NCBI GenBank assembly: GCA_048882325.1
Contig: JBHLRS010000003.1
Span: 82,279-146,278 of the forward strand
DNA from: Candidatus Thorarchaeota archaeon
GTDB taxonomy: Archaea > Asgardarchaeota > Thorarchaeia > Thorarchaeales > Thorarchaeaceae
Reading direction: 5' to 3'
DNA length: 64,000 nt
The position numbers and the translations under genes are program-made. The notes beneath the pieces are model-generated. The model had not been told where the DNA came from, did not search any database, and worked only from the letters and a program-made list of their open reading frames with translations. Position 1 is the stretch's first letter; each line of letters opens with the position of its first letter. Positions 1-64,000 of the stretch are shown here, piece after piece.

Positions 1-726
1 CTACAACATGTTCCTGTAGATCCAAACATGACAATAGTCATCGACCATCATGAACACAATCCTGAAATTGATCAAATCGCTCTGCATCAGTTTGTACATG
101 AAGATCTATCATCCACCTGCGAAATCATCGTGAATGTCTTTTCAGATTTGGGCATTCAGATTGATTCAGGCACTGCTAATTTACTATTAACCGGAATGAT
201 TTTTGACACACGTCGTTTCTTTTATGCTGACTCAAGAACACTATCTGCAGCAATTAGCCTCATCAAGGCAGGTGCCGAGTACGACAAGTGTGTCAAGTCT
301 TTATTGATTCGACCAGACCGGTCAGAGAAAATCGCTCGGTTGAGAGCTGCTGGTCGTGTGAAGGTGCACATCATTGACGAGTGGATTGTAGTAACTTCCA
401 AGATTAATGCGTTTGAAGCAAGTGCATGTCGAGGTCTCATAGAACTAGGTGCAGATGTTGCCATAGTTGGAGGCAGTCCATCAAAAGGCGTGGTTCGATT
501 TAGTTCGCGCAGTACAAGAGACTTTTTTGAGAAGACGGGAGTCAGTCTTGGGTCTGATGTGATGGAGCCACTAGGTCAACTCATTGAAGGTGAAGGTGGC
601 GGACATGCAAATGCCGCTGGAGCAAATGGAAAGACGAACTTGGAGAAAGCAATGGACCATTCGGTGGAGCTCATTAGGAGGTCTGTCGAAGCAAAGTCAA
701 GTTCGGATGAAGGGATCTCAACCTAG
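1..726 (+). CDS. DHH/DHHA1 family phosphoesterase (5' truncated by window edge)
   Basis: Frame open from base 1; IDHH motif, SSTCEI, DT and C-terminal GGGH-x-x-AAG DHHA1 motif. Confidence 0.85.
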   Translation, partial: LQHVPVDPNMTIVIDHHEHNPEIDQIALHQFVHEDLSSTCEIIVNVFSDLGIQIDSGTANLLLTGMIFDTRRFFYADSRTLSAAISLIKAGAEYDKCVKSLLIRPDRSEKIARLRAAGRVKVHIIDEWIVVTSKINAFEASACRGLIELGADVAIVGGSPSKGVVRFSSRSTRDFFEKTGVSLGSDVMEPLGQLIEGEGGGHANAAGANGKTNLEKAMDHSVELIRRSVEAKSSSDEGIST

Positions 727-739
727 GAGGTATCTCAGA

Positions 740-1582
740 GTGCCCTTGATAGAGTTTGCAGATTTTAGCTTCAAGTATTTGGGAGCGGACTCCTTGGCAC
801 TCAGGAAATTGAACTTCAATATCGAGCATGGCGAATATGTTGTCATCACCGGTCCAAGTGGCTGCGGCAAAACCACTCTATGCCGAGCCATCAATGGACT
901 TGTTCCTCAGTTTCATCGTGGATATATTGCAGGGAATGTCATTGTTGATGGAAAAAACACCCGAGAGAACAGTGTTGCTGAGCTTGCCCCAATTGCAGGA
1001 TTGGTATTTCAGCAACCTGAAAATCAATTGGTCACACTAAACGTGGAACGTGAAATCGCTTTTGGTCCTGAGAATCTTGGAGTTGAGCCTGGCGAGGTTC
1101 GTCGAAGAGTTGAGGAACTGATTGAGATGTTGGACCTAGAGCATTTGAGAGAGAAACATCCCCATGAGATGTCAGGGGGTGAACAACAGCGAGTGGCTAT
1201 GGCTGCAACGCTGGCTCTCAAACCTAAAGTGTTAGTTGCTGATGAACCAACATCAAATCTAGACCCACAGAGTGCTGAAATGATTCTTGATTTGATTGCA
1301 GATTTGAACAGACGTGATATGACTGTTATCCTAGTTGAACATCGGTTAGATCTTGTTTCAAAAGATGCATCCAGAATTATTCTAATGGATAGAGGTCAGA
1401 TTGTCGCGGATGGCGTTCCACGGGAAATATTAACCATGGACATCTGTCAAGAGATTGGAGTGGGGATACCTAAGGCAACTCAACTCTACAAGCGATTGAA
1501 TGCCCGTGGATATCGTTTTAATGAAGTACCCCTCACCGGTGCAGAATTTGCAGCAATGATTCAGGAGGTCAAGGGGCGATGA
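740..1582 (+). CDS. ecfA1: ECF transporter ATPase EcfA1
   Basis: GPSGCGKT, FQQPENQ, MSGGEQQR, ADEPTSNLD; GTG start at 740 after GGAGG (726-730). Confidence 0.9.
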   Translation: MPLIEFADFSFKYLGADSLALRKLNFNIEHGEYVVITGPSGCGKTTLCRAINGLVPQFHRGYIAGNVIVDGKNTRENSVAELAPIAGLVFQQPENQLVTLNVEREIAFGPENLGVEPGEVRRRVEELIEMLDLEHLREKHPHEMSGGEQQRVAMAATLALKPKVLVADEPTSNLDPQSAEMILDLIADLNRRDMTVILVEHRLDLVSKDASRIILMDRGQIVADGVPREILTMDICQEIGVGIPKATQLYKRLNARGYRFNEVPLTGAEFAAMIQEVKGR

Positions 1583-2403
1583 TAATCCTCGAAGATGTTC
1601 ATTTCGCGTATGATGGTTTGTATACAGCATTGCGAGGTGTATCGCTCCAGATTGATGATGGTGAAAGAATTGCTATAATGGGTAGTAATGGGGCTGGAAA
1701 GACCACTTTGGTTAAGCATTTGAATGGTCTACTTCGTCCGGACCAGGGAAGGGTCATTCTAGATGGAGTTGACACAAAGCACTACTCTGTCGCTGAACTA
1801 GCTCGAGAGATTGGTCTCGTGATGCAAAATCCTGACCATCAGCTTTTCTTGGACAGCGTCGAACGAGAAATTCTCTTTGGCCTAGAAAATCTTGGGTACT
1901 CGGAGGAGGAGTCCAAGACACGGTGTGAAACTACACTGAACGATCTTGGTCTTGCAGGACTTTCTGAGCGCTCCCCGTTCACACTTTCAGGCGGTGAGCG
2001 AAAGCGCGTAGCGTTGGCTTCAGTCCTAGCTACAGAACCCAGAGTTCTCTCTCTAGATGAACCGACGATAGGTCAGGACGCACGTCAGAAAGAAAATCTT
2101 GCAAAGATGCTCAGTGACCTAAATGATAAGGGCAAAGCAGTGATTGTGGTCACACATGACATCGAGTTTGTAATTGAGAATTTTCCACGCACAATTGCAA
2201 TGGCTAATGGTCAAGTTGTGGCTGATGGTCCAACAAACTCGGTCCTGAGCAATACTGAGGTGATAGAACGATGCTCCCTGACAAGACCTCAGTTAACAAG
2301 TGCGGCTAGCAGTCTTCATGAGATATTCCCAGAGATTCCTGAACGACTAACATTGATGGATGATTTGGAGGAAGTCGTAGTGAAGGTATTGGGAGGTGGA
2401 TGA
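1579..2403 (+). CDS. ecfA2: ECF transporter ATPase EcfA2
   Basis: GSNGAGKT, QNPDHQ, LSGGERKR, LDEPTIGQD; ATGA overlap with previous gene. Confidence 0.9.
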   Translation: MIILEDVHFAYDGLYTALRGVSLQIDDGERIAIMGSNGAGKTTLVKHLNGLLRPDQGRVILDGVDTKHYSVAELAREIGLVMQNPDHQLFLDSVEREILFGLENLGYSEEESKTRCETTLNDLGLAGLSERSPFTLSGGERKRVALASVLATEPRVLSLDEPTIGQDARQKENLAKMLSDLNDKGKAVIVVTHDIEFVIENFPRTIAMANGQVVADGPTNSVLSNTEVIERCSLTRPQLTSAASSLHEIFPEIPERLTLMDDLEEVVVKVLGGG

Positions 2404-3175
2404 GATGGCATTCCTCGAGGTTTTTCAATATACTCGCCAAGATTCGATAATCCATCGACTAGACCCACGAGCAAAGCTGTTCATGTCCATCGTTTTGGCT
2501 GTAGTTTCTTTGCTCTTTCTTTCGATAATTCCACTCTTGTTGATTCTCTGCTGTCTGATACCAATTCTTGGCGCGGCGAAGTCGCTTACACGATGGGGTA
2601 GGAGCATGAAGGGGTTGTCCATTCTACTGATATTCATCATAGTCTTCAACACGTTGCTATCATCTGAACCCAATCCATTCTCTCATTCCGTGGCGCTCAC
2701 ACTGCGACTTGTTGCGCTCATGACTTCTTTCTCCATATTCTTTCTGACAGTTCATCCTGATGAGCTATCTCAGGCATTGATTCAGATGCGGGTCCGATTT
2801 GAATTTGCATTTGCAATGAGTATGGCAATGAGGTACGTTCCTACTCTAGGGCAAGAGGCCTATGCAATAATGGATGCTCAAAAGGCACGAGGAGTGGAGC
2901 TAGATAAGGGAAACCTTCTGAAACGGATTCGTAATATTGTACCTATCATAGTTCCATTGATAATTGTGTCAATCAGACGCGCTTTGTCAATTGCAGAAAG
3001 TATGGAGTCTAGAGGGTTTGGTGCAAGCGACACAAGGACTTACATGAATCCTTTGAAATTCAGAAAACACGACTGGGTGGTAGTAGTTATCTTCCTGCTC
3101 GTTCTTATCTTCGTGGTGTATGTACGTCTATTTGTAACACTGCCTTCTTGGATGCTTTGGCAGATAGCTGTATAG
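2396..3175 (+). CDS. ecfT: ECF transporter transmembrane component T
   Basis: HRLDPR, AQKARG and ESRGF Arg motifs, several hydrophobic helices. Confidence 0.9.
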   Translation: MDEMAFLEVFQYTRQDSIIHRLDPRAKLFMSIVLAVVSLLFLSIIPLLLILCCLIPILGAAKSLTRWGRSMKGLSILLIFIIVFNTLLSSEPNPFSHSVALTLRLVALMTSFSIFFLTVHPDELSQALIQMRVRFEFAFAMSMAMRYVPTLGQEAYAIMDAQKARGVELDKGNLLKRIRNIVPIIVPLIIVSIRRALSIAESMESRGFGASDTRTYMNPLKFRKHDWVVVVIFLLVLIFVVYVRLFVTLPSWMLWQIAV

Positions 3176-3269
3176 AGGATTGACCTTATTCTGCGAGTGA
3201 GAAATATCCCACGATGATTTATACGTATGAATAGTCTATTTCTAGTCGCAATCTGTAGGTGAAGTTCTA

Positions 3270-3842
3270 GTGCCAACCAAGTTACCAAAAAGACAGCTCT
3301 ACACAATAAAGGATCTAATGAACGATCTGAAGAAGCTAGATGCTACGCCTAGTGTACTTTATGATGTGGGGACCGAGCTCATTTATCGAGAGCTTGATTG
3401 GTGTAGAAAGACCCTTGGCGATGACCACCTTGTTACGAAGAATCTGACCGATTTGATGGAGTTCATGCAACGTGATTATGAGAATCTCCTAGTCACCGGA
3501 GAGCTCTGGCAAGCAAAAGACACTCCTAAATCTGCACTCAATGCTTTCTTGAAAGATAGACCTGATGAGTTCTTAAGCCATCCAATTGGACTCTTGAGTG
3601 CTCAGGTTTCGGACTGTCTGAAGAAAGCTGATGATTTACGCCGTCAAGAAAAGAAAAAATACAAGAAACTTGAGAAGCGTGTGCGCGCAGAAATTAAAGC
3701 TGACGAGAAGAATCCAAATCTCTGGAACAACCTCAGAGTCTTATTGTGGATTCTCGGTAAGTATACAGAATCGAGTGAGGCCTTCAAAAAAGCGAAGGAT
3801 CTTGGTTGGTCTATAGAAACGAGTACTCTAGTTGCACTCTGA
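3270..3842 (+). CDS. Hypothetical helical protein with one C-terminal TPR-like repeat
   Basis: NPNLWNNL..LLWILGKYTESSEAFKKAKDLG fits the TPR pattern. Confidence 0.55.
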   Translation: MPTKLPKRQLYTIKDLMNDLKKLDATPSVLYDVGTELIYRELDWCRKTLGDDHLVTKNLTDLMEFMQRDYENLLVTGELWQAKDTPKSALNAFLKDRPDEFLSHPIGLLSAQVSDCLKKADDLRRQEKKKYKKLEKRVRAEIKADEKNPNLWNNLRVLLWILGKYTESSEAFKKAKDLGWSIETSTLVAL

Positions 3843-3918
3843 ACTGTTTTTGACGATAACACATGTTTCGGATAACATGTATAAACAATTGAAAATTGTC
3901 ATCTACTAGGGATGAACC

Positions 3919-4857
3919 ATTTCAGAGCACAAATCAGTATCAGAACCTGAATTACTAGGAGTCATTGATAGCCCCCCTTCAATCCGCTCAATCACTGCTC
4001 TTTCAACTGATGACAGGTGTCTCTACTCAGCAGACGATGATGCTATGATTACCGTTTGGAAGAAATCCAATCTTCGGACCTTTGAACAGTTTCAAAGCAA
4101 AAGCAGTACTTACCTGAAATCACTCCTAGTTGATGATCACTACCTATATGGTGGGACTCTCTGGAATGATTGTAGCATCAAATTATATGACAAATCAAGT
4201 TTGGAACTACTCAATAGTTTTGAGGGATCTCAGGGCACAGTTTTTGCTCTCGTGTCTGACCACAGCAACCTCTTCTGCGGTTCTGGAGATTCAAGAGTGA
4301 CTATTTGGAACAAGGATGACTGGAGTGAATTAGGAAGTTTTAGAGGTCAGAAACACTTCGTTCTCTCACTCTCTATCGATGAGAACTATATCTATGCAGG
4401 AGGAATTGACGATTGCACAAACGTCTTCTCTCGGGATGATCATAGTCAAGTAGTTTCACTAAGAGGGCATGAATCCAATGTTCTTTCGCTGGCTTGTGAC
4501 AAGAGGTTTCTGTATTCAGGTTCTGGCGAACTTTGGTGGGGCGGACCTGGCTCACCGCGACCGCCGCAATTTGAAAGTGCCATTCGAGTTTGGGATAAGA
4601 AAGACTGGAGCTGTGTTGCTATTCTTGAAGGACATACTGACAATGTCAATGCAGTATCTGTAGCCTCCAACTATGTCTTTTCAATCTCTGATGATTCAAC
4701 TCTGCGGATTTATTCCAAAAAGGATTGGAGTGAAACACTCTGCGTACATGTTGATACCAGACGAATCGATGCAATGACATCTGATGATAGGTCAGTCTTC
4801 ATTGGTTGCGCTGATGGAACAATTCGTCAACTATCAAAACATGCTATTATCTCTTAG
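3919..4857 (+). CDS. WD40 repeat beta-propeller protein
   Basis: About 7 repeats of GH...LYSGS.D..IRVWD; the first repeat (SITALSTDDRCLYSADDD) lies upstream of the ORF-track start at 4045, so the start is placed tentatively at ATT 3919. Confidence 0.8.
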   Translation: MSEHKSVSEPELLGVIDSPPSIRSITALSTDDRCLYSADDDAMITVWKKSNLRTFEQFQSKSSTYLKSLLVDDHYLYGGTLWNDCSIKLYDKSSLELLNSFEGSQGTVFALVSDHSNLFCGSGDSRVTIWNKDDWSELGSFRGQKHFVLSLSIDENYIYAGGIDDCTNVFSRDDHSQVVSLRGHESNVLSLACDKRFLYSGSGELWWGGPGSPRPPQFESAIRVWDKKDWSCVAILEGHTDNVNAVSVASNYVFSISDDSTLRIYSKKDWSETLCVHVDTRRIDAMTSDDRSVFIGCADGTIRQLSKHAIIS

Positions 4858-5222
4858 AAACCAACCGGCTCAATTTGTCTTAGAAAAGCTTGGAACTCGA
4901 GTGCTCTACCTTCCGGATCCTGAGCAAAGAACTGGTATATCTCATATTTCTCGACCTCCTGGGGTTCAGAAGTTGCGATGTGACTCAACAAATTATACAT
5001 CGCATCAACATCCTCCTTTGTTGGATAGAAGAATGTAATCATCCCATCTATCTCTGGTGTATCTCTGTGACAGAATCCAAGGAGGAGGTTTCCATGGCTG
5101 AGAATTATGCAATCCTCCTGCTCTAACCAGACATACATGCCAACCTCACTTACATAGAATTCCACTATCTCTTGAAGCATTGTAGTCCTGAAGAACACAA
5201 TCCCTGCCATAACGCTCACCAT
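4854..5222 (-). CDS. VOC/glyoxalase family protein
   Basis: EFY...VG and YQFFAQDPEGRALEF motifs. Confidence 0.85.
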   Translation of the reverse strand: MVSVMAGIVFFRTTMLQEIVEFYVSEVGMYVWLEQEDCIILSHGNLLLGFCHRDTPEIDGMITFFYPTKEDVDAMYNLLSHIATSEPQEVEKYEIYQFFAQDPEGRALEFQAFLRQIEPVGF

Positions 5223-5422
5223 GACACATTGATACAGAAACCCTGATATGTTTTGGGAGATTCCCGTTTTCTAGAAATGTCTCAAATCCGAATTGCTTGT
5301 TTCGGTTTTTAGCTCTCTGTGTTGCCAATCCAGTACATTTCGAACCCGTTGATTTCAGGCAAATAGATAATCAATTCCTCTTTCACATACACACTCGAAA
5401 AGATGCTGGAGGACCAAAAGAG

Positions 5423-5725
5423 GTGTCGATAAGAGCTGGAAGGACTCCCAGAAGCACATTTGAGATTCTCGGTGCTTTAATCACTCATGGACCCATGTGT
5501 CCTAAGGAGCTAAGCAAAAAACTTGACATGGCTCCCCGTACTGTTAGCTTCGCACTTAGGAAACTGCTGAGTGAGAAGATTCTACGCAGAATTCCGAATC
5601 TATACGACATGCGCCGCCCCAAGTATCAGGTGAATATGGAGCAAGCCCGCCATCTGTTGGAGAAGTACAGAGACACTCCCTATGTGTCTGCTCTGTCTCC
5701 TGTTGTATGGAGAAAAATGGCATAG
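5423..5725 (+). CDS. Small winged-helix (MarR/ArsR-like) regulator
   Basis: GPMCPKELSKKLDMAPRTVSFALRKL HTH and wing DMRR; GTG start at 5423 preferred. Confidence 0.75.
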   Translation: MSIRAGRTPRSTFEILGALITHGPMCPKELSKKLDMAPRTVSFALRKLLSEKILRRIPNLYDMRRPKYQVNMEQARHLLEKYRDTPYVSALSPVVWRKMA

Positions 5726-5729
5726 ACTA

Positions 5730-6857
5730 TCATTTTTTCCATTGATCATAAAGTTGGATTGCTCGCTCAATTCTCATGCTGTGCGCAAGCGGCAGAATAT
5801 CAGCTGCGGGTAATGATTCTACATTGAGCGATTGAAGGGACATTGCTTTTGCATCAGTTAGATACTTGACCAAGACAGAATCTTCGACGCTTCCATCAGT
5901 CAAAAGCTGATTCAATGAATTCAAACCAATCAAGGCATCATCAATAAAGAAGGCGAGTGCCAATCCTCTTAGGAATATCGTTTCTGATCCCTGTTCTTCT
6001 GGGTCCACCATTAGACTGATGATTCTGCATATCTTTGATCGAGATTCAGATGTCTGCTCATGGATAGCTTCACCTGATATAAATCGATTAATTTGATCCA
6101 TCAAATCCTGATACAGTTCATCGATATGTTCAACCATCTGAGAGATGGGTTTTGTGATATGTTTTCCTTCGGAAGGAGTCCAATCAATCAAATCCATGTT
6201 AATAGATAGGGTGCTTCCACCATCAAAAACTGCATGATGCTCTTCAGCAGGTTCAGCAAATCCTGCTAGTATGGTGAGAAGATCTCTGCCGCAGCAATTG
6301 CAAATCACACCACCCATCACAGTTCGTTCAATTATTTTGAACGATTCAAGAGCATGTTCCGCATCTCTTGCTCTCCGCATCCTTACTCTGCCATCTCTGA
6401 GAATGTGAACCCTGATTTCTTCCATATTTCCCCAGGCATAAGCAAGTTCCTTGCTACATCGCATGTCTTCATATCTGGATGACACACAATCCAAGAGCCA
6501 ACAGAGTATTGCAGGATCAAGCACTCCATACTTCATCATATCGCCAGGATTTACACCATTGAAGATTCTCATCTCAGCCATAAGGAGATCAGGTGAATCC
6601 ATGCAGGGCTTGGAGAGTAGTACACCGCCCTCGGGTTGCTCTGGAGCTGGTTTCTCTGTGTTCTTAGCTTCTCTAACAAGAGCAATGAGGTCATCTCTCT
6701 GAGAAGCGTGTTTCTCCAGAGCAAGGACTGGACAGGATGACACCTCGGCATTTTCCACGATGACTGCCCTGGCAAAGGCTCCACAAGTTGTATATCCACA
6801 TAAACCGCAATCAATCTCAGGCGTGTTTTTTCTGCTTTTTGTCCAGACACTACTCAT
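5730..6857 (-). CDS. Protein with N-terminal Fe-S cluster (FeS/PF04060-like) domain
   Basis: DCGLCGYTTCGAFA...CP motif plus a later CNCCG. Confidence 0.7.
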   Translation of the reverse strand: MSSVWTKSRKNTPEIDCGLCGYTTCGAFARAVIVENAEVSSCPVLALEKHASQRDDLIALVREAKNTEKPAPEQPEGGVLLSKPCMDSPDLLMAEMRIFNGVNPGDMMKYGVLDPAILCWLLDCVSSRYEDMRCSKELAYAWGNMEEIRVHILRDGRVRMRRARDAEHALESFKIIERTVMGGVICNCCGRDLLTILAGFAEPAEEHHAVFDGGSTLSINMDLIDWTPSEGKHITKPISQMVEHIDELYQDLMDQINRFISGEAIHEQTSESRSKICRIISLMVDPEEQGSETIFLRGLALAFFIDDALIGLNSLNQLLTDGSVEDSVLVKYLTDAKAMSLQSLNVESLPAADILPLAHSMRIERAIQLYDQWKK

Positions 6858-7141
6858 TCGTCACAATCCTCAGTCATCCAATCGTAAGTTCATTTGGAGG
6901 ACCATAGAATCCGTATGTTGTCATTTTCAATGGTCATAAACAACTCAATATGAGAGATTTCTCTGTGTCTAAAAAAAGCAATGTCTTCGGCCAATTCTTG
7001 GAAAACCCATTTCGGAAGCTACTTGTTCGGAAAACTACGCATTAATTGAAAATCGTCGTCAATTTCAGAACAATGCTGTTGACGCTAATAGAAAACAGTA
7101 ACATGTCATTATCTTATTGGCGAATATCTTTGCGACTTGCT

Positions 7142-7390
7142 ATGCGACTACCCAAAAGTGCTCTTCATATACTCACATTTCTCACAAAAAGCGGACCACT
7201 CCCTCCAAGAGTAATAAGTAAGGAAGCTAATGTGCCGCTTCGAACTGTGACCTTTACTTTAGACCGTTTAGTGAACACGGAAATCTGTGAGAGAATTTCA
7301 AACCTTAGTGATATGAGACGTACGCTCTATGTAGTAAATCACGAGAAGGCAAGAGCAGTCTTTGCTAGATATGACATGCTGGTTAAATAA
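7142..7390 (+). CDS. Small winged-helix regulator, paralog of 5423-5725
   Basis: GPLPPRVISKEANVPLRTVTFTL...NLSDMRR; ATG at 7142. Confidence 0.7.
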   Translation: MRLPKSALHILTFLTKSGPLPPRVISKEANVPLRTVTFTLDRLVNTEICERISNLSDMRRTLYVVNHEKARAVFARYDMLVK

Positions 7391-7409
7391 TCGCAAGAGG
7401 TTGTAGATC

Positions 7410-7790
7410 GTGATGAACTACTCTGAATTGAAGTCGAGGTGCAGAGATGCAATGACATGTTCTGCCAGTGAAGAAAATGAGGAAATGTCTTCAGTCCTTT
7501 GTCAAAACGATTGGGTTCGGATACTCACAGTTCGTGATTCTGACACTATTGGTCTATGGAGAATTGAGGTGGAGGTTTCGCTTCCTTTTCAAAAAGATCC
7601 TGTGTCTGGAAAGAATGTAAAACACTTTGTTCAAGACCTCATCACACATCTTGAGTATCTTCTTAGACTTGACAATGAAGGATTGACACTGGGAGTGCTA
7701 TCCCGTGATGGTCTTTGGACTGCATCTCTCGAAATTGATGACCTACCAGAAGACAATCTGTTCAAAGCGCTCATACCTCCTTATGTGTAA
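7410..7790 (+). CDS. Hypothetical protein
   Basis: 126-aa ORF with SD-like GAGGT upstream; no family recognised. Confidence 0.55.
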   Translation: MMNYSELKSRCRDAMTCSASEENEEMSSVLCQNDWVRILTVRDSDTIGLWRIEVEVSLPFQKDPVSGKNVKHFVQDLITHLEYLLRLDNEGLTLGVLSRDGLWTASLEIDDLPEDNLFKALIPPYV

Positions 7791-7864
7791 CTGATTTTTC
7801 CTATCTAGCGAGTTTTTTATGAGGGCTGCATTCATGGAATAGTATATCCATTGGTTGTGTTTCC

Positions 7865-9886
7865 ATGAGTTTCGACATATCAAAAGGGATGACTATCAAG
7901 CTCTCTTCCGGGCTTCCACCAGAACCTGTTTTTGATCCACAATATCGCAGAGCCCCAAATCGAGGGTATGACCTATCACCAGCTGAAACTGTTGTGGCAG
8001 TAAAGAATGCACTTCGATATGTACCTAAGAGTCTTCATGAAACTCTTGCTCCGGAGTTTCTAGAAGAACTTATGACTCGAGGTCGAATCTACGGCTATCG
8101 ATATCGTCCCGCTGGACTAATCAAAGCAAAATCCATCGATGAGTACAAGGGCATACTAGAAGCTCGAGCGCTGCAATTGATGATTGACAACAACCTAGAT
8201 TATGATGTTGCTTTATATCCTTACGAACTTGTGACGTACGGTGAGAGTGGTCAGGTATGTCAGAACTGGATGCAATATCGATTGATTATGAAATATCTTG
8301 AAACGATGACAGACGACCAGACGCTAGTAGTCAGCTCGGGGCATCCCGTAGGTCTATTCCCCTCACATAGGAATGCACCGCGGGCTATATGCACAAATGG
8401 ACTCATGGTTGGGATGTTTGATACACTTGAAGGGTTTCACCATGCTGCAGCTATGGGTGTTGCAAACTATGGTCAGATGACTGCAGGTGGTTGGATGTAC
8501 ATAGGCCCTCAAGGAATAGTCCATGGAACCTACATCACGCTTCTGAATGCAGGACGCATGTATCTAGGAATTCCTGATGGTAGAGATTTAAGTGGAAAAG
8601 TGTTCCTGACATCTGGACTTGGTGGGATGAGTGGCGCCCAGGCTAAGGCTGTGGAAATAGCTGGAGGAATTGGTATCATTGCGGAGGTTGACAAGAGTCG
8701 TATCAACACACGCAGCGAACAAGGTTGGTTAAGTAAATTCTCCTCGGACCTAGATGAGATCTTTAGTTGGGTGGAGGAGTATCGATCAAGCAGTGATCCG
8801 GTTTCTATTGGTTACTATGGTAATGTAGTTGACCTGTGGGAGTATGTGGTGAAGAACGGAATCAAGATTGAACTGGCATCAGATCAAACCTCCTGCCATG
8901 ATGTCTATGGTGGAGGATATACACCACAGGGAGTGTCATTTGAAGAGGGCCGAGAACTGCTTCGAACAGATAGAACACGGTTTGATGAACTTGTCAACCA
9001 GTCCCTCCGCAGGCAGTTCGAACTCATAGAAACAATGACCAAGCAGGGGACCCACTTCTGGGACTATGGGAACAGCTTCATGAAGGCTGTCTTCGATGCT
9101 GGTGTGAAAAGAATCGCAAAGAATGGAGAAACCACATCTGATGGATTCATCTTTCCATCCTATGTTGAGGATATCATGGGACCACTTTGCTTTGACTTTG
9201 GCTATGGCCCCTTCAGGTGGGTATGCCTTAGTGGGAATCACGAGGATCTAGTGGCAACTGACAAGATGGCAATGTCACGAATCAATCCCGACCGCCGAGG
9301 TCAAGACAGAGATAACTACATCTGGATTAGGGATGCTGAGAAGAACGAGTTAGTGGTCGGCTCTCAAGCCCGTATTCTATATGCAGATGCCTTAGGTCGG
9401 GTAGATATCGCACTGTCGTTCAACAAGTTGGTCAGAGAGAAGAAGGTTGGTCCCATTATGTTGGGCAGAGACCATCATGACACAGGAGGTACCGACTCAC
9501 CCTTCAGAGAGACCGCCAACATTCGAGATGGTAGTAACGTCATGAGCGACATGGCCCATCAATCTTGGGCTGGGAATGCTGCTCGTGGGATGACACTTTG
9601 TGTTCTGTCAAATGGCGGTGGTGTCGGAACAGGGAAAGCAATCAATGGTGGATTTGGTCTGGTGCTTGATGGTAGCGAGCGAGTCGATAAGATCATCCAG
9701 TCTGCTCTTGATTGGGATGTGATGGGAGGCGTCGCACGTCGTGCGTGGGCTAGGAATGAAAATGCAATTGAAACTGCCATAGATTGGAACAAACGCCTTG
9801 GGCCGAACGGGCAAATCTCGCTTCCCTTTCTCTCAGAGAAGGGTTTAGTAGAGCGTCTAGTTGAGGAAGCACTCAAAGAGGTATGA
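7865..9886 (+). CDS. hutU: Urocanate hydratase (long type, 673 aa)
   Basis: NNLD..VA..PYELVTYG, YGQMTAGGWMYIGPQGIVHGT, GLGGMSGAQ, DQTSCH, GRDHHD. Confidence 0.97.
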   Translation: MSFDISKGMTIKLSSGLPPEPVFDPQYRRAPNRGYDLSPAETVVAVKNALRYVPKSLHETLAPEFLEELMTRGRIYGYRYRPAGLIKAKSIDEYKGILEARALQLMIDNNLDYDVALYPYELVTYGESGQVCQNWMQYRLIMKYLETMTDDQTLVVSSGHPVGLFPSHRNAPRAICTNGLMVGMFDTLEGFHHAAAMGVANYGQMTAGGWMYIGPQGIVHGTYITLLNAGRMYLGIPDGRDLSGKVFLTSGLGGMSGAQAKAVEIAGGIGIIAEVDKSRINTRSEQGWLSKFSSDLDEIFSWVEEYRSSSDPVSIGYYGNVVDLWEYVVKNGIKIELASDQTSCHDVYGGGYTPQGVSFEEGRELLRTDRTRFDELVNQSLRRQFELIETMTKQGTHFWDYGNSFMKAVFDAGVKRIAKNGETTSDGFIFPSYVEDIMGPLCFDFGYGPFRWVCLSGNHEDLVATDKMAMSRINPDRRGQDRDNYIWIRDAEKNELVVGSQARILYADALGRVDIALSFNKLVREKKVGPIMLGRDHHDTGGTDSPFRETANIRDGSNVMSDMAHQSWAGNAARGMTLCVLSNGGGVGTGKAINGGFGLVLDGSERVDKIIQSALDWDVMGGVARRAWARNENAIETAIDWNKRLGPNGQISLPFLSEKGLVERLVEEALKEV

Positions 9887-9890
9887 TATT

Positions 9891-11423
9891 ATGCCAGTCA
9901 TGATTGACGGTGAGAGTCTCACAATCGAAGATGTTGTGCAGGTGGCAAGACATAACGAACCAGTCATTCTGGACGACGAAGCTATCCCCCGAATCAAGAG
10001 CAGTAGGGCAGTCGTGGAAACTGCCATCAAAGAGGGAGAAGTAGTCTATGGTGTCAATACTGGTTTTGGAGACCTCTCAGATGTACCAGTAAACAAAGTG
10101 GATTTAGCTCGCTTGCAGGTGAATCTGATTCGCAGCCACAGTGCAGGAGTTGGACCTCCCTTTTCAAAGGAAGTTGTCAGAGGAATGATGCTTCTACGAG
10201 CTAATGCATTGGCAAAAGGCTACTCTGGCGTTCGTGTGGAGGTCATCGAAACCCTCATCGAGATGTTGAACAAGGATGTAGTTCCAGTCATACCTCAGCA
10301 GGGATCAGTTGGATCTAGTGGCGATCTTGCACCCTTGGCACATATGGCACTTGTTCTTATTGGTGAGGGTGAGGCCTACATTTCGGGCAAGGTTCTCAGT
10401 GGCAAAGAGGCTCTAAACAAGGCTAAAATCAAACCGCTTGTATTGCAAGCGAAGGAGGGTGTGGCATTGATCAACGGCACACAGCCAATGAGTGCAGTTG
10501 GGACTCTCGCTGTTCATGATGCTTTGAATTTGGTTCTTGATGCAACCATCGCATCCTCCATGAGTCTTGAAGCACTGCGTGGGACTCGAGTGGCTGCAGA
10601 TGAAAGGATTCATTCTACTAGACCTCACGAGGGACAGACTGATGTGGCCAGGGCTCAGAGGAAGATACTCCTGGACAGTGAGATTAACCAATCACATGCA
10701 GATTGTGGAAAAGTACAAGATGCGTACTCACTACGCTGTATCCCACAGGTTCTAGGTGCATCATTGGATGCGATACGCTACGTATATAGTGTTCTGGAGG
10801 TAGAAATTAATGCGGCAACAGACAATCCTCTAGTGTTTGGTGCTGACGGAGTTGTCTTGTCTGGAGGAAACTTTCATGGTCAACCTATCGCACTCGCTAT
10901 GGACTTTCTAGGAATTGCAGTGTCTGAGATAGCAAGTATATCAGAAAGGAGAGTCAATCGTCTCGTCAATCCAAACTTGAGTGAACTACCTGCTTTTCTT
11001 ACTACTGAAGGTGGGTTGGAATCTGGCATGATGATTGCTCAATATACTGCTGCTGCGCTCGTTTCAGAGAACAAGATACTAGCCCATCCAGCAAGTGTTG
11101 ATTCCATTCCTACTAGTGCTGATCAAGAGGATCACGTAAGCATGGGAACAATAGCCGCACGCAAGGCTGCGAACATACTCGAAAATGCACAGAATGTTGT
11201 CGCAATCGAATACATGTGTGCAAGTCAGGGCCTAGATTATCTTGCTCCATTACAACCATCAGAGCCTCTTGGCGAAGCTTTCAAGGTTATCCGGACCGCT
11301 GTACCCAAGTTAGAAGATGATCGCTCCTTAGCTCCTGACATCAGTAAGATTCGAGACCTGATGCTTGCAGGGGCCATCGCAGGTTCAGTTGAGTCAATCA
11401 CTGGTCCTCTGTTTGAGAATTAA
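9891..11423 (+). CDS. hutH: Histidine ammonia-lyase
   Basis: VYGVNTGFG, GSVGSSGDLAPLAH, QDAYSLRC, GGNFHG, EDHVSMG; ATG at 9891. Confidence 0.97.
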   Translation: MPVMIDGESLTIEDVVQVARHNEPVILDDEAIPRIKSSRAVVETAIKEGEVVYGVNTGFGDLSDVPVNKVDLARLQVNLIRSHSAGVGPPFSKEVVRGMMLLRANALAKGYSGVRVEVIETLIEMLNKDVVPVIPQQGSVGSSGDLAPLAHMALVLIGEGEAYISGKVLSGKEALNKAKIKPLVLQAKEGVALINGTQPMSAVGTLAVHDALNLVLDATIASSMSLEALRGTRVAADERIHSTRPHEGQTDVARAQRKILLDSEINQSHADCGKVQDAYSLRCIPQVLGASLDAIRYVYSVLEVEINAATDNPLVFGADGVVLSGGNFHGQPIALAMDFLGIAVSEIASISERRVNRLVNPNLSELPAFLTTEGGLESGMMIAQYTAAALVSENKILAHPASVDSIPTSADQEDHVSMGTIAARKAANILENAQNVVAIEYMCASQGLDYLAPLQPSEPLGEAFKVIRTAVPKLEDDRSLAPDISKIRDLMLAGAIAGSVESITGPLFEN

Positions 11424-12694
11424 GGTCCAAGCCTTGTATGAATCACCTGCCCATTGGAAATCACTGTGTGAACAAGATTTACCCCAAATCTCCAGGTGAG
11501 AAATTCAGGATTGGGACAGTCGAGAATGAGAATGTCCGCGGTTTTCCCAACCTCGATACTCCCATAACTTGAACCTCGATCCAATGCATGCGCTGCGTTG
11601 ATTGTGACGGCAGAAAGAGCTTCTCTTGGTTTCATTTTCATTTTGTAGCATGCGAGTGCAATTGTGAAAAATAACGACTCGTTTGCGCAATTGGGATTGA
11701 AATCAGTGGCTAATGCAACGGGAAGTCCCATATCAATCATCTTGCGTGCGTCAGCATAATTAGTGTCCAAACTGAATGCCGTTGCAGGTAGTAATGTGGC
11801 AATCGTTCCAGCTTTCAACATATCTTCTAACCCATCATCTGATGCCATTAATAGATGGTCGGCTGAAACAGCACCAACCTCTGCAGCAAGAGATGCACCC
11901 CCCAGTTGAACAATCTCATCAGCATGAACCTTGAGCTTCATTCCTTCCTCTTTTGCAGCCAAAAGGATGCTCCGAGACTGTTCAACATCGAACACACCCT
12001 GCTCACAGAACACATCGCAAAACTCCGCAAGTCCGCTCTCCGCCACATCTGGCATCATCTCATCAGTAACCAGACTAACATAAGCATCAGTCTTTCCATC
12101 ATACTCTGGAGGGACTGCATGAGCACCCATGAAGGTTGATACAAAATTGATAGGTAGTTTTTCACGTAGCTCATTCACCGCTCTGAGCATCTTCAGTTCA
12201 TTCTCATTGTCGAGACCATAACCACTCTTTACTTCTATTGTAGTACTTCCCATGCTTAGCATTCCTTCTGCATAGGAAAATGCATTCCTGACCAACTCAT
12301 CTTGGCTCGCTGTTCTTGTTGAACGTAGAGTACTTAGAATCCCCCCACCAGCCTCAAGAATCTCAATATAGGATTTTCCAGCCAACTTCATCGCAAAGTC
12401 ATTCTCTCGAGACCCTCCAAATGCAAGATGTGTATGGCTGTCAATGAAACCCGGTGTAGCAAGCATTCCAGGAAACTCCATTACTGGGAATCTCGGTTCC
12501 TCAGTCATCAGTGCAAGTATATCCTTAGTAGGTCCGACTGCCATAATTTTGTCATTTTTGATTGCAATGGCGCCGTTTTCAATGATTGAAATCTCATTCA
12601 ACTGTTCTCCAGTCTTTGGAGCATTGCTATACCCTTCCAGAGTTGCAATTTGTCCTATATTTGTGAGGAGGAGGTCTGGTTTCATTCTGGTCAC
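11420..12694 (-). CDS. hutI: Imidazolonepropionase
   Basis: PGFIDSHTH, EVKSGYG, DVFCE, HADE, SADHL, ATDFNP. Confidence 0.96.
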   Translation of the reverse strand: MTRMKPDLLLTNIGQIATLEGYSNAPKTGEQLNEISIIENGAIAIKNDKIMAVGPTKDILALMTEEPRFPVMEFPGMLATPGFIDSHTHLAFGGSRENDFAMKLAGKSYIEILEAGGGILSTLRSTRTASQDELVRNAFSYAEGMLSMGSTTIEVKSGYGLDNENELKMLRAVNELREKLPINFVSTFMGAHAVPPEYDGKTDAYVSLVTDEMMPDVAESGLAEFCDVFCEQGVFDVEQSRSILLAAKEEGMKLKVHADEIVQLGGASLAAEVGAVSADHLLMASDDGLEDMLKAGTIATLLPATAFSLDTNYADARKMIDMGLPVALATDFNPNCANESLFFTIALACYKMKMKPREALSAVTINAAHALDRGSSYGSIEVGKTADILILDCPNPEFLTWRFGVNLVHTVISNGQVIHTRLGP

Positions 12695-12800
12695 ACAATC
12701 ATAAGATACGGACTATCTGATTTAGATTATGCTTCAACGAATCAGACGGATTAATTAGGGTTGACCCCTCGAAACCCACAAGGCAGTACAGGAGCACTAA

Positions 12801-13385
12801 ATGATGGACTATTTAATTCTTAGCTGGAGCGATGTTTACAACCTGACTCTCCAACTCTCAGAAAGAATTGTGGATAGTGGATTCGTTCCTGATGTCATTG
12901 TAGGAATTGCGAGAGGGGGCTGGATTCCAGCACGAATACTCTCAGATGTTCTCTATGCAAATACTCTACAGAACATCCGTATAGAGTACTATACTGATGT
13001 AGGTGCAAAAGGGAAAGAGCCTAGAATTACTCAACCCCTCACAGGGTCAATGAAGAACAAAACTATGCTTTTGGTAGATGAGGTTTCAGATACCGGAGAT
13101 ACACTGTCCCACGCTATCGAGCATGTGAAAGAGCTTGGGGTTTCCGAGGTACGATCGGCAGTACTCCACTACAAACCTACATCAATTGTGAAACCTGACT
13201 ATTTTATGGTCGAAACAACAAGCTGGACAGTTTATCCATGGGAGAATCGTGCATCAATAATTGATCTCGTCAAAATCTTCAAGAAAGAAGATGAGTCACT
13301 CACTATGAAGCAAATTCGTGATAAACTAGTGTTCGAGGTTGGATTCGAACCAACAGTTGCAGATTACTTCATCAAGCGTTTATGA
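12801..13385 (+). CDS. Type I phosphoribosyltransferase (purine salvage-like)
   Basis: GIARGG, LLVDEVSDTGDTL PRPP loop, W.VYPWE. Confidence 0.9.
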   Translation: MMDYLILSWSDVYNLTLQLSERIVDSGFVPDVIVGIARGGWIPARILSDVLYANTLQNIRIEYYTDVGAKGKEPRITQPLTGSMKNKTMLLVDEVSDTGDTLSHAIEHVKELGVSEVRSAVLHYKPTSIVKPDYFMVETTSWTVYPWENRASIIDLVKIFKKEDESLTMKQIRDKLVFEVGFEPTVADYFIKRL

Positions 13386-13400
13386 AGTGAGGTTAACCCA

Positions 13401-13982
13401 TTGCGGATCGTGCAGATAGGGAGTGAAGATGAAAAGAAGATTGTTGGCATCACTGAGGTTCAGAATCTGAGGGGACTCAACCAGAAGGAGTTGATAGACC
13501 TTGCCGCCTCCCAATCAGGTGATCACCTCACAGTGCAACTTCTCAATGGACTGTTAATCGCTGATGAAATACACCTGCTTTCTGCTGCACAGAACGCCAT
13601 AAATGCGCAAAATGGGAATTACATGCTCTCTAGGAGTTTAGATGTGGAAATCATTGTATTTGCTTCGACACAGCGACAAATAGGAAGGGCTCTCGACACT
13701 CTGGGAGTCTATGATGGTCTTGAAGAGATCGCAGTCGTTATAGTGGGACCTGACGTCGCTTCAGTGGAACGTACTATTCTTTTTCTGGTTGAGCGAGTGG
13801 GTGATGAGATAATTCCACCATTCCCAGATACCAGAGAACGAATTAAGCGAATCAAAGATCACTATCAGATTAGTGACAAAGAAATTGATGCAATATCAGA
13901 AGCAGACGATGTTGAATCAAGAATGATTGCCCTCTCACGTTGTCTTGCTAGCAGGGTGGCTCTCGTTGCATTAGAAACTTGA
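13401..13982 (+). CDS. cgi121: KEOPS complex subunit Cgi121
   Basis: HLLSA..NA...SRSLDVEIIVFASTQRQI..AL..LGV. Confidence 0.85.
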   Translation: MRIVQIGSEDEKKIVGITEVQNLRGLNQKELIDLAASQSGDHLTVQLLNGLLIADEIHLLSAAQNAINAQNGNYMLSRSLDVEIIVFASTQRQIGRALDTLGVYDGLEEIAVVIVGPDVASVERTILFLVERVGDEIIPPFPDTRERIKRIKDHYQISDKEIDAISEADDVESRMIALSRCLASRVALVALET

Positions 13983-13983
13983 A

Positions 13984-14517
13984 TCAATACATGTCATCGC
14001 GCATAGTCATGATAGACAGAATATCAGTCTTATCTTCAATCACGGAGAGACCTGTCCATTCTCCAACAATCTCGACCAACACCGTTTTGTCAGGTTCATC
14101 TAAGTCGACTCTCCGAGGAATTACAGATGCGACAGCCTTGACCACATCCATGTTCTCCAGCTCTGTATGGCGTCGTCTAACCGTCACTCGAAAGCTCTCA
14201 TCTTCTCCAATCTTATGAAGTAATCTCTCAGTAGCTTCCACAATGGAAGCCATTTCTGATTCTACACATTCTTCCAAAGGAGTGAATTTAATGGCAAATC
14301 GGAATTGATAGGGATTCTCAATTGCCAATTCTCTGAGGTGTTTTATCACCTCAAAGGGATTGAGTGATGTTCTACAAGCAAGAAGCCCAGATATTGGTGT
14401 TCGCGAAACCTTGAAACCAGGATCTTCCAACAAATCTCCAATGAAGTATCTGATCTCTGATATTGCAGCACGTTCACGGTCTCTTGGACATGCTACAAGT
14501 AAATTGTATTCTCGCAG
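13984..14517 (-). CDS. THUMP domain RNA-binding protein
   Basis: SFRVTVRRR, VDLDEPDKTVLVEI; N-terminal YNLLVAC segment lies upstream of the ORF-track start, with probable CTG start at 14517. Confidence 0.85.
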   Translation of the reverse strand: MREYNLLVACPRDRERAAISEIRYFIGDLLEDPGFKVSRTPISGLLACRTSLNPFEVIKHLRELAIENPYQFRFAIKFTPLEECVESEMASIVEATERLLHKIGEDESFRVTVRRRHTELENMDVVKAVASVIPRRVDLDEPDKTVLVEIVGEWTGLSVIEDKTDILSIMTMRDDMY

Positions 14518-14527
14518 TCTCTCCGCC

Positions 14528-15235
14528 TCACATATCCGCGTCGATGATTCGTGTACTCCAGAATCTCATTGCATCCGAATCAACCCTCAAATTCGCTTCA
14601 ATCTGTGTGATGGGTAAGGCACCTTCTCTGTAAATCTTGATATTCAGGGGGTCTCCCTTTGTTTCAGATTCTTCAACACCAACTATGGTAGAGTTGTCAT
14701 GAGCTAATGATGGCCCGCCATCGATATACAGATCAACCTCGTCACCAAGCTGTTCCACTGCAACTGACAAGTTGAATGGACTTGGACCACCACTTCGATT
14801 TGCACTAGTTCCAACAATGGGCCCTCCGATTTTCTTAGCAATCCCCCGTGGCACTACATGATCTGGTACTCGGACAGCTATTGTTTTCCTACCAGCTGTG
14901 ATATGTGCCGGTACATCAGGGTTTGGCTCAACAATCAATGTTAGAGCTCCTGGCCAAAACATCCTTGCAATGACCATTTCCAGTCCATGAAAATCGTGAT
15001 ATATTCCACACTGAGATTCATCTGCGAATAATAATGGAAAACCAAGTCTTCGATCTCGTCGCTTTACAGCAATGAGTCTTTCCAACGCTTCACGGTTTCT
15101 TGGGTCACAACCGAGTCCATAACTTGTGTCGGTCGGATATGCGACAATACCCCCTGCAGCAATTACCTCTGCAGCTCTCTCGATGGCAGCTTCACTTTTC
15201 TGAAGATCCTCGATTCGCATGATTTCAGTGCTCAA
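14528..15235 (-). CDS. sua5: L-threonylcarbamoyladenylate synthase (Sua5/TsaC, YrdC domain only)
   Basis: YPTDTSYGL, K.R, FWPGALT, AVRVP, GTSANRSG. Confidence 0.93.
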   Translation of the reverse strand: MSTEIMRIEDLQKSEAAIERAAEVIAAGGIVAYPTDTSYGLGCDPRNREALERLIAVKRRDRRLGFPLLFADESQCGIYHDFHGLEMVIARMFWPGALTLIVEPNPDVPAHITAGRKTIAVRVPDHVVPRGIAKKIGGPIVGTSANRSGGPSPFNLSVAVEQLGDEVDLYIDGGPSLAHDNSTIVGVEESETKGDPLNIKIYREGALPITQIEANLRVDSDAMRFWSTRIIDADM

Positions 15236-15310
15236 TTATGTTCCCATCTTAATCCCTGCAAACACACATATGGCCCTTACGTTCGAAGGACAATCTAAGG
15301 AGGAATTCAC

Positions 15311-16315
15311 ATTCACGGAGTGATTCTCGCAGCTGGCAAGGGAGAACGCCTAGGACCTCTATCATCAGCGATTCCCAAAGCACTGGTCAATGTTGCAGGC
15401 AAAACCCTCCTAGAGTGGGCTATAGAACGACATACTCTTGCAGGAATTGACAATGTAGTCATTGCTGTTGGATGGAAAGGCTCGTTAATTGAGAAATTCA
15501 TAGTCGAGTCAAGCCTGAATGTAAGAGTTGTTCATGTTCCCAACTATGAGATTGGCCCTCTCCAGACATTTCTCACTGCCATTGAAACCTTTGATGGTAG
15601 CTTCCTCCTTTCCCCAGTTGACGCATTAGTCGAACCGGCAACTATGGTCGGGATTCTCAATCATCATTCTGATGAACAACTTACACTCGGAACAAGCTCC
15701 TCAAAAGTACTTGGAACTCTTGTACAATGTGGACCGGACGGTATAGTCACTGCAATTGCAGATAATGTTTTGAACAGCGATGATGCAGTACGGAGTGCAA
15801 TGTTGCTTATTGCACACACCAGGATCAGAGATCTCTGTAAATCCGCTCTCGATAATGGGAAGACAAGAGTAGTACAGTTACTGGATCAAATGGTGATGAA
15901 TGGTACTCTAATTAGCTGTTATGAGGTTTCACATCCTTGGTTCGATATTGACACCCTGTCAGACCTTCTTAGGGCGAATCAATATTTCCTTCAACGAAAC
16001 AACATTGCTCGAAACGATGCACTCCATATTCCATCAGGTGATAGTGTTGATTTTGATGACAGTCTATCACTTCAACCCAACATCCGGTTAGGAAAAGGAA
16101 CATCACTTCAAGGGCCCGTATTGATATCCTCTGATTGCGTAATAGGAGAAGACTGCAAAATTGGTCCCAATGTCACTATTGGTACCAATACTCAGGTTTC
16201 AAAGGGCTCAGAAATAACAGATTCGGTAATTTTTGGCGAGTCGAAGGTGTCAGCAAATTGCCGCATCCACATGAGTGTAGTATTCCATTCCAACATGTAC
16301 AAAGCAGAGGTGTAG
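15311..16315 (+). CDS. NDP-sugar pyrophosphorylase-like nucleotidyltransferase with C-terminal left-handed beta-helix
   Basis: ILAAGKGERL..L....PKAL, WFDIDT, hexapeptide repeats; start ATT 15311 or GTG 15320. Confidence 0.85.
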   Translation: MHGVILAAGKGERLGPLSSAIPKALVNVAGKTLLEWAIERHTLAGIDNVVIAVGWKGSLIEKFIVESSLNVRVVHVPNYEIGPLQTFLTAIETFDGSFLLSPVDALVEPATMVGILNHHSDEQLTLGTSSSKVLGTLVQCGPDGIVTAIADNVLNSDDAVRSAMLLIAHTRIRDLCKSALDNGKTRVVQLLDQMVMNGTLISCYEVSHPWFDIDTLSDLLRANQYFLQRNNIARNDALHIPSGDSVDFDDSLSLQPNIRLGKGTSLQGPVLISSDCVIGEDCKIGPNVTIGTNTQVSKGSEITDSVIFGESKVSANCRIHMSVVFHSNMYKAEV

Positions 16316-16318
16316 ATA

Positions 16319-16927
16319 CTGCCTAGTAAGTTTAGAGTCAGACGAATATTCAAGGGCTTAGTTCTATGGATAGCACGTCCACTTGCAAGAGCAGGAGTGC
16401 GACCAAATACGATTACGTATGTCAGTTTGCTTTTGGCTCTCCTTGCTGCTCTAATTCTAAATATATCAGGATCCTCAATTCTCTTCGGTATTCTAGTTTT
16501 TCTTTCAGGTCTTTTCGATGGTGTTGATGGGGCAGTAGCTCGCGAGGGTGATGTCGCCTCGGATGTAGGCGCTTTCACTGACTCTGTCACAGACAAGGTT
16601 TCGGAAGTCGTCATTCTAGCTGGAATCGCAGTGGAGTTTTCTGGTCAGACCTTCCTCAATATGCTTGTAGAATGGTGGGTAATCATAGCAATCATAGGTT
16701 GGTTGCTAACCAGCTACACGCGGTCTCGAGCAGCTAGTCTGGGCGTATCAGATCTAGACATCGGATTGGGAGCCCGCTCTGAAAGACTATTCACCTTGGT
16801 AGTGTTTTCCGTCCTGAATCTACTTCTCTGGGGCTTGGTGGTGGTCAGCTTAATGGGAGTCCTTACAGCAGGATACAGGTTCTACAGATACCAAAGTGAT
16901 ATTGTCAATCAACAAATGGAAGGCTGA
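16319..16927 (+). CDS. CDP-alcohol phosphatidyltransferase (archaetidylinositol-phosphate synthase-like)
   Basis: PNTIT, DGVDGAVAR, GAFTDSVTDK, SYTRSRA; N-terminus extends to CTG 16319. Confidence 0.9.
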   Translation: MPSKFRVRRIFKGLVLWIARPLARAGVRPNTITYVSLLLALLAALILNISGSSILFGILVFLSGLFDGVDGAVAREGDVASDVGAFTDSVTDKVSEVVILAGIAVEFSGQTFLNMLVEWWVIIAIIGWLLTSYTRSRAASLGVSDLDIGLGARSERLFTLVVFSVLNLLLWGLVVVSLMGVLTAGYRFYRYQSDIVNQQMEG

Positions 16928-16981
16928 TGCAGACCATCATACTTAAGAGCCAAATCAATCAGGCCGGCAACGAATCACTGA

Positions 16982-17416
16982 TTGGAGTTCCAATTCATGG
17001 CCAAATTCAGAGCAGATCACTACCTTATTGCTGAGTTTGAACAACTATCCGACACAAAAGCGACTGGAGAACAAGTCCTTGTAGCACTAAAGGAGCTACC
17101 TGAATTGAAGGACCTAGCAATTGTTTCCAAAAGAATGGAGGGTAAGTCTTGGTCCGAAATCCTGGGTCGAATCGATGTTCCAACAGGATCAAAGGCATTT
17201 TGGGCCATGATAAAGAAAGATGTAAGTGAGCGAGAGCCCTATCACCTGTTCATTAGGTTCGATATGAACGCTGAGGGTGACACCATAGATGATGCACGGT
17301 CCAATGTCAAATCCTGGGTGGAGAACAACGTGGTCCCAAGGATTGAATCGAAGACCAAGGTGAAAACAATCAAGGTACTTCAAGCGAATGAAATCTTCAT
17401 GCCAAAACTGGACTGA
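16982..17416 (+). CDS. Hypothetical protein
   Basis: 144-aa ORF with upstream CTTAAG box; no family recognised. Confidence 0.6.
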   Translation: MEFQFMAKFRADHYLIAEFEQLSDTKATGEQVLVALKELPELKDLAIVSKRMEGKSWSEILGRIDVPTGSKAFWAMIKKDVSEREPYHLFIRFDMNAEGDTIDDARSNVKSWVENNVVPRIESKTKVKTIKVLQANEIFMPKLD

Positions 17417-17422
17417 CTGTTA

Positions 17423-18430
17423 TTACTCCTCTAGAACATCAATGAGGTAAAGGTCACTTCCCACTGCTTGAACAAGCTCGGGTCGTGAGTCGCCATCGAT
17501 ATCACCAATAGCAAGATGCGAATCTGTAGACTTCCTCGATGTCTTCAGTGAACTATCCTCAATTATTCTTCTGCCAACAAACCCAAGAACGGTGATTGTT
17601 GAGTTCGAATGACTTGAAACTATCTGTCCATCTCCGTTATCCCAGAAATTACCAATCCTGATCGATGTCACAGGCTTTGGAGCTTTTACTGTATCGTGTC
17701 TCTCCATGGCCCCTTTCACAATACCAAACAAGGTCAGGTTACGCCCATCCGACACGGTGACGACTTCAGAATTTCCATCTTGGGTCATATCTCCTGTAGC
17801 CACAAGACCAATCTCTCCCCCAGCACTTATTTTTGCACGTTCGTGGAGTCTATCGTCTGCATATTGATAGACAAAGAGATACCCTGAGTCATCCCCAAAG
17901 ACAAAACGACTGTATGGGAGACCCTTGCTGTGTAGTGGTTGAATGGAGAAGACAGGTCTCTCCAGCACCTTGTGTGCAAGTTTGTCCAAAGCCACATCGT
18001 ACCAGCCATAGCAACGTAGATTTCCATCAGTCGTGGCTGCTATAACTTCAGACCTATCATCATTTAGAACATTGAGAACAACAACTGCTGTTGGAAGACT
18101 ACCCAAGGGAGTTGTTGCCATCACCCGCAGTTCCTCATCCATATGGACAAGCACTCGAAGGATGTTGTCAAGCCCTCCAATCACAAAATCTGGCTTCCCG
18201 TTTCCAATCACATCCCCGATGCCCATTGCAGCTAGGGGAGGGAGACCACTCACACGTCCAATCTCATTGGCTTCAGGATTCGCCCCTTCCTCAATCTGAT
18301 AGACTATCACATCACCATTCAAATTAGAAATGACAGGATTTGTTTTTCCATCACCAGATAGGTCGACAAGCTCTACAGATGTGATGACCTCTTTGAAGGA
18401 TAACTTTGAGATAACTTCAAGATTGGTCAT
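17423..18430 (-). CDS. FG-GAP-like repeat beta-propeller, no signal peptide
   Basis: Repeats DLSGDGK, GDVIGNGKPDFVIG, NDDRSEVIAA, GDMTQDGNSEVV, GDIDGDSRPELV. Confidence 0.75.
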   Translation of the reverse strand: MTNLEVISKLSFKEVITSVELVDLSGDGKTNPVISNLNGDVIVYQIEEGANPEANEIGRVSGLPPLAAMGIGDVIGNGKPDFVIGGLDNILRVLVHMDEELRVMATTPLGSLPTAVVVLNVLNDDRSEVIAATTDGNLRCYGWYDVALDKLAHKVLERPVFSIQPLHSKGLPYSRFVFGDDSGYLFVYQYADDRLHERAKISAGGEIGLVATGDMTQDGNSEVVTVSDGRNLTLFGIVKGAMERHDTVKAPKPVTSIRIGNFWDNGDGQIVSSHSNSTITVLGFVGRRIIEDSSLKTSRKSTDSHLAIGDIDGDSRPELVQAVGSDLYLIDVLEE

Positions 18431-18573
18431 GTGGGGCGTCCTCTATATTGAAAATGCAGGAAACCTCGTTATAATTAAAACTTGTTCCATCATGCTCAAC
18501 CTATCGTTTGGACCAACCTCAGAGATTATGAACTGATGAGCTTAAGACCCCCTTTGCTGAAAGTGAATACGCT

Positions 18574-19119
18574 ATGAGTGAGAGAAAATCAATTCCAAAG
18601 TTGGATAATGAACTCTGGACTGAGAACGCTGAATCTGTATCCAAGGAACTACGTGAATTTGCACAAGAGTTTGGATCTTTCACTCCTGAGCTCTTTGTCC
18701 AAATCAAGTTTCATCTGCTCAAGGGTCAAGGTTTCACAAAACAGAGTAGAGATGAACTATGTGAGCTTTCAATTCATGGTAAAACTTGTCCCAAATGTGA
18801 CCTGCTTTATGTTGCGAAGAAGTGTCTACTGTGGTATCGCTTATTCTGGACAATTAGACCAATATACATTGAGCGAGCTCCACCATGCATAAAACTTGCA
18901 TTTGAAAAGAACAGCATTAAGACCGTCACAAGTTATCTTGCAAGAATCAACGTCTTCAATCCACCATTCTATATACCAAAAGGAGGAACCTCCTGTAACT
19001 CAATGCGTCGTTATGGCTATTGCAGACCTAATGAATACTGCAGGGCAATGACTTCTGATTACATCTTAGAATACAATTCAGCTCGAGAGCGCGTGAAACA
19101 ATCTCGGAAGTTGGGGTAG
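18574..19119 (+). CDS. Cys-rich protein resembling the primase large-subunit C-terminal Fe-S domain
   Basis: PPCI ... Y.....SCNSMRRYGYC.PNEYC four-Cys pattern. Confidence 0.55.
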   Translation: MSERKSIPKLDNELWTENAESVSKELREFAQEFGSFTPELFVQIKFHLLKGQGFTKQSRDELCELSIHGKTCPKCDLLYVAKKCLLWYRLFWTIRPIYIERAPPCIKLAFEKNSIKTVTSYLARINVFNPPFYIPKGGTSCNSMRRYGYCRPNEYCRAMTSDYILEYNSARERVKQSRKLG

Positions 19120-19168
19120 TGATGTCTTAAATACCAGCATAGACCCTGTTTATTGGGGTCTCTAGGTT

Positions 19169-20677
19169 ATGCCAAACAAGCTCAATATTGACACCATCAA
19201 ACTCATCCGCCTGACTGGGTTGAGAGAATCTGAGATTGATGAAGCTCGTAGACAACAGGGATCTGATTGGGATCATATCCAAGGGGCTGTTACAGAGCAC
19301 AATCGATTTATCTCAATGGGTGAGAAACACACTCGTCAGAAAGCTGTACAGGACCCGGTTCATGGGGCAATTCTCTTTGAACCATGGGAGCTAGACATCA
19401 TTTCGACTTGGGAAATGCTACGCCTTCGATACGTTCGTCAGTTAGGTCCAGCTCATCTAGTTTACCCTGGTGCGACTCACACAAGGTTCGAGCATTGTAT
19501 TGGTACAAACTTCTTGGCTCAGAAATCCATTCGTGTAGTGAACTATTGTGATGATCTGGATACAGCTTGTTTTGTCCCATTCTCTCGTCTTCTTGATGAG
19601 TATCATCAAAAACTGTTCAGAGCTGCGGCAATGCTTCACGATGTCGGTCACCCACCCACTTCCCACACTATTGAATATGCTCTAGAAGCTTGGGTCGGAC
19701 TCGATCATCTAGATCTTGGCGAGTTCTTGATACTGCACAGTAGTATCACAGATGTTCTGAAGCAGAATGACATAGACCCTGCTGATGTTGTGAATATCTT
19801 CCGAAGACGCACCAAAGATCCGGTCATGAGCCTTCTCTCAGAGTTTTTAGATCACCCTCTTGACATTGACAAGACAGACTACCTTATTAGAGATGCACAC
19901 TTCAGCGGTGTTCAACTTGGGATATTCCCTGCTGAAAGAGTGATGCTGACCAACCGTGTAGTGAGAAATCGAAAGGGCCAGTATATCCGTGCATTCATGT
20001 TGAAAGCCATCCACTCTCTGGAGGCGTTGATTCTTAGCAGGAACTGGATGTTCTCAGACCTATACCTTCATCACGCTGTAAAACTGGCGGAGGCACTAAT
20101 CTCCAAAGCGACCTATTTCAGAATGAGAGAAGAGGACCTGTCAAAGAATGAATGCATAGGTCTATTCACACGAATGACTGATGGTGACTTATTCAGATGG
20201 TTAGACGCATCTGAAATTGATTTTGTACGTGAGTATGTGTCACGAATTCGTTACAGAAAGCTGTTCAAAGTTGTACTTTCTCGTTCTCTTGCATCATTTG
20301 AGAAAGACACCCAGAAGATGTTCAAAGAAATGCTTCATAATATTCCAAAACTCATTGAGGCAGAGAACAATCTAATTGACAAAGAGGGGAGTGTCGTAAT
20401 AGATGTGGTTTCACCCCCTCTAGGCGAGAAGACCTTGGGCAAGATTCCACTTCTTGTGGGTGGTGAAAAAGGATTTGACATTGTGAGTCTTGACGAAACA
20501 AAAGAGGGACGACCTTTGATGCATGTCTTAGAACAACAGGCTCGTACAATTCCTTCCGTGAGAGTTTATGCTGATGCTAAAATCGCAGACAAGGTGAGAC
20601 GGCAATTTGACAAAGCCTACCCGGTTTCGGATACACCTCCTCACCGAGAGGAGGAATATGACCTTACGGACTACTAG
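19169..20677 (+). CDS. HD-domain dNTP triphosphohydrolase (SAMHD1/YdhJ-like)
   Basis: DPVHG, RLRYVRQLG, VYPGATHTRFEH, HDVGHPPTSH, DIDKTDYLIRD. Confidence 0.9.
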   Translation: MPNKLNIDTIKLIRLTGLRESEIDEARRQQGSDWDHIQGAVTEHNRFISMGEKHTRQKAVQDPVHGAILFEPWELDIISTWEMLRLRYVRQLGPAHLVYPGATHTRFEHCIGTNFLAQKSIRVVNYCDDLDTACFVPFSRLLDEYHQKLFRAAAMLHDVGHPPTSHTIEYALEAWVGLDHLDLGEFLILHSSITDVLKQNDIDPADVVNIFRRRTKDPVMSLLSEFLDHPLDIDKTDYLIRDAHFSGVQLGIFPAERVMLTNRVVRNRKGQYIRAFMLKAIHSLEALILSRNWMFSDLYLHHAVKLAEALISKATYFRMREEDLSKNECIGLFTRMTDGDLFRWLDASEIDFVREYVSRIRYRKLFKVVLSRSLASFEKDTQKMFKEMLHNIPKLIEAENNLIDKEGSVVIDVVSPPLGEKTLGKIPLLVGGEKGFDIVSLDETKEGRPLMHVLEQQARTIPSVRVYADAKIADKVRRQFDKAYPVSDTPPHREEEYDLTDY

Positions 20678-20682
20678 GACAT

Positions 20683-21477
20683 TCAGGTCCCGAGGATGAC
20701 GATTCTGCCCCACCCACTTATGTTCAATTGAATCTCATTCCGAAATGTATTGACGTACCCTTTTTCTATGAGGACACGTTCACCTTGATTTACCTGACGA
20801 ATCGAGTCATTCCAAAGCACAAGTTTGACTGATCCACTATCGTCTTTGAGTACAACGTCTGCAACTTTGTGTTTCTTGCCATCTTTTTTCGAGGTCACTT
20901 CTCTTGTGGGATGAATTCTCTCTATTATTCCCTCTAGCGTTATTTGCTTCATACCATCTGTTAGATGACCTATAGGAGTTGTTTCTCTCTCATAGTAAGG
21001 ATCAAGAAGTAGCTCATAAGCTCTCAGTTCAAAAGTAGGAACCCAACGCATAACGCCATACTGGACAAAACCAATCTTCTCGTAGAAGTTCTTAGTTCTG
21101 ATGTTCCAGTCTGGGGTATCAAGGGTCCATCTCTTTGCGTCTGGATACATTGATTGAACAGTTTCAAATGATTTCCTCCCTATCCTCCTCCGATGATAGT
21201 CCGGATCAATGAAGACCCCAAAGATCTCGTAATGAGTCGGACCCATTTTGATGACTCTCATTCCTCCGACTATCTTTCCGTTGTAGAGTACTTTCACATA
21301 GTCCACTTGACCCCTCAGAGTATCGCGTCTGTGCACCTCGACATCATCATAGCCGGGAGGACCGCCCTCACTAGGAGCTCCAACATCGATATCACTATCA
21401 AAAGCTCGTTTTGATATATCTGCTAGAACCTCTGCATCATCAGGAGTTGCACTAACAACTTCAATCAAGTCCGCCAT
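20683..21477 (-). CDS. GNAT acetyltransferase fused to an SSB/RPA-type OB fold
   Basis: FIDPDYHRRRIG, NFYEKIGF (GNAT); VADVVLKDDSGSVKLVLWND...GYVNTFRNEIQLNI (OB). Confidence 0.85.
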   Translation of the reverse strand: MADLIEVVSATPDDAEVLADISKRAFDSDIDVGAPSEGGPPGYDDVEVHRRDTLRGQVDYVKVLYNGKIVGGMRVIKMGPTHYEIFGVFIDPDYHRRRIGRKSFETVQSMYPDAKRWTLDTPDWNIRTKNFYEKIGFVQYGVMRWVPTFELRAYELLLDPYYERETTPIGHLTDGMKQITLEGIIERIHPTREVTSKKDGKKHKVADVVLKDDSGSVKLVLWNDSIRQVNQGERVLIEKGYVNTFRNEIQLNISGWGRIVILGT

Positions 21478-21547
21478 TTACGAACACCTGGAATCTTGCC
21501 AGATCTGGGTATGCAATAAGCGCTATTCTCGCTGATTCCGAGTGTCC

Positions 21548-22243
21548 TTAGCTTTCAATAAGATGACTGACAAGTTTCACAACCTGTTTGTACTCATACT
21601 CTATGTATACAATACCATAGATGGCCTCCACGAGGGTGCCCTTGTCATGTTCGATCTCGGACTTACTGGGGGTATCCGGATCAAAATGGATCCGGAAATC
21701 ATACAATTCCCATTTGTCACAGAGTTTGGCCATATGCTCATTGCTTACAATATCCGCCTTTCTCTGTGTGATTCTCCCTGCATCACCTAGATGTGGTTCC
21801 CATAGATGCTGCAACACAGCTGATGAAATCACTGCATCACCAACCAATGCAATTACTTTGGCCATCTCACTGAGGTTGATCATCTCCTCAAACCCATCAG
21901 AGTCTAGGGGGCTGTTCTTGCTTCTTCGGTACTGAGTTTCCAGCTCTAGGAAGATGTTCTTTGTACTTGGTTGGAACATAGCAACCTGAAAGAGCTCCTT
22001 ATGTTTGAACGTCACACCAAGTGTCCTTTCAAGATTGGGTACGAGTCTTTCTCGTATTCTATTCAGACTATCTTGGATATAGCTGAGGTCCTGTAGCCAT
22101 CTGTCCAACTTAGACAGTAGTCTTGTGTTATTATTTGGAGTTTCACGTTGGGTTTTCTGAACCGTCATGTATAGTAGGTCAAGTCGATTCTCAATTTGTA
22201 TCGGACTCCAAGAGAGCTGTGTGATTGAATTTGAGTCTTTCAA
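21548..22243 (-). CDS. RNase III-domain protein without dsRBD (Mini-III-like)
   Basis: LG..F...ELF..AM, ALVGDAV, IVSNEHMA, GTLVEAIYG. Confidence 0.8.
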   Translation of the reverse strand: MKDSNSITQLSWSPIQIENRLDLLYMTVQKTQRETPNNNTRLLSKLDRWLQDLSYIQDSLNRIRERLVPNLERTLGVTFKHKELFQVAMFQPSTKNIFLELETQYRRSKNSPLDSDGFEEMINLSEMAKVIALVGDAVISSAVLQHLWEPHLGDAGRITQRKADIVSNEHMAKLCDKWELYDFRIHFDPDTPSKSEIEHDKGTLVEAIYGIVYIEYEYKQVVKLVSHLIES

Positions 22244-22255
22244 AAAAACACCTCA

Positions 22256-23035
22256 TTAGTAATAGCTTACATCCGCATCCTCAGCATCATACGTTGAAAC
22301 ATGAAACGCTGTTGCCGAATATTCCGAAGCCAATTTGGCCATAGCCAGTGTGATAAGATGAGGTCCCAGAGTTAAGTCAAACACTAGATTGTGGGTTGGC
22401 AGATGATTAAGAATCTCGTTCTCAATGAACTCGTAGGTCTTCTGTAGATTGCCATAATCAAGTTCATCCACGCCTCCCATGACTTGTTCAGGGACTTCTT
22501 TCCACTCAGTTGTCCACACACGAAAGGCATCGTCTGGAATGAACCTGTCCATAATACGAGAAACCCCACGGGTCCAGTGAACAGCCTCGACAAAGACAAG
22601 GAGTTTCTTTGGATTGAAGTGCGGATTGTTCACTAACCATTGCACGAATGGCCGTTGATCCTCTGGATTATTCAGCGAAGTAACATACATTAGCGGTTTT
22701 GAGATTCCAAGAGCTCTACGAACCGGGTGTATTGCTCTGGGATCCAATTCAAAAAGGCGGTACTGAGATTGTTTCCAACTGACTATGATTCCAAGCTCCT
22801 CCAGACGGCGGGTGTTATGGTAAAGCTTGGGACTTGTCACCTTGACCTTTGCAATCTCTCTCTTGCTTGCACCTTCCGCGACCATTTGTGCCTTGGTGTC
22901 AGTAGTGATTTTCTCCCTGAGCTCTGCTCCTGTCATCAATCCCCCTTCAAGCTGATCGAGGATGATTCTCCTGGCCCGTACTGTTTCAATCTCTTCGCGA
23001 ATTATGTCCTCAACGGATTTCCTGAGCAACTTCAA
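22256..23035 (-). CDS. wHTH plus C-terminal CARF-like Rossmann domain regulator
   Basis: KLYHNTRRLEELGII wHTH; LMYVTSL, KKLLVFV, LVFDLTLGPH..TLAMAKLA....AFHVS. Confidence 0.6.
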   Translation of the reverse strand: MKLLRKSVEDIIREEIETVRARRIILDQLEGGLMTGAELREKITTDTKAQMVAEGASKREIAKVKVTSPKLYHNTRRLEELGIIVSWKQSQYRLFELDPRAIHPVRRALGISKPLMYVTSLNNPEDQRPFVQWLVNNPHFNPKKLLVFVEAVHWTRGVSRIMDRFIPDDAFRVWTTEWKEVPEQVMGGVDELDYGNLQKTYEFIENEILNHLPTHNLVFDLTLGPHLITLAMAKLASEYSATAFHVSTYDAEDADVSYY

Positions 23036-23083
23036 GCACCACTCGCGGATATATTATCTAGTAGTTAGATATAGGTTACTATT

Positions 23084-23201
23084 ATACTTATCGAAGATAA
23101 AGGTCTAGAAACGCCGAAAAATGGCTTGAATTAACAATGTTTTGTACATTAATTAGATACTTTTCGAAAAAATTGATACTTATCGGACGTAGCCTTAAAT
23201 A
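23084..23201. promoter_or_regulatory. Divergent promoter region with three ATACTTwTCGrA motifs and TATA-like CTTAAATA (23194-23201)
   Basis: ATACTTATCGAA 23084-23095, ATACTTTTCGAA 23157-23168, ATACTTATCGGA 23176-23187. Confidence 0.55.
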
Positions 23202-23284
23202 CAATCATCATGAACAAAATTGTAGAACAGAGTCTCATTGACTCTGAGCTGCATAACAAATCACTAAACGAGGACCGATATATA

Positions 23285-24424
23285 ATGGCTGAAGACGAGT
23301 TTCTTGGCGCAAAACCAATTGTCATCGACAATGGTACTGGTTTGAGCAAGAACGGTTACGCCGGCGAAGATCAGCCACGCAGCGTTTGGCCCACACTGAT
23401 TGGTTACCCACGTTATGAGTCAATCATGACTGACGTGGATCACTACACACGTGACTACTACATCGGTGAGGAAGCAATCAACCTCCGTGGTGTGCTCCGT
23501 CTGGTCTATCCGATCTCTCACGGAATCGTAGAAGATTGGGATGCTATTGAGAAAATATGGAGCTACACATTCTATAACGATCTCAAGGTGGACCCAAGCG
23601 AGAACCCGGTACTTCTTACTGAAGCACCATTTAACCCTAGAGAAAACAGAGAGCGCATGGCATCAGTCATGTTTGACAACTTCGGCGTTCCTGCCGTGTA
23701 CGTTGCCACACAGGCTGTATTGTCACTATACGCATCCGGTCGAACCACTGGTCTGGTCATTGACTCAGGCGATGGTGTCACCCACATAGTACCAATCTAT
23801 GAGGGCTTTTCAATCAACCACGCTATCCGAAGAATTGACCTTGCTGGTAGAGACATCACCGAGTATCTGCGCAGACTTCTCCGTCAGAGAGGCTACTCAT
23901 TCGTGAGCGGTGCAGAGAAAGAGATCGTCAGAGATGTCAAGGAGAAGCTATGTTACGTAGCTCTCGATCCCGAGAGGGAGAGGACAGTCGCTGACAAGGC
24001 CGGTGTTGACAAGCCTTACATGCTACCAGACGGTGAGGTAATCACTGTTGGAGCAGAGAGGTTCCAGGCACCCGAGCTGTTCTTCAACCCAAGTGCCATT
24101 GGTCTAGATACAATGCCACTCGACGACCACATTGTCGAGTCTATCAAGGCCTGTGACGTCGACTTGAGGCGTGATCTATACGCCAACGTCGTTCTGTCAG
24201 GCGGTTCAACAATGTTCCCAGGGCTCAAGGAGAGGCTCCACAAGGAGATCACCGAACTAGTCCCAGAGAACATCGAGGTCCGAATCATTGCTCCTCCAGA
24301 GAGACAGTATTCTGTCTGGATTGGTGGAAGCATTCTCGGCTCACTGAAGACCTTCCAGAAGATGTGGGTCTCCAAGAAGGAGTTCGAGGAAGTAGGACCT
24401 GAAGTGATACACCGCTGTATCTAG
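23285..24424 (+). CDS. Asgard actin
   Basis: [74 protein letters not shown]; ATG at 23285; C-ending codon bias suggests high expression. Confidence 0.97.
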
Positions 24425-24443
24425 AGTTCCCTAGTTTCCGAAG
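24391..24443 (+). repeat. Direct repeat copy 1 (actin 3' end and stop region)
   Basis: 46/53 identical to 26843-26895 by manual alignment. Confidence 0.85.
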
Positions 24444-24465
24444 GTGGGCTGCAAGGCCCCCTTCG
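24439..24465 (+). terminator. Hairpin after actin followed by a pyrimidine tract
   Basis: CGAAGG(T)GGGC-TGCAAG-GCCCCCTTCG, then TATCTCTTTCTTATT. Confidence 0.6.
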
Positions 24466-24475
24466 TATCTCTTTC

Positions 24476-24982
24476 TTATTTCCGATATCTCTGTTGAATC
24501 TTGAAGATAGTAATAACAACGCAACCAATTCCCATTGAAACAAATCCGGTCAACATAACTTCAGGGAAAGGATGTAGGACTCGCACGCTCATTGTGATAG
24601 TATTGTTTCCTCCATCATCTGGTATTGCCACGACGCCATATTTTCCAGGCGGAAATTCAGTTATAGCCTGTCTGAAATAAGAGATTCCATGATATTCTAG
24701 AAGGGGATTTGTATTCATGATTGATTGTTCTTCAAGTAGCATGAAAGTATCATCAAGCGTGAGTAAGTAAAGCGAGAATTGCCTTGTTGCATTCCAGTTA
24801 TCGTTTGCTTCCAGAAGGAAAGACCCTCCTGAACCGAAGACATACCCAAAATAGACATCACTCTCAAGAGGTACTGGGGGCCCATAGACATGAATGGAAA
24901 AACCTGTGAATGAAATTGCTATCAGTGAGAACCCAATGATTAGAAACAAGAATCCAATACGTTGTTCAATCCTCATCTTCAC
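24476..24982 (-). CDS. Membrane protein with N- and C-terminal TM helices
   Basis: Two hydrophobic segments flanking a beta-rich domain; coupled to the ABC permease. Confidence 0.65.
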   Translation of the reverse strand: MKMRIEQRIGFLFLIIGFSLIAISFTGFSIHVYGPPVPLESDVYFGYVFGSGGSFLLEANDNWNATRQFSLYLLTLDDTFMLLEEQSIMNTNPLLEYHGISYFRQAITEFPPGKYGVVAIPDDGGNNTITMSVRVLHPFPEVMLTGFVSMGIGCVVITIFKIQQRYRK

Positions 24983-25788
24983 ACCTCCGCTGATTTTAGA
25001 GCTCTGTAACTAAGAAAAAGCATAGTTAAGCCGACAATGAAAGTCACAATGATAGAGAACATCACGTTGGAATACAGTTCCTGTATGTTCCCATAGACTC
25101 TCATATTCATGACCAAAATAATTGGATTGATGAATGATGTAATTCCACTTGGAAAATCAGGAGTGGCAAGAAGTAGGGACAATCCATACCAGATTCCAAT
25201 TCCTACAAGTGCTGATGGGAGCGTCTTTTTCAGAAAGACCGAGATTATGGTCATTACAGAAACCATCAGAATGATGTGTGCCCAGAATGCAAGTGATAAT
25301 GCAAACAAGGCGGATATCGAATAAACCCCAGGGATTGCTAGGTAAACTGTTAGAACTAAAGCCACAGTTGTGGTTACACCAATGATGGTTATTGGTATCA
25401 GTGTCTTGAAGAGAAGAAGCCGTCTACGTGGAATTGGATATGTTAGCATGGTCTGGAATATACCTTCTTCGAAACCTCTTGCTACATTATATGCGATTAG
25501 CAGAGGAACCAGAAAGGCAAGAACTAAGGTGACACGATATGCTGACATACCAAAGACATAGAGTGCGTGTTCCTGTACGCGATCGAAAACGAACATCATG
25601 TTTGAATATGCAAATTCAGGTTCATTGGGCCAAGTCTGTATGATATCTGCATATCTCACGGCGAGGTCCAAAGACGAAGCCACTGAAACAAACACAACGA
25701 TTGCAATGATACATTCAAGAACTGGGAACCTATAGTTCACCTCGAATTCATACTCAAGTGATGCCCTGAGATTTTTTAACTCACTCAT
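24979..25788 (-). CDS. ABC-2 type exporter permease
   Basis: About 6 TM helices; ARGFEEG.FQTMLTYPIPR motif. Confidence 0.85.
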   Translation of the reverse strand: MSELKNLRASLEYEFEVNYRFPVLECIIAIVVFVSVASSLDLAVRYADIIQTWPNEPEFAYSNMMFVFDRVQEHALYVFGMSAYRVTLVLAFLVPLLIAYNVARGFEEGIFQTMLTYPIPRRRLLLFKTLIPITIIGVTTTVALVLTVYLAIPGVYSISALFALSLAFWAHIILMVSVMTIISVFLKKTLPSALVGIGIWYGLSLLLATPDFPSGITSFINPIILVMNMRVYGNIQELYSNVMFSIIVTFIVGLTMLFLSYRALKSAEV

Positions 25789-26704
25789 CTCTCATCACCT
25801 CTCTGAATGCATCCTCTAAGGAATCTGCATTCTCGAATGCGTAAACTGTGATTCCAAGATCCTTTGCTATTCTTTGAACCTCAGCTTTACTAGCTTCAAT
25901 AGAATCTGACGCGAAACCTGCAGTGATAGTGTTGGTGCCAACAACCTTTGGAAACTGTATTCCTTCAAGACTCTCTATTGCTCTGAGGAGCTCCCTTGCA
26001 TTAGATGTGACGATTCTGAGATGATCAGCTGTGTGTTTTGCAATTGTTTCTCTTGTTTCTCCACTTGAAACATGCTTTCCCCTTTTGATGAATGCAATTG
26101 AATGGCAGGACCTTTCCACCTCAGACATGATATGGGATGAGATAAAAAATGAAACTCCTTGTTCATCATACAATTCAGTTAAGATACTCACTATGTCATC
26201 TCTACCAATTACATCAAGATTTGCTGTGGGTTCATCCAAGAATACAATCTCTGGATTTCCAACTAGCGCATGAGCAATCCCTAACCTCTGATACATACCT
26301 GCTGAGTAAGTACCAATTCTTCTATCCGCTGCATCTGTAAGATTCACTAAATCAAGTAATTTCTCTGCTGGTTTTTTCTCCCGATAGAGTCTTCCAGCCA
26401 TCTCAAGGAACTGTCTTCCTGTGATTGTTTTCGGGAGCGCTGGACGTTCATGAAGAACCCCAACCCTCGATCTAATCTCAAGAGAATCCTTTGTTACATT
26501 CAATCCTAGAACAGTTGCAGTTCCCGAGTCCGGTTTTAACAACCCTAATAGAATTCGAAGGAGCGTTGTTTTTCCTGCTCCATTCGGACCAATGATTCCT
26601 GTAATTCCTCTTGGTATTTCCAAATCTAGTCCATCTAGAGCCCTGACTGGGCCAAACGATTTGGTCAATCCAGTTATGCTTACCACTGTTTCTGATTGAA
26701 CCAT
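25781..26704 (-). CDS. ABC-2 exporter ATP-binding protein
   Basis: GPNGAGKTT, YSAGMYQR, LDEPTANLD, SSHIMSE, SLEDAF. Confidence 0.92.
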   Translation of the reverse strand: MVQSETVVSITGLTKSFGPVRALDGLDLEIPRGITGIIGPNGAGKTTLLRILLGLLKPDSGTATVLGLNVTKDSLEIRSRVGVLHERPALPKTITGRQFLEMAGRLYREKKPAEKLLDLVNLTDAADRRIGTYSAGMYQRLGIAHALVGNPEIVFLDEPTANLDVIGRDDIVSILTELYDEQGVSFFISSHIMSEVERSCHSIAFIKRGKHVSSGETRETIAKHTADHLRIVTSNARELLRAIESLEGIQFPKVVGTNTITAGFASDSIEASKAEVQRIAKDLGITVYAFENADSLEDAFREVMRDE

Positions 26705-26842
26705 TGTAAACAGCTCATTGGTGAATTGTGAACGGAAGGTTCCTTCTCTAAAAACTCGGGGAACAATCTACTGATAGAATTGGAATACATTTATAGATTT
26801 CATGTAATCAAAGGAGTTTCTATCAAGTTTTGGAATATTCCG

Positions 26843-26895
26843 AGTAGGATTCGAAGTGATACACTGCTGTGGCTAGAGTTTCCTAGTTTCCGAAG
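26843..26895 (+). repeat. Direct repeat copy 2 (degenerate actin 3' end)
   Basis: agtaggattcgaagtgatacactgctgtggctagagtttcctagtttccgaag, compared with copy 1. Confidence 0.85.
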
Positions 26896-27065
26896 AGGAT
26901 TTGCTTCCCTTTCACTCTTTTGCTTTTCTACCGTTGCAATCTCTTGTATTGCTGTACGATTTATTACTGCCCGATTTCCATGAAATGTTAGTGGTACATT
27001 CCACGAAGGGAGAAGTGGAAAATCACATCTATTGGACTCCAGAATCAGAACAATCTGGACCAACA

Positions 27066-27500
27066 ATGAATTGGTGGAGAACCATAGTCCTAGTTCTAAA
27101 TTGTGCCTTTGCTATCTGGTTCTCTGTCCTATTCGTTCAATTCATCTTTCACTTCTGGCCCAACATTATACCAGCAGCTATACTTCCTGTTCTACCTTGG
27201 CTCAGTTATCACAATAAATACAAAGAATTCGAAGAATCACATCATAAGGGTGCGACTCCTAGACTCGACATGGGACATGATTTCATTACCCTATTCTTGA
27301 ATCTGACAATTGGTGTAACTCTACTGGTTGTGATTCTGGAATTATCAACAGAACTCTATGACTATCTCTATTACTTCTGGTTCATTCTGGTGTTCATGAC
27401 GCTAGCCACCAACCTGGAAACACTTGCCTCAACCTTCGCATACATTTTGTTCACTAGAAGAAATAAGGAATCAATAGAAACACCTGACAAAAACTCTTGA
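27066..27500 (+). CDS. Small multi-pass membrane protein
   Basis: About 4 hydrophobic helices; ATG at 27066 preferred. Confidence 0.55.
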   Translation: MNWWRTIVLVLNCAFAIWFSVLFVQFIFHFWPNIIPAAILPVLPWLSYHNKYKEFEESHHKGATPRLDMGHDFITLFLNLTIGVTLLVVILELSTELYDYLYYFWFILVFMTLATNLETLASTFAYILFTRRNKESIETPDKNS

Positions 27501-27502
27501 AT

Positions 27503-28048
27503 TCACACTTCTTGGGTTTGATCCGTTCTCCACAATCTACGCAGAACCGAAATTTGCCCGATGTGCATTGCCTCATGCTCTATCAAATGAAATAGTATCC
27601 ATTCTATACTCACCTTCTCTGAATCTACATCGATTATTGAATCAAGGTTCTCATCAGATAGGGTCTTCAAGAAGTCGAACACCTCCTCGCGAACTTCCTT
27701 TAGTCGCGAGAGATAGAATTCCACACTTTCTCCCGTTATCTGGTCTATATTCTCCCTGAGAGAGAATGCATACTTCCACTTCTCATACTCCATTTCTTTT
27801 CCAGCGATATCCTCTAAGATCCAGCTGTACTCGATAGCAGCAATGTGGATTAACAGAGTCCCAATGGATTCTACCGATTTTCGATCTGGGCTAAAGTCAA
27901 GTGTTTCTTTTGAGAGAGTTTCTACTCGCCTCACTAATCTTCCTCTGGTTCTTTCTAACATTGCGTAGAATAACGCTATACGAGGCGAGAGTTCATTATC
28001 TCTCTCAAGAGTCACAATTTGTTTGGTTTCTTCGGACATATCTCTCAA
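27503..28048 (-). CDS. DinB/YfiT family protein
   Basis: SIGTLLIHIA..E, WILFHLIEHEAMHIGQI. Confidence 0.9.
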   Translation of the reverse strand: MRDMSEETKQIVTLERDNELSPRIALFYAMLERTRGRLVRRVETLSKETLDFSPDRKSVESIGTLLIHIAAIEYSWILEDIAGKEMEYEKWKYAFSLRENIDQITGESVEFYLSRLKEVREEVFDFLKTLSDENLDSIIDVDSEKVSIEWILFHLIEHEAMHIGQISVLRRLWRTDQTQEV

Positions 28049-28130
28049 TCAAATCATCGATTCTTTTGCTATCTATTTGATGGTATGTCTTAATGTACCT
28101 GCATTTACATCTTTGAAATCTTAATGTCAC

Positions 28131-29078
28131 CTACGGTGACCAGTAATAGAACTGCTTGTAGTATTCATCCTCGAAGCCATATTTTCTGTAAAGTTTTTGC
28201 GCTGGGTGATTAGTAATGGTTGTATCAAGACATACACTGGTTGAACCACTATCTTTCAAAATCTCTAAAACCTTGACGAGCAAAAAACTAGCGAGTCCTT
28301 GACCCCTTGCCTTAGGCACAAGTCCAACTGGTCCAATATCAGGTTCACCATCATCCCCAATTCGAGTGATGATAAAGCCAATCACTTCTCCATCTCTCTC
28401 AAGAATCAGCGATGCATCGTCAATGTAGGGATTTGCCTTGTTAAAGAAATACTCTATGGTTACTTTCTGCTCAGGAGGGCTCTGTGACAAAAAGAGGCCC
28501 TCCTTGCTGTCTTTCAGAGTCTGAAAGGCTGGCCCCTCCAGTCTGTCATAAGGCACCTCTGAGAATTCTCTCAAAATGCATTCCTGAGGCTGTTTGATTT
28601 CTGGTAGTTCAATTGTGCTAAGATCAGAATTCATGTGTATCTCTTCTGCTGCAAACTGGAAACCACACTCTCTGTACAAATCAACAATACCCCTCGAGTG
28701 CTGTCTGTGAGAGTCTGATGGCAACTCAAGCTCAATCTCCAATCTGCTATGATCTCTCTCTACAGTATCAACCTTAGCAGCTTCAATCAAGGCATGAGCA
28801 AACTTTTTGGATCTCAAATCCACCACGGGATAGAACCCGCTGATGAAGGTCATAAGAGGAAATGCAACATAGTAATAGAGCCAACCTACAATACTGCCAT
28901 TCTCATAGACTGTCAGTATTCTATACTCATCACTGGTTGATAGGCTTTCGATGCCTTTTGCTATCTCATCCACACCTCGACTAGACTCAAGAGGTGTGCC
29001 CTTTCTTGTTGAAATGGTAAGACGTGCAAGGTCCTTACACTCCTCAAAACTGAGTTCATCAATCTTTACACGAACCAT
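28131..29078 (-). CDS. Tandem GNAT acetyltransferase
   Basis: VGLVPKARGQGLA, NHPAQKLYRKYGF; degenerate N-terminal GNAT (LYRECGF). Confidence 0.85.
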   Translation of the reverse strand: MVRVKIDELSFEECKDLARLTISTRKGTPLESSRGVDEIAKGIESLSTSDEYRILTVYENGSIVGWLYYYVAFPLMTFISGFYPVVDLRSKKFAHALIEAAKVDTVERDHSRLEIELELPSDSHRQHSRGIVDLYRECGFQFAAEEIHMNSDLSTIELPEIKQPQECILREFSEVPYDRLEGPAFQTLKDSKEGLFLSQSPPEQKVTIEYFFNKANPYIDDASLILERDGEVIGFIITRIGDDGEPDIGPVGLVPKARGQGLASFLLVKVLEILKDSGSTSVCLDTTITNHPAQKLYRKYGFEDEYYKQFYYWSP

Positions 29079-29281
29079 CGGATATCACCATATACTCTGA
29101 GTGCCAGTTTCGCTAGCTTTCTCAGTCACTGGAGAAAGGCTTGATAGATGATAAATATTCATACACACATCTCTCATCCGGTACACTTGGTTCCCAAGTG
29201 TTGATATAAGTTGATTATGAACTAGGTAAATCCTCGAAGGATATTTGTACACCTTAACGATTCGGATGTTTTCGGATTACG

Positions 29282-29764
29282 ATGACCGATGACAACCTTG
29301 TTTTTCGCAATGCGACTATAGATGATCTTAGCGAGCTAGTGAAACTTTGGTTGGAGTCTGCGCAGTTTCACCAGAGTCTCGAACCTAGGTTTCAATACAC
29401 CTCAGATGCAACTGAAGCCACCGAATCATACATGTCCAAACAAATTAACTCAGAGAAAGCATGTTACCGGGTCGCACAGATAGATGATAGCATTGTTGGA
29501 TACATCGAGGTCTTGGTGACAGAGAGACCACCCATTCATGTTCATAAAAGAATTGGTTACATTGGGTCACTCTACGTGACACCCGATTCTCGAAGAAAAG
29601 GTATTGGTACGAAGTTGTGGCTGTTGGCTTATGACTGGTTGATGAAGAAGGGAGTTCAAGTAATCAATCTCATGGTTGCCTCGAAGAATCCTGCAGCACT
29701 AGAATTCTGGAAAAATCTAAATTTCAGCGAGATAATGGTTCGCCTTGAGATGAATAGTAATTAA
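29282..29764 (+). CDS. GNAT acetyltransferase
   Basis: LYVTPDSRRKGIG, NPAALEFWKNLNF. Confidence 0.9.
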   Translation: MTDDNLVFRNATIDDLSELVKLWLESAQFHQSLEPRFQYTSDATEATESYMSKQINSEKACYRVAQIDDSIVGYIEVLVTERPPIHVHKRIGYIGSLYVTPDSRRKGIGTKLWLLAYDWLMKKGVQVINLMVASKNPAALEFWKNLNFSEIMVRLEMNSN

Positions 29765-30864
29765 ACAGAGCCAGCCTGTTTCTCCTTTTCTTTGTCCAGA
29801 TCCTTGACACGCTTCTCAATACCACCTTCAGCTTTTTCAATTCGCTTCTGAATGTCCTTTATTCGTTTTTCTCGTGATGAGACCTCGTTCTTCATTCGCT
29901 TCTCGGACTGTTGATACACCTTAGTGGCGTCATTCCACTCTTGTTTTGCTAGCCGTAATTGTTCCTCCAAGCTCTCAAAATGAATCCTCTTGACCTCTGC
30001 TACATTCCAGTAGTCCTGAACTTCTGACTCAAGTCGTGAACGAACAGTGTCCAAATCAGAATTGAACTGTGCTAGCTCCGTGTGCAGATTCTTCAGGTCA
30101 TTGACGATACCGATTATTTGTGGGTCTTGTCTGTAATCAGGGTCTGGCAATCCAGATAGAATTGAAGATATCTCAGGAATCGATGAAGCTGTGGGCTTTG
30201 GTGCTGGTCTTAGCGGAGGTGGTGTAAGGGTCGGAGCTTTTGCGGCAACTTTGGTCATAGGCGGTTGCGCAGTTGGTTTTGGTTCTGGAGCTGGTGTCTT
30301 CGCCGCTGGTGGTCCCACAGGAGCTGTTGGCTGTGGTTGTGCTGGACTAGGACTTGGTGGTCCTGTTGCTCCGGGTGGAGCAGACCCAGGTGGTGTAGCA
30401 GGAGCTGCTGTAGGTGGAGCTGACGCAGCAGGCGGTGGAGTGGCCGGCATCGCTGGAGTTGCATCACGTTGAGTTTCCAGCTCTCCCATAAGCTCTTGCA
30501 CCTCACTCGCTCTGAGCATTCTTGTTTCAATGATGCCTTCTCCTTCCTCCTCAATACCGACCTTGTCCGCTTTAGCAAAAGCTTCCATCGCTTTCTCCAT
30601 CTCAGACTTTGGTTTAGTAGTTCCCTCGGCAGCTCTCACGCGGTCTCGGGAGACCTGACTTGGTTTGACCCACTCATCATTGGTGGTCACTCTTGCTTCG
30701 CTTGTTGAAGATACAGGCGGTGGAGCTGCTTGAGGAGTAGGAGTTTCAGCTGGAGAGGAGATAGTCTGCGGCCTTGACTCTACAGACAATAGGTTTCCTC
30801 CACAGCGTATACAGTACTTTCTAGTGGGCTGATTTGCCCTACCACATTTGGGACAGGTTCTCAT
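29761..30864 (-). CDS. Zinc-ribbon + Pro/Ala-rich linker + coiled-coil protein
   Basis: CPKCG..N....KYCIRCG, long Pro-rich tract, C-terminal heptad-rich region. Confidence 0.8.
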   Translation of the reverse strand: MRTCPKCGRANQPTRKYCIRCGGNLLSVESRPQTISSPAETPTPQAAPPPVSSTSEARVTTNDEWVKPSQVSRDRVRAAEGTTKPKSEMEKAMEAFAKADKVGIEEEGEGIIETRMLRASEVQELMGELETQRDATPAMPATPPPAASAPPTAAPATPPGSAPPGATGPPSPSPAQPQPTAPVGPPAAKTPAPEPKPTAQPPMTKVAAKAPTLTPPPLRPAPKPTASSIPEISSILSGLPDPDYRQDPQIIGIVNDLKNLHTELAQFNSDLDTVRSRLESEVQDYWNVAEVKRIHFESLEEQLRLAKQEWNDATKVYQQSEKRMKNEVSSREKRIKDIQKRIEKAEGGIEKRVKDLDKEKEKQAGSV

Positions 30865-31008
30865 AATGGTCCAGCTCCATCAAGCGAATCAACTAACATT
30901 AGATACATCTATACTGTAAAGGTTTTCTGAGATACAAGTGCGCCACTCTCTATAACCAAGGTAAGCTAATATTCGATATTCGTTGACGTAATTCACCGGT
31001 GATATGAC

Positions 31009-32595
31009 TTGATGAGTCATGCAATCGAAGCACTCCTTATAACTGACAAAGGTGGAAGTCCGAGATTCTACATGCAACTGGATCCCAAAGCTCTCAATAT
31101 GGATCCGGTGATGGCTTCCAGTTTCTTTGCTGCCATTGACATGTTCTCTAAGGAGGTATTCGATGAGAAAGCTCCGGTTGTCCAGGTTGACTATGGTGCA
31201 CGACTATTCACTTTGATTAATGGTGTAAACACAAACATGATAGCTGTTAGTGTTCAACGGCTTGGACAAGAGTCGATAGACATTCTTGATTCTCTTCTTG
31301 CTGAGTTTGAACTTGACTGGCTTGAAATTGTAGATCCTTTCCAGTTCAGTTTTGAAACATCTTTTGTTGATGTGTATTTGGAGGCATTCGGTGAGCGTGT
31401 TATGGAGAAGCTCTCACTCCGATTACTCGGTGAAACATGGGTTCCTTACTTCACAACAAAACCAGACGCGCTTGAATCTGTCTTCAGTATCCTCATGGAT
31501 TACATTAATGGTTCTAGGAATGTGAAGGAGATAATCGAGGTCAGTGGTCTCTCACGTCGTGAGGTTGTCCTTGATCTCTCAAAGCTATGGGCACATCGAG
31601 TAATTCGATTTCGAAACATGTTCAATTTCAATGACTTCATGACCACTGGAACTCAGTTTGTGAGATATGCACAAGCAACATCCGCTGAAACACAGGATTT
31701 GCAGTCGCTTCATCCTGATATGGCTGGGGTGATCCCACATCTTGCAGGTATGATAGATGGACGTCGAACTGTCCGAGAAATCCTCGCAGTGCTTGGCACC
31801 CGCTATGATGAGAGCGAACTGCTTCGAGCATTAGACTATCTAATTGAAGTTGGAGTGATTGAAGCCCTAACTCCTGAAAAAAGGCGAATTCTCCTTGTAA
31901 AGGAGGCTCTTGAGCTCGCAATCAGAGTGGCTGAAGGGACTTACAACGTTGCAGAGGCAACCAATGCATTGCAGTTTGTTATGAAGACTAGTAAGACCCC
32001 TGAGGCCCTAAGTCAGATTCAACTCAAAGATGGTAAGTGGAAGGTTGACTTTGATTTCAAGATACTCGAAGGTCTGAACCATAAACGGCTCATGTTACTA
32101 TTTGGGGAATGGATGAAGATTCTTGCCCAGTTCGTCAATGCATTGAATCCCGTCAAACTGAACCTGTACATCGGAAATCTGACCACTGTGATTTCGCAAA
32201 GAATAATCTGTCGATACTCAGCATTCGACCTAAGAGGGTTCGAGGAATTTGCTTATTGGCTGGAGATACTAAGTACCCCTACGAAACCTCACGTTGGACC
32301 GATTGAAACCAGTCACCTACGGATTGCATGGTCAAACGCTTTGGAGGAATTGGGGTATCTTTTAGTAACCCGCGGCCACATCATTTACAAGTCTGAGAGT
32401 ATTACACAGATTCGGTCAACGTCTGGAACCCCACTCATAGACCTTCTTCCAACAGAGTGGGTTGGACGAGACCGAATAGAGACCTTTGAGCGAATAATGG
32501 TGGAATATGCAAATCTAGGTCCAGCAGCAAAGCTGACATTACTTGTCCTTGCGACTCAACGTGGTATCTTGATACCCAAAGAAATCATCATTTAG
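31009..32595 (+). CDS. Longin-like domain + tandem wHTH protein (NPRL2-like)
   Basis: N-terminal IEALLITDKGGSPRFY...FFAAIDMFSKEV longin pattern; two I(N/D)G.R.V.EI wHTH units. Confidence 0.7.
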   Translation: MMSHAIEALLITDKGGSPRFYMQLDPKALNMDPVMASSFFAAIDMFSKEVFDEKAPVVQVDYGARLFTLINGVNTNMIAVSVQRLGQESIDILDSLLAEFELDWLEIVDPFQFSFETSFVDVYLEAFGERVMEKLSLRLLGETWVPYFTTKPDALESVFSILMDYINGSRNVKEIIEVSGLSRREVVLDLSKLWAHRVIRFRNMFNFNDFMTTGTQFVRYAQATSAETQDLQSLHPDMAGVIPHLAGMIDGRRTVREILAVLGTRYDESELLRALDYLIEVGVIEALTPEKRRILLVKEALELAIRVAEGTYNVAEATNALQFVMKTSKTPEALSQIQLKDGKWKVDFDFKILEGLNHKRLMLLFGEWMKILAQFVNALNPVKLNLYIGNLTTVISQRIICRYSAFDLRGFEEFAYWLEILSTPTKPHVGPIETSHLRIAWSNALEELGYLLVTRGHIIYKSESITQIRSTSGTPLIDLLPTEWVGRDRIETFERIMVEYANLGPAAKLTLLVLATQRGILIPKEIII

Positions 32596-32659
32596 TTGTG
32601 CATTTCGTCTGAAGAACTGTTATCTAAGAAAATTGAAGAAACCTATGTGGTGACCGTGA

Positions 32660-33175
32660 ATGAGCCCTTCCTATCTATTGAAAATTGTCACAGTTGGAGC
32701 TGCCTCAGTTGGGAAAACTAGTATTATCATAAGATACTCAACAGGCACGTTCCGTGAACATTACTCTCCAACACTTGGTGTGGGTTTTGCATACAAGAAG
32801 ATGGAGGTCGATGAGGACTCCGTGAACCTACAGATTTGGGACCTAGGCTCGCAGGACTTCCTTGAGCGGACGCGTGCCAATTACTACCTGGGAGCTCAAG
32901 GTGTTGTCTTCATGTTTGATGTCACATCTTGGGAGTCACTAAATGAAGTCATTGATTGGAAGAAAGAAGTCGACAGAAATCTTGATGATTACAAAGCACT
33001 TCTGGTAGGAAATAAGACCGACCTTGCAATGGAGAGGGTAGTTTCCACTGAAGAGGGTCAGAAGATTGCGAAGCAAATGGGGGTAGACTACATAGAAACG
33101 TCAGTTCGTCTTGACATGAATGTGAATACTGCCTTTGAGATGATAGCAAGAAGTATCATTTCATCGTTCCACTAA
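32660..33175 (+). CDS. Rab-like small GTPase
   Basis: G1 GAASVGKT, G2 SPTLGVGF, G3 WDLGSQ, YYLGAQG, G4 GNKTD, G5 ETSV; no C-terminal Cys motif. Confidence 0.93.
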   Translation: MSPSYLLKIVTVGAASVGKTSIIIRYSTGTFREHYSPTLGVGFAYKKMEVDEDSVNLQIWDLGSQDFLERTRANYYLGAQGVVFMFDVTSWESLNEVIDWKKEVDRNLDDYKALLVGNKTDLAMERVVSTEEGQKIAKQMGVDYIETSVRLDMNVNTAFEMIARSIISSFH

Positions 33176-33326
33176 AACCTGTACCCGTTCAACTGAGCTC
33201 TGTCAATTTCTTATGAAGCTTTGAATTATATTCTATAGAAGGTCCTATTGCGTTACCCATCTCTTCAAGGTCTGGTAGAATCCACCAGATTGTTTGATCT
33301 GAAAGTACTATATCGATGCAACTTTT

Positions 33327-34796
33327 CTACTTTGAAGCCTTCTCCCTTGCAATCTCCAACGGCGGCATGACTTCCTTTGGAATTGGGCAAACGTATTTTT
33401 TACCAGTCATTCTCTCTGCATGCTCATCCTTGATTTTCTTCAGTAAATCGGGCTTAGTGAAGAGGTCGACTGCCGTACCCGCTATAACCTTGGATGCGAA
33501 GATGAGCGACTTATGTCCGATACTCATTCCGCAACAAGCAACCCATTGCCAGTCATGTCCAGCACCTTCAAGAACTGCAGTAGCTGTTTGGAACTCCATG
33601 GTTGGGGCAATCCAACTGACATCTGCAGTGTCCGTTGATCCTGGCCACACTATTCCCTCATCCCATGGGTCATGTATCTTGCTGTCAATGTGAACATCGT
33701 CTTCCACCAATTTCTCCCATCCAGGACGTTTTGAAGCCCTTAGAAGCTCTATCTTCTTCTCCTTTGTCACCGATTTTGCAATTTCCTCTGCGAATTTCAT
33801 CTCCTCATCCGTGTAAGTAGGTGCACCTATCTCTCTCATATTGGTAATGACAAGCTCACTAAGACACTTACTAGGGAGCTCATTAGAGAGGCCCTCTAGA
33901 AATTCTACCTTCAGTTCAGTCTGGGTCATTAACGCTGCCCCCTCAGCAATCTTCAGTACCCAGTCATAGATGTGGTTGACCTGTTCTCGTTCTGGAGCTC
34001 GAATATAATACCATGTGCGGGCATAATCAGGGACAACGTTAGGCTGCCTACCTCCCTCTTCAATCACGTAATGAACACGTGCCTCCTGTATCACATGCTC
34101 TCGCATGAAGTTTACACCTACATTCATGAGTTCAACCGCATCGAGTGCGCTTCTCCCAATATAAGGTGTAGCGGCTGAATGGGCTGTCTTGCCATAGAAA
34201 TGAAACTTCGCTGAGTTCATGGCTAGCGAACTCCCTAGTCCCGCAACATTGAAGCGGCCCGGATGGTGACTTAGTACTGCATCAATACCCTCAAAGCATC
34301 CTGCCCTGACCATGAAGACTTTACCACTATAGGTTTCCTCGGCTGGGGTTCCAAGAAACTTGACCGTTCCTTTCATACCGTGTTTTTCCATTACCGTCTT
34401 CGTGGCTATCGCTCCAGTCACACCCGTCATTCCATGGATATTGTGTCCACATCCATGTCCAGGTGCCCCCTCCTCTACGGGTTCTCGATATGGTACTGGT
34501 TTCTGCGAGAGCCCCGGAAGGGCGTCATATTCTCCCATAAAACCGATTGTTGGGTCTCCTTTTCCATAGGTTGCTACAAATGCGGTTGGCATGTCTGCAA
34601 CACCCATCTCAACCGAAAAGTCATGTTCCTCCAGAATCTTAGCAAGAAACTTCGAGGACTTGTCTTCCACAAGACCAAGCTCTGCAAATTCCCAAACTTT
34701 GTTGCTCGCTTCGATTATCATCTGTTCATTGTCTGTTATCCAATCCCATGCATCTTGCTTCATTTGGTTGACCCAATCCACAACCAACTCACTCAC
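33327..34796 (-). CDS. M20 amidohydrolase (AbgB-like)
   Basis: EYDALPG, GHGCGHN, GTPAEE, GRSALDA, GSTD.ADVSW. Confidence 0.9.
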   Translation of the reverse strand: MSELVVDWVNQMKQDAWDWITDNEQMIIEASNKVWEFAELGLVEDKSSKFLAKILEEHDFSVEMGVADMPTAFVATYGKGDPTIGFMGEYDALPGLSQKPVPYREPVEEGAPGHGCGHNIHGMTGVTGAIATKTVMEKHGMKGTVKFLGTPAEETYSGKVFMVRAGCFEGIDAVLSHHPGRFNVAGLGSSLAMNSAKFHFYGKTAHSAATPYIGRSALDAVELMNVGVNFMREHVIQEARVHYVIEEGGRQPNVVPDYARTWYYIRAPEREQVNHIYDWVLKIAEGAALMTQTELKVEFLEGLSNELPSKCLSELVITNMREIGAPTYTDEEMKFAEEIAKSVTKEKKIELLRASKRPGWEKLVEDDVHIDSKIHDPWDEGIVWPGSTDTADVSWIAPTMEFQTATAVLEGAGHDWQWVACCGMSIGHKSLIFASKVIAGTAVDLFTKPDLLKKIKDEHAERMTGKKYVCPIPKEVMPPLEIAREKASK

Positions 34797-34869
34797 TCTT
34801 AAATCTGGCCTGATGTGAGTAGTTTCATAATTCTTGCTACAAACTTGCTATTGATATTGACTTTCACAG

Positions 34870-35936
34870 ATGATTTGCAGAGTGACTGAGATGCAAGAAA
34901 AAGAGGAGAACGTGGTTTACAAATTTATAGAACCAGTCTTGGTAGCACAAATCAGAATACATGGTTACTCAAGTGATTTACCAGTAGCATTTTCTAAACT
35001 ACAAGAACTTGTTAGAAACCTTGTCATTGGCAGTCCTATTGTGGTTCATCATTGGGGAGTCAACGATGAACACGGTCATGATATGGATGTATGTGTTCCG
35101 ATAAAGAAGCAAGTAGAAGAGAGAGGTGTTATGATTACAACTCTTCCTGCAAAAGATGCGATGACAATGATACACAAGGGACCATATTCAGACATTGGAC
35201 CATCGTACTCGAAGATCTCAAGTCACACCTACGAACGAGGACATCCCATAGCGGAATCATCTCGAGAAATATATCATCACTTAGATGTCAACCACCCGGA
35301 AGACACTATCATCGAGATTCAGACGATTCTACATGATTGGACACAGAGGTATTCAGCAAAGCTGGAATCTGTTCTGGGCAAGACAATAAAAGAAGAAGTC
35401 CTTGCCCCTTTGAATGGTCTTGATGTTGACTCATCTGCTGATATTCGACAGAAAGCCCTCTGCAGATCACTTGATTTCTTGGAAAATCTAACAGATGATG
35501 ATCAACAGTATGAAATTCTGTCGCATTGCGCACATGTTTTCCCTGTGGAACTCATTCCTCCGATGAGAGCACTGTTAAAGTCAACTGAAGTGTAGATAAG
35601 GTGATTGAAGCAATGCTGGCAAAAGGAGGATACTATCCAAAGATCATTAATCGAGAAGGCTCAATTATTTTTACAGAAAAGAGTCCTGCTAACCCAACAG
35701 CCTTCAAGGATGCCCAAACAGATGCTCATCGAAAAAAGGCTTACTGTTTTTGTCCACTAATCAGGGACTACCTTGATGAGGTTCCCCAGATTTTCTGTAT
35801 TTGTTCAGCAGGATGGCCGAAACAACTTTGGGAGGGTATTTTTGAAAAGCCACTCAAGATAGAGATAGTACAGTCTCTGACAAAAGGGGATGACACGTGC
35901 GAATTCGCTATTCATATCCCTCCAGAAATCTCATGA
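34870..35936 (+). pseudogene. GyrI-like effector domain + Cys-containing C-terminal domain, split by a probable 1-nt frameshift near 35587
   Basis: HKGPYSDIG..Y and REIYH (GyrI); second ORF has YCFCP, FCICSAGW, GDDTCEF; the two frames join if one base is restored. Confidence 0.65.
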
Positions 35937-37352
35937 AACAGGCAGTAGAATACGATATGCCGTTCCTCTGTCTTCTTTGATGAGTTCTATTGATCCTCCA
36001 TATCCTTCAACGACTTTCTTGCTCAGATACAGACCAAAACCTCCGCCAGTTGTTGAAGTTCCTTTCTCAAATAGGTCTGGTAGTATTTCTTCAGGAATGC
36101 CAGGGCCATCGTCTCTGATGATGGTCTGTACATCTGATCCCTCTTGGGACACTTCTATAGTCACTGAAACATCACCCTCAGAATACTCTGCTGAGTTGCG
36201 CAGAAGATTGTCAAAAACTATGGCAATCAAACGAGCACTTTCGAGTTCAACGTTTGGTAATGCTGATTGAAGAGTGACACTGAGATTGGGGTGTGCTTTC
36301 TCAGCTTGAACTTTCACTTTTTCCAGTATTTTTATGAGGTCTCTTTCCTCCGCCGCTCCAGGTCGACCAAATACATCAAGAAGATGCACCATCCTCTCAG
36401 AAGCCGCCTCTACAGTCTGAATGTATTCCTTGACTGTATTATCCGCATCCATCAACATCAACGCCGCCTCTGCATGATTCATAATGACCTGCAGATCGTT
36501 TCTGATATCATGCTGCAGAAAAGAGGCATAGAGCTCAAGGTCTCTATGAGATTGAGCCGCTTTTCGATCAGCCATTATACGTTGTGTGATATCTTCTTTC
36601 ACAGCGACATAGTGTGTTATAACGCCCTCTGAACTGAAGATTGGCGAGATCCATGCATCCTCCCAGTATAGATCCCCATTCTTCTTTTTATTGACAAAAA
36701 GCCCCCTCCAAGGACGACCCTCCGTCAGAGTTCTCCAGAGGTCTTCATGTGTTTCTACCGGAGTCAATTCTGATTTGAGAATTCTCGGATTTTTCCCTAC
36801 TGCCTCTGCCATGGAGTACCCAGTAAGTGATGAGAACTTTGGATTGACATACTCTATTGTTCCTTCGGAATCTGTGATGACTACAGAAGTTGGACTTTGT
36901 TCAACAGCTCTAGAGAGTTTACGAAGATCCTCCTCCGCTTCTCTCTCTTTTGTTACATCTATCACTACTGCAATGGCGCCAATGATCTTATCAAACTCAT
37001 CCTTTCTCGGTACTGCAGAAACTCGCACAACAATTGTCTTACCGTCCTTTCGTTTCATTAAGAGTTCGTATGCTGAGGAAACACCTGCCAGTCTGTCTGA
37101 TGTTTCCCTACGCAAAGTGTCTAATTCCTTCTCAGAAACAAGATCAAAAACATTCATCCCTCTTAGTTCGTTGAGTTCATATCCTAGTATCTTTGCAAAG
37201 GCATCATTCACAAAAACAAGGTTCTCATCAAGATCTGTGATTCCAACCCCCTCTGGAAGAAGAGCCAAGAGGTCCCTATAACTCCTCTTGGTCATTCTCA
37301 GGATATCTGGGCTAGCATCGGTCTTTCGTGACGACATTTTTGGCTCCACCAA
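35931..37352 (-). CDS. PAS-PAS sensor histidine kinase
   Basis: Two PAS/PAC units, HDIRNDLQ H-box, NLLRNS, DDGPGI, GGFGL. Confidence 0.93.
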   Translation of the reverse strand: MVEPKMSSRKTDASPDILRMTKRSYRDLLALLPEGVGITDLDENLVFVNDAFAKILGYELNELRGMNVFDLVSEKELDTLRRETSDRLAGVSSAYELLMKRKDGKTIVVRVSAVPRKDEFDKIIGAIAVVIDVTKEREAEEDLRKLSRAVEQSPTSVVITDSEGTIEYVNPKFSSLTGYSMAEAVGKNPRILKSELTPVETHEDLWRTLTEGRPWRGLFVNKKKNGDLYWEDAWISPIFSSEGVITHYVAVKEDITQRIMADRKAAQSHRDLELYASFLQHDIRNDLQVIMNHAEAALMLMDADNTVKEYIQTVEAASERMVHLLDVFGRPGAAEERDLIKILEKVKVQAEKAHPNLSVTLQSALPNVELESARLIAIVFDNLLRNSAEYSEGDVSVTIEVSQEGSDVQTIIRDDGPGIPEEILPDLFEKGTSTTGGGFGLYLSKKVVEGYGGSIELIKEDRGTAYRILLPVS

Positions 37353-37519
37353 GGGTCCGCGGAATTTTCGGTTGTACCAGATGTATCGTAAATAGACTTT
37401 CCGATTTGACTGAGGACCAGCAATACACAGGACTAAGCAGAATTTTCTTTCATCCTACCTTGACAGCAAGCTCATATAGTACCAGTTTCAAAGAGGTTAA
37501 CGAACGGAGTGTTCCCCAA

Positions 37520-38854
37520 ATGACCTCCTTAGAATCTACACGAAATATGGCCATCTTCTGGGATGTAGAGAATGTTGCTGATGAATCAGCTACACACAAA
37601 GCTATGACAGAGAAGATACGCCAAGCTGGCAAGGTAACACGTGCATTTGCCTTTGCGGATTGGGATTCTCGTCGTCAGATGGCTGAGGAGCTCTACTCTC
37701 TCGGTTATGATTTGATTCACGTTCCTGACACTAAAGACAACGCTAGTGACTATAAGATGGCTGCATACATTCTGGACCATCTTATGCACTATCCCGAAAC
37801 CAAGCTCTACGTCCTGATTACAGGCGATGGAGATTTCAAACTCATCGCAGGTGCACTCAAGGAACGTGGTGTGGAACTATGGTTAATTAGTAATCCTATA
37901 ATCACTGCATCAGAATTGCCAGACATCGCAACGGTATACAGTGACATATTCTCCTTCAGACCTGCCTTGGATTGTGTTCGTCCTGAAGACTGTGATGAGT
38001 CAGTCCAGAGTATTGTCCAATTGAGGCATCTTGCTGCAGTACAGCTTCAAGAAGTGATTCGAGTAATTACTAAATCAGGCAGCAAGCCAGGAGTAGGGCA
38101 TGCCAAGCATGTGATGCAGTCTCTCAATCCAGACTTTGATGAGGCCTCAATAGGATTTGGCCACTGGAATGATTTCCTGGATTGGTCAGAAGCTCAGAAT
38201 TACATCATTAGAGAAGGTGAGATGCCCGGTACCATTCTTACACTCCCAGATAAGATTGCTCCTGAAACAGTCAAGATGACACAAGAGGTTAATGATGCGT
38301 TTGCGTTCGTGGCTAAGATTGCTGAAGAAGGGCTCAACGATGGGCCACCTTACAATCTCATAGAACTTGGTAACAGGCTAAGTGAACGTGGACTGGAATT
38401 CGATAAAGTTGGTTATAGAAGGTTCTCAGACTTTGTTCTTGCTGCTGAAAAACGCGGTTTGATTCGGATTGTTTCACCAGAGAAGGAAGGAGACCCTCCG
38501 ATTGTACTTCCAGTCTATGATGTAGACCAAATGCAAGATTGGTTCGAGAGGAACGTTGAACGCATATTTGGTCCATCAGTCAATGTTCCCAAAACTTCGT
38601 TTCTAAAGAAGATCAGTCTGATGCTTCTTGAAACCCAGACAACTCTTAGCGAGCTTGAGAACTGTCTGACAATACCCGAAGTTAAGGAAACTTACAATGA
38701 GATACTGACCGCAAGTGAGATTCCCTTCCTTCCACCGTTCCAACAATCATTAGCGCATATTTTGATAGGCAAAGGACTCGCGTGCTCGAACATTGTTGAA
38801 AAGGTCAATGAGGAACTCAGTCCCCTTGGGATTAAACTCCAATGTCCCGAATAA
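37520..38854 (+). CDS. NYN domain ribonuclease with two OST-HTH/LOTUS domains
   Basis: IFWDVEN, KDNASDYKM, LITGDGDF (NYN); PDFDEASIGFGHWNDFL and FDKVGYRRFSDFV (LOTUS); ATG at 37520. Confidence 0.85.
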   Translation: MTSLESTRNMAIFWDVENVADESATHKAMTEKIRQAGKVTRAFAFADWDSRRQMAEELYSLGYDLIHVPDTKDNASDYKMAAYILDHLMHYPETKLYVLITGDGDFKLIAGALKERGVELWLISNPIITASELPDIATVYSDIFSFRPALDCVRPEDCDESVQSIVQLRHLAAVQLQEVIRVITKSGSKPGVGHAKHVMQSLNPDFDEASIGFGHWNDFLDWSEAQNYIIREGEMPGTILTLPDKIAPETVKMTQEVNDAFAFVAKIAEEGLNDGPPYNLIELGNRLSERGLEFDKVGYRRFSDFVLAAEKRGLIRIVSPEKEGDPPIVLPVYDVDQMQDWFERNVERIFGPSVNVPKTSFLKKISLMLLETQTTLSELENCLTIPEVKETYNEILTASEIPFLPPFQQSLAHILIGKGLACSNIVEKVNEELSPLGIKLQCPE

Positions 38855-38895
38855 CAGAAGGGTTATGTATAGCTCCGCATACATAAAATGAGGAC

Positions 38896-39993
38896 GTGAT
38901 TACTATGAATCCATATGAGAAACTTGCACAAGTTCTTGACACCATCCCAAATGGGTACCCACCAGCTGATGATGGTTCACATCTAAAAGTGCTTGAATGG
39001 ATATTCACACCTGAGGAGGCTGCACTTGCTGGTCAGTTGAAACTTAGTGGTGAATCTTTAGATGAGATAAGCACACGATTGAATAGGCCAAAGGATGAAT
39101 TAGAGAAACTCCTTGACGTAATGATTGAGAAGGGTCAGATCAACTCCTGGATGTCCAAGAGTGCAGGTGCTAGGAAATATGGATTGATGCCTTTTGCTGT
39201 TGGTATATATGAGGAACAGCTGAATCGGATGGATGCCGAGTTTGCTCAAATTCTAGAACAATACTTCCAAAATGAAACTGGATTCAAGAGGGTTGTAGCA
39301 ACAGAACCTGTCATATTTCAGGTAGTACCAGTCAATCAAGCAGTAACCACAGAGCTTGAGATTCACAATTTTCAGCAGGCTGAGCAACTAATCGAGTCTG
39401 CTGCCTCCTGGGGTGTAAGAGATTGCATATGCAGAAAACAGAAGTCCCTCATTGACGAGCGTTGTGACTATCCTCTATCAGTCTGTCTGGCTTTTGCTCC
39501 AAATAGAGAAAATGCGTTCGATGATGATGAGCTCACAAAATCGATAACGAAAGAGGAATCTCTCAGACTTCTCAAAGAGGCAGAAGACGCTGGACTTGTT
39601 CATTGTACCTACAATGTCCAATCTGGTCAAACATTCATCTGTAACTGTTGTACCTGTTGTTGTGGTGTATTGAGAGGAGTCGACAAAGTAGCTGAACCCC
39701 GTCAATACATCAAGACCGATTTCGTGATGACAGTCAATGCTGACCTGTGCACTGGATGCGAAACCTGTATTGATCGATGCCAGTTTGGAGCACTCAGTAT
39801 TCCGGAAGACATAGCTGTCGTTAATCCAAAACGTTGTATTGGATGCGGAGTCTGTGCTGTTGTGTGTCCAGAGGGTGCTCTGAAGATTAAACGTGTTGAA
39901 ACTCCAGAGAAACCAGAACAACCAACCAACCAGTTAGATTGGATGACGCAACGCGCCATGTCACGGGGTGTTGACCCATCAGACATAATGTGA
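38896..39993 (+). CDS. 4Fe-4S ferredoxin-domain protein with N-terminal HTH
   Basis: CICR, ICNCCTCCCG, CTGCETCIDRC and CIGCGVCAVVCP. Confidence 0.88.
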   Translation: MITMNPYEKLAQVLDTIPNGYPPADDGSHLKVLEWIFTPEEAALAGQLKLSGESLDEISTRLNRPKDELEKLLDVMIEKGQINSWMSKSAGARKYGLMPFAVGIYEEQLNRMDAEFAQILEQYFQNETGFKRVVATEPVIFQVVPVNQAVTTELEIHNFQQAEQLIESAASWGVRDCICRKQKSLIDERCDYPLSVCLAFAPNRENAFDDDELTKSITKEESLRLLKEAEDAGLVHCTYNVQSGQTFICNCCTCCCGVLRGVDKVAEPRQYIKTDFVMTVNADLCTGCETCIDRCQFGALSIPEDIAVVNPKRCIGCGVCAVVCPEGALKIKRVETPEKPEQPTNQLDWMTQRAMSRGVDPSDIM

Positions 39994-40030
39994 ATGACTA
40001 GTCTTAAGAAGAACCGACTAGAACATCATT

Positions 40031-41026
40031 GTGAAGCTGCATATGACCACTGATACCGATCCAAAGAAACAGAATGAGTCAAGAAAGGGACGAACAAAAC
40101 GATATATTCCCAATCTGGCAGAGTTCTATTTCAAACCATCATTTGACTGGACTAGAAAGGATGCTGAACGCCTTTATAATCGAACTAAATCGCCCTCATC
40201 AAATCTGAAGTTGGATAGTATCAGATTCGAAGACTGCGTCACGGGGATGAAGAATCTCCCTGATGAATCAGTGGACCTGATTGTTGCTGATCCACCTTTT
40301 GGCATTGAATTTGATGGTAAGAGTAGCGTATACAATCGCGATGAGCGTTTGGTGGTTGAAGGATACGAGGAAACAAGTGAGTCCTATCATGCTTTCACGA
40401 TTCGCTGGTTGGCTGAACTACCAAGAATAATGAAATCCGAGTCATCAGCATATGTCTTCAGTGGTTGGACAAACCTTGATGCCATTCTTCAAGGAGCTCG
40501 AGAAGCTGGCTTAGTGACGCTAAACCACTTGATATGGCATTATCCATTTGGCGTCTATACAAAGAAACGATTCGTCACAAGTCATTATCACATCGTACTC
40601 CTTGTCAAAAATCCTAGAACGTATTTCTTCAACAAGATAGAGAACTATCCTGAGGATGTCTGGTCGGTCAAACGTCAGTATCGTACAGGTCAGGCAAAGA
40701 ATGCGACGAAGCTTCCCCTTGAAGTGGTCGCAAGATGTATCGACTTCTCTTCAAAACCTGGTGATATTGTGCTTGATCCCTTCATGGGGAATGGGACAAC
40801 TGCTGTGGCTGCAAAACTGAACTATCGACACTTCATTGGTTTTGAGATAAACGAAAAGCTTCAATCACTGTTAGAGGATGAGATTGCTGCTGCAAAACCA
40901 GGCTCATCTTATGTTCCATACAGTGACCGATTGCCAACGATAGAGGAGCTTGCAGAGTTATATCCAAAAGCCTATCGTGAATACATCCGGAGGGAGAAGG
41001 AACCCTCGTCCAAGAAAAGAGACTGA
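40031..41026 (+). CDS. N4/N6 DNA methyltransferase (beta class)
   Basis: VDLIVADPPF catalytic motif before VLDPFMGNGTT SAM motif. Confidence 0.9.
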   Translation: MKLHMTTDTDPKKQNESRKGRTKRYIPNLAEFYFKPSFDWTRKDAERLYNRTKSPSSNLKLDSIRFEDCVTGMKNLPDESVDLIVADPPFGIEFDGKSSVYNRDERLVVEGYEETSESYHAFTIRWLAELPRIMKSESSAYVFSGWTNLDAILQGAREAGLVTLNHLIWHYPFGVYTKKRFVTSHYHIVLLVKNPRTYFFNKIENYPEDVWSVKRQYRTGQAKNATKLPLEVVARCIDFSSKPGDIVLDPFMGNGTTAVAAKLNYRHFIGFEINEKLQSLLEDEIAAAKPGSSYVPYSDRLPTIEELAELYPKAYREYIRREKEPSSKKRD

Positions 41027-42471
41027 TGCTCATGGATGCAGAGGAGCTATATCAACGACATGGGTCTGAACGTGACCAATTAGCTGATGCAACAAGTGTC
41101 AGTGACCTCTATACCAGACAATATGGTTCTGAGCTAGCACGATGGGAATCTCATCTAATGAAACAATTCCAGGAAAGAGAAACAAACCGCTTATTCAGGT
41201 ATCGTGGGTTTGTTCATCATACGCGTGATTCTTCTCTAATCCTTTTGACTCCAAGCCCGTGGTTAATGGAGGGAGAGTTCATCTTCATTGACAGAGACCA
41301 CGAGTTACCCCCAGATGGGGCGTACATAGATGTCATAGGTTCTCGAATTGCCGCTCCTCGAGTACTTCAAGAATCAAGAACAACAATTCGCGCTATTGCT
41401 TCTGAAAAATGGGATGCACACCCCATTGATTTTCTAAAAGAATTGCAACCCCCCATGAGTCTCAAAGAGCTATCAAACATTCTCTTTGAATATGTAGGAA
41501 TGGCTGAAGCGAGCAAAAGAGTTTTCGCACGACTTTTTGTTTCTAGTCCACCGTATCTAGATAGTATTGGGGGATTGACAACAGGAATTCAAGCAATAGC
41601 AAGGAAAGCTCAGGTTCGTCGGCTACTTTCATTCATAAGAAACGTCATTCCTCCTGCAATGAAGGGTAGACCACCTACCCTGAGGAATGTTCAAGGAATC
41701 AAGGTCCGAGTCCCCCGTATATGGAGATTTGACATTGGATCGTATTCAATCAATAGGATGCAACAACTCTGTGTGCAACGTCAAGACCAAGCAGGATTTA
41801 GAGAGGTTTCTCTTGGTACACTGACTAGTTCGGAAACTGCCTTCCTTCCTGATGTTCCTCTTGCGCTTGCGTCTGAAGACTTCTGGGTTGAACCGGGAAA
41901 CCCCAAGCAACTCCGACTACCAATACTGAAGTCTGCAATAACCTATCAGATGCTCACACCTGAGATTGGGAAAAGGAGTATCGATTCTGGCACTGAACAT
42001 ATATTATCTAGATTAGAAAACCTGCGAGAAAGTTTTGGGTTAGACGAGAAATCTCTTGCACGGGGGAATATACTTGATGCTGACGCTCTTGGAAGACCAC
42101 TCAGCACCCTTCGTTTAGCTCGCTCAACAGCTCGAGCGTATTGGAAAGACAAGGTGACTGCAAAGGACTTGAAGTATGAATGGAACCACGTTCTTGAACC
42201 AGCACTCAAGGAATTCATGGAACTTGCTGAGTTGGACCATGATGCTGAGAAGGCATGGGGACCGGATAGTAGAATTGACAAGTTCAACACTAAGGTATTG
42301 AGAGCGGTCAAGAAACTAGATACTGGAAAACAAGGGTCTCTTGGACCTACTTTGAGTGATATTGCAGAAGAAGCAGGTGTTGAGCGTCATGTAGCTGCAG
42401 AGACCCTTGCACGGATGAAGGACAGTGGAATCCTCTACGAACCACGCCCGGGTCACTACAGGTTAGTATAA
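41026..42471 (+). CDS. Degenerate MCM-like protein (OB-like N-terminus, AAA+ lid helix, C-terminal wHTH)
   Basis: RPLSTLRLARSTARAYWKDKVTAKDL (MCM sensor-2/lid-like), GILYEPRPGHYRLV (MCM-type wHTH); no Walker A/B seen. Confidence 0.6.
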   Translation: MLMDAEELYQRHGSERDQLADATSVSDLYTRQYGSELARWESHLMKQFQERETNRLFRYRGFVHHTRDSSLILLTPSPWLMEGEFIFIDRDHELPPDGAYIDVIGSRIAAPRVLQESRTTIRAIASEKWDAHPIDFLKELQPPMSLKELSNILFEYVGMAEASKRVFARLFVSSPPYLDSIGGLTTGIQAIARKAQVRRLLSFIRNVIPPAMKGRPPTLRNVQGIKVRVPRIWRFDIGSYSINRMQQLCVQRQDQAGFREVSLGTLTSSETAFLPDVPLALASEDFWVEPGNPKQLRLPILKSAITYQMLTPEIGKRSIDSGTEHILSRLENLRESFGLDEKSLARGNILDADALGRPLSTLRLARSTARAYWKDKVTAKDLKYEWNHVLEPALKEFMELAELDHDAEKAWGPDSRIDKFNTKVLRAVKKLDTGKQGSLGPTLSDIAEEAGVERHVAAETLARMKDSGILYEPRPGHYRLV

Positions 42472-42476
42472 TTGAT

Positions 42477-43097
42477 TTATGAGAATGATTTGAAGAACTC
42501 CTGGGGTTCTTGTCCCTCTTCTATTATCTCAATCTCTTGTACCCCAACTCGTTCAGCATCATATCTTCTTGCGAGAATAGTGCCGTCAAATTTCTCACGG
42601 GCTGTGGCGTCTTTACCCCGCCAGACCCAAATATCATCGAAGGTGTCCAAAAGAAATACATCATCGCTCTTTAGAGAGTCTCTGCTGAGGTCAACTTCTG
42701 CAAAGAAGGTTTCGTCACCCTCACGATGAACTCGCCAGAGTTTGTGTTCGTGTGTTTCCATCTGGACTTTCTTCAAGATTCCCTCAGTATCTTCATCTGT
42801 GAGACGGAAGTCATCGAATAGTGCCTTGAAGTCTTCCGGTTCATTTCCTCCCTCAATCCTGTCGATGTCTGCTTTTCCCTCACGGTCAGTATCTCTCATT
42901 ACTGCTGACGCAGCCGTAAGGAATTTTTCATCCACAGTTGAGCTAGGTCCAATCCACAGATAGATCTTCATCCCAGCATCGACAAGATAGCAATCACCTC
43001 GTCCGAATGCACCGGGATCTTTCATCTTCACAAGTCGTCCTTTCTGTATATGGTATACAATTGATTGCGGCATGTTTTCGCCTCTCCTATCAGCCAT
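42477..43097 (-). CDS. Two-domain gelsolin (2DGel)
   Basis: GDCYLVD..IYLWIG..S..DEK and DDVFLLD..IWVWRG..A...EK, each followed by EG.EP..F. Confidence 0.92.
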   Translation of the reverse strand: MADRRGENMPQSIVYHIQKGRLVKMKDPGAFGRGDCYLVDAGMKIYLWIGPSSTVDEKFLTAASAVMRDTDREGKADIDRIEGGNEPEDFKALFDDFRLTDEDTEGILKKVQMETHEHKLWRVHREGDETFFAEVDLSRDSLKSDDVFLLDTFDDIWVWRGKDATAREKFDGTILARRYDAERVGVQEIEIIEEGQEPQEFFKSFS

Positions 43098-43163
43098 AAT
43101 TTAGCATTCATGTATAAATTAAAGTCCGATATAGTGAAGGAATGGTTTCGAGTCCCAAATTAT

Positions 43164-43814
43164 TCAGATAACCAAGCTCAGAGTTACATTGTACCAGTAT
43201 GACCATGGTTGGCTGGGACGATAAAAGTAGAACCAAACAATCATCGGGATTCCAGTGGTCACATCAATGATTGCCTGCCACTTATGAACATCGTACGAGT
43301 CATTCGAGCTATATCCAAAGAAGAAGGAAGTTCTCAGATGCACGGAGAGATATGTTTCATGCTCAATGTGGGACAATCTAATCTGGTTTGGAAACAGATT
43401 GTCCAAGTGGGACCATCCTCCTATTGGAAGCAGACACCTCGAAATATGAGAGTTGATGCCATATCTGAACTCTAAAGGAATAGTTGTTCCATTCGCAAAT
43501 TGAGAGGACGTCTTCTCATAATCTACAATATTGTCAATGAACGAATCCGAGTAGAATACAATGGAAACATTGGGAAGTGACATCACCTCAACATGGATTC
43601 GTGTATTGTTCATCTCCACAAATGGTGGAGGAAGATCGGTAGTCCCGGTGGTTGTTATCCCCGTCACGCTAACGTCATACATGAATTGGTCCCCCTCTTC
43701 AATAGACCAAGAGAATGTCATCGACTCCCGAATGTATTCTGTAAGAAATCCAACTGAAACTGTAATCATGAAAGTGAGAAGGACTGCTGCAACGATTCTT
43801 TGCCGATGATCCAT
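43164..43814 (-). CDS. Membrane-anchored or secreted hypothetical protein
   Basis: N-terminal hydrophobic helix, WSIEEGDQFMY; ATG at 43814 preferred. Confidence 0.6.
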   Translation of the reverse strand: MDHRQRIVAAVLLTFMITVSVGFLTEYIRESMTFSWSIEEGDQFMYDVSVTGITTTGTTDLPPPFVEMNNTRIHVEVMSLPNVSIVFYSDSFIDNIVDYEKTSSQFANGTTIPLEFRYGINSHISRCLLPIGGWSHLDNLFPNQIRLSHIEHETYLSVHLRTSFFFGYSSNDSYDVHKWQAIIDVTTGIPMIVWFYFYRPSQPWSYWYNVTLSLVI

Positions 43815-43932
43815 TTTCCGACACCACTTGCAACTATACTTTTGTAACAAGTCGTGCCTTTTGGTCGTTACGATTACAGAATGGAAAACTATCTATCCTC
43901 AAAGAGGTATGAACATCAGGTTTGGTGAGTAG

Positions 43933-44736
43933 ATGCCAGAATTACCAGAACTGCAGATAATTGCTGAAAGACTGACAAGTCTTCTATCAGGTATGACAAT
44001 AAAGAAGGCAACTGTTCACAACCATATTGTTGTTCATGGTCGACCCGTCGATGAATTTGTTTCAAAATCTATTGGAGAAACCTTCGAGTCCGTGAATGCA
44101 GATGGTAAGTTCCTGATCTTCTCACTAACAGATTTTGATATTGTACTAAATCTCATGTTGACCGGTCGGTTGCGAGTGATACCCCGTTACAAAAAACCCT
44201 CAAGCTATGATATGGTGTCTTTTCAGATCAAGGACATGACACTATGGTATTCGGATGCAAAGAAAATGGGTCGGATTTACCTCGTTGAGAAGGGTGACTA
44301 TTCATCTGTAGCTGATTTTGAGAAACGAGGTCCCTCTGCACTGGACCCTGCTCTTACACTTGATATTTTCAAACAACGGTTGAAGCGTCATAACGGTCAG
44401 ATCAAGAACGTGCTTCGGAATCAACGCTTTGTAAAGGGAATTGGAAACGCCTATGTTGATGAGATTCTGTTGTACGCTGGAATACTCCCATTTCGCAGAC
44501 GATCTACTCTTTCTGATAGAGAAACTAAGAATCTCTATCTTGCGATGCAAAAGGTTCTCAAACGAATTCTGGATATCATGTCTGAACGGTCACTTGATGA
44601 GATATCTATTGAAAAGAGGGACTTCTTGATGGTTCATAATAGGGGTGGAGAGATATGTCCTCTCTGTGGAGGTAGAGTTTCTGAGATTACTGCAAAACGG
44701 TTTAAGACCAACTATTGCCAGACATGCCAGAAGTAA
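43933..44736 (+). CDS. mutM: Fpg/Nei DNA glycosylase
   Basis: MPELPE, GK, LMLTG, GIGNAYVDEIL H2TH, CPLCG...CQTCQ zinc finger. Confidence 0.9.
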   Translation: MPELPELQIIAERLTSLLSGMTIKKATVHNHIVVHGRPVDEFVSKSIGETFESVNADGKFLIFSLTDFDIVLNLMLTGRLRVIPRYKKPSSYDMVSFQIKDMTLWYSDAKKMGRIYLVEKGDYSSVADFEKRGPSALDPALTLDIFKQRLKRHNGQIKNVLRNQRFVKGIGNAYVDEILLYAGILPFRRRSTLSDRETKNLYLAMQKVLKRILDIMSERSLDEISIEKRDFLMVHNRGGEICPLCGGRVSEITAKRFKTNYCQTCQK

Positions 44737-44786
44737 TATGAGTGACCAAAGCTCTACGTTCCTGCACCCTTTGAGAGTGAACTGAC

Positions 44787-45968
44787 ATGGACAAATGGGA
44801 AGAACAGTTCCTTCGTGAGATTGTTGAGCTGGACACCAACAGCGACGAGAAGAAGAACTATGCAGTCTGTGCCGAAATCATCAAGAAGTATTGTCAAGAG
44901 GCCGGACTTGAGGTTGAGGTCTTTGACTCGATGAATGATGGAATACCTCAACCAAATGTCGTTGCAACAATGGATGTTGGAGCAAAAACGACAGTCTTAC
45001 TTTGTACACATTATGATGTGGTACCTGCAGGGGAAACCGATGAATGGAAGAAACCTCCTTTCGAGTTGACTATTGAGAAGGGGAAAGCATACGGTCGTGG
45101 CGTGAGTGACAACAAGGGTAATATTGTTGCCACTGTCAGCTCCGCAAAGGAACTCATCAAGAAGAACTCGTCGAAGGTCAACTGGAAGATACTCATCAGT
45201 CCAAATGAAGAAATAGGTGGAGTATGGGGTATCGACTATCTCATGAATGGACCTCCCAAAATACGGGGTGACTTCGGTATTGTTGTAGACTCCGGTCCTG
45301 AGTATGTCAGCACTGGTGCGAGTGGTGTCATCTCTGGTACAATAACCGTGCGAGGAGTTCAGGGTCATGCTGGTTATCCCTTCAAGTTTGCCAATGCCAT
45401 ACATCTCTCGATTCCGCTGATGCAGGTCATGCTTGACTATGTTGATATCCGACGAAAAGTGACATCTAAACTTCCAGCCCCACCAAGCAGTCCTCATCAG
45501 ACACTCTGGGGTAGATTCTCAATGACGGTCTACAATGCAGGGAGTAAAACAAATACTATCCCTGGAAAGGCTGAAATCTCCTTCGATTGTAGGACTATTC
45601 CTGAAGAGAAAATTGATGAAGTCGTCAAAGACATCGAGGATTTCTTTGAAAAAGCGAAGGACGAAACCTTTGTAGACGCTTCCCTCGAGTTCAAGACAAA
45701 ACACGCTGGATGGGGCTCTGACCCAGAAAATAAGTATGTTCAGTTTTTCCATGAATCCGTTAAAGCGATGGTGGACCCAGACCTTCCAATCTCTGCTGAT
45801 CTTGGAGGAAATGATGGACACTACTTCACTTCTCATGACATACCGACAGTGTGTTATGGAACATTAAGAGATGACAATAACTACCATGGACTTGATGAGT
45901 TCATGCATCTAGAGGACTTTGAGAGGGTCAAAAAGGTCCTCATACATTTTGCGGAGACATGCGAATAA
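44787..45968 (+). CDS. M20 metallohydrolase (ArgE/DapE family)
   Basis: HYDVVP, GRGVSDNKG, NEEIGG, GVQGHAG, YHGLDE. Confidence 0.9.
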   Translation: MDKWEEQFLREIVELDTNSDEKKNYAVCAEIIKKYCQEAGLEVEVFDSMNDGIPQPNVVATMDVGAKTTVLLCTHYDVVPAGETDEWKKPPFELTIEKGKAYGRGVSDNKGNIVATVSSAKELIKKNSSKVNWKILISPNEEIGGVWGIDYLMNGPPKIRGDFGIVVDSGPEYVSTGASGVISGTITVRGVQGHAGYPFKFANAIHLSIPLMQVMLDYVDIRRKVTSKLPAPPSSPHQTLWGRFSMTVYNAGSKTNTIPGKAEISFDCRTIPEEKIDEVVKDIEDFFEKAKDETFVDASLEFKTKHAGWGSDPENKYVQFFHESVKAMVDPDLPISADLGGNDGHYFTSHDIPTVCYGTLRDDNNYHGLDEFMHLEDFERVKKVLIHFAETCE

Positions 45969-47092
45969 TGGCTGATATACATGATATGAAAATAGGGGCC
46001 CCAGGTCCCTTTCTACCCCCCTGGGACAACGCTCTGAGGAATGCAAAGACCATTGATTCCCTAGGCTATGATAGCATGGCATTTCCAGACCACTTTGCTG
46101 GATTTATTCCAGAGGGCATCTGGACACCTGACATCACTCCTTTGGCGACATTTCAACAATCACCTCACACATACTATGAAATGTCTGCGATCATGAGTGC
46201 GTGTGCTGCAGTGACTGAGAATGTACAATTAATATCATCAGTAACCGAGCCGCTCAGGCGTCATCCAATCCTTTTGGCACAGACCTTTCTCACACTGGAC
46301 CACATAAGTAGAGGCCGAACGGTATTAGGTATTGGAGCTGGAGAGATAGAGAATATAGAGCCATATGGACTGAACTACTCTGGGCAAGTTGGTAAACTAC
46401 GAGAGGCTCTTGAGATTATCAGAATGGTTTGGAACACACATGAGCCATTTGATTACGATGGCCGTTACTGGAAACTCAAAGATGCAGTAATGTCACTTAG
46501 ACCTGCAGAGGAGGGGAAACCTCCACCAATCTGGATAGCTGCCATGGGTCCTAAAATGCTCGAATTGACTGCTGAATATGGTGATGGATGGATTCCTACC
46601 AGTCTGACTCCTACTAGCTACGGCGAGCGTCTGAAGGTAATCAATAATCATAGAAAGAAACTTGACAAAACAAATCCCTTCACCACCGCAATTTGGAATT
46701 GGTGCATCTTGGATGAAGACCTGTCAGAATGTGAGAAGATGATGAATACTCCACTTGCCAAAGCCTTCACACTACTCTATCCGGGAGTTGAGTGGAAACG
46801 TCTTGGATATGATCATCCATTTGGAGAAAACTTCCATTCTTTGACTGATTATGTACCTATGAGATTCGATAGAGAAACAACGTTAGCAGCAATGGAAAAA
46901 GTTCCCATAGAAGTCGTTCAAGAGTTCTACATGAATGGAGATACTGAATCGATGATTAAACAGCTCGAGGAATTTGCGAAGCAGGGACTTGAGCATTGCA
47001 TCATGTGGAATGCATCAGGCATGTTTAATCTGGAGAAGGTGAAATCCTCCTATAAGATAATGAAAGAGGTCATTGCCTATGTCAAAGGATAG
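45968..47092 (+). CDS. LLM-class (probably F420-dependent) oxidoreductase
   Basis: PDHF, RHP.LLAQ...TLDHISRGR..LGIGAG, PPIWIAA.GP, DGWIP. Confidence 0.9.
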   Translation: MADIHDMKIGAPGPFLPPWDNALRNAKTIDSLGYDSMAFPDHFAGFIPEGIWTPDITPLATFQQSPHTYYEMSAIMSACAAVTENVQLISSVTEPLRRHPILLAQTFLTLDHISRGRTVLGIGAGEIENIEPYGLNYSGQVGKLREALEIIRMVWNTHEPFDYDGRYWKLKDAVMSLRPAEEGKPPPIWIAAMGPKMLELTAEYGDGWIPTSLTPTSYGERLKVINNHRKKLDKTNPFTTAIWNWCILDEDLSECEKMMNTPLAKAFTLLYPGVEWKRLGYDHPFGENFHSLTDYVPMRFDRETTLAAMEKVPIEVVQEFYMNGDTESMIKQLEEFAKQGLEHCIMWNASGMFNLEKVKSSYKIMKEVIAYVKG

Positions 47093-47651
47093 GCTTGTCC
47101 TTGTAACGCAAAACAAACACAAACTCAAGGAACTAGCACCTCTCTTCCAGAAGTACAATATAGAATTTGATACAACACCTCTTGAGAAACACGAAATCCG
47201 TTCTGAGAACATTGAAGAGATTGCTCGAGTGGCTGCTAAAGTTGCTTTTGAAACACTCCAAAGACCTGTTGTTGTAGATGATACAGGATTCTTTGTTGAC
47301 TCACTAAACGGATTTCCCGGTTCATACGCTGCAATTGTTCTGAAGGCTATTGGATTCAAGGGGATTCTTCAGCTTATGACAGGAGAGGAGGACCGCAAAT
47401 CTAGATTCAAGACCGCAGTTGGGTACTGTGATGGAGAACATCTGATATCATTTGTAGGAACCATGTCTGGAACAGTTTCACAAGAACCAACGGGCAAGGG
47501 TGGATTTGGTTATGATCCCATCTTTGTGCCTGATGGATTTTCTAAAACATATGCAGAACTCACGCTTGACGAAAAGGTGAGTATTTCACATCGGACCAAA
47601 GCGTTTGAGAAATTCCTACAGTGGTATACTTCGACTCTTGACAAGCCTTAA
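47079..47651 (+). CDS. rdgB: Non-canonical purine NTP pyrophosphatase (RdgB/HAM1)
   Basis: TQNKHK, DDTG, GFPG, GFGYDPIF, SHR. Confidence 0.95.
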   Translation: MSKDRLVLVTQNKHKLKELAPLFQKYNIEFDTTPLEKHEIRSENIEEIARVAAKVAFETLQRPVVVDDTGFFVDSLNGFPGSYAAIVLKAIGFKGILQLMTGEEDRKSRFKTAVGYCDGEHLISFVGTMSGTVSQEPTGKGGFGYDPIFVPDGFSKTYAELTLDEKVSISHRTKAFEKFLQWYTSTLDKP

Positions 47652-47684
47652 GACGGAAGAACCTGACCTCTGGACTGGATTAAC

Positions 47685-48437
47685 ATGTCAGTGAGTGAGG
47701 TAACACTAAAGGCACTGAAACAGCTCGGTCTCACTGAGTACGAAACTCAGGCATATCTAGCACTTGTTGCTGGGGGCCAAATGGGTGCATCAGATGTGTC
47801 CACTCAGTCCAAGGTTCCTTACTCAAGAATCTATGATGTTCTTGGTCGACTGGAAGAGAAACAATTCATCCAGGTAAAGAAGGGACGACCTACAACATAC
47901 ATTGCAAAGGCGCCAACAGAGGTAATGCGTTTAATCCGTCTTGACTGGGAGGAGCGTCTCAAGGAATCTAGTCGTGTAGTCGTCGAGGAACTCCAGCCAT
48001 TGTTTGAGAAGGAAACTAAGGCCACCACGAGGGATGTCTGGGTAGTTCATGGTCGGGCGTCGATTCTAGCAAAAGCTATGGAGATGTTGGAGTCGGCCAA
48101 AGAAGAGGTCCTTCTATCTCTTCCATCCTTTGACCTCTCTGCAGAAGATGTCGACACGGTCGTGGAACGTGTTTTGCTTGTCAAGGCAAAGGTTCGAATT
48201 CTGACATCCTCTGTCACAGATTCGTTGAAGGAAGTAATTCCAGAGAAGTTTGAGATTCGAACAAGGGATCGTGTCTTTGGTGTTGGTCTAGTAGTTGATC
48301 AGAGGGACACTCTAATTGTGTTGGCTGGTGATGAAGAGAGTGATGAGTTTCTGGGGATTTATTCTTCTCACGCCATCTTTGCAGCAATGAGCAGTAGTTA
48401 CTTTGAGTCTCTCTGGATGGACAGCACACCTCTTTGA
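47685..48437 (+). CDS. TrmB family transcriptional regulator
   Basis: LGLTEYE..AY..L, VPYSRIYDVL..LEEK, RPTTY. Confidence 0.92.
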   Translation: MSVSEVTLKALKQLGLTEYETQAYLALVAGGQMGASDVSTQSKVPYSRIYDVLGRLEEKQFIQVKKGRPTTYIAKAPTEVMRLIRLDWEERLKESSRVVVEELQPLFEKETKATTRDVWVVHGRASILAKAMEMLESAKEEVLLSLPSFDLSAEDVDTVVERVLLVKAKVRILTSSVTDSLKEVIPEKFEIRTRDRVFGVGLVVDQRDTLIVLAGDEESDEFLGIYSSHAIFAAMSSSYFESLWMDSTPL

Positions 48438-48514
48438 CGGCCTTTTATGCAATCCATAGGACCTTCTTGCAGAGGTATTACTCGCCTTTAGAACAGAGTC
48501 TGTGAGGGTTTATT

Positions 48515-49927
48515 GTGACTCAGCCAAAAACCGAAGGTCATAAGCAGGATGAAGCAGTAATGACTGAGGACCAAAGTCCACTCTTTGAAACCAAACTCTC
48601 ACCTAGTGCAATGGCAATCATCCGGTTTGTCAAGACATACGAAGAAGGAGGTCAGCTTCAGGTATTTCAAACGGATGCAGAGTTTGAGATGTTACGCACA
48701 ATGGTCGAATCTTACAGAGGGAGTTTGTATGCTCTTTTGACACGCCGATTGGAAGAAGTTGTGAACTTAGGTGGCGTTTCAATCATCTCTCAGAGGGACA
48801 TCATGAGCCTCATTGTAAATCTCTGGGAAGAGAACATATCTCGTCTATCAAGAACCGAACTACCTTTTCTTGAGGCAGCAATTAAAAATCCCGGAGCAAC
48901 CTTGAACGTTCTTTCCACCAAAGCGGGTTTGAGCTATGCGCAGACTCGTAGGGCACAAAAACGACTCAACGACTCTGGAGTTTTGAAAACTACAGGGATG
49001 CTCAACACGCATAAACTAGGGCTTGAACGAGTGCTCATAATCTTCGAGTCCCCTTCTCTTGTTCTATCTGGTCCCTATGTGCAAAGGGTCCTCATGGTTG
49101 ATGGATACTCTCCTTTGGTATTTGTTGTTGCTACAATTCCCTACGAGAAGAGAGATGAACTCGTAGAAACAGTACGTTCATTTCGAGGTAGCACTGGTGG
49201 TGCATCCATTTGGTCCTTGTCAGATGGTAGACCTTTCTTCAGTGGTCGATATTTCAACCCACAATACGGATGGAATCTTGACCTACTACATTTCCGTTTG
49301 ATGCTCCGAAAGGGAGGCGATCCACTTCTACTTGCAGATGTTGCAACACCGTCTCCTCAGAAATCCAATCGATTCACCTATGCTGATGTCAAGATAATCG
49401 ATGCTCTTGTTGATGGATATGATCGGACAGGGAATGATATTGTGACCTCTACAAAGTTGTCCCCTTCCACAGCATTCCGCAAACGGTCACAGTTAATCAA
49501 GAATAGAGTGGTTTTACCAAGAGCTCGTGTGAACATTCCTCGTTTGAGTGATAGAGTGGTCTGTCTTCTCAGTCCAGAATGCTCTGGTGATATAATTACA
49601 GCATGGAATCATCTCCCGATTACCTATCAAAGCCGGATTCAGAATATTGAGGATCCCGGAGAGAAGAAAGTGTTACTGGTTTCTGCCTTACCTGCTGGCT
49701 CAGGGCGCGATCTTATCGAGGTACTTGATGATGAAACATCAAAGATTCATGACTACAGTGCACATGTTGTAGCTGCTGGGACCGGCCAATCGACAAAGGT
49801 AGCTAATATGTACGATCGACGGAATGACAGTTGGAAATGGGATGTGTCCAAGTATTTCGATGCTCTGACTTATAGTGTTGTTAGACGAGAGGCTTCTCCA
49901 ACAGAAATTCCCCTTGATTTAGCTTGA
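48515..49927 (+). CDS. Protein with two Lrp/AsnC-like HTH modules
   Basis: LSTKAGLSYAQTRRAQKRL and IVTSTKLSPSTAFRKRSQL HTH-like segments, each followed by a ferredoxin-like region. Confidence 0.55.
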   Translation: MTQPKTEGHKQDEAVMTEDQSPLFETKLSPSAMAIIRFVKTYEEGGQLQVFQTDAEFEMLRTMVESYRGSLYALLTRRLEEVVNLGGVSIISQRDIMSLIVNLWEENISRLSRTELPFLEAAIKNPGATLNVLSTKAGLSYAQTRRAQKRLNDSGVLKTTGMLNTHKLGLERVLIIFESPSLVLSGPYVQRVLMVDGYSPLVFVVATIPYEKRDELVETVRSFRGSTGGASIWSLSDGRPFFSGRYFNPQYGWNLDLLHFRLMLRKGGDPLLLADVATPSPQKSNRFTYADVKIIDALVDGYDRTGNDIVTSTKLSPSTAFRKRSQLIKNRVVLPRARVNIPRLSDRVVCLLSPECSGDIITAWNHLPITYQSRIQNIEDPGEKKVLLVSALPAGSGRDLIEVLDDETSKIHDYSAHVVAAGTGQSTKVANMYDRRNDSWKWDVSKYFDALTYSVVRREASPTEIPLDLA

Positions 49928-49985
49928 GGTCGTTGATGACACAACCCTAATCTTGTAAAATGTCAGTCGTTTTGATGAGTATTTC

Positions 49986-50933
49986 ATGATTGAAATTGTC
50001 TTTCTTGGCTCTGGTGGATCAATCCCGACTGCAAGGAGAAACCATCCTGCAATAGCCATTCGATATGAGGGATGGATTCTGCTATTCGATGCTGGAGAAG
50101 ATGTTCAACGACAATATGAGAAAGCTCAACTTGGACTCAACAAGAATATGGCAATCTTTGTGTCTCATGTCCATGCTGACCATGTCCTAGGCTTGCCTGG
50201 TCTTCTATTGAGGTTCTCTTTGCTTGGAAGGATAAGACCCCTGAACATCTATGGTCCTAAGGAGCTAATAGAATACGTAAAAGTGAGTCAATCGACAATC
50301 AATCTGGGAACGACCTTTGAAACTGTAGTTCATGCTATTGGTTCTGGAGAGGTTTTCAATCAACGAGACCTCTCTGTCCGCGCTTTCGAGGTGGACCATC
50401 GTGGCTTCGCACTGGGATATGAAGTCAAATGGACTCGGTCTACGGGGAGATTCCTGCCATCAAAAGCAAGAGATCTTGGAATTCCAGAAGGTCCTCTTTG
50501 GAAATCTCTAGCATCAGGTGAAACAATAGAACTCGAAGATGGAACCAAAGTTTCCCCTGAATCAGTGACCGAACCTAACTCTCAACAAGCACTGAAAGTG
50601 GTCTACTCAGGTGACACAAGGCCCTGTCCTGAGCTTCGAAAGGCAGCAACTGATGCTGACATCCTAATTTGTGAGGCAATGTATACTTCTGAACATGCAA
50701 CTCTTGCACAGGAGAGAGGACACTCGACAGCCGCTGCAGTTGCTGAATTGGCTAGAGAGTCTGGAGTCAAACTCCTAGTACTTACACACTACAGCCCTCG
50801 TTATTTTGATGGCGAGGAGGTAATTGGAGAAGCAATTCCACTATTTTCCAACTCAGTTTTGGCTCGGGATCATATGAGGATAGTACTGTCGAAAGATGGA
50901 TCCGCGGTTGTATTGGACCCACCACAACACTAA
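49986..50933 (+). CDS. rnz: Ribonuclease Z
   Basis: FLGSGG..P, FDAGE, SHVHADH, GP exosite, YSGDT, HST, THYSPRY. Confidence 0.95.
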   Translation: MIEIVFLGSGGSIPTARRNHPAIAIRYEGWILLFDAGEDVQRQYEKAQLGLNKNMAIFVSHVHADHVLGLPGLLLRFSLLGRIRPLNIYGPKELIEYVKVSQSTINLGTTFETVVHAIGSGEVFNQRDLSVRAFEVDHRGFALGYEVKWTRSTGRFLPSKARDLGIPEGPLWKSLASGETIELEDGTKVSPESVTEPNSQQALKVVYSGDTRPCPELRKAATDADILICEAMYTSEHATLAQERGHSTAAAVAELARESGVKLLVLTHYSPRYFDGEEVIGEAIPLFSNSVLARDHMRIVLSKDGSAVVLDPPQH

Positions 50934-52138
50934 CTTCTCAATCCCAATCTTATTGACTTCAGTGGATGTTTCGTGAGCATTCGTTTCATCACTTTTGACT
51001 TCACGTCTGAAAAAGTCGTTACTCGCGAAACGATGTTCGTCATGTATTCTTTCATCAATGCGTCCTCTGCAGCTACGTGGAAAAGAATGTCCGTGTGTCT
51101 GCGAGATCTATTGAGGATTCCAGCTATCCATCTTGTATCAGAAAGCTCACGCCCAATGGTCTTTTTCAACCTCTTCTCGTACTCTATGATATGAAGGGGC
51201 GTCTGCTTCTTCACAGTTTCAATAGCAACCTCTGCAGCCAATCTTCCAGATTCTATCGCATAGGATATTCCCTCTCCAGTTAGGGGAGAAACCAATCCAG
51301 CCGCGTCGCCGATCAACAAACTCCTTCTTCCAGTGAAACGAGTCACTCTACCCCCCAAAGGAATTCTGTGCGACACTTTGTCTGGTATATCAAGCTTCGA
51401 GCCTTTCTTTCTCTCAATGTTTGTCACGAATCGTTCCCAGACCTTCTGTAAATCATTGACTTTATCAGCGCGGCAGCCAATTCCAATGTTGAAACCTCTC
51501 TTCTTCGGGAAACACCAGCCATATCCCCAAGACACCAGACCAAAATACAACTCGATTGCATGTGAGCTCTCATCATCCTCTCTTACCTTCGTGGGTTCGG
51601 CATCTTCAGGCACTACATTATCAGCTACTATGCAGACACCAAAGTCTTTGCTTGACCAACTGGTACGAATTCCTAACTCCTTTGCTACAATACTATTCAC
51701 ACCATCAGCTCCAACAAGTAAATGGGACCTGTATGAATCTCCAACCGTAAGAGCTCTGATTCCAGTACGAAGCTGCTCTACACCTACAACCTCGACCCCC
51801 TCAACAACTTCAACGCCTGCGTCAATTGCTCCTTGAAAAAGAAGTGCGTCGAATTGGGTTCTTGAAACGATGTGTCCAATGAGATCGTCGCTTTCTAGTG
51901 TGACTTTGTGACCAGAAGGAGTTTGCACCACCGCAGCTCTGAAGGTCCTTTCGATGACAGGGGTGATATCAAGGTCGAGATGGTGAATTGCTTGGGGGCC
52001 TAGCGCGCCCCCACAGGGTTTAGGTCGTGGATGATGGGCCTTCTCCAACAGTATCACATCTAGCCCCTTTTCAGCTGCAAGACGTGCACATGTTGCACCT
52101 GCTGGACCTCCGCCAACAACGGTTAGGTCATACAACAT
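50930..52138 (-). CDS. Geranylgeranyl reductase family flavoprotein
   Basis: GGGPAG, KPCGG, GADG, YGWCFPK, GDAAGLVSPLTGEGI. Confidence 0.9.
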   Translation of the reverse strand: MLYDLTVVGGGPAGATCARLAAEKGLDVILLEKAHHPRPKPCGGALGPQAIHHLDLDITPVIERTFRAAVVQTPSGHKVTLESDDLIGHIVSRTQFDALLFQGAIDAGVEVVEGVEVVGVEQLRTGIRALTVGDSYRSHLLVGADGVNSIVAKELGIRTSWSSKDFGVCIVADNVVPEDAEPTKVREDDESSHAIELYFGLVSWGYGWCFPKKRGFNIGIGCRADKVNDLQKVWERFVTNIERKKGSKLDIPDKVSHRIPLGGRVTRFTGRRSLLIGDAAGLVSPLTGEGISYAIESGRLAAEVAIETVKKQTPLHIIEYEKRLKKTIGRELSDTRWIAGILNRSRRHTDILFHVAAEDALMKEYMTNIVSRVTTFSDVKSKVMKRMLTKHPLKSIRLGLRS

Positions 52139-52213
52139 TAATCACCCACTGCAGACTCACTTAGCACAACACGGATAAATCTCCTTTCACGCCATGTTCG
52201 TGGGTGCAATATC

Positions 52214-53254
52214 CTGGTTTTCGAAGAAAAATCAAAGATATGTCTCATCACAACCGGGGGGACTATCTCAAGTATCGTAGATCCCGGTACTCATGCTGTC
52301 AGGCCCGGTCTCTCGGTCGAAGAACTTCTTGACCGATTACCAAAGGGTATGGGGAACATTGAGGTCATCCGGCGAGAGCTTTACCAGCTTGACTCTGCAA
52401 ATGCCCAACCACATCATTGGCAGGAACTAGCTGGTGCTATCAAAGACATCAGTGAGGAAATACCTGACCTTCAGGGCATTGTTGTTTCTCATGGAACAGA
52501 CACCATGACCTATTCTGCCGCTGCTGTGAGTTTCATGGTCCAAGACTTCGGAAAACCAATAGTGTTCACAGGAGCTCAGATTCCAGCCTCAATCCCTTGG
52601 AGTGATGGTCCCAGAAATCTACTGGATGCAATCCGTGTTGCAGCCTTCGGAGACCTCGGTGAAACCTGCATAGTGTTCAATGGTGAGGTACATCGTGCTA
52701 CCCGTGCAAAGAAGGTTCGTGTGAACTCTTACGACGCCTTCGATTCTATGGATCCATCTCCAATCGGAATATTAGCTCGTGACATCATTCTCTATGAAAA
52801 TCGAAAGCGGCGAAACCAAAGTCTAATCCCTCGCTTCGACACTCGTCTGGATGATCGGGTCTTCCTCTTGAAGGTCTTTCCTGGTCTTCCATCCCAGACA
52901 CTGGCGAAGATAGTAGATATGGGCTACCACGGTATAATAATCGAAGGATTTGGTTCAGGAAATGTCCCGACAGATGAAAATGCCTTGACCGGTGGTATTC
53001 TACAGGCGATTGACCAGGGATGTTTTGTTGTTGTGAGTTCACAGTGTGCGTTTGGTCAGGCTGATCTCTCAATCTATGAAGTAGGACGCGCTGCTATGGA
53101 GGTTGGAGCCATGAGTGCATATGATATGACATCAGAGGCGGCTCTTGTCAAACTTGCTTGGGTTCTTGGTCATACAACGGAAAAGGACCGAGTTCAAGAG
53201 ATGATGAACATCAACTATGTGGGTGAGATGACCTATATCGAACCCAAGAAGTAA
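52214..53254 (+). CDS. ansA: Type I L-asparaginase
   Basis: TTGGTIS catalytic motif (upstream of the ORF-track start), HGTDTM, TGAQ, SDG, GFGSGN; probable CTG start at 52214. Confidence 0.9.
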   Translation: MVFEEKSKICLITTGGTISSIVDPGTHAVRPGLSVEELLDRLPKGMGNIEVIRRELYQLDSANAQPHHWQELAGAIKDISEEIPDLQGIVVSHGTDTMTYSAAAVSFMVQDFGKPIVFTGAQIPASIPWSDGPRNLLDAIRVAAFGDLGETCIVFNGEVHRATRAKKVRVNSYDAFDSMDPSPIGILARDIILYENRKRRNQSLIPRFDTRLDDRVFLLKVFPGLPSQTLAKIVDMGYHGIIIEGFGSGNVPTDENALTGGILQAIDQGCFVVVSSQCAFGQADLSIYEVGRAAMEVGAMSAYDMTSEAALVKLAWVLGHTTEKDRVQEMMNINYVGEMTYIEPKK

Positions 53255-53255
53255 A

Positions 53256-53366
53256 TGGCGCCCAGGATGAGATTCGAACTCATGCCTCCCAAAGGGAGAG
53301 CAGCTGCCTGGTGAATTAATACCATTCAGCTCCAGGCTGCCGCCGTCGCCGCTTGGCTACCTGGGC
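53256..53366 (-). tRNA. tRNA-Ser(GGA) with a 24-nt intron at 37/38 and encoded CCA
   Basis: GCCCAGG/CCTGGGC acceptor stem, G discriminator, GCAGC/GCTGC anticodon stem, long variable arm CTCCC/GGGAG, TTCGAAT T-loop; intron 53306-53329. Confidence 0.93.
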
Positions 53367-53425
53367 TCGAAAAGTGAACACTGGTTCATGCTTTTCATCT
53401 TTTCCCTGCGTATTCATAGAACACT

Positions 53426-54280
53426 CTATTGTGGAATGAATCGCTCACCACAACTCTTGCAACTAACAAGGTCATATATACCACACGAAGGTTGAGGATA
53501 ATATCCCGGAGCACCACAAAAGGGGCATTTCGTTTCATCCTTTTCCTTTGGTCCTTCAAAGTCTTGGCTTGTTGTAGTTGTTTGTTTCTTTGAACGCTCT
53601 TGGTATTTTCCTGGTTTTTCTTGTCTCCGGATAAGCTTCATAATTTCGTCGTTATCGATATCATACGGTCGATTGTGCAATATGCTATAGATTTCCCTCT
53701 TAGAAAGCAAATCTTGATTTGAACGGTTGAACATGTACATGAATGTACTACTTCTGAAGACGAATACTAAGACCTCTTTCCTACCTTGAAACGATACAGG
53801 TTTTTTTATTCTAAGAATATTGAGGTGCTTTCTAATCGGGTTCTCTCTATCATTCAGTATCTTTTGTTCTACTGGATTATAGTACAGTACTATTGGATTC
53901 AAGTCCAAGAATATGACCCAAACACCAAACAACCCTACACCTAGAACTATCAGAAAAGCCCAAAATGATACAAATAGAAACCCAGCTATGATTGAAGGAA
54001 TTAGAACCAATATGAAACATAGAGCGCTTTTGGGAAAGTGTTTTTCCCTCTGAGGTATTTTCACTGGTTTTGGTGTATCGATTTCTGTCTTTGTTCTTGA
54101 ATAGCATCTATCGCAAATTTCACCAGGTACTTCAATGGTTTCAATATTGTTTGAGCCAACCCTGGTCATGAATGATGTCATGTACAGTTTCTGAAATTTT
54201 TCTGTATGACCACACGCTACACATGCTTTCGGAATCCTGTAAGGACTCGGATGTTTCATGAAGATGCCCTCGGAATACAT
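53426..54280 (-). CDS. Membrane protein with zinc-ribbon motifs
   Basis: CVACG...CDRC, two TM helices, CPFCG...CKSCG; AT-rich. Confidence 0.65.
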   Translation of the reverse strand: MYSEGIFMKHPSPYRIPKACVACGHTEKFQKLYMTSFMTRVGSNNIETIEVPGEICDRCYSRTKTEIDTPKPVKIPQREKHFPKSALCFILVLIPSIIAGFLFVSFWAFLIVLGVGLFGVWVIFLDLNPIVLYYNPVEQKILNDRENPIRKHLNILRIKKPVSFQGRKEVLVFVFRSSTFMYMFNRSNQDLLSKREIYSILHNRPYDIDNDEIMKLIRRQEKPGKYQERSKKQTTTTSQDFEGPKEKDETKCPFCGAPGYYPQPSCGIYDLVSCKSCGERFIPQ

Positions 54281-54394
54281 ACAGGTCCCATGGAATATAG
54301 ATTGTGCGGTTTAAATACGCCTGAGTGCACAGTCTATATGACAACAGCTTAAGAATGGAAATAACATAATAGTACACGAGAAGAGGTTCCGTCG

Positions 54395-55282
54395 ATGATC
54401 TATAGCACAATCTTGCTGAATGCAAAGAACAACCGCAAGATTGCTTCATCAGAATACTGGGCAGAACCAATTTCTAGAAAATACGTAAACCGGTTTCTCA
54501 CCCAGCTCGAATCACAGATACAAAAGTCAGAGCGACTGAAATACAGACCTATTGTGATTGAGGAATACAAATTCATCAGCCGCGACTGTGGTGATGGATT
54601 AATCATATTTGTCACAGATCTTGAAGAATCAGATGAGGATGTTGTTAACAAGATAAACCGAGCTGCAAAGTCATTGAAGTGGCTCATGAGTAGTCATTCA
54701 ACAAGATATGTCAAATCGAACTATGAAAATATCATGTCACGCTTTGTACAAGACCAGTTTGTAATTGCTTTTGTTGGACAAATAGGAGTAGGCAAGACTT
54801 CACTACTCCATCTGCTTATTGGAAAACCGCCTCCAGAAACATATGTGCCAACAATCGCTGTGAACACAGAAGTCATCGAAGACCTGAAGTTTGCTAATTA
54901 TGAGCTTGTAATCTTTGATTTTGCTGGTAGAGAAGCGGCTGGAAAATTGTGAGATTTTTCATCAACCGATATGATCTTTCTACTCACTGACTCAACACTC
55001 AAGAACATCATTGCATCAAAAACGATCTTCACAGAGATATTGGCTGAGTTTCCAGACATGCCCATTGTTCTCTTAGCGAATAAACAGGACACTCTAAATT
55101 CACTAGATCCCTCTGCGATAAGCAAAGTCATGGGTTTCAACTCTCACGCCATGGTGGCAATTGACCTTGCGTATAGAAATGATCTTCTCAAAATCTTGGT
55201 AGACGCGCTGTCTGATTGTTTCGATTTAGAAGTCCCTGATATCCCTGCAGAACAACTACTTTGCATTGAAGATGAAGCATGA
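54395..55282 (+). pseudogene. Longin-like + small GTPase fusion interrupted by an in-frame TGA (54950-54952)
   Basis: G1 GQIGVGKT, G2 YVPT and G3 DFAG before the stop; G4 NKQD after it in the same frame. Confidence 0.8.
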
Positions 55283-55284
55283 TG

Positions 55285-55707
55285 TTATGGCCTGTTGTCT
55301 GAAACATACCTCCACTCCAAATGTCCAGAAGGTGGAACAAATCCCAATATCAGATTGCCTCGAACCTCATCAAATTTGAAAACAGCAAAGACATACTCCT
55401 TGTTCTGTGTATTCCAATCCAATTTTCCTCGTGCAAGGAAGTTGCGGAATAAAGCACGACATTGTTTTCGTATGGCACTAAACAGGATCTTGTATCGTCT
55501 ACGTTGTGATGAACGGATATTCCATCGCTCTAGAATAAACCGATTCGCTAGATTGTTGCTCGACACAAGTATTGATGTCCTTCTCTCTGTTGTTCTCTGC
55601 ACGTTCTCTCGAAGCATACTGTACAGACAGTCTGGAATACTTGCTAAAATCGATGGCGTGACTTTAGGTGCACGAAATGTAGGGTCAGCTCTGTTCAACT
55701 CACTCAT
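55285..55707 (-). CDS. Hypothetical basic protein
   Basis: 140-aa Arg-rich ORF; no family recognised. Confidence 0.55.
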   Translation of the reverse strand: MSELNRADPTFRAPKVTPSILASIPDCLYSMLRENVQRTTERRTSILVSSNNLANRFILERWNIRSSQRRRYKILFSAIRKQCRALFRNFLARGKLDWNTQNKEYVFAVFKFDEVRGNLILGFVPPSGHLEWRYVSDNRP

Positions 55708-55851
55708 CTCTCAGTTCTATTCCCTCTTTCTCCAATTTGAACACCCCCAAGACAAAGAAATCGAGTGGAAATATGCGGCTTGATGGTAACTATTATAAGG
55801 TATCTTCAAGACGCGAACAAGCCTCAGACCAGTCAGATGAGGTTATACACC

Positions 55852-56310
55852 ATGTCCGAAGACTATCGACATATTATCCGAGTGTCAGGAGCTGACATTG
55901 ACGGACAAGAAAATCTGTTACAAGGGCTAACACGTGTAAGGGGAGTTGGCCTTAGGATGTCTCGAGCAATCATTACAAAGCTTGGGATGGAACCATCAAG
56001 GCGACTTGGATATTTGACAGACGCTGAAATCAAGAAGATTGAGAAGATTCTCAAGGATCCTGTAGCCTCTGATTTTCCTGACTGGTATGTAAATCGTCCA
56101 CGAGATAGGATGAGTGGAAGAATGCTACACTTGACTGGTTCTGATCTTGACTTTGCTCATCGAAATGATATTGATAGACTTCGAAGGATTAAGTCGTGGC
56201 GTGGCACACGACATTCACTTGGTCTGAGAGTCCGTGGTCAGCACACAAGAACTACTGGACGCGGCGGAATGGCTGTAGGAGTATCAAGGAAGAAGATTGC
56301 AACGAGGTAG
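55852..56310 (+). CDS. rps13: 30S ribosomal protein uS13
   Basis: RHIIRV, GVG, WRG.RH..GL.VRGQHTRTTGR; ATG at 55852. Confidence 0.97.
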   Translation: MSEDYRHIIRVSGADIDGQENLLQGLTRVRGVGLRMSRAIITKLGMEPSRRLGYLTDAEIKKIEKILKDPVASDFPDWYVNRPRDRMSGRMLHLTGSDLDFAHRNDIDRLRRIKSWRGTRHSLGLRVRGQHTRTTGRGGMAVGVSRKKIATR

Positions 56311-56313
56311 TGA

Positions 56314-56964
56314 ATGATGGGTGACCCACGTAAGCAGAAAAAGAAATACGTTGCTCCTAAGAAGCCATTTGATAGTGACCGATTCGAACAGGAGCTTCAG
56401 CTAATTGGTGTCTATGGATTAAGGAACAAGAAAGAACTATGGAAACACAAAACTGAGCTCTCAAATTACCGAAGACAGGCTCGGTACCTCCTCGCACTTC
56501 CTGTTTCTGAGAGAGAACTACAGGAAAAGGAACTTGTTAACAAGCTTGCCCGTATTGGAATACTTACTACTGAACCAACTCTTGATCATGTGCTCGACCT
56601 TGAAATGGAGAATGTTCTTGAGAGACGTTTACAGACTGTTGTTTTCAGAAAAGGACTTGCGAGTTCAATGCATCATGCGCGTCAACTTGTAACCCATGGG
56701 CATATTGCTCTGGATACTTCAAGAGTAAATACTCCTCAAAGACTAATCACAGTCGCAGAGGAAGATAGAATTCAGTACACTACCAAGTCTGCGTTAAATG
56801 ATGCATCTCATCCTGCAAGAATTGCTGCATCTGATGCAGCGACACGTGCTTCTGCAGCTGCTTTTGATGCAGCTGACGATTTCGAAGGGCCCAAGAGACC
56901 TGATGGAGTTGAGCCAGTAACAAATGAGGACATTGGCTCTGAAGGAGATGTACCTGATGAGTAA
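56314..56964 (+). CDS. rps4: 30S ribosomal protein uS4
   Basis: [32 protein letters not shown]. Confidence 0.97.
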
Positions 56965-57355
56965 GGATGAACGTGACAAATGGGGAATTGCCCATATTTT
57001 TGCATCATACAACGACACAATCATCATGATCACTGACATAACTGGCGCTGAAACGCTAGCTAGGTATTCCGGTGGAATGATGGTCAAAGCAGACAGGAAC
57101 GAGTCATCTCCCCACGCAGCTATGCAGGCTGCTTTTCAGGCTGCACGCGAAGCTAAAGACAAGGGTATCTATGGCATTCACATCAGGGTTCGAGCTCCCG
57201 GTGGTCATGGTCCAAAGACTCCTGGTCCTGGTGCACAAGCAGCCATCCGTGCACTCAGTAGGGCCGGACTACGAATTGGCATCATCGACGAAGTGACACC
57301 AATGCCGCATGATGGAACGCGAAAGCCTGGCGGTCGGCGAGGTCGAAGAGTCTAG
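56957..57355 (+). CDS. rps11: 30S ribosomal protein uS11
   Basis: [33 protein letters not shown]; ATG at 56957. Confidence 0.97.
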
Positions 57356-57385
57356 GTTATTCAGAACTCCACCTTTTTACTCATC

Positions 57386-58720
57386 TCAGTGGCTATACCA
57401 AGTGGCGACAAGACTTCTTGGAACTCCACTGTTTATCATATCGATTCTGCTCAGGGGTCTTGTGAGATGTCTCTGGGCTCTTGTTGGTGGCAAATACAAT
57501 GCTGTATCAAGATCTCTGTCTAATTGTGTTTCTGTCTTAACAGCCTTTGAATCCTTGTGGCCGCACTTCGTACATTTATATCCTTTATCACGACCTGCGC
57601 TCTTCATTCTCTTTCCACAGTTTGGACACTTTGGATTTTCAAACTCAATAGCTTGAACAAGTTTGATCACTTCGAGGCCCTCCAGATTCAATGTGAGGCC
57701 GTGGGTTCTTGATGCAGGGCGTACTCCAGCATGAATTTTGACAAGGTCTCCAACAACGAGCTTCATTATAATATCTCGAAACTCACCTGAGGGCTCATAT
57801 ACAGCACAGTCAACCTTTCCAGAGTCATCCTCAATCCTAAAGATGGTGTGTCCTCCCTCAATCATTTGCGGCTTGGTTTCAACCCTCCCTAGGACTTGAG
57901 CGCACATGTAAGGTCTCAGGTTCCTTATCTCAACCTGATGTGTCAGATGAGCTCCTGTTCCTTGATTTGATCTAAAGGTCATCCAACGGTCAACCTTCTG
58001 TTTGCTTCGAACCTGTTTCCCAGCTTCAATCACATCCTCTGCTGACTCTCCCCTTACGCCATAGAGAACAGGATCTGGACCATGAGGTTCAATCATTATC
58101 CTGTTGCTGGTTGGATCAACATTGGAAAATACTCTGTTCCCCATCTTTTGATCCATGACCCTCACTGATTCCTCATCAACCTCTCGTGAATCGCCACAGT
58201 CATCTAGAGAGCGATATGCGATGTATTCGTAAGTGTGATCTCCAGAGAGCGTATTAGCAACTGACGACAGAGCACCAATGAGACCTCGTCCATTTCCACC
58301 CGTATAATGAGTGATGTTGTGGTTCTGGATTACTCTTCGAGCCAACTGGATTGGGACTACACGCCACAGAGCGAGGTCCAAAATCGCATGCACCTGTCTA
58401 GGCACTTCCTCCTCCAGAAAGACGACACCGGGATTGGTGTTTGGGTATTCCTCATTCACATAGTCATGAATGAACTCTTCAACCAATGGAGGAATTGCAT
58501 ACAAATCCTTCTCTTCCACCATAAAGCGCAGAGCCACAGCACCATTCCCTCTAGTTCTATATGGAATCCCTGGATTCAGGCGGATTAGATTCGGATAGTC
58601 AGTCCACTCAACATTCAACTCACCTAGTTTTTCCACTACCAGGCTGGCAAAATGAGTCGTACAACCACCATCTGGACTGTCGATGTCATCCATTCCAATC
58701 TGAACTAGCTTCCTACTCAT
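57386..58720 (-). CDS. tiaS: tRNA(Ile2) agmatidine synthetase
   Basis: IGMDDIDS..GGCTTH, LIRLNP.IPYRTRGNG, PDPVLYGVRG, NQGT, CPNCG.RMKSAG, RHLTRP. Confidence 0.95.
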   Translation of the reverse strand: MSRKLVQIGMDDIDSPDGGCTTHFASLVVEKLGELNVEWTDYPNLIRLNPGIPYRTRGNGAVALRFMVEEKDLYAIPPLVEEFIHDYVNEEYPNTNPGVVFLEEEVPRQVHAILDLALWRVVPIQLARRVIQNHNITHYTGGNGRGLIGALSSVANTLSGDHTYEYIAYRSLDDCGDSREVDEESVRVMDQKMGNRVFSNVDPTSNRIMIEPHGPDPVLYGVRGESAEDVIEAGKQVRSKQKVDRWMTFRSNQGTGAHLTHQVEIRNLRPYMCAQVLGRVETKPQMIEGGHTIFRIEDDSGKVDCAVYEPSGEFRDIIMKLVVGDLVKIHAGVRPASRTHGLTLNLEGLEVIKLVQAIEFENPKCPNCGKRMKSAGRDKGYKCTKCGHKDSKAVKTETQLDRDLDTALYLPPTRAQRHLTRPLSRIDMINSGVPRSLVATWYSH

Positions 58721-58992
58721 ATGTCACTCTTCCGACATTTATCACACACTGTGGACTCATTGACCTTTATTCCATGATCCTCACAAACAAGGATTCCGCA
58801 ACTGTTGCACGCCCGAGATGCCAAGTACTCACCACAAATCTGACATCGAGCCTCCTGACAATTAATGCAAATTCCATCGGCAGAAACCCAACAAGCATCA
58901 CATACAATCGAGCTGCACATTCTGCAAGAGGTGAGATTTTCCTCCTCATGACTGCATATCTCACATGAGTTGCTAGGCTCGTAATGCATCAT
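58717..58992 (-). CDS. Small tandem zinc-finger protein
   Basis: Two repeats of CxxC..CxxC..VCxx(C/H)..CxxC; overlaps the tiaS start. Confidence 0.75.
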   Translation of the reverse strand: MMHYEPSNSCEICSHEEENLTSCRMCSSIVCDACWVSADGICINCQEARCQICGEYLASRACNSCGILVCEDHGIKVNESTVCDKCRKSDI

Positions 58993-59008
58993 TAAAATCC
59001 TCCATCAG

Positions 59009-59602
59009 ATGGCATATGGTAACACAGAAATCCTTTGCTCTTTGACAGAAGTCTGTGGTGAAGACCTCTTGGTTCAAGCTCATGACATCATTGTCTATCA
59101 TGCTGACCAGTGTGATCCTAAGAAATGCACTGGGACTCGTTTAGGCAAGATGAACAAAGCCAAAATTGTCAAGAATATGCGGGCCATCCCTCGAGGTTCT
59201 GTTGTCCTAAATCCAGTTTCTGAAGTTGCTTTTTCTCCTGCTGACAAAGATAGTATCCTAAAATCTGGTCTCGTAGCGCTTGATTGCTCATGGAAACAAG
59301 CTGAACGGATTTTTGCAGCTTCAAGAGCTGGAGCGCAAAGGGCTCTACCCTATCTTCTTGCTGCAAACCCCATAAATACGTACAAACCTGTCAAACTCTC
59401 TACAGCTGAGGCACTAGCAGCGGCTCTATACATCATTGGTATGCCCGAAGAGGCAGAAGATGTCATGTCTGTGTTCAAATGGGGCGGATCCTTCATCACT
59501 CTCAATCAAGAATGGCTAGACTCCTATGCAGAATGTACTACTAGTGGTGAAGTTATTCAAGTCCAACAAGAGATAATGAAAGAACACACTCGAGAAGAAT
59601 GA
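59009..59602 (+). CDS. tsr3: rRNA aminocarboxypropyltransferase Tsr3 (DUF367)
   Basis: CDPKKCTG, LDCSW, RALPYLLAANP.N, LSTAEA, FKWG..F. Confidence 0.95.
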   Translation: MAYGNTEILCSLTEVCGEDLLVQAHDIIVYHADQCDPKKCTGTRLGKMNKAKIVKNMRAIPRGSVVLNPVSEVAFSPADKDSILKSGLVALDCSWKQAERIFAASRAGAQRALPYLLAANPINTYKPVKLSTAEALAAALYIIGMPEEAEDVMSVFKWGGSFITLNQEWLDSYAECTTSGEVIQVQQEIMKEHTREE

Positions 59603-59611
59603 GGGGTGGGG

Positions 59612-59962
59612 TGGCTCTGGTCCAGAGAGTAACCCCAATTCTGTTCCACCTCAGACTGTTGCCACTCCGAGGTCTTGCGACATCAAACTTTGCTCTCTAC
59701 CCTAGGCTTCAGGTCAACACATCGCTAGCCTATTCTTGAGATTGCTGCCCAGTGATGAGCCGTTTCAACCGGTCCAAACTGATCCTCAACAGATTAGAAC
59801 TCTGTATCATCGTCGTACCCAGCTTGGGGGTGTCGTTTCTATTCCCAGAGCGAGACTCTCGCCTCCCTGCTCTAGCAGGACTGGTGTCGACACGCAGTCG
59901 GGAGTTTCCTCAGCTCTCACCCGAGAGTGAGTACCGTCAGTCGCGCTTCTGCTCCAGAGCCA
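59612..59962 (-). ncRNA. rnpB: RNase P RNA (archaeal)
   Basis: Minus strand: terminal helix TGGCTCTGG/CCAGAGCCA, CR-I GAGGAAACTCC, AGAAAC, TGAAACGGC, CR-V AACAGAATTGGGGTTA; downstream of cbf5. Confidence 0.9.
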
Positions 59963-59992
59963 TGTAATACTGAACATTTGCGGATAAAAAGT

Positions 59993-61000
59993 TCATTCTT
60001 GTGGTTTCTTCTTCCACATCGAAGGATAACGACCGCGTTCCATCAAAACTCGTTCGGTCACAGCCACAATCCCGCTCTTTACTTTTGCAATTCTATCACT
60101 GGTATCAGCGCATTTAGAAATAGCCACTGCTTCTCCTTTCAGAGTCTTTAGGACCACCATATCGTCTTTCTTCATCCCACTACTCAGACTCACGACACCA
60201 CTTGCGGCAAGATTGGCCCCATGGCAGAGTGCATCCACCGCGGAATCACGGACATTGATCACGGGAAGATGACCAAGTCCATATTCGATTGGAAGGATGT
60301 ATTTTCTTAGTTCTGTTTCATCACCATCTTCTTTCCAAAAAACAAAGGCATCTTTCAGGTCGTAGAGTGTGCACATGTGTTCATCTTCTCTGAAAGTTCC
60401 GACACGAGTTCGACGTAATTCCCGCATATGTCCTCCAACACCCAGAGCTTCCCCGATATCGAAGCACAGTTTTCGAATGTAGGTCCCAGCCTGACAGCCA
60501 ACCCTAAAGAGGACAAGTCTTCCTTTGATTTCCAGAATCTTGTTGTAGTAGACCTCCCTTACTCGTAGGACTCTCTTCACTGAGGATCTGAGGGGTGGTT
60601 TCTGGTACAACTTGCCCACGAACTCTTCCACGACTCTTCTGATTTCTTCCTCTGGAGCTCCTTCATGGAGCTCAAGAACACACACATACTCCTTGCCTGC
60701 TGGTATCAGTGCCTGCATGGCTTTTGTTGCATTTCCAATACCAGTTGGCAGGATTCCTGTAACGGTCGGGTCTAGAGTTCCACCGTGCCCAACACGTTCA
60801 ACTTCGAGAATCTTTCTGACCCAGGTCGCTACCTCATGGCTAGTGGGTCCTGATGGCTTGTCCAGTGCTATTACTCCGTTTTCTAAAAGATAGTCAATGG
60901 GAAGGTTATCCAGAGATTGAAAACCATAATCAGGATTGGTGTTGTCAGATGCCTTGAGAATCAGCTCACGAGGCTGGTCTGCAGGCAACATGCCCAACAT
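59993..61000 (-). CDS. cbf5: H/ACA pseudouridine synthase Cbf5
   Basis: LDKPSGPTSHEV, GHGGTLDP, QKPPLRSSVKR, GTYIRKLC, PUA domain. Confidence 0.96.
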   Translation of the reverse strand: MLGMLPADQPRELILKASDNTNPDYGFQSLDNLPIDYLLENGVIALDKPSGPTSHEVATWVRKILEVERVGHGGTLDPTVTGILPTGIGNATKAMQALIPAGKEYVCVLELHEGAPEEEIRRVVEEFVGKLYQKPPLRSSVKRVLRVREVYYNKILEIKGRLVLFRVGCQAGTYIRKLCFDIGEALGVGGHMRELRRTRVGTFREDEHMCTLYDLKDAFVFWKEDGDETELRKYILPIEYGLGHLPVINVRDSAVDALCHGANLAASGVVSLSSGMKKDDMVVLKTLKGEAVAISKCADTSDRIAKVKSGIVAVTERVLMERGRYPSMWKKKPQE

Positions 61001-61030
61001 CTGACTATCACTCCCATAGGAATCTTAAAT

Positions 61031-61312
61031 TCAGATCTCAAGCCTGATCTTTGTTCTGAATTTCTCTGTCATACCCGCCTCTTCAATTGCTTTCTCAACT
61101 GCTTCATCATCTGCATCAGCAGCAATTGGAAGGATTGCTTCAAGAGGCTCAAGATGTCTAGTATTGCAGCTACGTCGCCTAACACCACTGAGGTGTTTAG
61201 GACCAGTCACAATTACGTAGCTGTCATTCTTTACTTCAACTACTACACAAAGACTACCAGCCTCACGGCCCATAGTCTTCACACATACTCTTCCGGTTTC
61301 GTAGAGACCCAT
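61031..61312 (-). CDS. rpl14e: 50S ribosomal protein eL14
   Basis: GRVCVKTMGREAG, VTGPK..SGVRRR..N..HLEP. Confidence 0.95.
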   Translation of the reverse strand: MGLYETGRVCVKTMGREAGSLCVVVEVKNDSYVIVTGPKHLSGVRRRSCNTRHLEPLEAILPIAADADDEAVEKAIEEAGMTEKFRTKIRLEI

Positions 61313-61444
61313 TTTTGATACACCTCGCCTTGTCCTTGGTCTGCATCCGAGTCACCTCGTTGCATCATCCCTATAGACTGGGAGAATATGTCGCCGATTC
61401 TAGTTGCCAATATGAGCCTTACGCTTGTTGCTAAAAACGAGTGT

Positions 61445-61987
61445 CTAAGCTGATTCACCAAAGAATTCTTCGATGGCAGTGAATACTATTTTGATGACCT
61501 CTTCAAGGTCATACTTGTCAGTGTTGATGATTATATCATATATTGAGTGATCAGACACGTCTACACCATAGTACTCCAAGTATCGCGCCTTTTCGCTACC
61601 CTCACGGGTTATTGTTTCTCGCCGAGCATACTCAAAATCTGTTTCATCACGCTCTGAGATTCTCCTTATTCTATTCTCAACAGAAGCGATTAACAGGATC
61701 TTCAGGTCCGCGTTGTCACCAGCCATCCATGCAGCCAATTGACCATCAATAACTGCATTTCCCTTCTCAGCCTCTTCTCTCAACTTATCGTCTATCAGCC
61801 GGTCTATCTCTTCATCGCCCTCAGCTACTCGACTGAACTCTTCCAGAGTGAGCTCTCTCTCTTTTGCAAGCTGTCGAAAAATGACTCCTGCAGACATTCT
61901 TCTAAGATTGAACCTCTTTGCAACCGCATCCGCCACTGAACTCTTGCCCGTACCGTGGAGTCCTCCCACAGTGACAACGCGTTTCAT
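61445..61987 (-). CDS. cmk: Cytidylate kinase (archaeal)
   Basis: GLHGTGKS, SAG.IFR.LA, IDR.ID, RY..YYG; ATG at 61987. Confidence 0.93.
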   Translation of the reverse strand: MKRVVTVGGLHGTGKSSVADAVAKRFNLRRMSAGVIFRQLAKERELTLEEFSRVAEGDEEIDRLIDDKLREEAEKGNAVIDGQLAAWMAGDNADLKILLIASVENRIRRISERDETDFEYARRETITREGSEKARYLEYYGVDVSDHSIYDIIINTDKYDLEEVIKIVFTAIEEFFGESA

Positions 61988-61991
61988 CGCA

Positions 61992-62267
61992 CTAATCTCG
62001 AGAAGCTTTAATGATACCCCGACGTAATGCCCTTGAGGAAACAACTCCACCATAAGGTCGATTTGGACGCTTAGATGAACGACTTACTCCCTTTCGTGAT
62101 CCATGTTTGGCTTTTCTTGAGAGCTGTAGCTTGGCACCAGTGACCGCACAGGTTCCTCCTGTTTTGTAGAACTTCTGTCTATGAATAACTGTTCTACCAC
62201 CTGGGGTTCTTACCATTCGGTTAGCTCTTGATCGAGTAAGCAATCCTGGACGTGGCATTATTGACAC
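61992..62267 (-). CDS. rpl34e: 50S ribosomal protein eL34
   Basis: MPRP, VRTPGG, KRPNRPYGG; canonical gene position. Confidence 0.9.
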   Translation of the reverse strand: MSIMPRPGLLTRSRANRMVRTPGGRTVIHRQKFYKTGGTCAVTGAKLQLSRKAKHGSRKGVSRSSKRPNRPYGGVVSSRALRRGIIKASRD

Positions 62268-62391
62268 CTGTGTATCTCTTCTGGGGACCCTCTAGGCTTT
62301 CCTTTTAAGCAAAGCGGTGTAGAGGATTTCTCTTGTTTTAGAATTCATGCTTCCTCATTCGCAGAACCGCGTTATCCCTTTGAAATCAGCT

Positions 62392-62934
62392 CTAGGTTGT
62401 CATCACCTGAGTACCCATTATGCGCTGCAATATGCTAGACATCCCAAGTCCAACTAGGAAGTAGAATCCGTAGAAACTCAGTCCAAATCCACCAGCTACC
62501 GGTTGTCCCGCAAGCCCTACTAGGAATGGCAATACTTTTTGAATGTTGAATGGAAGAATCGCCACTATCTTATTTGCATAGAAACCTCTCAGCACTGTGA
62601 AGATTAGGATAAATGGAATGAAGAACATCAGAGACGGTTTGCATCTTGCAGACATCATGTCTCGCTGAATTCTGTCAATGTATGCCTTTCTTCTCTTAAC
62701 TTTCTTCAGGAGTTTCTCATTCTGAGTTTTCTGAGCTTTCTGTTCCATTTCACGGAACTGTTTGATTTCAAGTTGATACCGGTTTAATCGTCGCATATCT
62801 GAGAACCGCTTCATGGCAAGGTTGCTTATAGTTGAGATACTTAATGATACAAACATGATGAAAAACGCGGCATAAGGTGGTGCGCTGAACGTTGAAGTAA
62901 ACCAGTTCATGAATTCTACAAAGAAATCCTGCAT
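62392..62934 (-). CDS. DUF106/Ylp1 (EMC3/TMCO1-like, Oxa1 superfamily) membrane insertase
   Basis: TM, coiled coil, KPSL.F.IP, then two more TMs; canonical position between adk and eL34. Confidence 0.88.
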   Translation of the reverse strand: MQDFFVEFMNWFTSTFSAPPYAAFFIMFVSLSISTISNLAMKRFSDMRRLNRYQLEIKQFREMEQKAQKTQNEKLLKKVKRRKAYIDRIQRDMMSARCKPSLMFFIPFILIFTVLRGFYANKIVAILPFNIQKVLPFLVGLAGQPVAGGFGLSFYGFYFLVGLGMSSILQRIMGTQVMTT

Positions 62935-62940
62935 GATTTT

Positions 62941-63531
62941 CTACTCCATTAGTGTGTCTGCAAGTTCCGAAGCTGCTTCTTCTACTAAACCCTCACGGTT
63001 CTTGATTATTCTGACGGCCGCTCCAGTTATGGTACCAACCGCAACTGCAGCAGCCCTACACATCTCCTGGTGTATCTGAATTTCAGCCACTGCCTGATCA
63101 TCCCGAGTCCGAGTTTCGTCTCCAACCCTACGATTGGCAATCTTCTCTGAGTCTGCTTCCACTAACACAACTGTCTTCGGGTTAATCCCCTTGACAACCC
63201 ACTCTGGCAGTCCAATCAGAAATCCATTTTTGGTCTGTATAAGTGTATGAGTATCTACTATGGTTTTTCCCGCTATAGCTTTCTCAGCAATTGCTACTCC
63301 AGCTTTTCTTTGGACTTCTCTCTGAATTGCAGTGGGCAATTTACGAAGTTCATCACGATCTTTCACGTGCCCCTCTTTTGTCGCTACTTCAAACATCTCG
63401 GTTCCAATGTTTAGGATGAGAACATCCTCACCGGACCTTTCCTTGACTTGCTCAACGGCTGTATTGATTACAGTGGTTTTTCCGACTCCTGGAATGCCTG
63501 TCACAATCACGACATTTCGCGACTCAGTCAT
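62941..63531 (-). CDS. adkA: Adenylate kinase (archaeal type)
   Basis: TGIPGVGKTT, DRDELRK, VDTH, GLP, R..D.TR.RD. Confidence 0.95.
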   Translation of the reverse strand: MTESRNVVIVTGIPGVGKTTVINTAVEQVKERSGEDVLILNIGTEMFEVATKEGHVKDRDELRKLPTAIQREVQRKAGVAIAEKAIAGKTIVDTHTLIQTKNGFLIGLPEWVVKGINPKTVVLVEADSEKIANRRVGDETRTRDDQAVAEIQIHQEMCRAAAVAVGTITGAAVRIIKNREGLVEEAASELADTLME

Positions 63532-63665
63532 GGTTGGTTCACCGTCTTCTGAAGATAGGCGCTGGGTTGGATGGACCGGTTATAATTCCTTCTGTAAGCA
63601 TGAAGACGTGCTTTTTCGCAAAAGCTTATGACATTTCATCCTAAGGTATTTTGGATGTGTGTTGT

Positions 63666-64000
63666 GTGAAGGGTTTTCGTTTCGTAGTTCCTTTTGTACT
63701 GATTCTTTTTGTTTCCCAGGTTGCGCAACCTCCAGATATTCAGTATGTTGACAAACTGGTTTCTGATAGGATGGGCGATAGCCCTAGTGTTTCAGGCTTT
63801 ACTAGATCTGCAAATTTCGAAGACATGAATCTCTCAACTGTGGCTCTTTCTCTCTCTCTCAACGAAACGGATGCCACGATTCTCGGAAATATGACGATTG
63901 ATTTCTTCAATTCGGATTCTGTTGCTTTCTCAAGCATTCCATTTCATCTGTACCTCTCTGGAATGTTTGCGCAAGAGCGACTCGGCTATATCGATATTCA
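63666..64000 (+). CDS. Secreted protein, probably the N-terminus of an M1 aminopeptidase (3' truncated)
   Basis: Frame open to the window end: signal-like MKGFRFVVPFVLILFVS, then LSLNE.DATILGNMTIDFFN....SIPFHLY. Confidence 0.55.
   Translation, partial: MKGFRFVVPFVLILFVSQVAQPPDIQYVDKLVSDRMGDSPSVSGFTRSANFEDMNLSTVALSLSLNETDATILGNMTIDFFNSDSVAFSSIPFHLYLSGMFAQERLGYIDI

Follow-up and report, generated by a model that had tools for sequence, protein, structure and literature searches.

No known organisms are more closely related to the eukaryotes than the Asgard archaea, whose ways of acquiring genes are, to our knowledge, poorly understood. The locus described here lies in a window of 64,000 nucleotides, the whole stretch analysed, from a Candidatus Thorarchaeota genome, and it raises the question of why the 3' end of an actin gene stands there twice, with three ABC-exporter genes between the two copies, and of how the intervening DNA arrived. 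The original prediction, made from the letters alone, took the copies for attL/attR-like scars of an old insertion that had used the actin gene as its target, in the way in which integrases use the 3' ends of tRNA genes, and regarded the element as a relic or as the product of another recombination route.

A repeated actin end around an ABC-exporter cassette

The features of the locus, in window coordinates, are the following.

23285–24424, plus strand: actin gene, the anchor of the array; 379 aa from ATG 23285, stop codon TAG 24422–24424; Pfam Actin 1.2e-132
24368–24479, plus strand: live (primary) tail module; nhmmer 105 bits, profile positions 1–113
24476–24982, minus strand: cargo gene 1, small membrane protein of 166–168 aa; no Pfam family
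24979–25788, minus strand: cargo gene 2, ABC-2-type permease of 269 aa; weak PF12679 match
25781–26704, minus strand: cargo gene 3, ABC transporter ATPase of 307 aa, first gene of the operon; PF00005 4e-29
26705–26842, minus strand: upstream region of the ABC operon, within the cassette; minus-strand TATAAAT at ~26790–26800, read from the sequence
26843–26928, plus strand: displaced (secondary) tail module; nhmmer 39.9 bits, profile positions 24–113
27015–27500, plus strand: next unit, membrane protein of 161 aa; 33% identity to an ORF of a relative (G005), start as in gene calls elsewhere
27503–29078, minus strand: DinB-family and GNAT genes (Pfam), older, semi-fixed members of the row

The actin is 93–99% identical to the single actin of genomes of the family, and a wHTH-CARF regulator is encoded upstream of it. 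Its end belongs to a module of, in general, ~108 nt, which consists of ~49 nt of actin end (~16 codons), the stop codon, a spacer, a terminator hairpin and a T-run. In the live module, the last ~16 codons and the TAG are followed by a spacer (24425–24438), a hairpin (24439–24465) with the arms CGAAGGTGGGC...GCCCCCTTCG and an energy of −19.0 kcal/mol, and a T-rich tail, while the displaced module comprises actin codons from −31, the TAG at 26874–26876, a spacer, a decayed hairpin from 26891 and a T-rich tail.

The repeat itself is real. A repeat search of the window finds 24391–24443 again at 26843–26895, in direct orientation over 53 nt, with 87% identity (46/53) and a spacing of 2452, as had been read from the sequence. 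A 23-mer taken from it has two matches in the window where 100 shuffles give an expectation of 0; the actin end, used as a BLAST query against the whole 3.6-Mb assembly, hits two places only (second copy, E = 9.6e-12), and nhmmer with an actin-end profile recovers both copies from the whole genome with no other significant match, so that the repeat is not dispersed genome-wide. By profile, the distal copy reaches 26928 and includes the stop, the spacer, a hairpin remnant and a T-rich tail; the description of a decayed hairpin and T-tract behind it is correct because the profile extension holds both, the remnant having an energy of −5.7 kcal/mol as compared with −19.0 kcal/mol for the live hairpin. 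The distal copy (26843–26928) is out of use and decaying, and actin retains a complete tail and terminator.

The succession of actin, cassette, second copy and next gene was also found in seven independent assemblies, of which two are further NCBI MAGs and five come from Logan runs, with 99.6–99.98% identity across both junctions, and misassembly is ruled out because all of them show the same layout. Although the genome in question was assembled from a metagenome and contigs of many relatives end directly after actin, an assembly artefact, chance similarity, a dispersed repeat or a common terminator motif can be dismissed, given that zero matches are expected by chance, that the genome holds two copies only, that the layout recurs in those seven assemblies and that diverged copies occur in >25 MAGs from various studies and assemblers. 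A remnant of a tandem actin duplication was also considered and rejected, since the homology ends at −31 in this genome and at ~−49 elsewhere.

The three opposite-strand genes between the copies are, as proposed, those of a membrane protein, a permease and an ATPase (by Pfam, with a weak match for the permease). The membrane protein, which has hydrophobic segments near its N and C termini (residues 5 and 139), shares 55% amino acid identity with its counterpart in the homologous cassette of L128. The permease has no orthologue among 60 relatives (best 32%), its nearest database proteins being 71% and 69% identical, and the cassette is absent from these 60 genomes and hence not fixed; another MAG carries a 69–70% identical cassette at a different place in the same neighbourhood. 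The TATAAAT upstream of the operon may serve as its promoter. The cassette had also been thought to be AT-richer. Its GC content of 0.39–0.43 falls within the range of the surrounding genome (0.39–0.46) and gives no sign of a foreign base composition; the impression is an artefact because the cassette was compared with actin, which is GC-richer (0.46–0.53). A transposon with a target-site duplication was rejected as well, since a repeat search found no inverted repeats at the cassette ends and Pfam no transposase domains within it, and the repeat, at 53–110 nt and with a variable extent, is not a short duplication of fixed length. An insertion did take place here, and the 53-nt repeat is its scar, left by a cassette placed directly behind the actin stop.

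Actin-anchored arrays in Thorarchaeaceae

The row continues beyond the displaced tail. The homologue of the 161-aa protein in G005 is a cassette between two 100%-identical modules, the GNAT gene comes after a module in L143, G016_C187 and G020_C424, and a partial module follows DinB in G018. In the genus studied, which is that of SMTZ1-45, AB_25 and OWC2 within Thorarchaeaceae, at least 19 of the 26 genomes that hold modules have secondary tails behind actin, always in direct orientation. Such tails also occur in other genera of the family (three in G050, one each in G051 and G046, and one weak copy in G049), and JGI metagenome contigs hold as many as 7 modules per 10 kb. The arrays consist of variable cassettes of 1–4 genes with direct copies of the ~108-nt module between them; the inter-module intervals are mostly single-gene, and the units mostly measure 0.2–4.5 kb.

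The cargo varies among genomes, and one cargo type may be found at varying ranks and orders. Its ORFs lie on both strands (27 minus, 24 plus) and have their own upstream regions of 70–230 nt; they include a HepT/MNT toxin-antitoxin cassette, and most of the 10 unknown cargo proteins resemble surface or membrane proteins. The comparison of the actin locus in relatives, which had been suggested as a check, thus yielded quite different cargo as well as empty-like sites (G013 and G002). With distance from actin the modules decay, the module score being 100, 66 and then 50 bits by rank; displaced modules often retain a perfect hairpin, the mean energy of their hairpins being −13.9 kcal/mol.

The ABC cassette is therefore one of the units of such an array, and arrays of this kind extend across Thorarchaeaceae to three or four genera beyond this one; we found no publication that describes these actin-tail arrays. 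The earlier interpretation is partly right and too narrow: an old insertion at the actin 3' end stands, inasmuch as the copies bracket inserted DNA, and the single relic gives way to a family-wide array, for which another recombination route is the better reading.

Possible routes of cassette arrival

What was observed directly is that the repeat exists and has no further copy in the genome, that the cargo varies, that decay follows the distance from actin and that no integrase is detectable; from this we infer, with a probability of roughly 55%, an integrase-independent, homology-guided replacement of the actin tail in which old tails are displaced outward. In this model, the ABC cassette with its own upstream region would have arrived immediately 3' of the actin stop codon, on donor DNA from a related cell in which the 3' part of actin, complete with tail and terminator, was followed by the cargo and a displaced tail copy. 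Ordinary homologous recombination would have taken it up, with the long conserved actin gene for a left arm and, on the right, the tail module of ~100 nt; equivalently, a circle could enter by a single crossover within the module. New cassette types would arise in rare founder events by homology-facilitated illegitimate joining, and newcomers would settle beside actin, with the older units shifting outward and their modules decaying.

The absence of an integrase, which had been noted for the cassette, extends to the genome. Among ~60 proteins, including those of the cassette and of relatives' cargo, Pfam detected no integrase or other recombinase. PF00589, the tyrosine recombinase family to which the genome-wide search was directed, is missing from this genome (G000) as well as from 20 of 28 genomes of the genus, and in the other 8 it sits mostly on short contigs, none of which carries actin or a module. 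Two "integrase" tblastn matches on metagenome contigs were rejected, the proteins matched (a weak HEAT/DUF6039 protein and a NosD-like protein) being only neighbours of integrases.

Several features of the sequences are consistent with exchange guided by homology. In the nitroreductase cassette, which occurs in four contexts, homology runs from the left spacer, hairpin and tail through the gene to the right tail codons and stops immediately after the right-hand TAG. Some displaced tails carry variants typical of the actin of other lineages, namely the synonymous variant CAC-AGG-TGT in G016_C263 and G011 and the TAA-GCG spacers in G043_C267, which fits transfer between species. In several genomes the 5' and 3' parts of actin have different nearest neighbours, as would be expected if crossovers fall inside actin, this being a neighbour comparison and not a formal recombination test. 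Against it, genome pairs that share the first cassette family are not closer to each other in the actin 3' part, although these cassettes are old (57–82% amino acid identity). When module segments were compared for linkage to the left or right cargo, spacer distance was 0.33 with the same right-hand cargo and 0.45–0.49 otherwise, a weak and confounded signal.

The locus also has the features of the sequential displacement arrays described by Kirchberger et al. (2017, PMC5361080) for the T6SS effector-immunity clusters of V. cholerae and for Rhs loci, which arise by homology-facilitated illegitimate recombination: variable modules lie downstream of a conserved anchor gene, old 3' parts are left as orphans, and a dedicated recombinase was not found. 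In those clusters, and by the present model here too, the conserved upstream gene provides the homology, new modules come to lie beside it and old 3' parts are orphaned outward, and homologous recombination, with no site-specific recombinase, spreads the variants. The two differ in that the displaced immunity genes and toxin C-termini of those clusters are under selection, whereas the displaced parts here, actin tails together with their terminators, have no function, and the cargo bears no relation to the anchor.

A possible, though rather doubtful, alternative is site-specific recombination in trans, in which the ~108-nt module would act as an att- or attC-like site, a recombinase encoded elsewhere or present transiently would be responsible, and circles would insert at the live tail in an integron-, CALIN- or CIME-like manner. 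The left edges of displaced tails in the genus cluster at −49 ± 3 despite unrelated cargo and flanks, which random illegitimate joins do not predict and which hints at a preferred break or crossover site, i.e., at an enzyme; other edges, however, lie at −31, −36, −41, −45, −54 and −60, so that the position varies overall. Every copy is in direct orientation, and an invariant palindromic core, GATACA-CCGC-TGTATC, is located where the linkage of left and right cargo switches; in old copies this core decays like the rest, with loss of the stop codon and indels. Many displaced copies keep the hairpin, with compensatory variants, and since such hairpins are often perfect the module could itself be a functional recombination site, but old units lose the coding part and keep the hairpin and T-run. 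The lack of a tyrosine recombinase in this genome and in 20 of the 28 genus genomes, array-bearing ones included, and next to any of the arrays examined, also argues against this route. It has to be noted that the completeness of the MAGs is 71–99%, so that a rare trans-acting enzyme could have been missed.

The likeness to integrons comprises mostly single-gene cassettes, a repeated hairpin-forming site of ~60–140 nt, proximal insertion, toxin-antitoxin cassettes such as HepT/MNT, which are also known from chromosomal integrons, and the many arrays without an adjacent integrase; integron arrays and CALINs without IntI have been reported from Asgard MAGs (Ghaly et al., 2022, PMC9668308), where the Thorarchaeia entries noted in the supplement are of g__B65-G9 and do not include this genus. 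An attC site is defined by imperfect inverted repeats with R''/L'' and L'/R' boxes (RYYYAAC ... GTTRRRY) over the whole site, and an integron by IntI and attI at the proximal end and by promoterless, co-oriented cassettes. Here the repeat is the coding end and terminator of a host gene and not an R''-L''/L'-R' attC: some spacers contain GTTTAAC with no GTTRRRY partner, other variants lack GTTTAAC, and no R/L box structure was found, on which grounds the attC reading was rejected. The proximal end is actin, without attI or IntI, and the cassettes, unlike those of integrons, occur on either strand and come with upstream regions of their own. That Thorarchaeaceae possess a dedicated, integron-like system of gene capture on actin, with tail and hairpin as the site and an unrecognised enzyme acting near −49, is put forward as an unlikely, tentative proposal.

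Less probable still is a homing endonuclease, encoded by some cassette, that cuts actin near −50, whereupon repair copies a fresh tail, the cargo and the old tail fragment from a donor. The architecture agrees point by point with the model of the WHO elements, which lie behind FBA1, an aldolase gene, in yeasts of the genera Torulaspora and Lachancea (Coughlan et al., 2020, PMC7282813): in their clusters the 3' fragments begin at about the same position, the newest unit adjoins the full gene, and older fragments are in decay. In the yeasts, and by the tail-replacement model also here, a conserved and essential host gene has its 3' end replaced at each arrival, the duplicated fragment provides a second homology arm, and tandem 3' fragments decay with the newest unit adjoining the intact gene. 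The clustering of left edges near −49 agrees with such a cut, as does the palindrome TTCGAA (−39 to −34), which is commoner in displaced (~13/20) than in live tails (7/27) by a hand count that ignores kinship. Against it, PF14528, the one LAGLIDADG family searched genome-wide, is absent from this genome and from the vicinity of actin in the 28 genus genomes, and four free-standing LAGLIDADG genes of the genus that were checked lie in unrelated loci without modules. Neither Pfam nor PHROG found a nuclease in the tested cargo, the 10 unknown proteins being without a PHROG match, and with PF14528 included the genus arrays and their vicinity yielded no endonuclease gene; the cargo consists of ordinary accessory genes and not of the nuclease itself. 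By eye, a PD-(D/E)xK-like motif was noticed in a 175-aa cargo protein of G015. Once the cut site is passed, moreover, the identity of WHO alleles drops from 99% to 85%, whereas the last 48 nt of actin show a third-position diversity of 0.21 as compared with 0.18–0.31 upstream; with no excess of synonymous change and no fast recoding, neutral homology-guided exchange fits better than an endonuclease arms race. The fragments here, of ~50 nt of coding sequence plus terminator, also differ from the ~400 bp of WHO clusters, and the host belongs to the archaea.

A classical integrative element or provirus that inserted with its own integrase and later lost it is very improbable. Both at tRNA genes and in the 3'-distal parts of protein genes of archaea, integration is known to leave direct repeats by which the end of the target is made whole (PMC6563490), and the copy is 13% diverged, so that the event was not recent. 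Tycheposons (10.1101/2020.12.28.424599) and thaumarchaeal iMGEs (PMC6563490) are integrase-built islands at tRNA genes or the 3'-distal parts of protein genes; as here, the end of the target is duplicated as attL/attR, with the live copy completing actin in the present case, successive arrivals displace older ones into the island, and partial copies of the target are scattered. Those islands, however, carry tyrosine recombinases and often replication genes, none of which were found here. No integrase or fragment of one was seen across ~45 secondary copies in >30 assemblies and 33 metagenome contigs, the units are mostly small (0.2–4.5 kb) and hold ordinary accessory genes, and the proposed search for viruses that carry the actin-end site beside an integrase returned no viral contig with the site in two scans of IMG/VR by exact matches to degenerate patterns. 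The tRNA-style integrase route of the original prediction is therefore without support, in this genome as in 20 of the 28 of the genus and in the cargo.

Consequences for gene gain in Asgard archaea

The single, highly conserved actin gene is here the fixed address at which accessory genes arrive, change their order and move on to other species and even to other genera; transporters, surface proteins and toxin-antitoxin pairs are among them, and possibly defence genes. The rows of displaced tails are a built-in record of the order of acquisition. The arrays also break MAG assemblies directly after actin, and caution is needed when gene neighbourhoods linked to actin in Asgard archaea are taken as functional. 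If the route is plain homology-guided replacement of the tail, any conserved gene end can become a capture site in organisms poor in mobile-element enzymes; an enzyme, if one takes part, would be new, and were a dedicated system to exist, actin would be a programmed landing pad for accessory genes, mostly of cell-surface and defence functions.

A repeated actin tail around an ABC-exporter cassette

The DNA comes from a Thorarchaeota MAG whose genus also contains SMTZ1-45, AB_25 and OWC2, and the relevant part of its genome (G000; other G-numbers are genomes of relatives, C-suffixes contigs and L-numbers extracted loci) holds the following features.

22256-23035, minus strand: 259-aa gene divergent from actin, without a Pfam match
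23285-24424, plus strand: actin gene (Pfam Actin, 1.2e-132)
24391-24443: actin's final 31 coding bases, TAG and the next 19 bases
24439-24465: live terminator hairpin of actin
Between the two repeat copies, minus strand: small membrane protein, ABC-2-type permease and ABC ATPase
26843-26895: second copy of the repeat, 46/53 identity

The direct repeat and the three opposite-strand genes between its copies are as the original prediction had them, the chance expectation within the window for a 23-mer taken from the repeat being 0, and BLAST and profile searches of the entire assembly (3.6 Mb, 93% complete) recovered two copies only, at the actin end and at 26843, so that the repeat is not dispersed genome-wide. 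The profile lengthens the distal copy to 26928, and the added part consists of a T-rich tail and the expected decayed hairpin, with a folding energy of -5.7 kcal/mol for the remnant versus -19.0 for the live terminator. The supposed AT-richness of the cassette did not hold, as its GC content of 0.39-0.43 equals the local background and the outlier is actin itself, at 0.46-0.53. Misassembly is ruled out, since the same layout extends over both junctions, with 99.6-99.98% identity, in two further NCBI MAGs and five Logan run assemblies.

The exporter is found as cargo in G000 only: no orthologue of its permease was found among 60 relatives (top match 32% identical), and the sole close relatives in databases share 71% and 69% identity with it. 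One of the two is part of a homologous three-gene cassette in another Thorarchaeota MAG, located between DinB and a Zn-ribbon gene, where modules, i.e. actin tails with their terminators, were not detectable.

Arrays of actin tails in related genomes

Upstream of actin, the 259-aa gene keeps its synteny across the genus and also, at 23-27% identity, in distant Asgard genomes, and the downstream side is variable. When each genome's actin end was compared with its own downstream DNA, and then with a profile spanning -54 to +62 (negative positions being nucleotides before actin's end), at least 19 of the 26 genus genomes with any module at all proved to have secondary copies, every copy having the orientation of actin. 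There are three extra copies in G015, two each in G006, G014, G022 and G043, and one in G005 that is 100% identical across 76 nt, while G013 and G002 have none and appear to be empty or decayed sites. Other genera of the same family carry three (G050), one with 96% identity across 109 nt (G051), one (G046) and one weak copy (G049), and the structure was not found in one neighbouring-family genome or in two more distant Asgard genomes searched. The variable cargo and empty-like sites support the core proposal of insertion at the 3' end of actin with attL/attR-like copies left behind; what is not supported is its description as a single integrase-borne relic, given the arrays in most genomes of the genus and the lack of an integrase domain in any cargo tested.

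At ~108 nt, the module combines ~49 nt from the actin coding region with the stop codon, after which come a spacer of ~15 nt, a GC-rich hairpin of 9-11 bp and a T-run CTCTCTTGTTTTT. Several hairpin sequence types with compensatory differences occur (e.g. GGTGGGC/GCCCCC and GAGGGA/TCCCTC), and the hairpin is retained in most copies, with a mean folding energy of -16.9 kcal/mol in live and -13.9 in displaced tails. Intervals between modules are 230-4483 nt (median 874), most containing one gene, and the ORFs lie on both strands. From the drop in profile score by rank from actin (100, 66 and 50 bits), together with the frequent reduction of far copies to hairpin and T-run, new units would seem to be added beside actin and older ones to decay outward.

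Besides the exporter, cargo includes an ArsR regulator with an S15 peptidase, a DUF1801 protein, a nitroreductase, a HepT/MNT toxin-antitoxin pair, a transglutaminase-like protein, and GNAT, DinB, DUF998, CitMHS and APH proteins, and one cargo family is found at differing ranks and orders among genomes. Numerous cargo proteins have no assignment, the majority with N- and C-terminal hydrophobic segments resembling surface proteins, and ten of them had no PHROG match. In L050 (G015:C244, 5444-8493), four unassigned proteins of 190, 215, 175 and 440 aa, the 175-aa one with a PD-(D/E)xK-like motif (D...IELK), form one cassette between two full modules; together with the adjoining deaminase-TPR and HD-radical-SAM (1038 aa) cassettes these are possibly defence genes.

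In JGI metagenome contigs the arrays reach seven modules within 10 kb (L136), and in L143 GNAT, metallophosphatase and APH each form a single-gene unit flanked by full modules. In many MAGs (G001, G003, G006, G007, G008, G016, G019 and G020) contigs stop inside actin or within ~1.3 kb past it; short-read assembly apparently fails at the array, so that array sizes are underestimated. At ~1075-1170 (oriented) of L127 (G050:C13), '...TFQK' is followed by a 30-nt insert with TAA at its end and then by a full tail copy from -60, so that actin as assembled would lack its last 20 residues; the arrangement is an insertion scar at the array edge or else two module copies joined in assembly.

Mosaic tails and transfer between lineages

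The nitroreductase cassette is the first unit of the array in G006 and G016 and the second in G022, and across these contexts homology begins on the left in the spacer-hairpin-tail, crosses the gene and its upstream region, and reaches the right-hand tail codons, stopping just past TAG. As judged from these limits, the spacer, hairpin and T-run move with the right-hand cargo and the left part of the tail codons with the left-hand cargo, the switch falling inside an invariant stretch GTGATACACCGCTGTATCTAG.

In some displaced tails, synonymous variants depart from the resident actin and agree with the actin of other lineages, which indicates transfer between species and genera. Such foreign-type tails include CAC-AGG-TGT in G016_C263 and G011 and TAA-GCG spacers, as in other genera, in G043_C267; the displaced tails of G050 encode an identical peptide with different codons. 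Both copies in G000 share a spacer variant (AGTTyCCTAG) found nowhere else and differ in hairpin type, which suggests a same-lineage donor or gene conversion afterwards. Among the actins of 18 genus genomes, nearest neighbours by the first 700 nt and by the last 300 nt disagree in several (G005/G004 versus G011/G014 for G000), which hints at recombination within actin.

Proposed routes of tail replacement

The best-supported model is that actin tails are replaced in a homology-guided, integrase-independent way. A donor fragment, ordered as the 3' part of actin with its tail and terminator, cargo and displaced tail, would recombine through two arms, the long actin gene and the ~100-nt module; a circle crossing over inside the module would be formally equivalent. 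Novel cassette types would arise by rare illegitimate joining beside a homology anchor, as has been put forward for the T6SS arrays of V. cholerae (PMC5361080).

What homology-guided replacement does not readily explain is that, in this genus, displaced tails beside unrelated cargo have left edges clustered at -49 ± 3, other edges being -31 (in G000), -36, -41, -45, -54 and -60. This clustering and the kept hairpins leave two enzymatic alternatives alive. A site-specific recombinase acting in trans is the stronger, although we consider it unlikely. Phage_integrase (PF00589) had no match in G000 and 20 of 28 genus genomes, a XerA-type chromosome-dimer resolvase being likewise undetected there by this model; the matches in the other 8, chiefly on short contigs, include none on actin- or module-bearing contigs. 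The suggested search of viral sequences was negative, IMG/VR having no match to two actin-end patterns.

A homing nuclease acting in trans, which would draw on the same edges and hairpins, is improbable. A TTCGAA palindrome at -39..-34 (profile 16-21; 47 copies) is commoner in displaced tails, at ~13/20 versus 7/27 live tails, where synonymous TTCGAG predominates; this fits a nuclease, but is a loose observation from a raw count ignoring shared ancestry. Against a nuclease, a WHO-type arms race would predict rapid recoding beyond the cut site (PMC7282813), and the last 48 nt of actin show no excess synonymous divergence (0.21 versus 0.18-0.31 upstream); the spacer past the stop is highly variable (0.53). 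LAGLIDADG PF14528 had no match in G000 and none near actin within the genus, four free-standing genes being located at unrelated loci without modules. A free-standing LAGLIDADG gene (446-1162 of L171, G004:C43, close to a contig end) adjoins a 44-nt direct repeat (1613-1655 and 4482-4525, 89% identity) enclosing 2.8 kb with three ORFs, which may be a gene-end duplication at another locus.

No paper on cassette arrays anchored at actin in Asgard archaea turned up in the literature searched, and the systems on record that come closest are WHO elements, T6SS/Rhs displacement arrays, tRNA-anchored islands and integron CALINs. Homology-guided tail replacement, as proposed here, would account for the polarity and direct orientation of the arrays, their mosaic modules and foreign-type tails, and the lack of recombinases.

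Follow-up and report, generated by a model that had tools for sequence, protein, structure and literature searches.

A co-duplicated pair of an NPRL2-like protein and an atypical Rab-like GTPase as a candidate switch module of Thorarchaeota

The window analysed here is a stretch of 64,000 nucleotides from a Candidatus Thorarchaeota archaeon (GCA_048882325.1, JBHLRS010000003.1:82279-146278), in which two genes on the plus strand occupy positions 31009 to 33175. The upstream ORF (31009..32595, +) encodes an NPRL2-like protein of 528 amino acids if it is read from the TTG codon at 31009. The likely start, however, is the ATG at 31012, which is preceded by the Shine-Dalgarno-like site GGTGAT and gives a protein of 527 amino acids, the length of most orthologs. 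Conservation among 28 orthologs is strong (65% mean column identity), which marks the ORF as a genuine gene rather than a random reading frame; the closest named relative, from 'Candidatus Thorarchaeota archaeon AB_25', is 93% identical. The motif YGARLF occupies residues 62-67, VPYFT starts at residue 145 (nucleotide 31441), residues 160-209 read ILMDYINGSRNVKEIIEVSGL...NMFNFND, and residues 248-284 read MIDGRRTVREIL...LDYLIEVGVI. The stop codon is followed by a spacer (32596..32659, +) with a GGTGA ribosome-binding site located 6 nucleotides before the ATG of the second gene, an arrangement that would be consistent with both genes lying on one transcript. This second gene (32660..33175, +) encodes an atypical Rab-like small GTPase of 171 amino acids. 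A preliminary description of the locus had listed the ORF, its motifs and a GTPase gene 64 bp downstream on the same strand; the ORF and motifs were all found exactly where it had placed them, and the distance from stop codon to GTPase ORF is indeed 64 nucleotides. A further gene upstream of the pair, coding for a zinc-ribbon, proline-rich and coiled-coil protein, was ruled out as a part of the module, being syntenic in close relatives only.

The GTPase matches Pfam Ras with an E-value of 1.2e-46, and its best solved relatives are Rab3, Rab35 and Rab1 (E 1e-36 to 1e-34; Rab3B, E 3e-36), while Gtr1_RagA is matched at E 4e-4 only, below the cut-off. The protein is a G domain only and possesses no C-terminal roadblock domain. 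It contains the P-loop GAASVGKT, conforming to GxxxxGKT, the switch I sequence HYSPTLG with Thr38, the switch II sequence WDLGSQDF, and the motifs NKTD and ETSV; G3 reads DLGSQ in place of DxxGQ. Eukaryotic Rabs carry a C-terminal Cys prenylation motif, whereas the archaeal protein ends in ...SIISSFH and has no C-terminal Cys, which is lacking in other Thorarchaeota Rabs, too (Tran et al. 2024). Among the 22 Ras-like paralogs of the genome, only two are linked to an NPRL2-like gene. These are the ones with G[AS][AS][SA]VGKT, (S/A)PTLG and DLGSQDFL, the remaining paralogs having G[DE]GxVGKT and DxxGQ. The NPRL2-linked GTPases have Ala or Ser at the position of Ras Gly12 and Ser at that of Gly60, both positions being invariant in this respect in 22 orthologs. 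To judge from its motifs, the GTPase is a specialised Rab-like protein whose P-loop and two switches are altered.

An AF2 model of the NPRL2-like protein, calculated from the alignment of the 28 orthologs (mean pLDDT 76.5), consists of five parts, namely a longin, two winged helices, a helical region containing a single beta hairpin, a poorly ordered linker and a helical tail. The longin-like N-terminus named in the preliminary description was borne out. In the model, residues 4-138 (31018..31422, +) adopt the longin fold order beta-beta-alpha-beta-beta-beta-alpha-alpha, with a G16-x-P18 turn before strand 2, and VIA superimposes them on solved longins with Z-scores of 10-12 and an rmsd of about 3 Å over 110-123 residues, many longins being equally good. 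A profile of the longin alone matched no solved longin among the PDB sequences, and the domain is not NPRL2-specific by sequence. The VPYF linker and the first winged helix (residues 145-213; 31441..31647, +) are homologous to NPRL2 according to a family profile, and Pfam HTH_NPRL3 matches weakly over residues 150-186. The same profile relates the second winged helix (residues 226-286; 31684..31866, +) to NPRL2, and weak PqqD-type matches are found there; further weak matches of the winged helices are to MarR, TrmB and HTH families. The helical domain that follows (residues 289-422; 31873..32274, +) carries the predicted GTPase-binding face, which is made up of the helices 358-378 and 412-422 and includes the motif DLRGFEEFxxWLE. 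The fused tail domain (residues 444-528; 32338..32592, +) is recognised by blastp matches (E 4e-15 to 4e-8) to small ORFs of the loci L042-L045, and residues 454 and 458-459 of it belong to the predicted interface; in paralogous and distant modules, it is a separate protein of about 105-109 amino acids. Folded alone, the C-terminal half reaches a pLDDT of 82.7. Its comparison with the PDB gave a best Foldseek E-value of 0.4 and VIA Z-scores of at most 5.7, which is the noise level for helical proteins, and NPRL2 and NPRL3 are absent from the matches of these structure searches. As modelled, the C-terminal helical domain is without known fold, and a GAP or GEF fold could not be recognised in it.

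The NPRL2-NPRL3 pair (Npr2-Npr3 in yeast) is the core of GATOR1/SEACIT, the GAP for RagA/Gtr1. The archaeal protein has in common with these subunits the order of a longin followed by tandem winged helices. Searches with the single sequence and with the ortholog profile against PDB sequences returned no matches, and Pfam yielded a sub-threshold HTH_NPRL3 match (E 0.007) for the single sequence. An exhaustive representative search led to a wider family of proteins of about 400-420 amino acids, with identities down to 16-20%, from Thor-, Loki- and Heimdallarchaeota, Hodarchaeales and Harpocratesius genomes. A profile of 30 members of this family matches, with its positions 127-285, residues 159-328 of human NPRL2 among the PDB sequences at an E-value of 6.3e-8, and yeast Npr2 at E 0.03. 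The NPRL2 alignment spans VPvF, ilpyIDGfrhIqkI and both winged helices, thus covering the VPVF, ILPYIDG and wHTH motifs from which the kinship had been suspected. A Foldseek search with the whole model, as proposed in the preliminary description, produced 13 matches at E <= 1e-3, and all 13 of them, the best of the search, are NPRL2 or NPRL3 chains of GATOR1/SEAC. They extend over 350-490 aligned columns with low global TM, because the domains are oriented differently. In VIA-align, generic longins dominate the matches of the whole model, NPRL2 chains being found with Z-scores of about 10 and an rmsd of 11-13 Å over about 240 residues; look-alikes in the ESM Atlas are archaeal clusters only. 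From the family profile and the Foldseek results, homology to the post-longin portion of NPRL2 and a shared domain order are supported, and so is the NPRL2 kinship of the Thorarchaeota protein. The likeness to NPRL2 put forward at the outset stands to this extent, but the Pfam family NPR2 (PF06218) is never matched, neither at E <= 1 in the 28 orthologs nor at E <= 0.1 in the 30 wider members, and HTH_NPRL3 gives sub-threshold matches only in orthologs and wider members (best E 2.4e-4).

A further likeness to NPRL2/NPRL3 is the presence of two paralogs per archaeal genome, with the archaeal gene linked to a small GTPase. Differences are seen as well. Unlike NPRL2, the archaeal protein has an extra helical-plus-tail region of 240 residues, which is the predicted GTPase contact; unlike that of NPRL2, its longin is without an invariant Arg; and while the client of GATOR1 is the Rag heterodimer, the archaeal client would be the Rab-like GTPase devoid of a roadblock domain. 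In GATOR1, moreover, the NPRL2-NPRL3 heterodimer is bound to DEPDC5, whereas the archaeal protein is not known to have such a partner.

An Asgard 'NPRL2-like' family with a longin and an NPRL2-type C-terminal region has been described by Liu et al. (bioRxiv 10.1101/2020.10.19.343400, Fig. 5c), according to whom it occurs in most Thorarchaeota and a few Lokiarchaeota MAGs. This agrees with our searches, in which 75 of the phylum's 400 species genomes proved to contain relatives; 65 of the 75 are among the 85 species genomes of the host's own family, with sparse occurrence elsewhere. On the basis of architecture and distribution, the protein belongs to the family as outlined in the relevant passages of Liu et al., and its kinship with NPRL2 is, at family level, already published there. 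Those passages make no mention of a GTPase downstream, of the additional helical domain, of the tail protein or of any mode of binding. Measured against them, three aspects are new, namely that the protein is strictly paired, and was duplicated together, with an atypical Rab-like GTPase; the occurrence of the tail protein; and the predicted binding via a helical domain that is not part of NPRL2, which is backed by clade-specific conservation.

Linkage between the NPRL2-like gene and the GTPase gene is strict, as had been anticipated from the single locus. In 30 fetched loci, a GTPase ortholog (67-95% identity) is located 70-140 bp downstream. The loci L016 and L017, which seem to be without GTPase, carry an extra paralog, and the true pair is found adjacent elsewhere in the same genomes. 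In the Loki-like locus L035 (40% identity), the GTPase gene is located 1 kb downstream, and a gene for 265 amino acids lies in between. The latter corresponds to the C-terminal half of the NPRL2-like protein on its own (residues 284-522, 34% identity), with Ile at the position of R409. In whole-genome searches of the 85 species genomes of the family, more than 70 cases emerged in which both genes share a contig and a strand. Their distribution coincides genus by genus: either both occur or neither does, the latter being the case in g4, g10, g13, g14 and g15. The host genome contains, on another contig, a second module composed of a 422-amino acid core, a 109-amino acid tail ORF and a GTPase with 58% identity to the one described here. 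The 109-amino acid ORF is homologous to the tail of the 528-amino acid protein (E 4e-15), and since the small ORF lies in a different frame in a relative, the split between core and tail is real and not a matter of read-through. GTPases of the B type have 91% identity among themselves and 58-59% with those of the A type, which indicates that the whole module was duplicated as a unit.

Outside these modules, the NPRL2-like core is found in different company. Distant members from Heimdallarchaeota, Harpocratesius, Lokiarchaeota and a metagenome adjoin not a GTPase but an ODP-type di-iron protein (PF19583), and in Hodarchaeales-type relatives core and tail are likewise linked to ODP. In the distant modules, the ODP gene is translationally coupled to a protein of 105-109 amino acids that is homologous to the fused tail (E 4e-8 to 2e-16), and the NPRL2-like core has 24-33% identity over residues 1-420. 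These modules share core and tail with the Thorarchaeota protein, the tail being separate there; they differ from it in that the di-iron ODP takes the place of the GTPase and the residues of the Thorarchaeota GTPase contact are not conserved. An ODP module was not found in the host genome. From the GTPase- and ODP-linked occurrences, core plus tail has the look of a platform whose partner is a dedicated GTPase in one case and an O2/iron sensor in the other.

The complex was modelled 1:1 from the full-length protein and the GTPase together with GTP and Mg, using our own alignments. Binding to the neighbouring GTPase, as suspected in the preliminary description, is predicted with an ipSAE of 0.73 (0.78, 0.73 and 0.72 in individual runs), the best control reaching 0.00. 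In calibration, 58 of 80 solved complexes and 2 of 110 mismatched pairs attain the ipSAE mark, counts which hold only roughly here because of the custom alignments and the GTP and Mg riding along. The runs share at least 57% of the contacts, with a partner pLDDT of at least 86. On the side of the NPRL2-like protein, the predicted interface comprises residues 293, 362-377, 409-420, 425-433, 454 and 458-459, and on the side of the GTPase residues 16, 34-43 (switch I), 45, 56 and 58 (interswitch), and 65-80 (switch II). No longin residue takes part in it; the GTPase would be contacted by the C-terminal helical domain, beyond the stretch that aligns with NPRL2. Rab effectors, too, bind through helices that touch the two switches and the interswitch, which may be noted as a counterpoint to viewing the protein as a regulator.

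Conservation was compared between 26 A-type, 27 B-type and 19 distant proteins, the latter having either no GTPase neighbour or a position next to ODP. In both GTPase-linked clades, there is no or next to no variation at R293, K370, A373, Q374, R409, G410, E412, E413 and W417. These interface positions vary in the distant clade, where, for instance, R409 is replaced by Glu, Asp, Ser or Asn and A373 by Lys, Arg, Gln or Val. Structural positions, for example W368, G16, P18 and E419, remain conserved in that clade, so that the loss of interface conservation is position-specific. An exception at the position of R409 among the GTPase-linked proteins is P0125, which has Ser. On the GTPase, the contacted residues S36, P37, L39, Q65 and F67 lie in the motifs that are unique to the two NPRL2-linked members of the 22 paralogs. 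Going by the model of the complex, the NPRL2-like protein most likely binds its GTPase directly.

Our preferred reading, to which we assign a probability of roughly 0.6, is that the two genes form a dedicated Thorarchaeota switch module, in which the NPRL2-like protein binds and regulates its own GTPase via the C-terminal helical domain. Two helices and the invariant motif DLRGFEEFxxWLE would clamp switch I, interswitch and switch II, with the tail assisting. With the GTPase clamped at its switches, the NPRL2-like protein would read or set the nucleotide state of its partner. A regulator, and a GAP rather than a GEF, would be favoured over a pure effector, because P-loop residue 16 and the catalytic Gln65 are within the predicted contact, whose face on the NPRL2-like protein carries invariant Arg, Lys and Gln; the invariant R293, R409, K370 and Q374 are candidate catalytic residues. 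Longin and winged helices would probably serve dimerisation or partner docking, as in GATOR1. Known longin systems work as dimers, and as the complex was modelled 1:1, a second contact of the longin type may exist in a dimer.

The evidence just listed also bears on other readings. Were the protein a GTP-specific effector or scaffold that leaves the nucleotide state unchanged, its longin and winged helices would relay the signal, and ODP would provide the input in other Asgard archaea. Helix contacts on switch I, interswitch and switch II, here modelled with GTP and Mg, are typical of Rab effectors; the fold is not recognisably that of a GAP or GEF; and the linkage of core and tail to ODP in Heimdallarchaeota, Hodarchaeales-type and Lokiarchaeota relatives suggests a hub with exchangeable input. 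However, P-loop residue 16 and catalytic Gln65, which are part of the predicted interface, are seldom touched by effectors, the interface contains the invariant Arg, Lys and Gln, and the altered catalytic-site residues of the GTPase (Ala at Gly12, Ser at Gly60) suggest the need for a dedicated catalytic helper, so that we regard a pure effector as rather unlikely, if worth keeping in mind. That the two genes merely share a conserved neighbourhood without physical interaction, with the winged helices, for example, binding DNA in a transcription factor, is highly improbable. Adjacent genes often encode proteins that do not bind each other, and there are the weak matches to MarR, TrmB and HTH families; but against this stand the strict same-strand adjacency with ribosome-binding sites, the co-duplication and genus-level co-occurrence, the interface-specific conservation on both proteins, and a complex prediction that passes while controls remain at 0.00. 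Moreover, the homologous winged helices of NPRL2 serve protein contacts in GATOR1.

A mechanism closer to that of GATOR1 would have the longin, probably as a dimer, dock the GTPase and contribute the arginine finger, for which the Arg of YGARLF would be one candidate, in analogy to Arg78 of NPRL2, which is the arginine finger for RagA. The longin fold is present, the domains following it are homologous to NPRL2, and the complex model covers the 1:1 assembly and not a dimeric longin platform. GAP-type longins have a 'GP motif' in the turn before strand 2, next to the Arg finger (PMC12290439), and G16-x-P18 is kept at this β1-β2 turn in all three clades; yet, it is GxP with one residue more, and not GP, and the longin-only profile matches no solved longin by sequence. 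The preliminary description had looked to the Arg of YGARLF (R65) for an active-site residue, and this part of it did not hold up. Of 26 orthologs, 19 have Arg at this position and 7 have His, and in distant relatives it is occupied by Gln, Lys or His; R65 is placed by AF2 in the β3-β4 turn, outside the predicted interface, which is free of longin residues altogether; and no Arg is invariant in residues 1-140 of the 28 orthologs. The sheet of profilin-like and longin domains has the strand order 2-1-5-4-3, from which we infer that the turn with R65 and the GxP turn would lie at opposite ends of the sheet. A GATOR1-type arginine finger on the longin is, taken together, improbable.

Asgard archaea possess dozens of small GTPases and longin/roadblock proteins. 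Their genes rarely form operons, so that the arrangement of a genome does not reveal which regulator goes with which GTPase (Tran et al. 2024). The Thorarchaeota pair is a rare matched couple in being linked, co-duplicated, co-distributed and predicted to bind, with a homolog of a GATOR1 subunit on one side. It makes testable whether proteins of the NPRL2 type were working with small GTPases before eukaryotes, with the caution that the contact may differ from the longin-Arg-finger mechanism assumed by analogy. In MglA-MglB and other roadblock/longin-GTPase pairs, a small Ras-like GTPase is likewise encoded beside a roadblock/longin-type partner; MglB, in contrast, touches MglA via the roadblock dimer, whereas the contact predicted for the Thorarchaeota pair is the helical domain.

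On a more speculative note, which we consider rather unlikely, the C-terminal helical domain could be a GAP or GEF of new fold on an NPRL2-type scaffold, and one and the same docking site, served by the tail, would accept a dedicated Rab-like GTPase in Thorarchaeota or a di-iron O2/iron sensor in Loki- and Heimdallarchaeota and Hodarchaeales. If this were true, the NPRL2-type core would represent an old signalling hub whose inputs can be exchanged, and GATOR1 would descend from it in eukaryotes.

A second, paralogous NPRL2-like/GTPase module is found outside the window in the same genome (contig C66, locus L042, 1492-3673), where the NPRL2-like core (422 aa) is followed by a TGA stop, an in-frame tail ORF (109 aa), and then the GTPase, which is 58% identical to that of the window and shares its DLGSQ motif. 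Since the tail ORF at locus L046 of a relative lies in a frame different from that of the core, the separation of core and tail in the paralogous module is genuine. The 367-aa zinc-ribbon/proline-rich/coiled-coil protein, encoded divergently upstream in the window (29761-30864, minus strand), was ruled out as a member of the conserved module because its synteny is confined to close relatives (the ≥89% identity clade).

Homologues of the tail fused in the window's protein, of 105-109 aa, are also encoded where distant NPRL2-like cores from Heimdall, Harpocratesius, Loki and a metagenome adjoin the di-iron protein ODP (L043:1534-5224, L044:2854-5248, L045:4001-6387, L047:3001-5374). At these loci the ODP gene and the tail gene overlap by ~10 nt; at L043, ODP is flanked by two NPRL2-like paralogs. 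In a Loki-like genome (L035), the NPRL2-like gene is separated from the GTPase by a stand-alone copy of the C-terminal half, that is, helical domain plus tail (265 aa; 6724-7521), which has Ile at the position of R409, a residue of the predicted GTPase-binding face; a second, canonical Rab-like GTPase is encoded upstream (4067-4711).

Beyond its two modules, the window's genome contains two more divergent genes of NPRL2-like architecture (P0162 type, 25-36% identity) on contigs C22 (27793-28947) and C8 (79314-80426), and therefore encodes at least four such proteins. A third fused NPRL2-like gene copy (61% identity), with no adjoining GTPase, occurs in one Thor clade (L016/L017, genomes G002/G001); in L017, Lys takes the place of R409.

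Both winged helices (window 31441-31647 and 31684-31866) carry an (I/L)DGxx(T/N)(V/I)xxI motif, which weakly matches PqqD/RiPP-recognition-element domains (PqqD, E 0.003-0.005; LynD, 5sxy); these peptide-binding domains may be kin of NPRL2-type winged helices.
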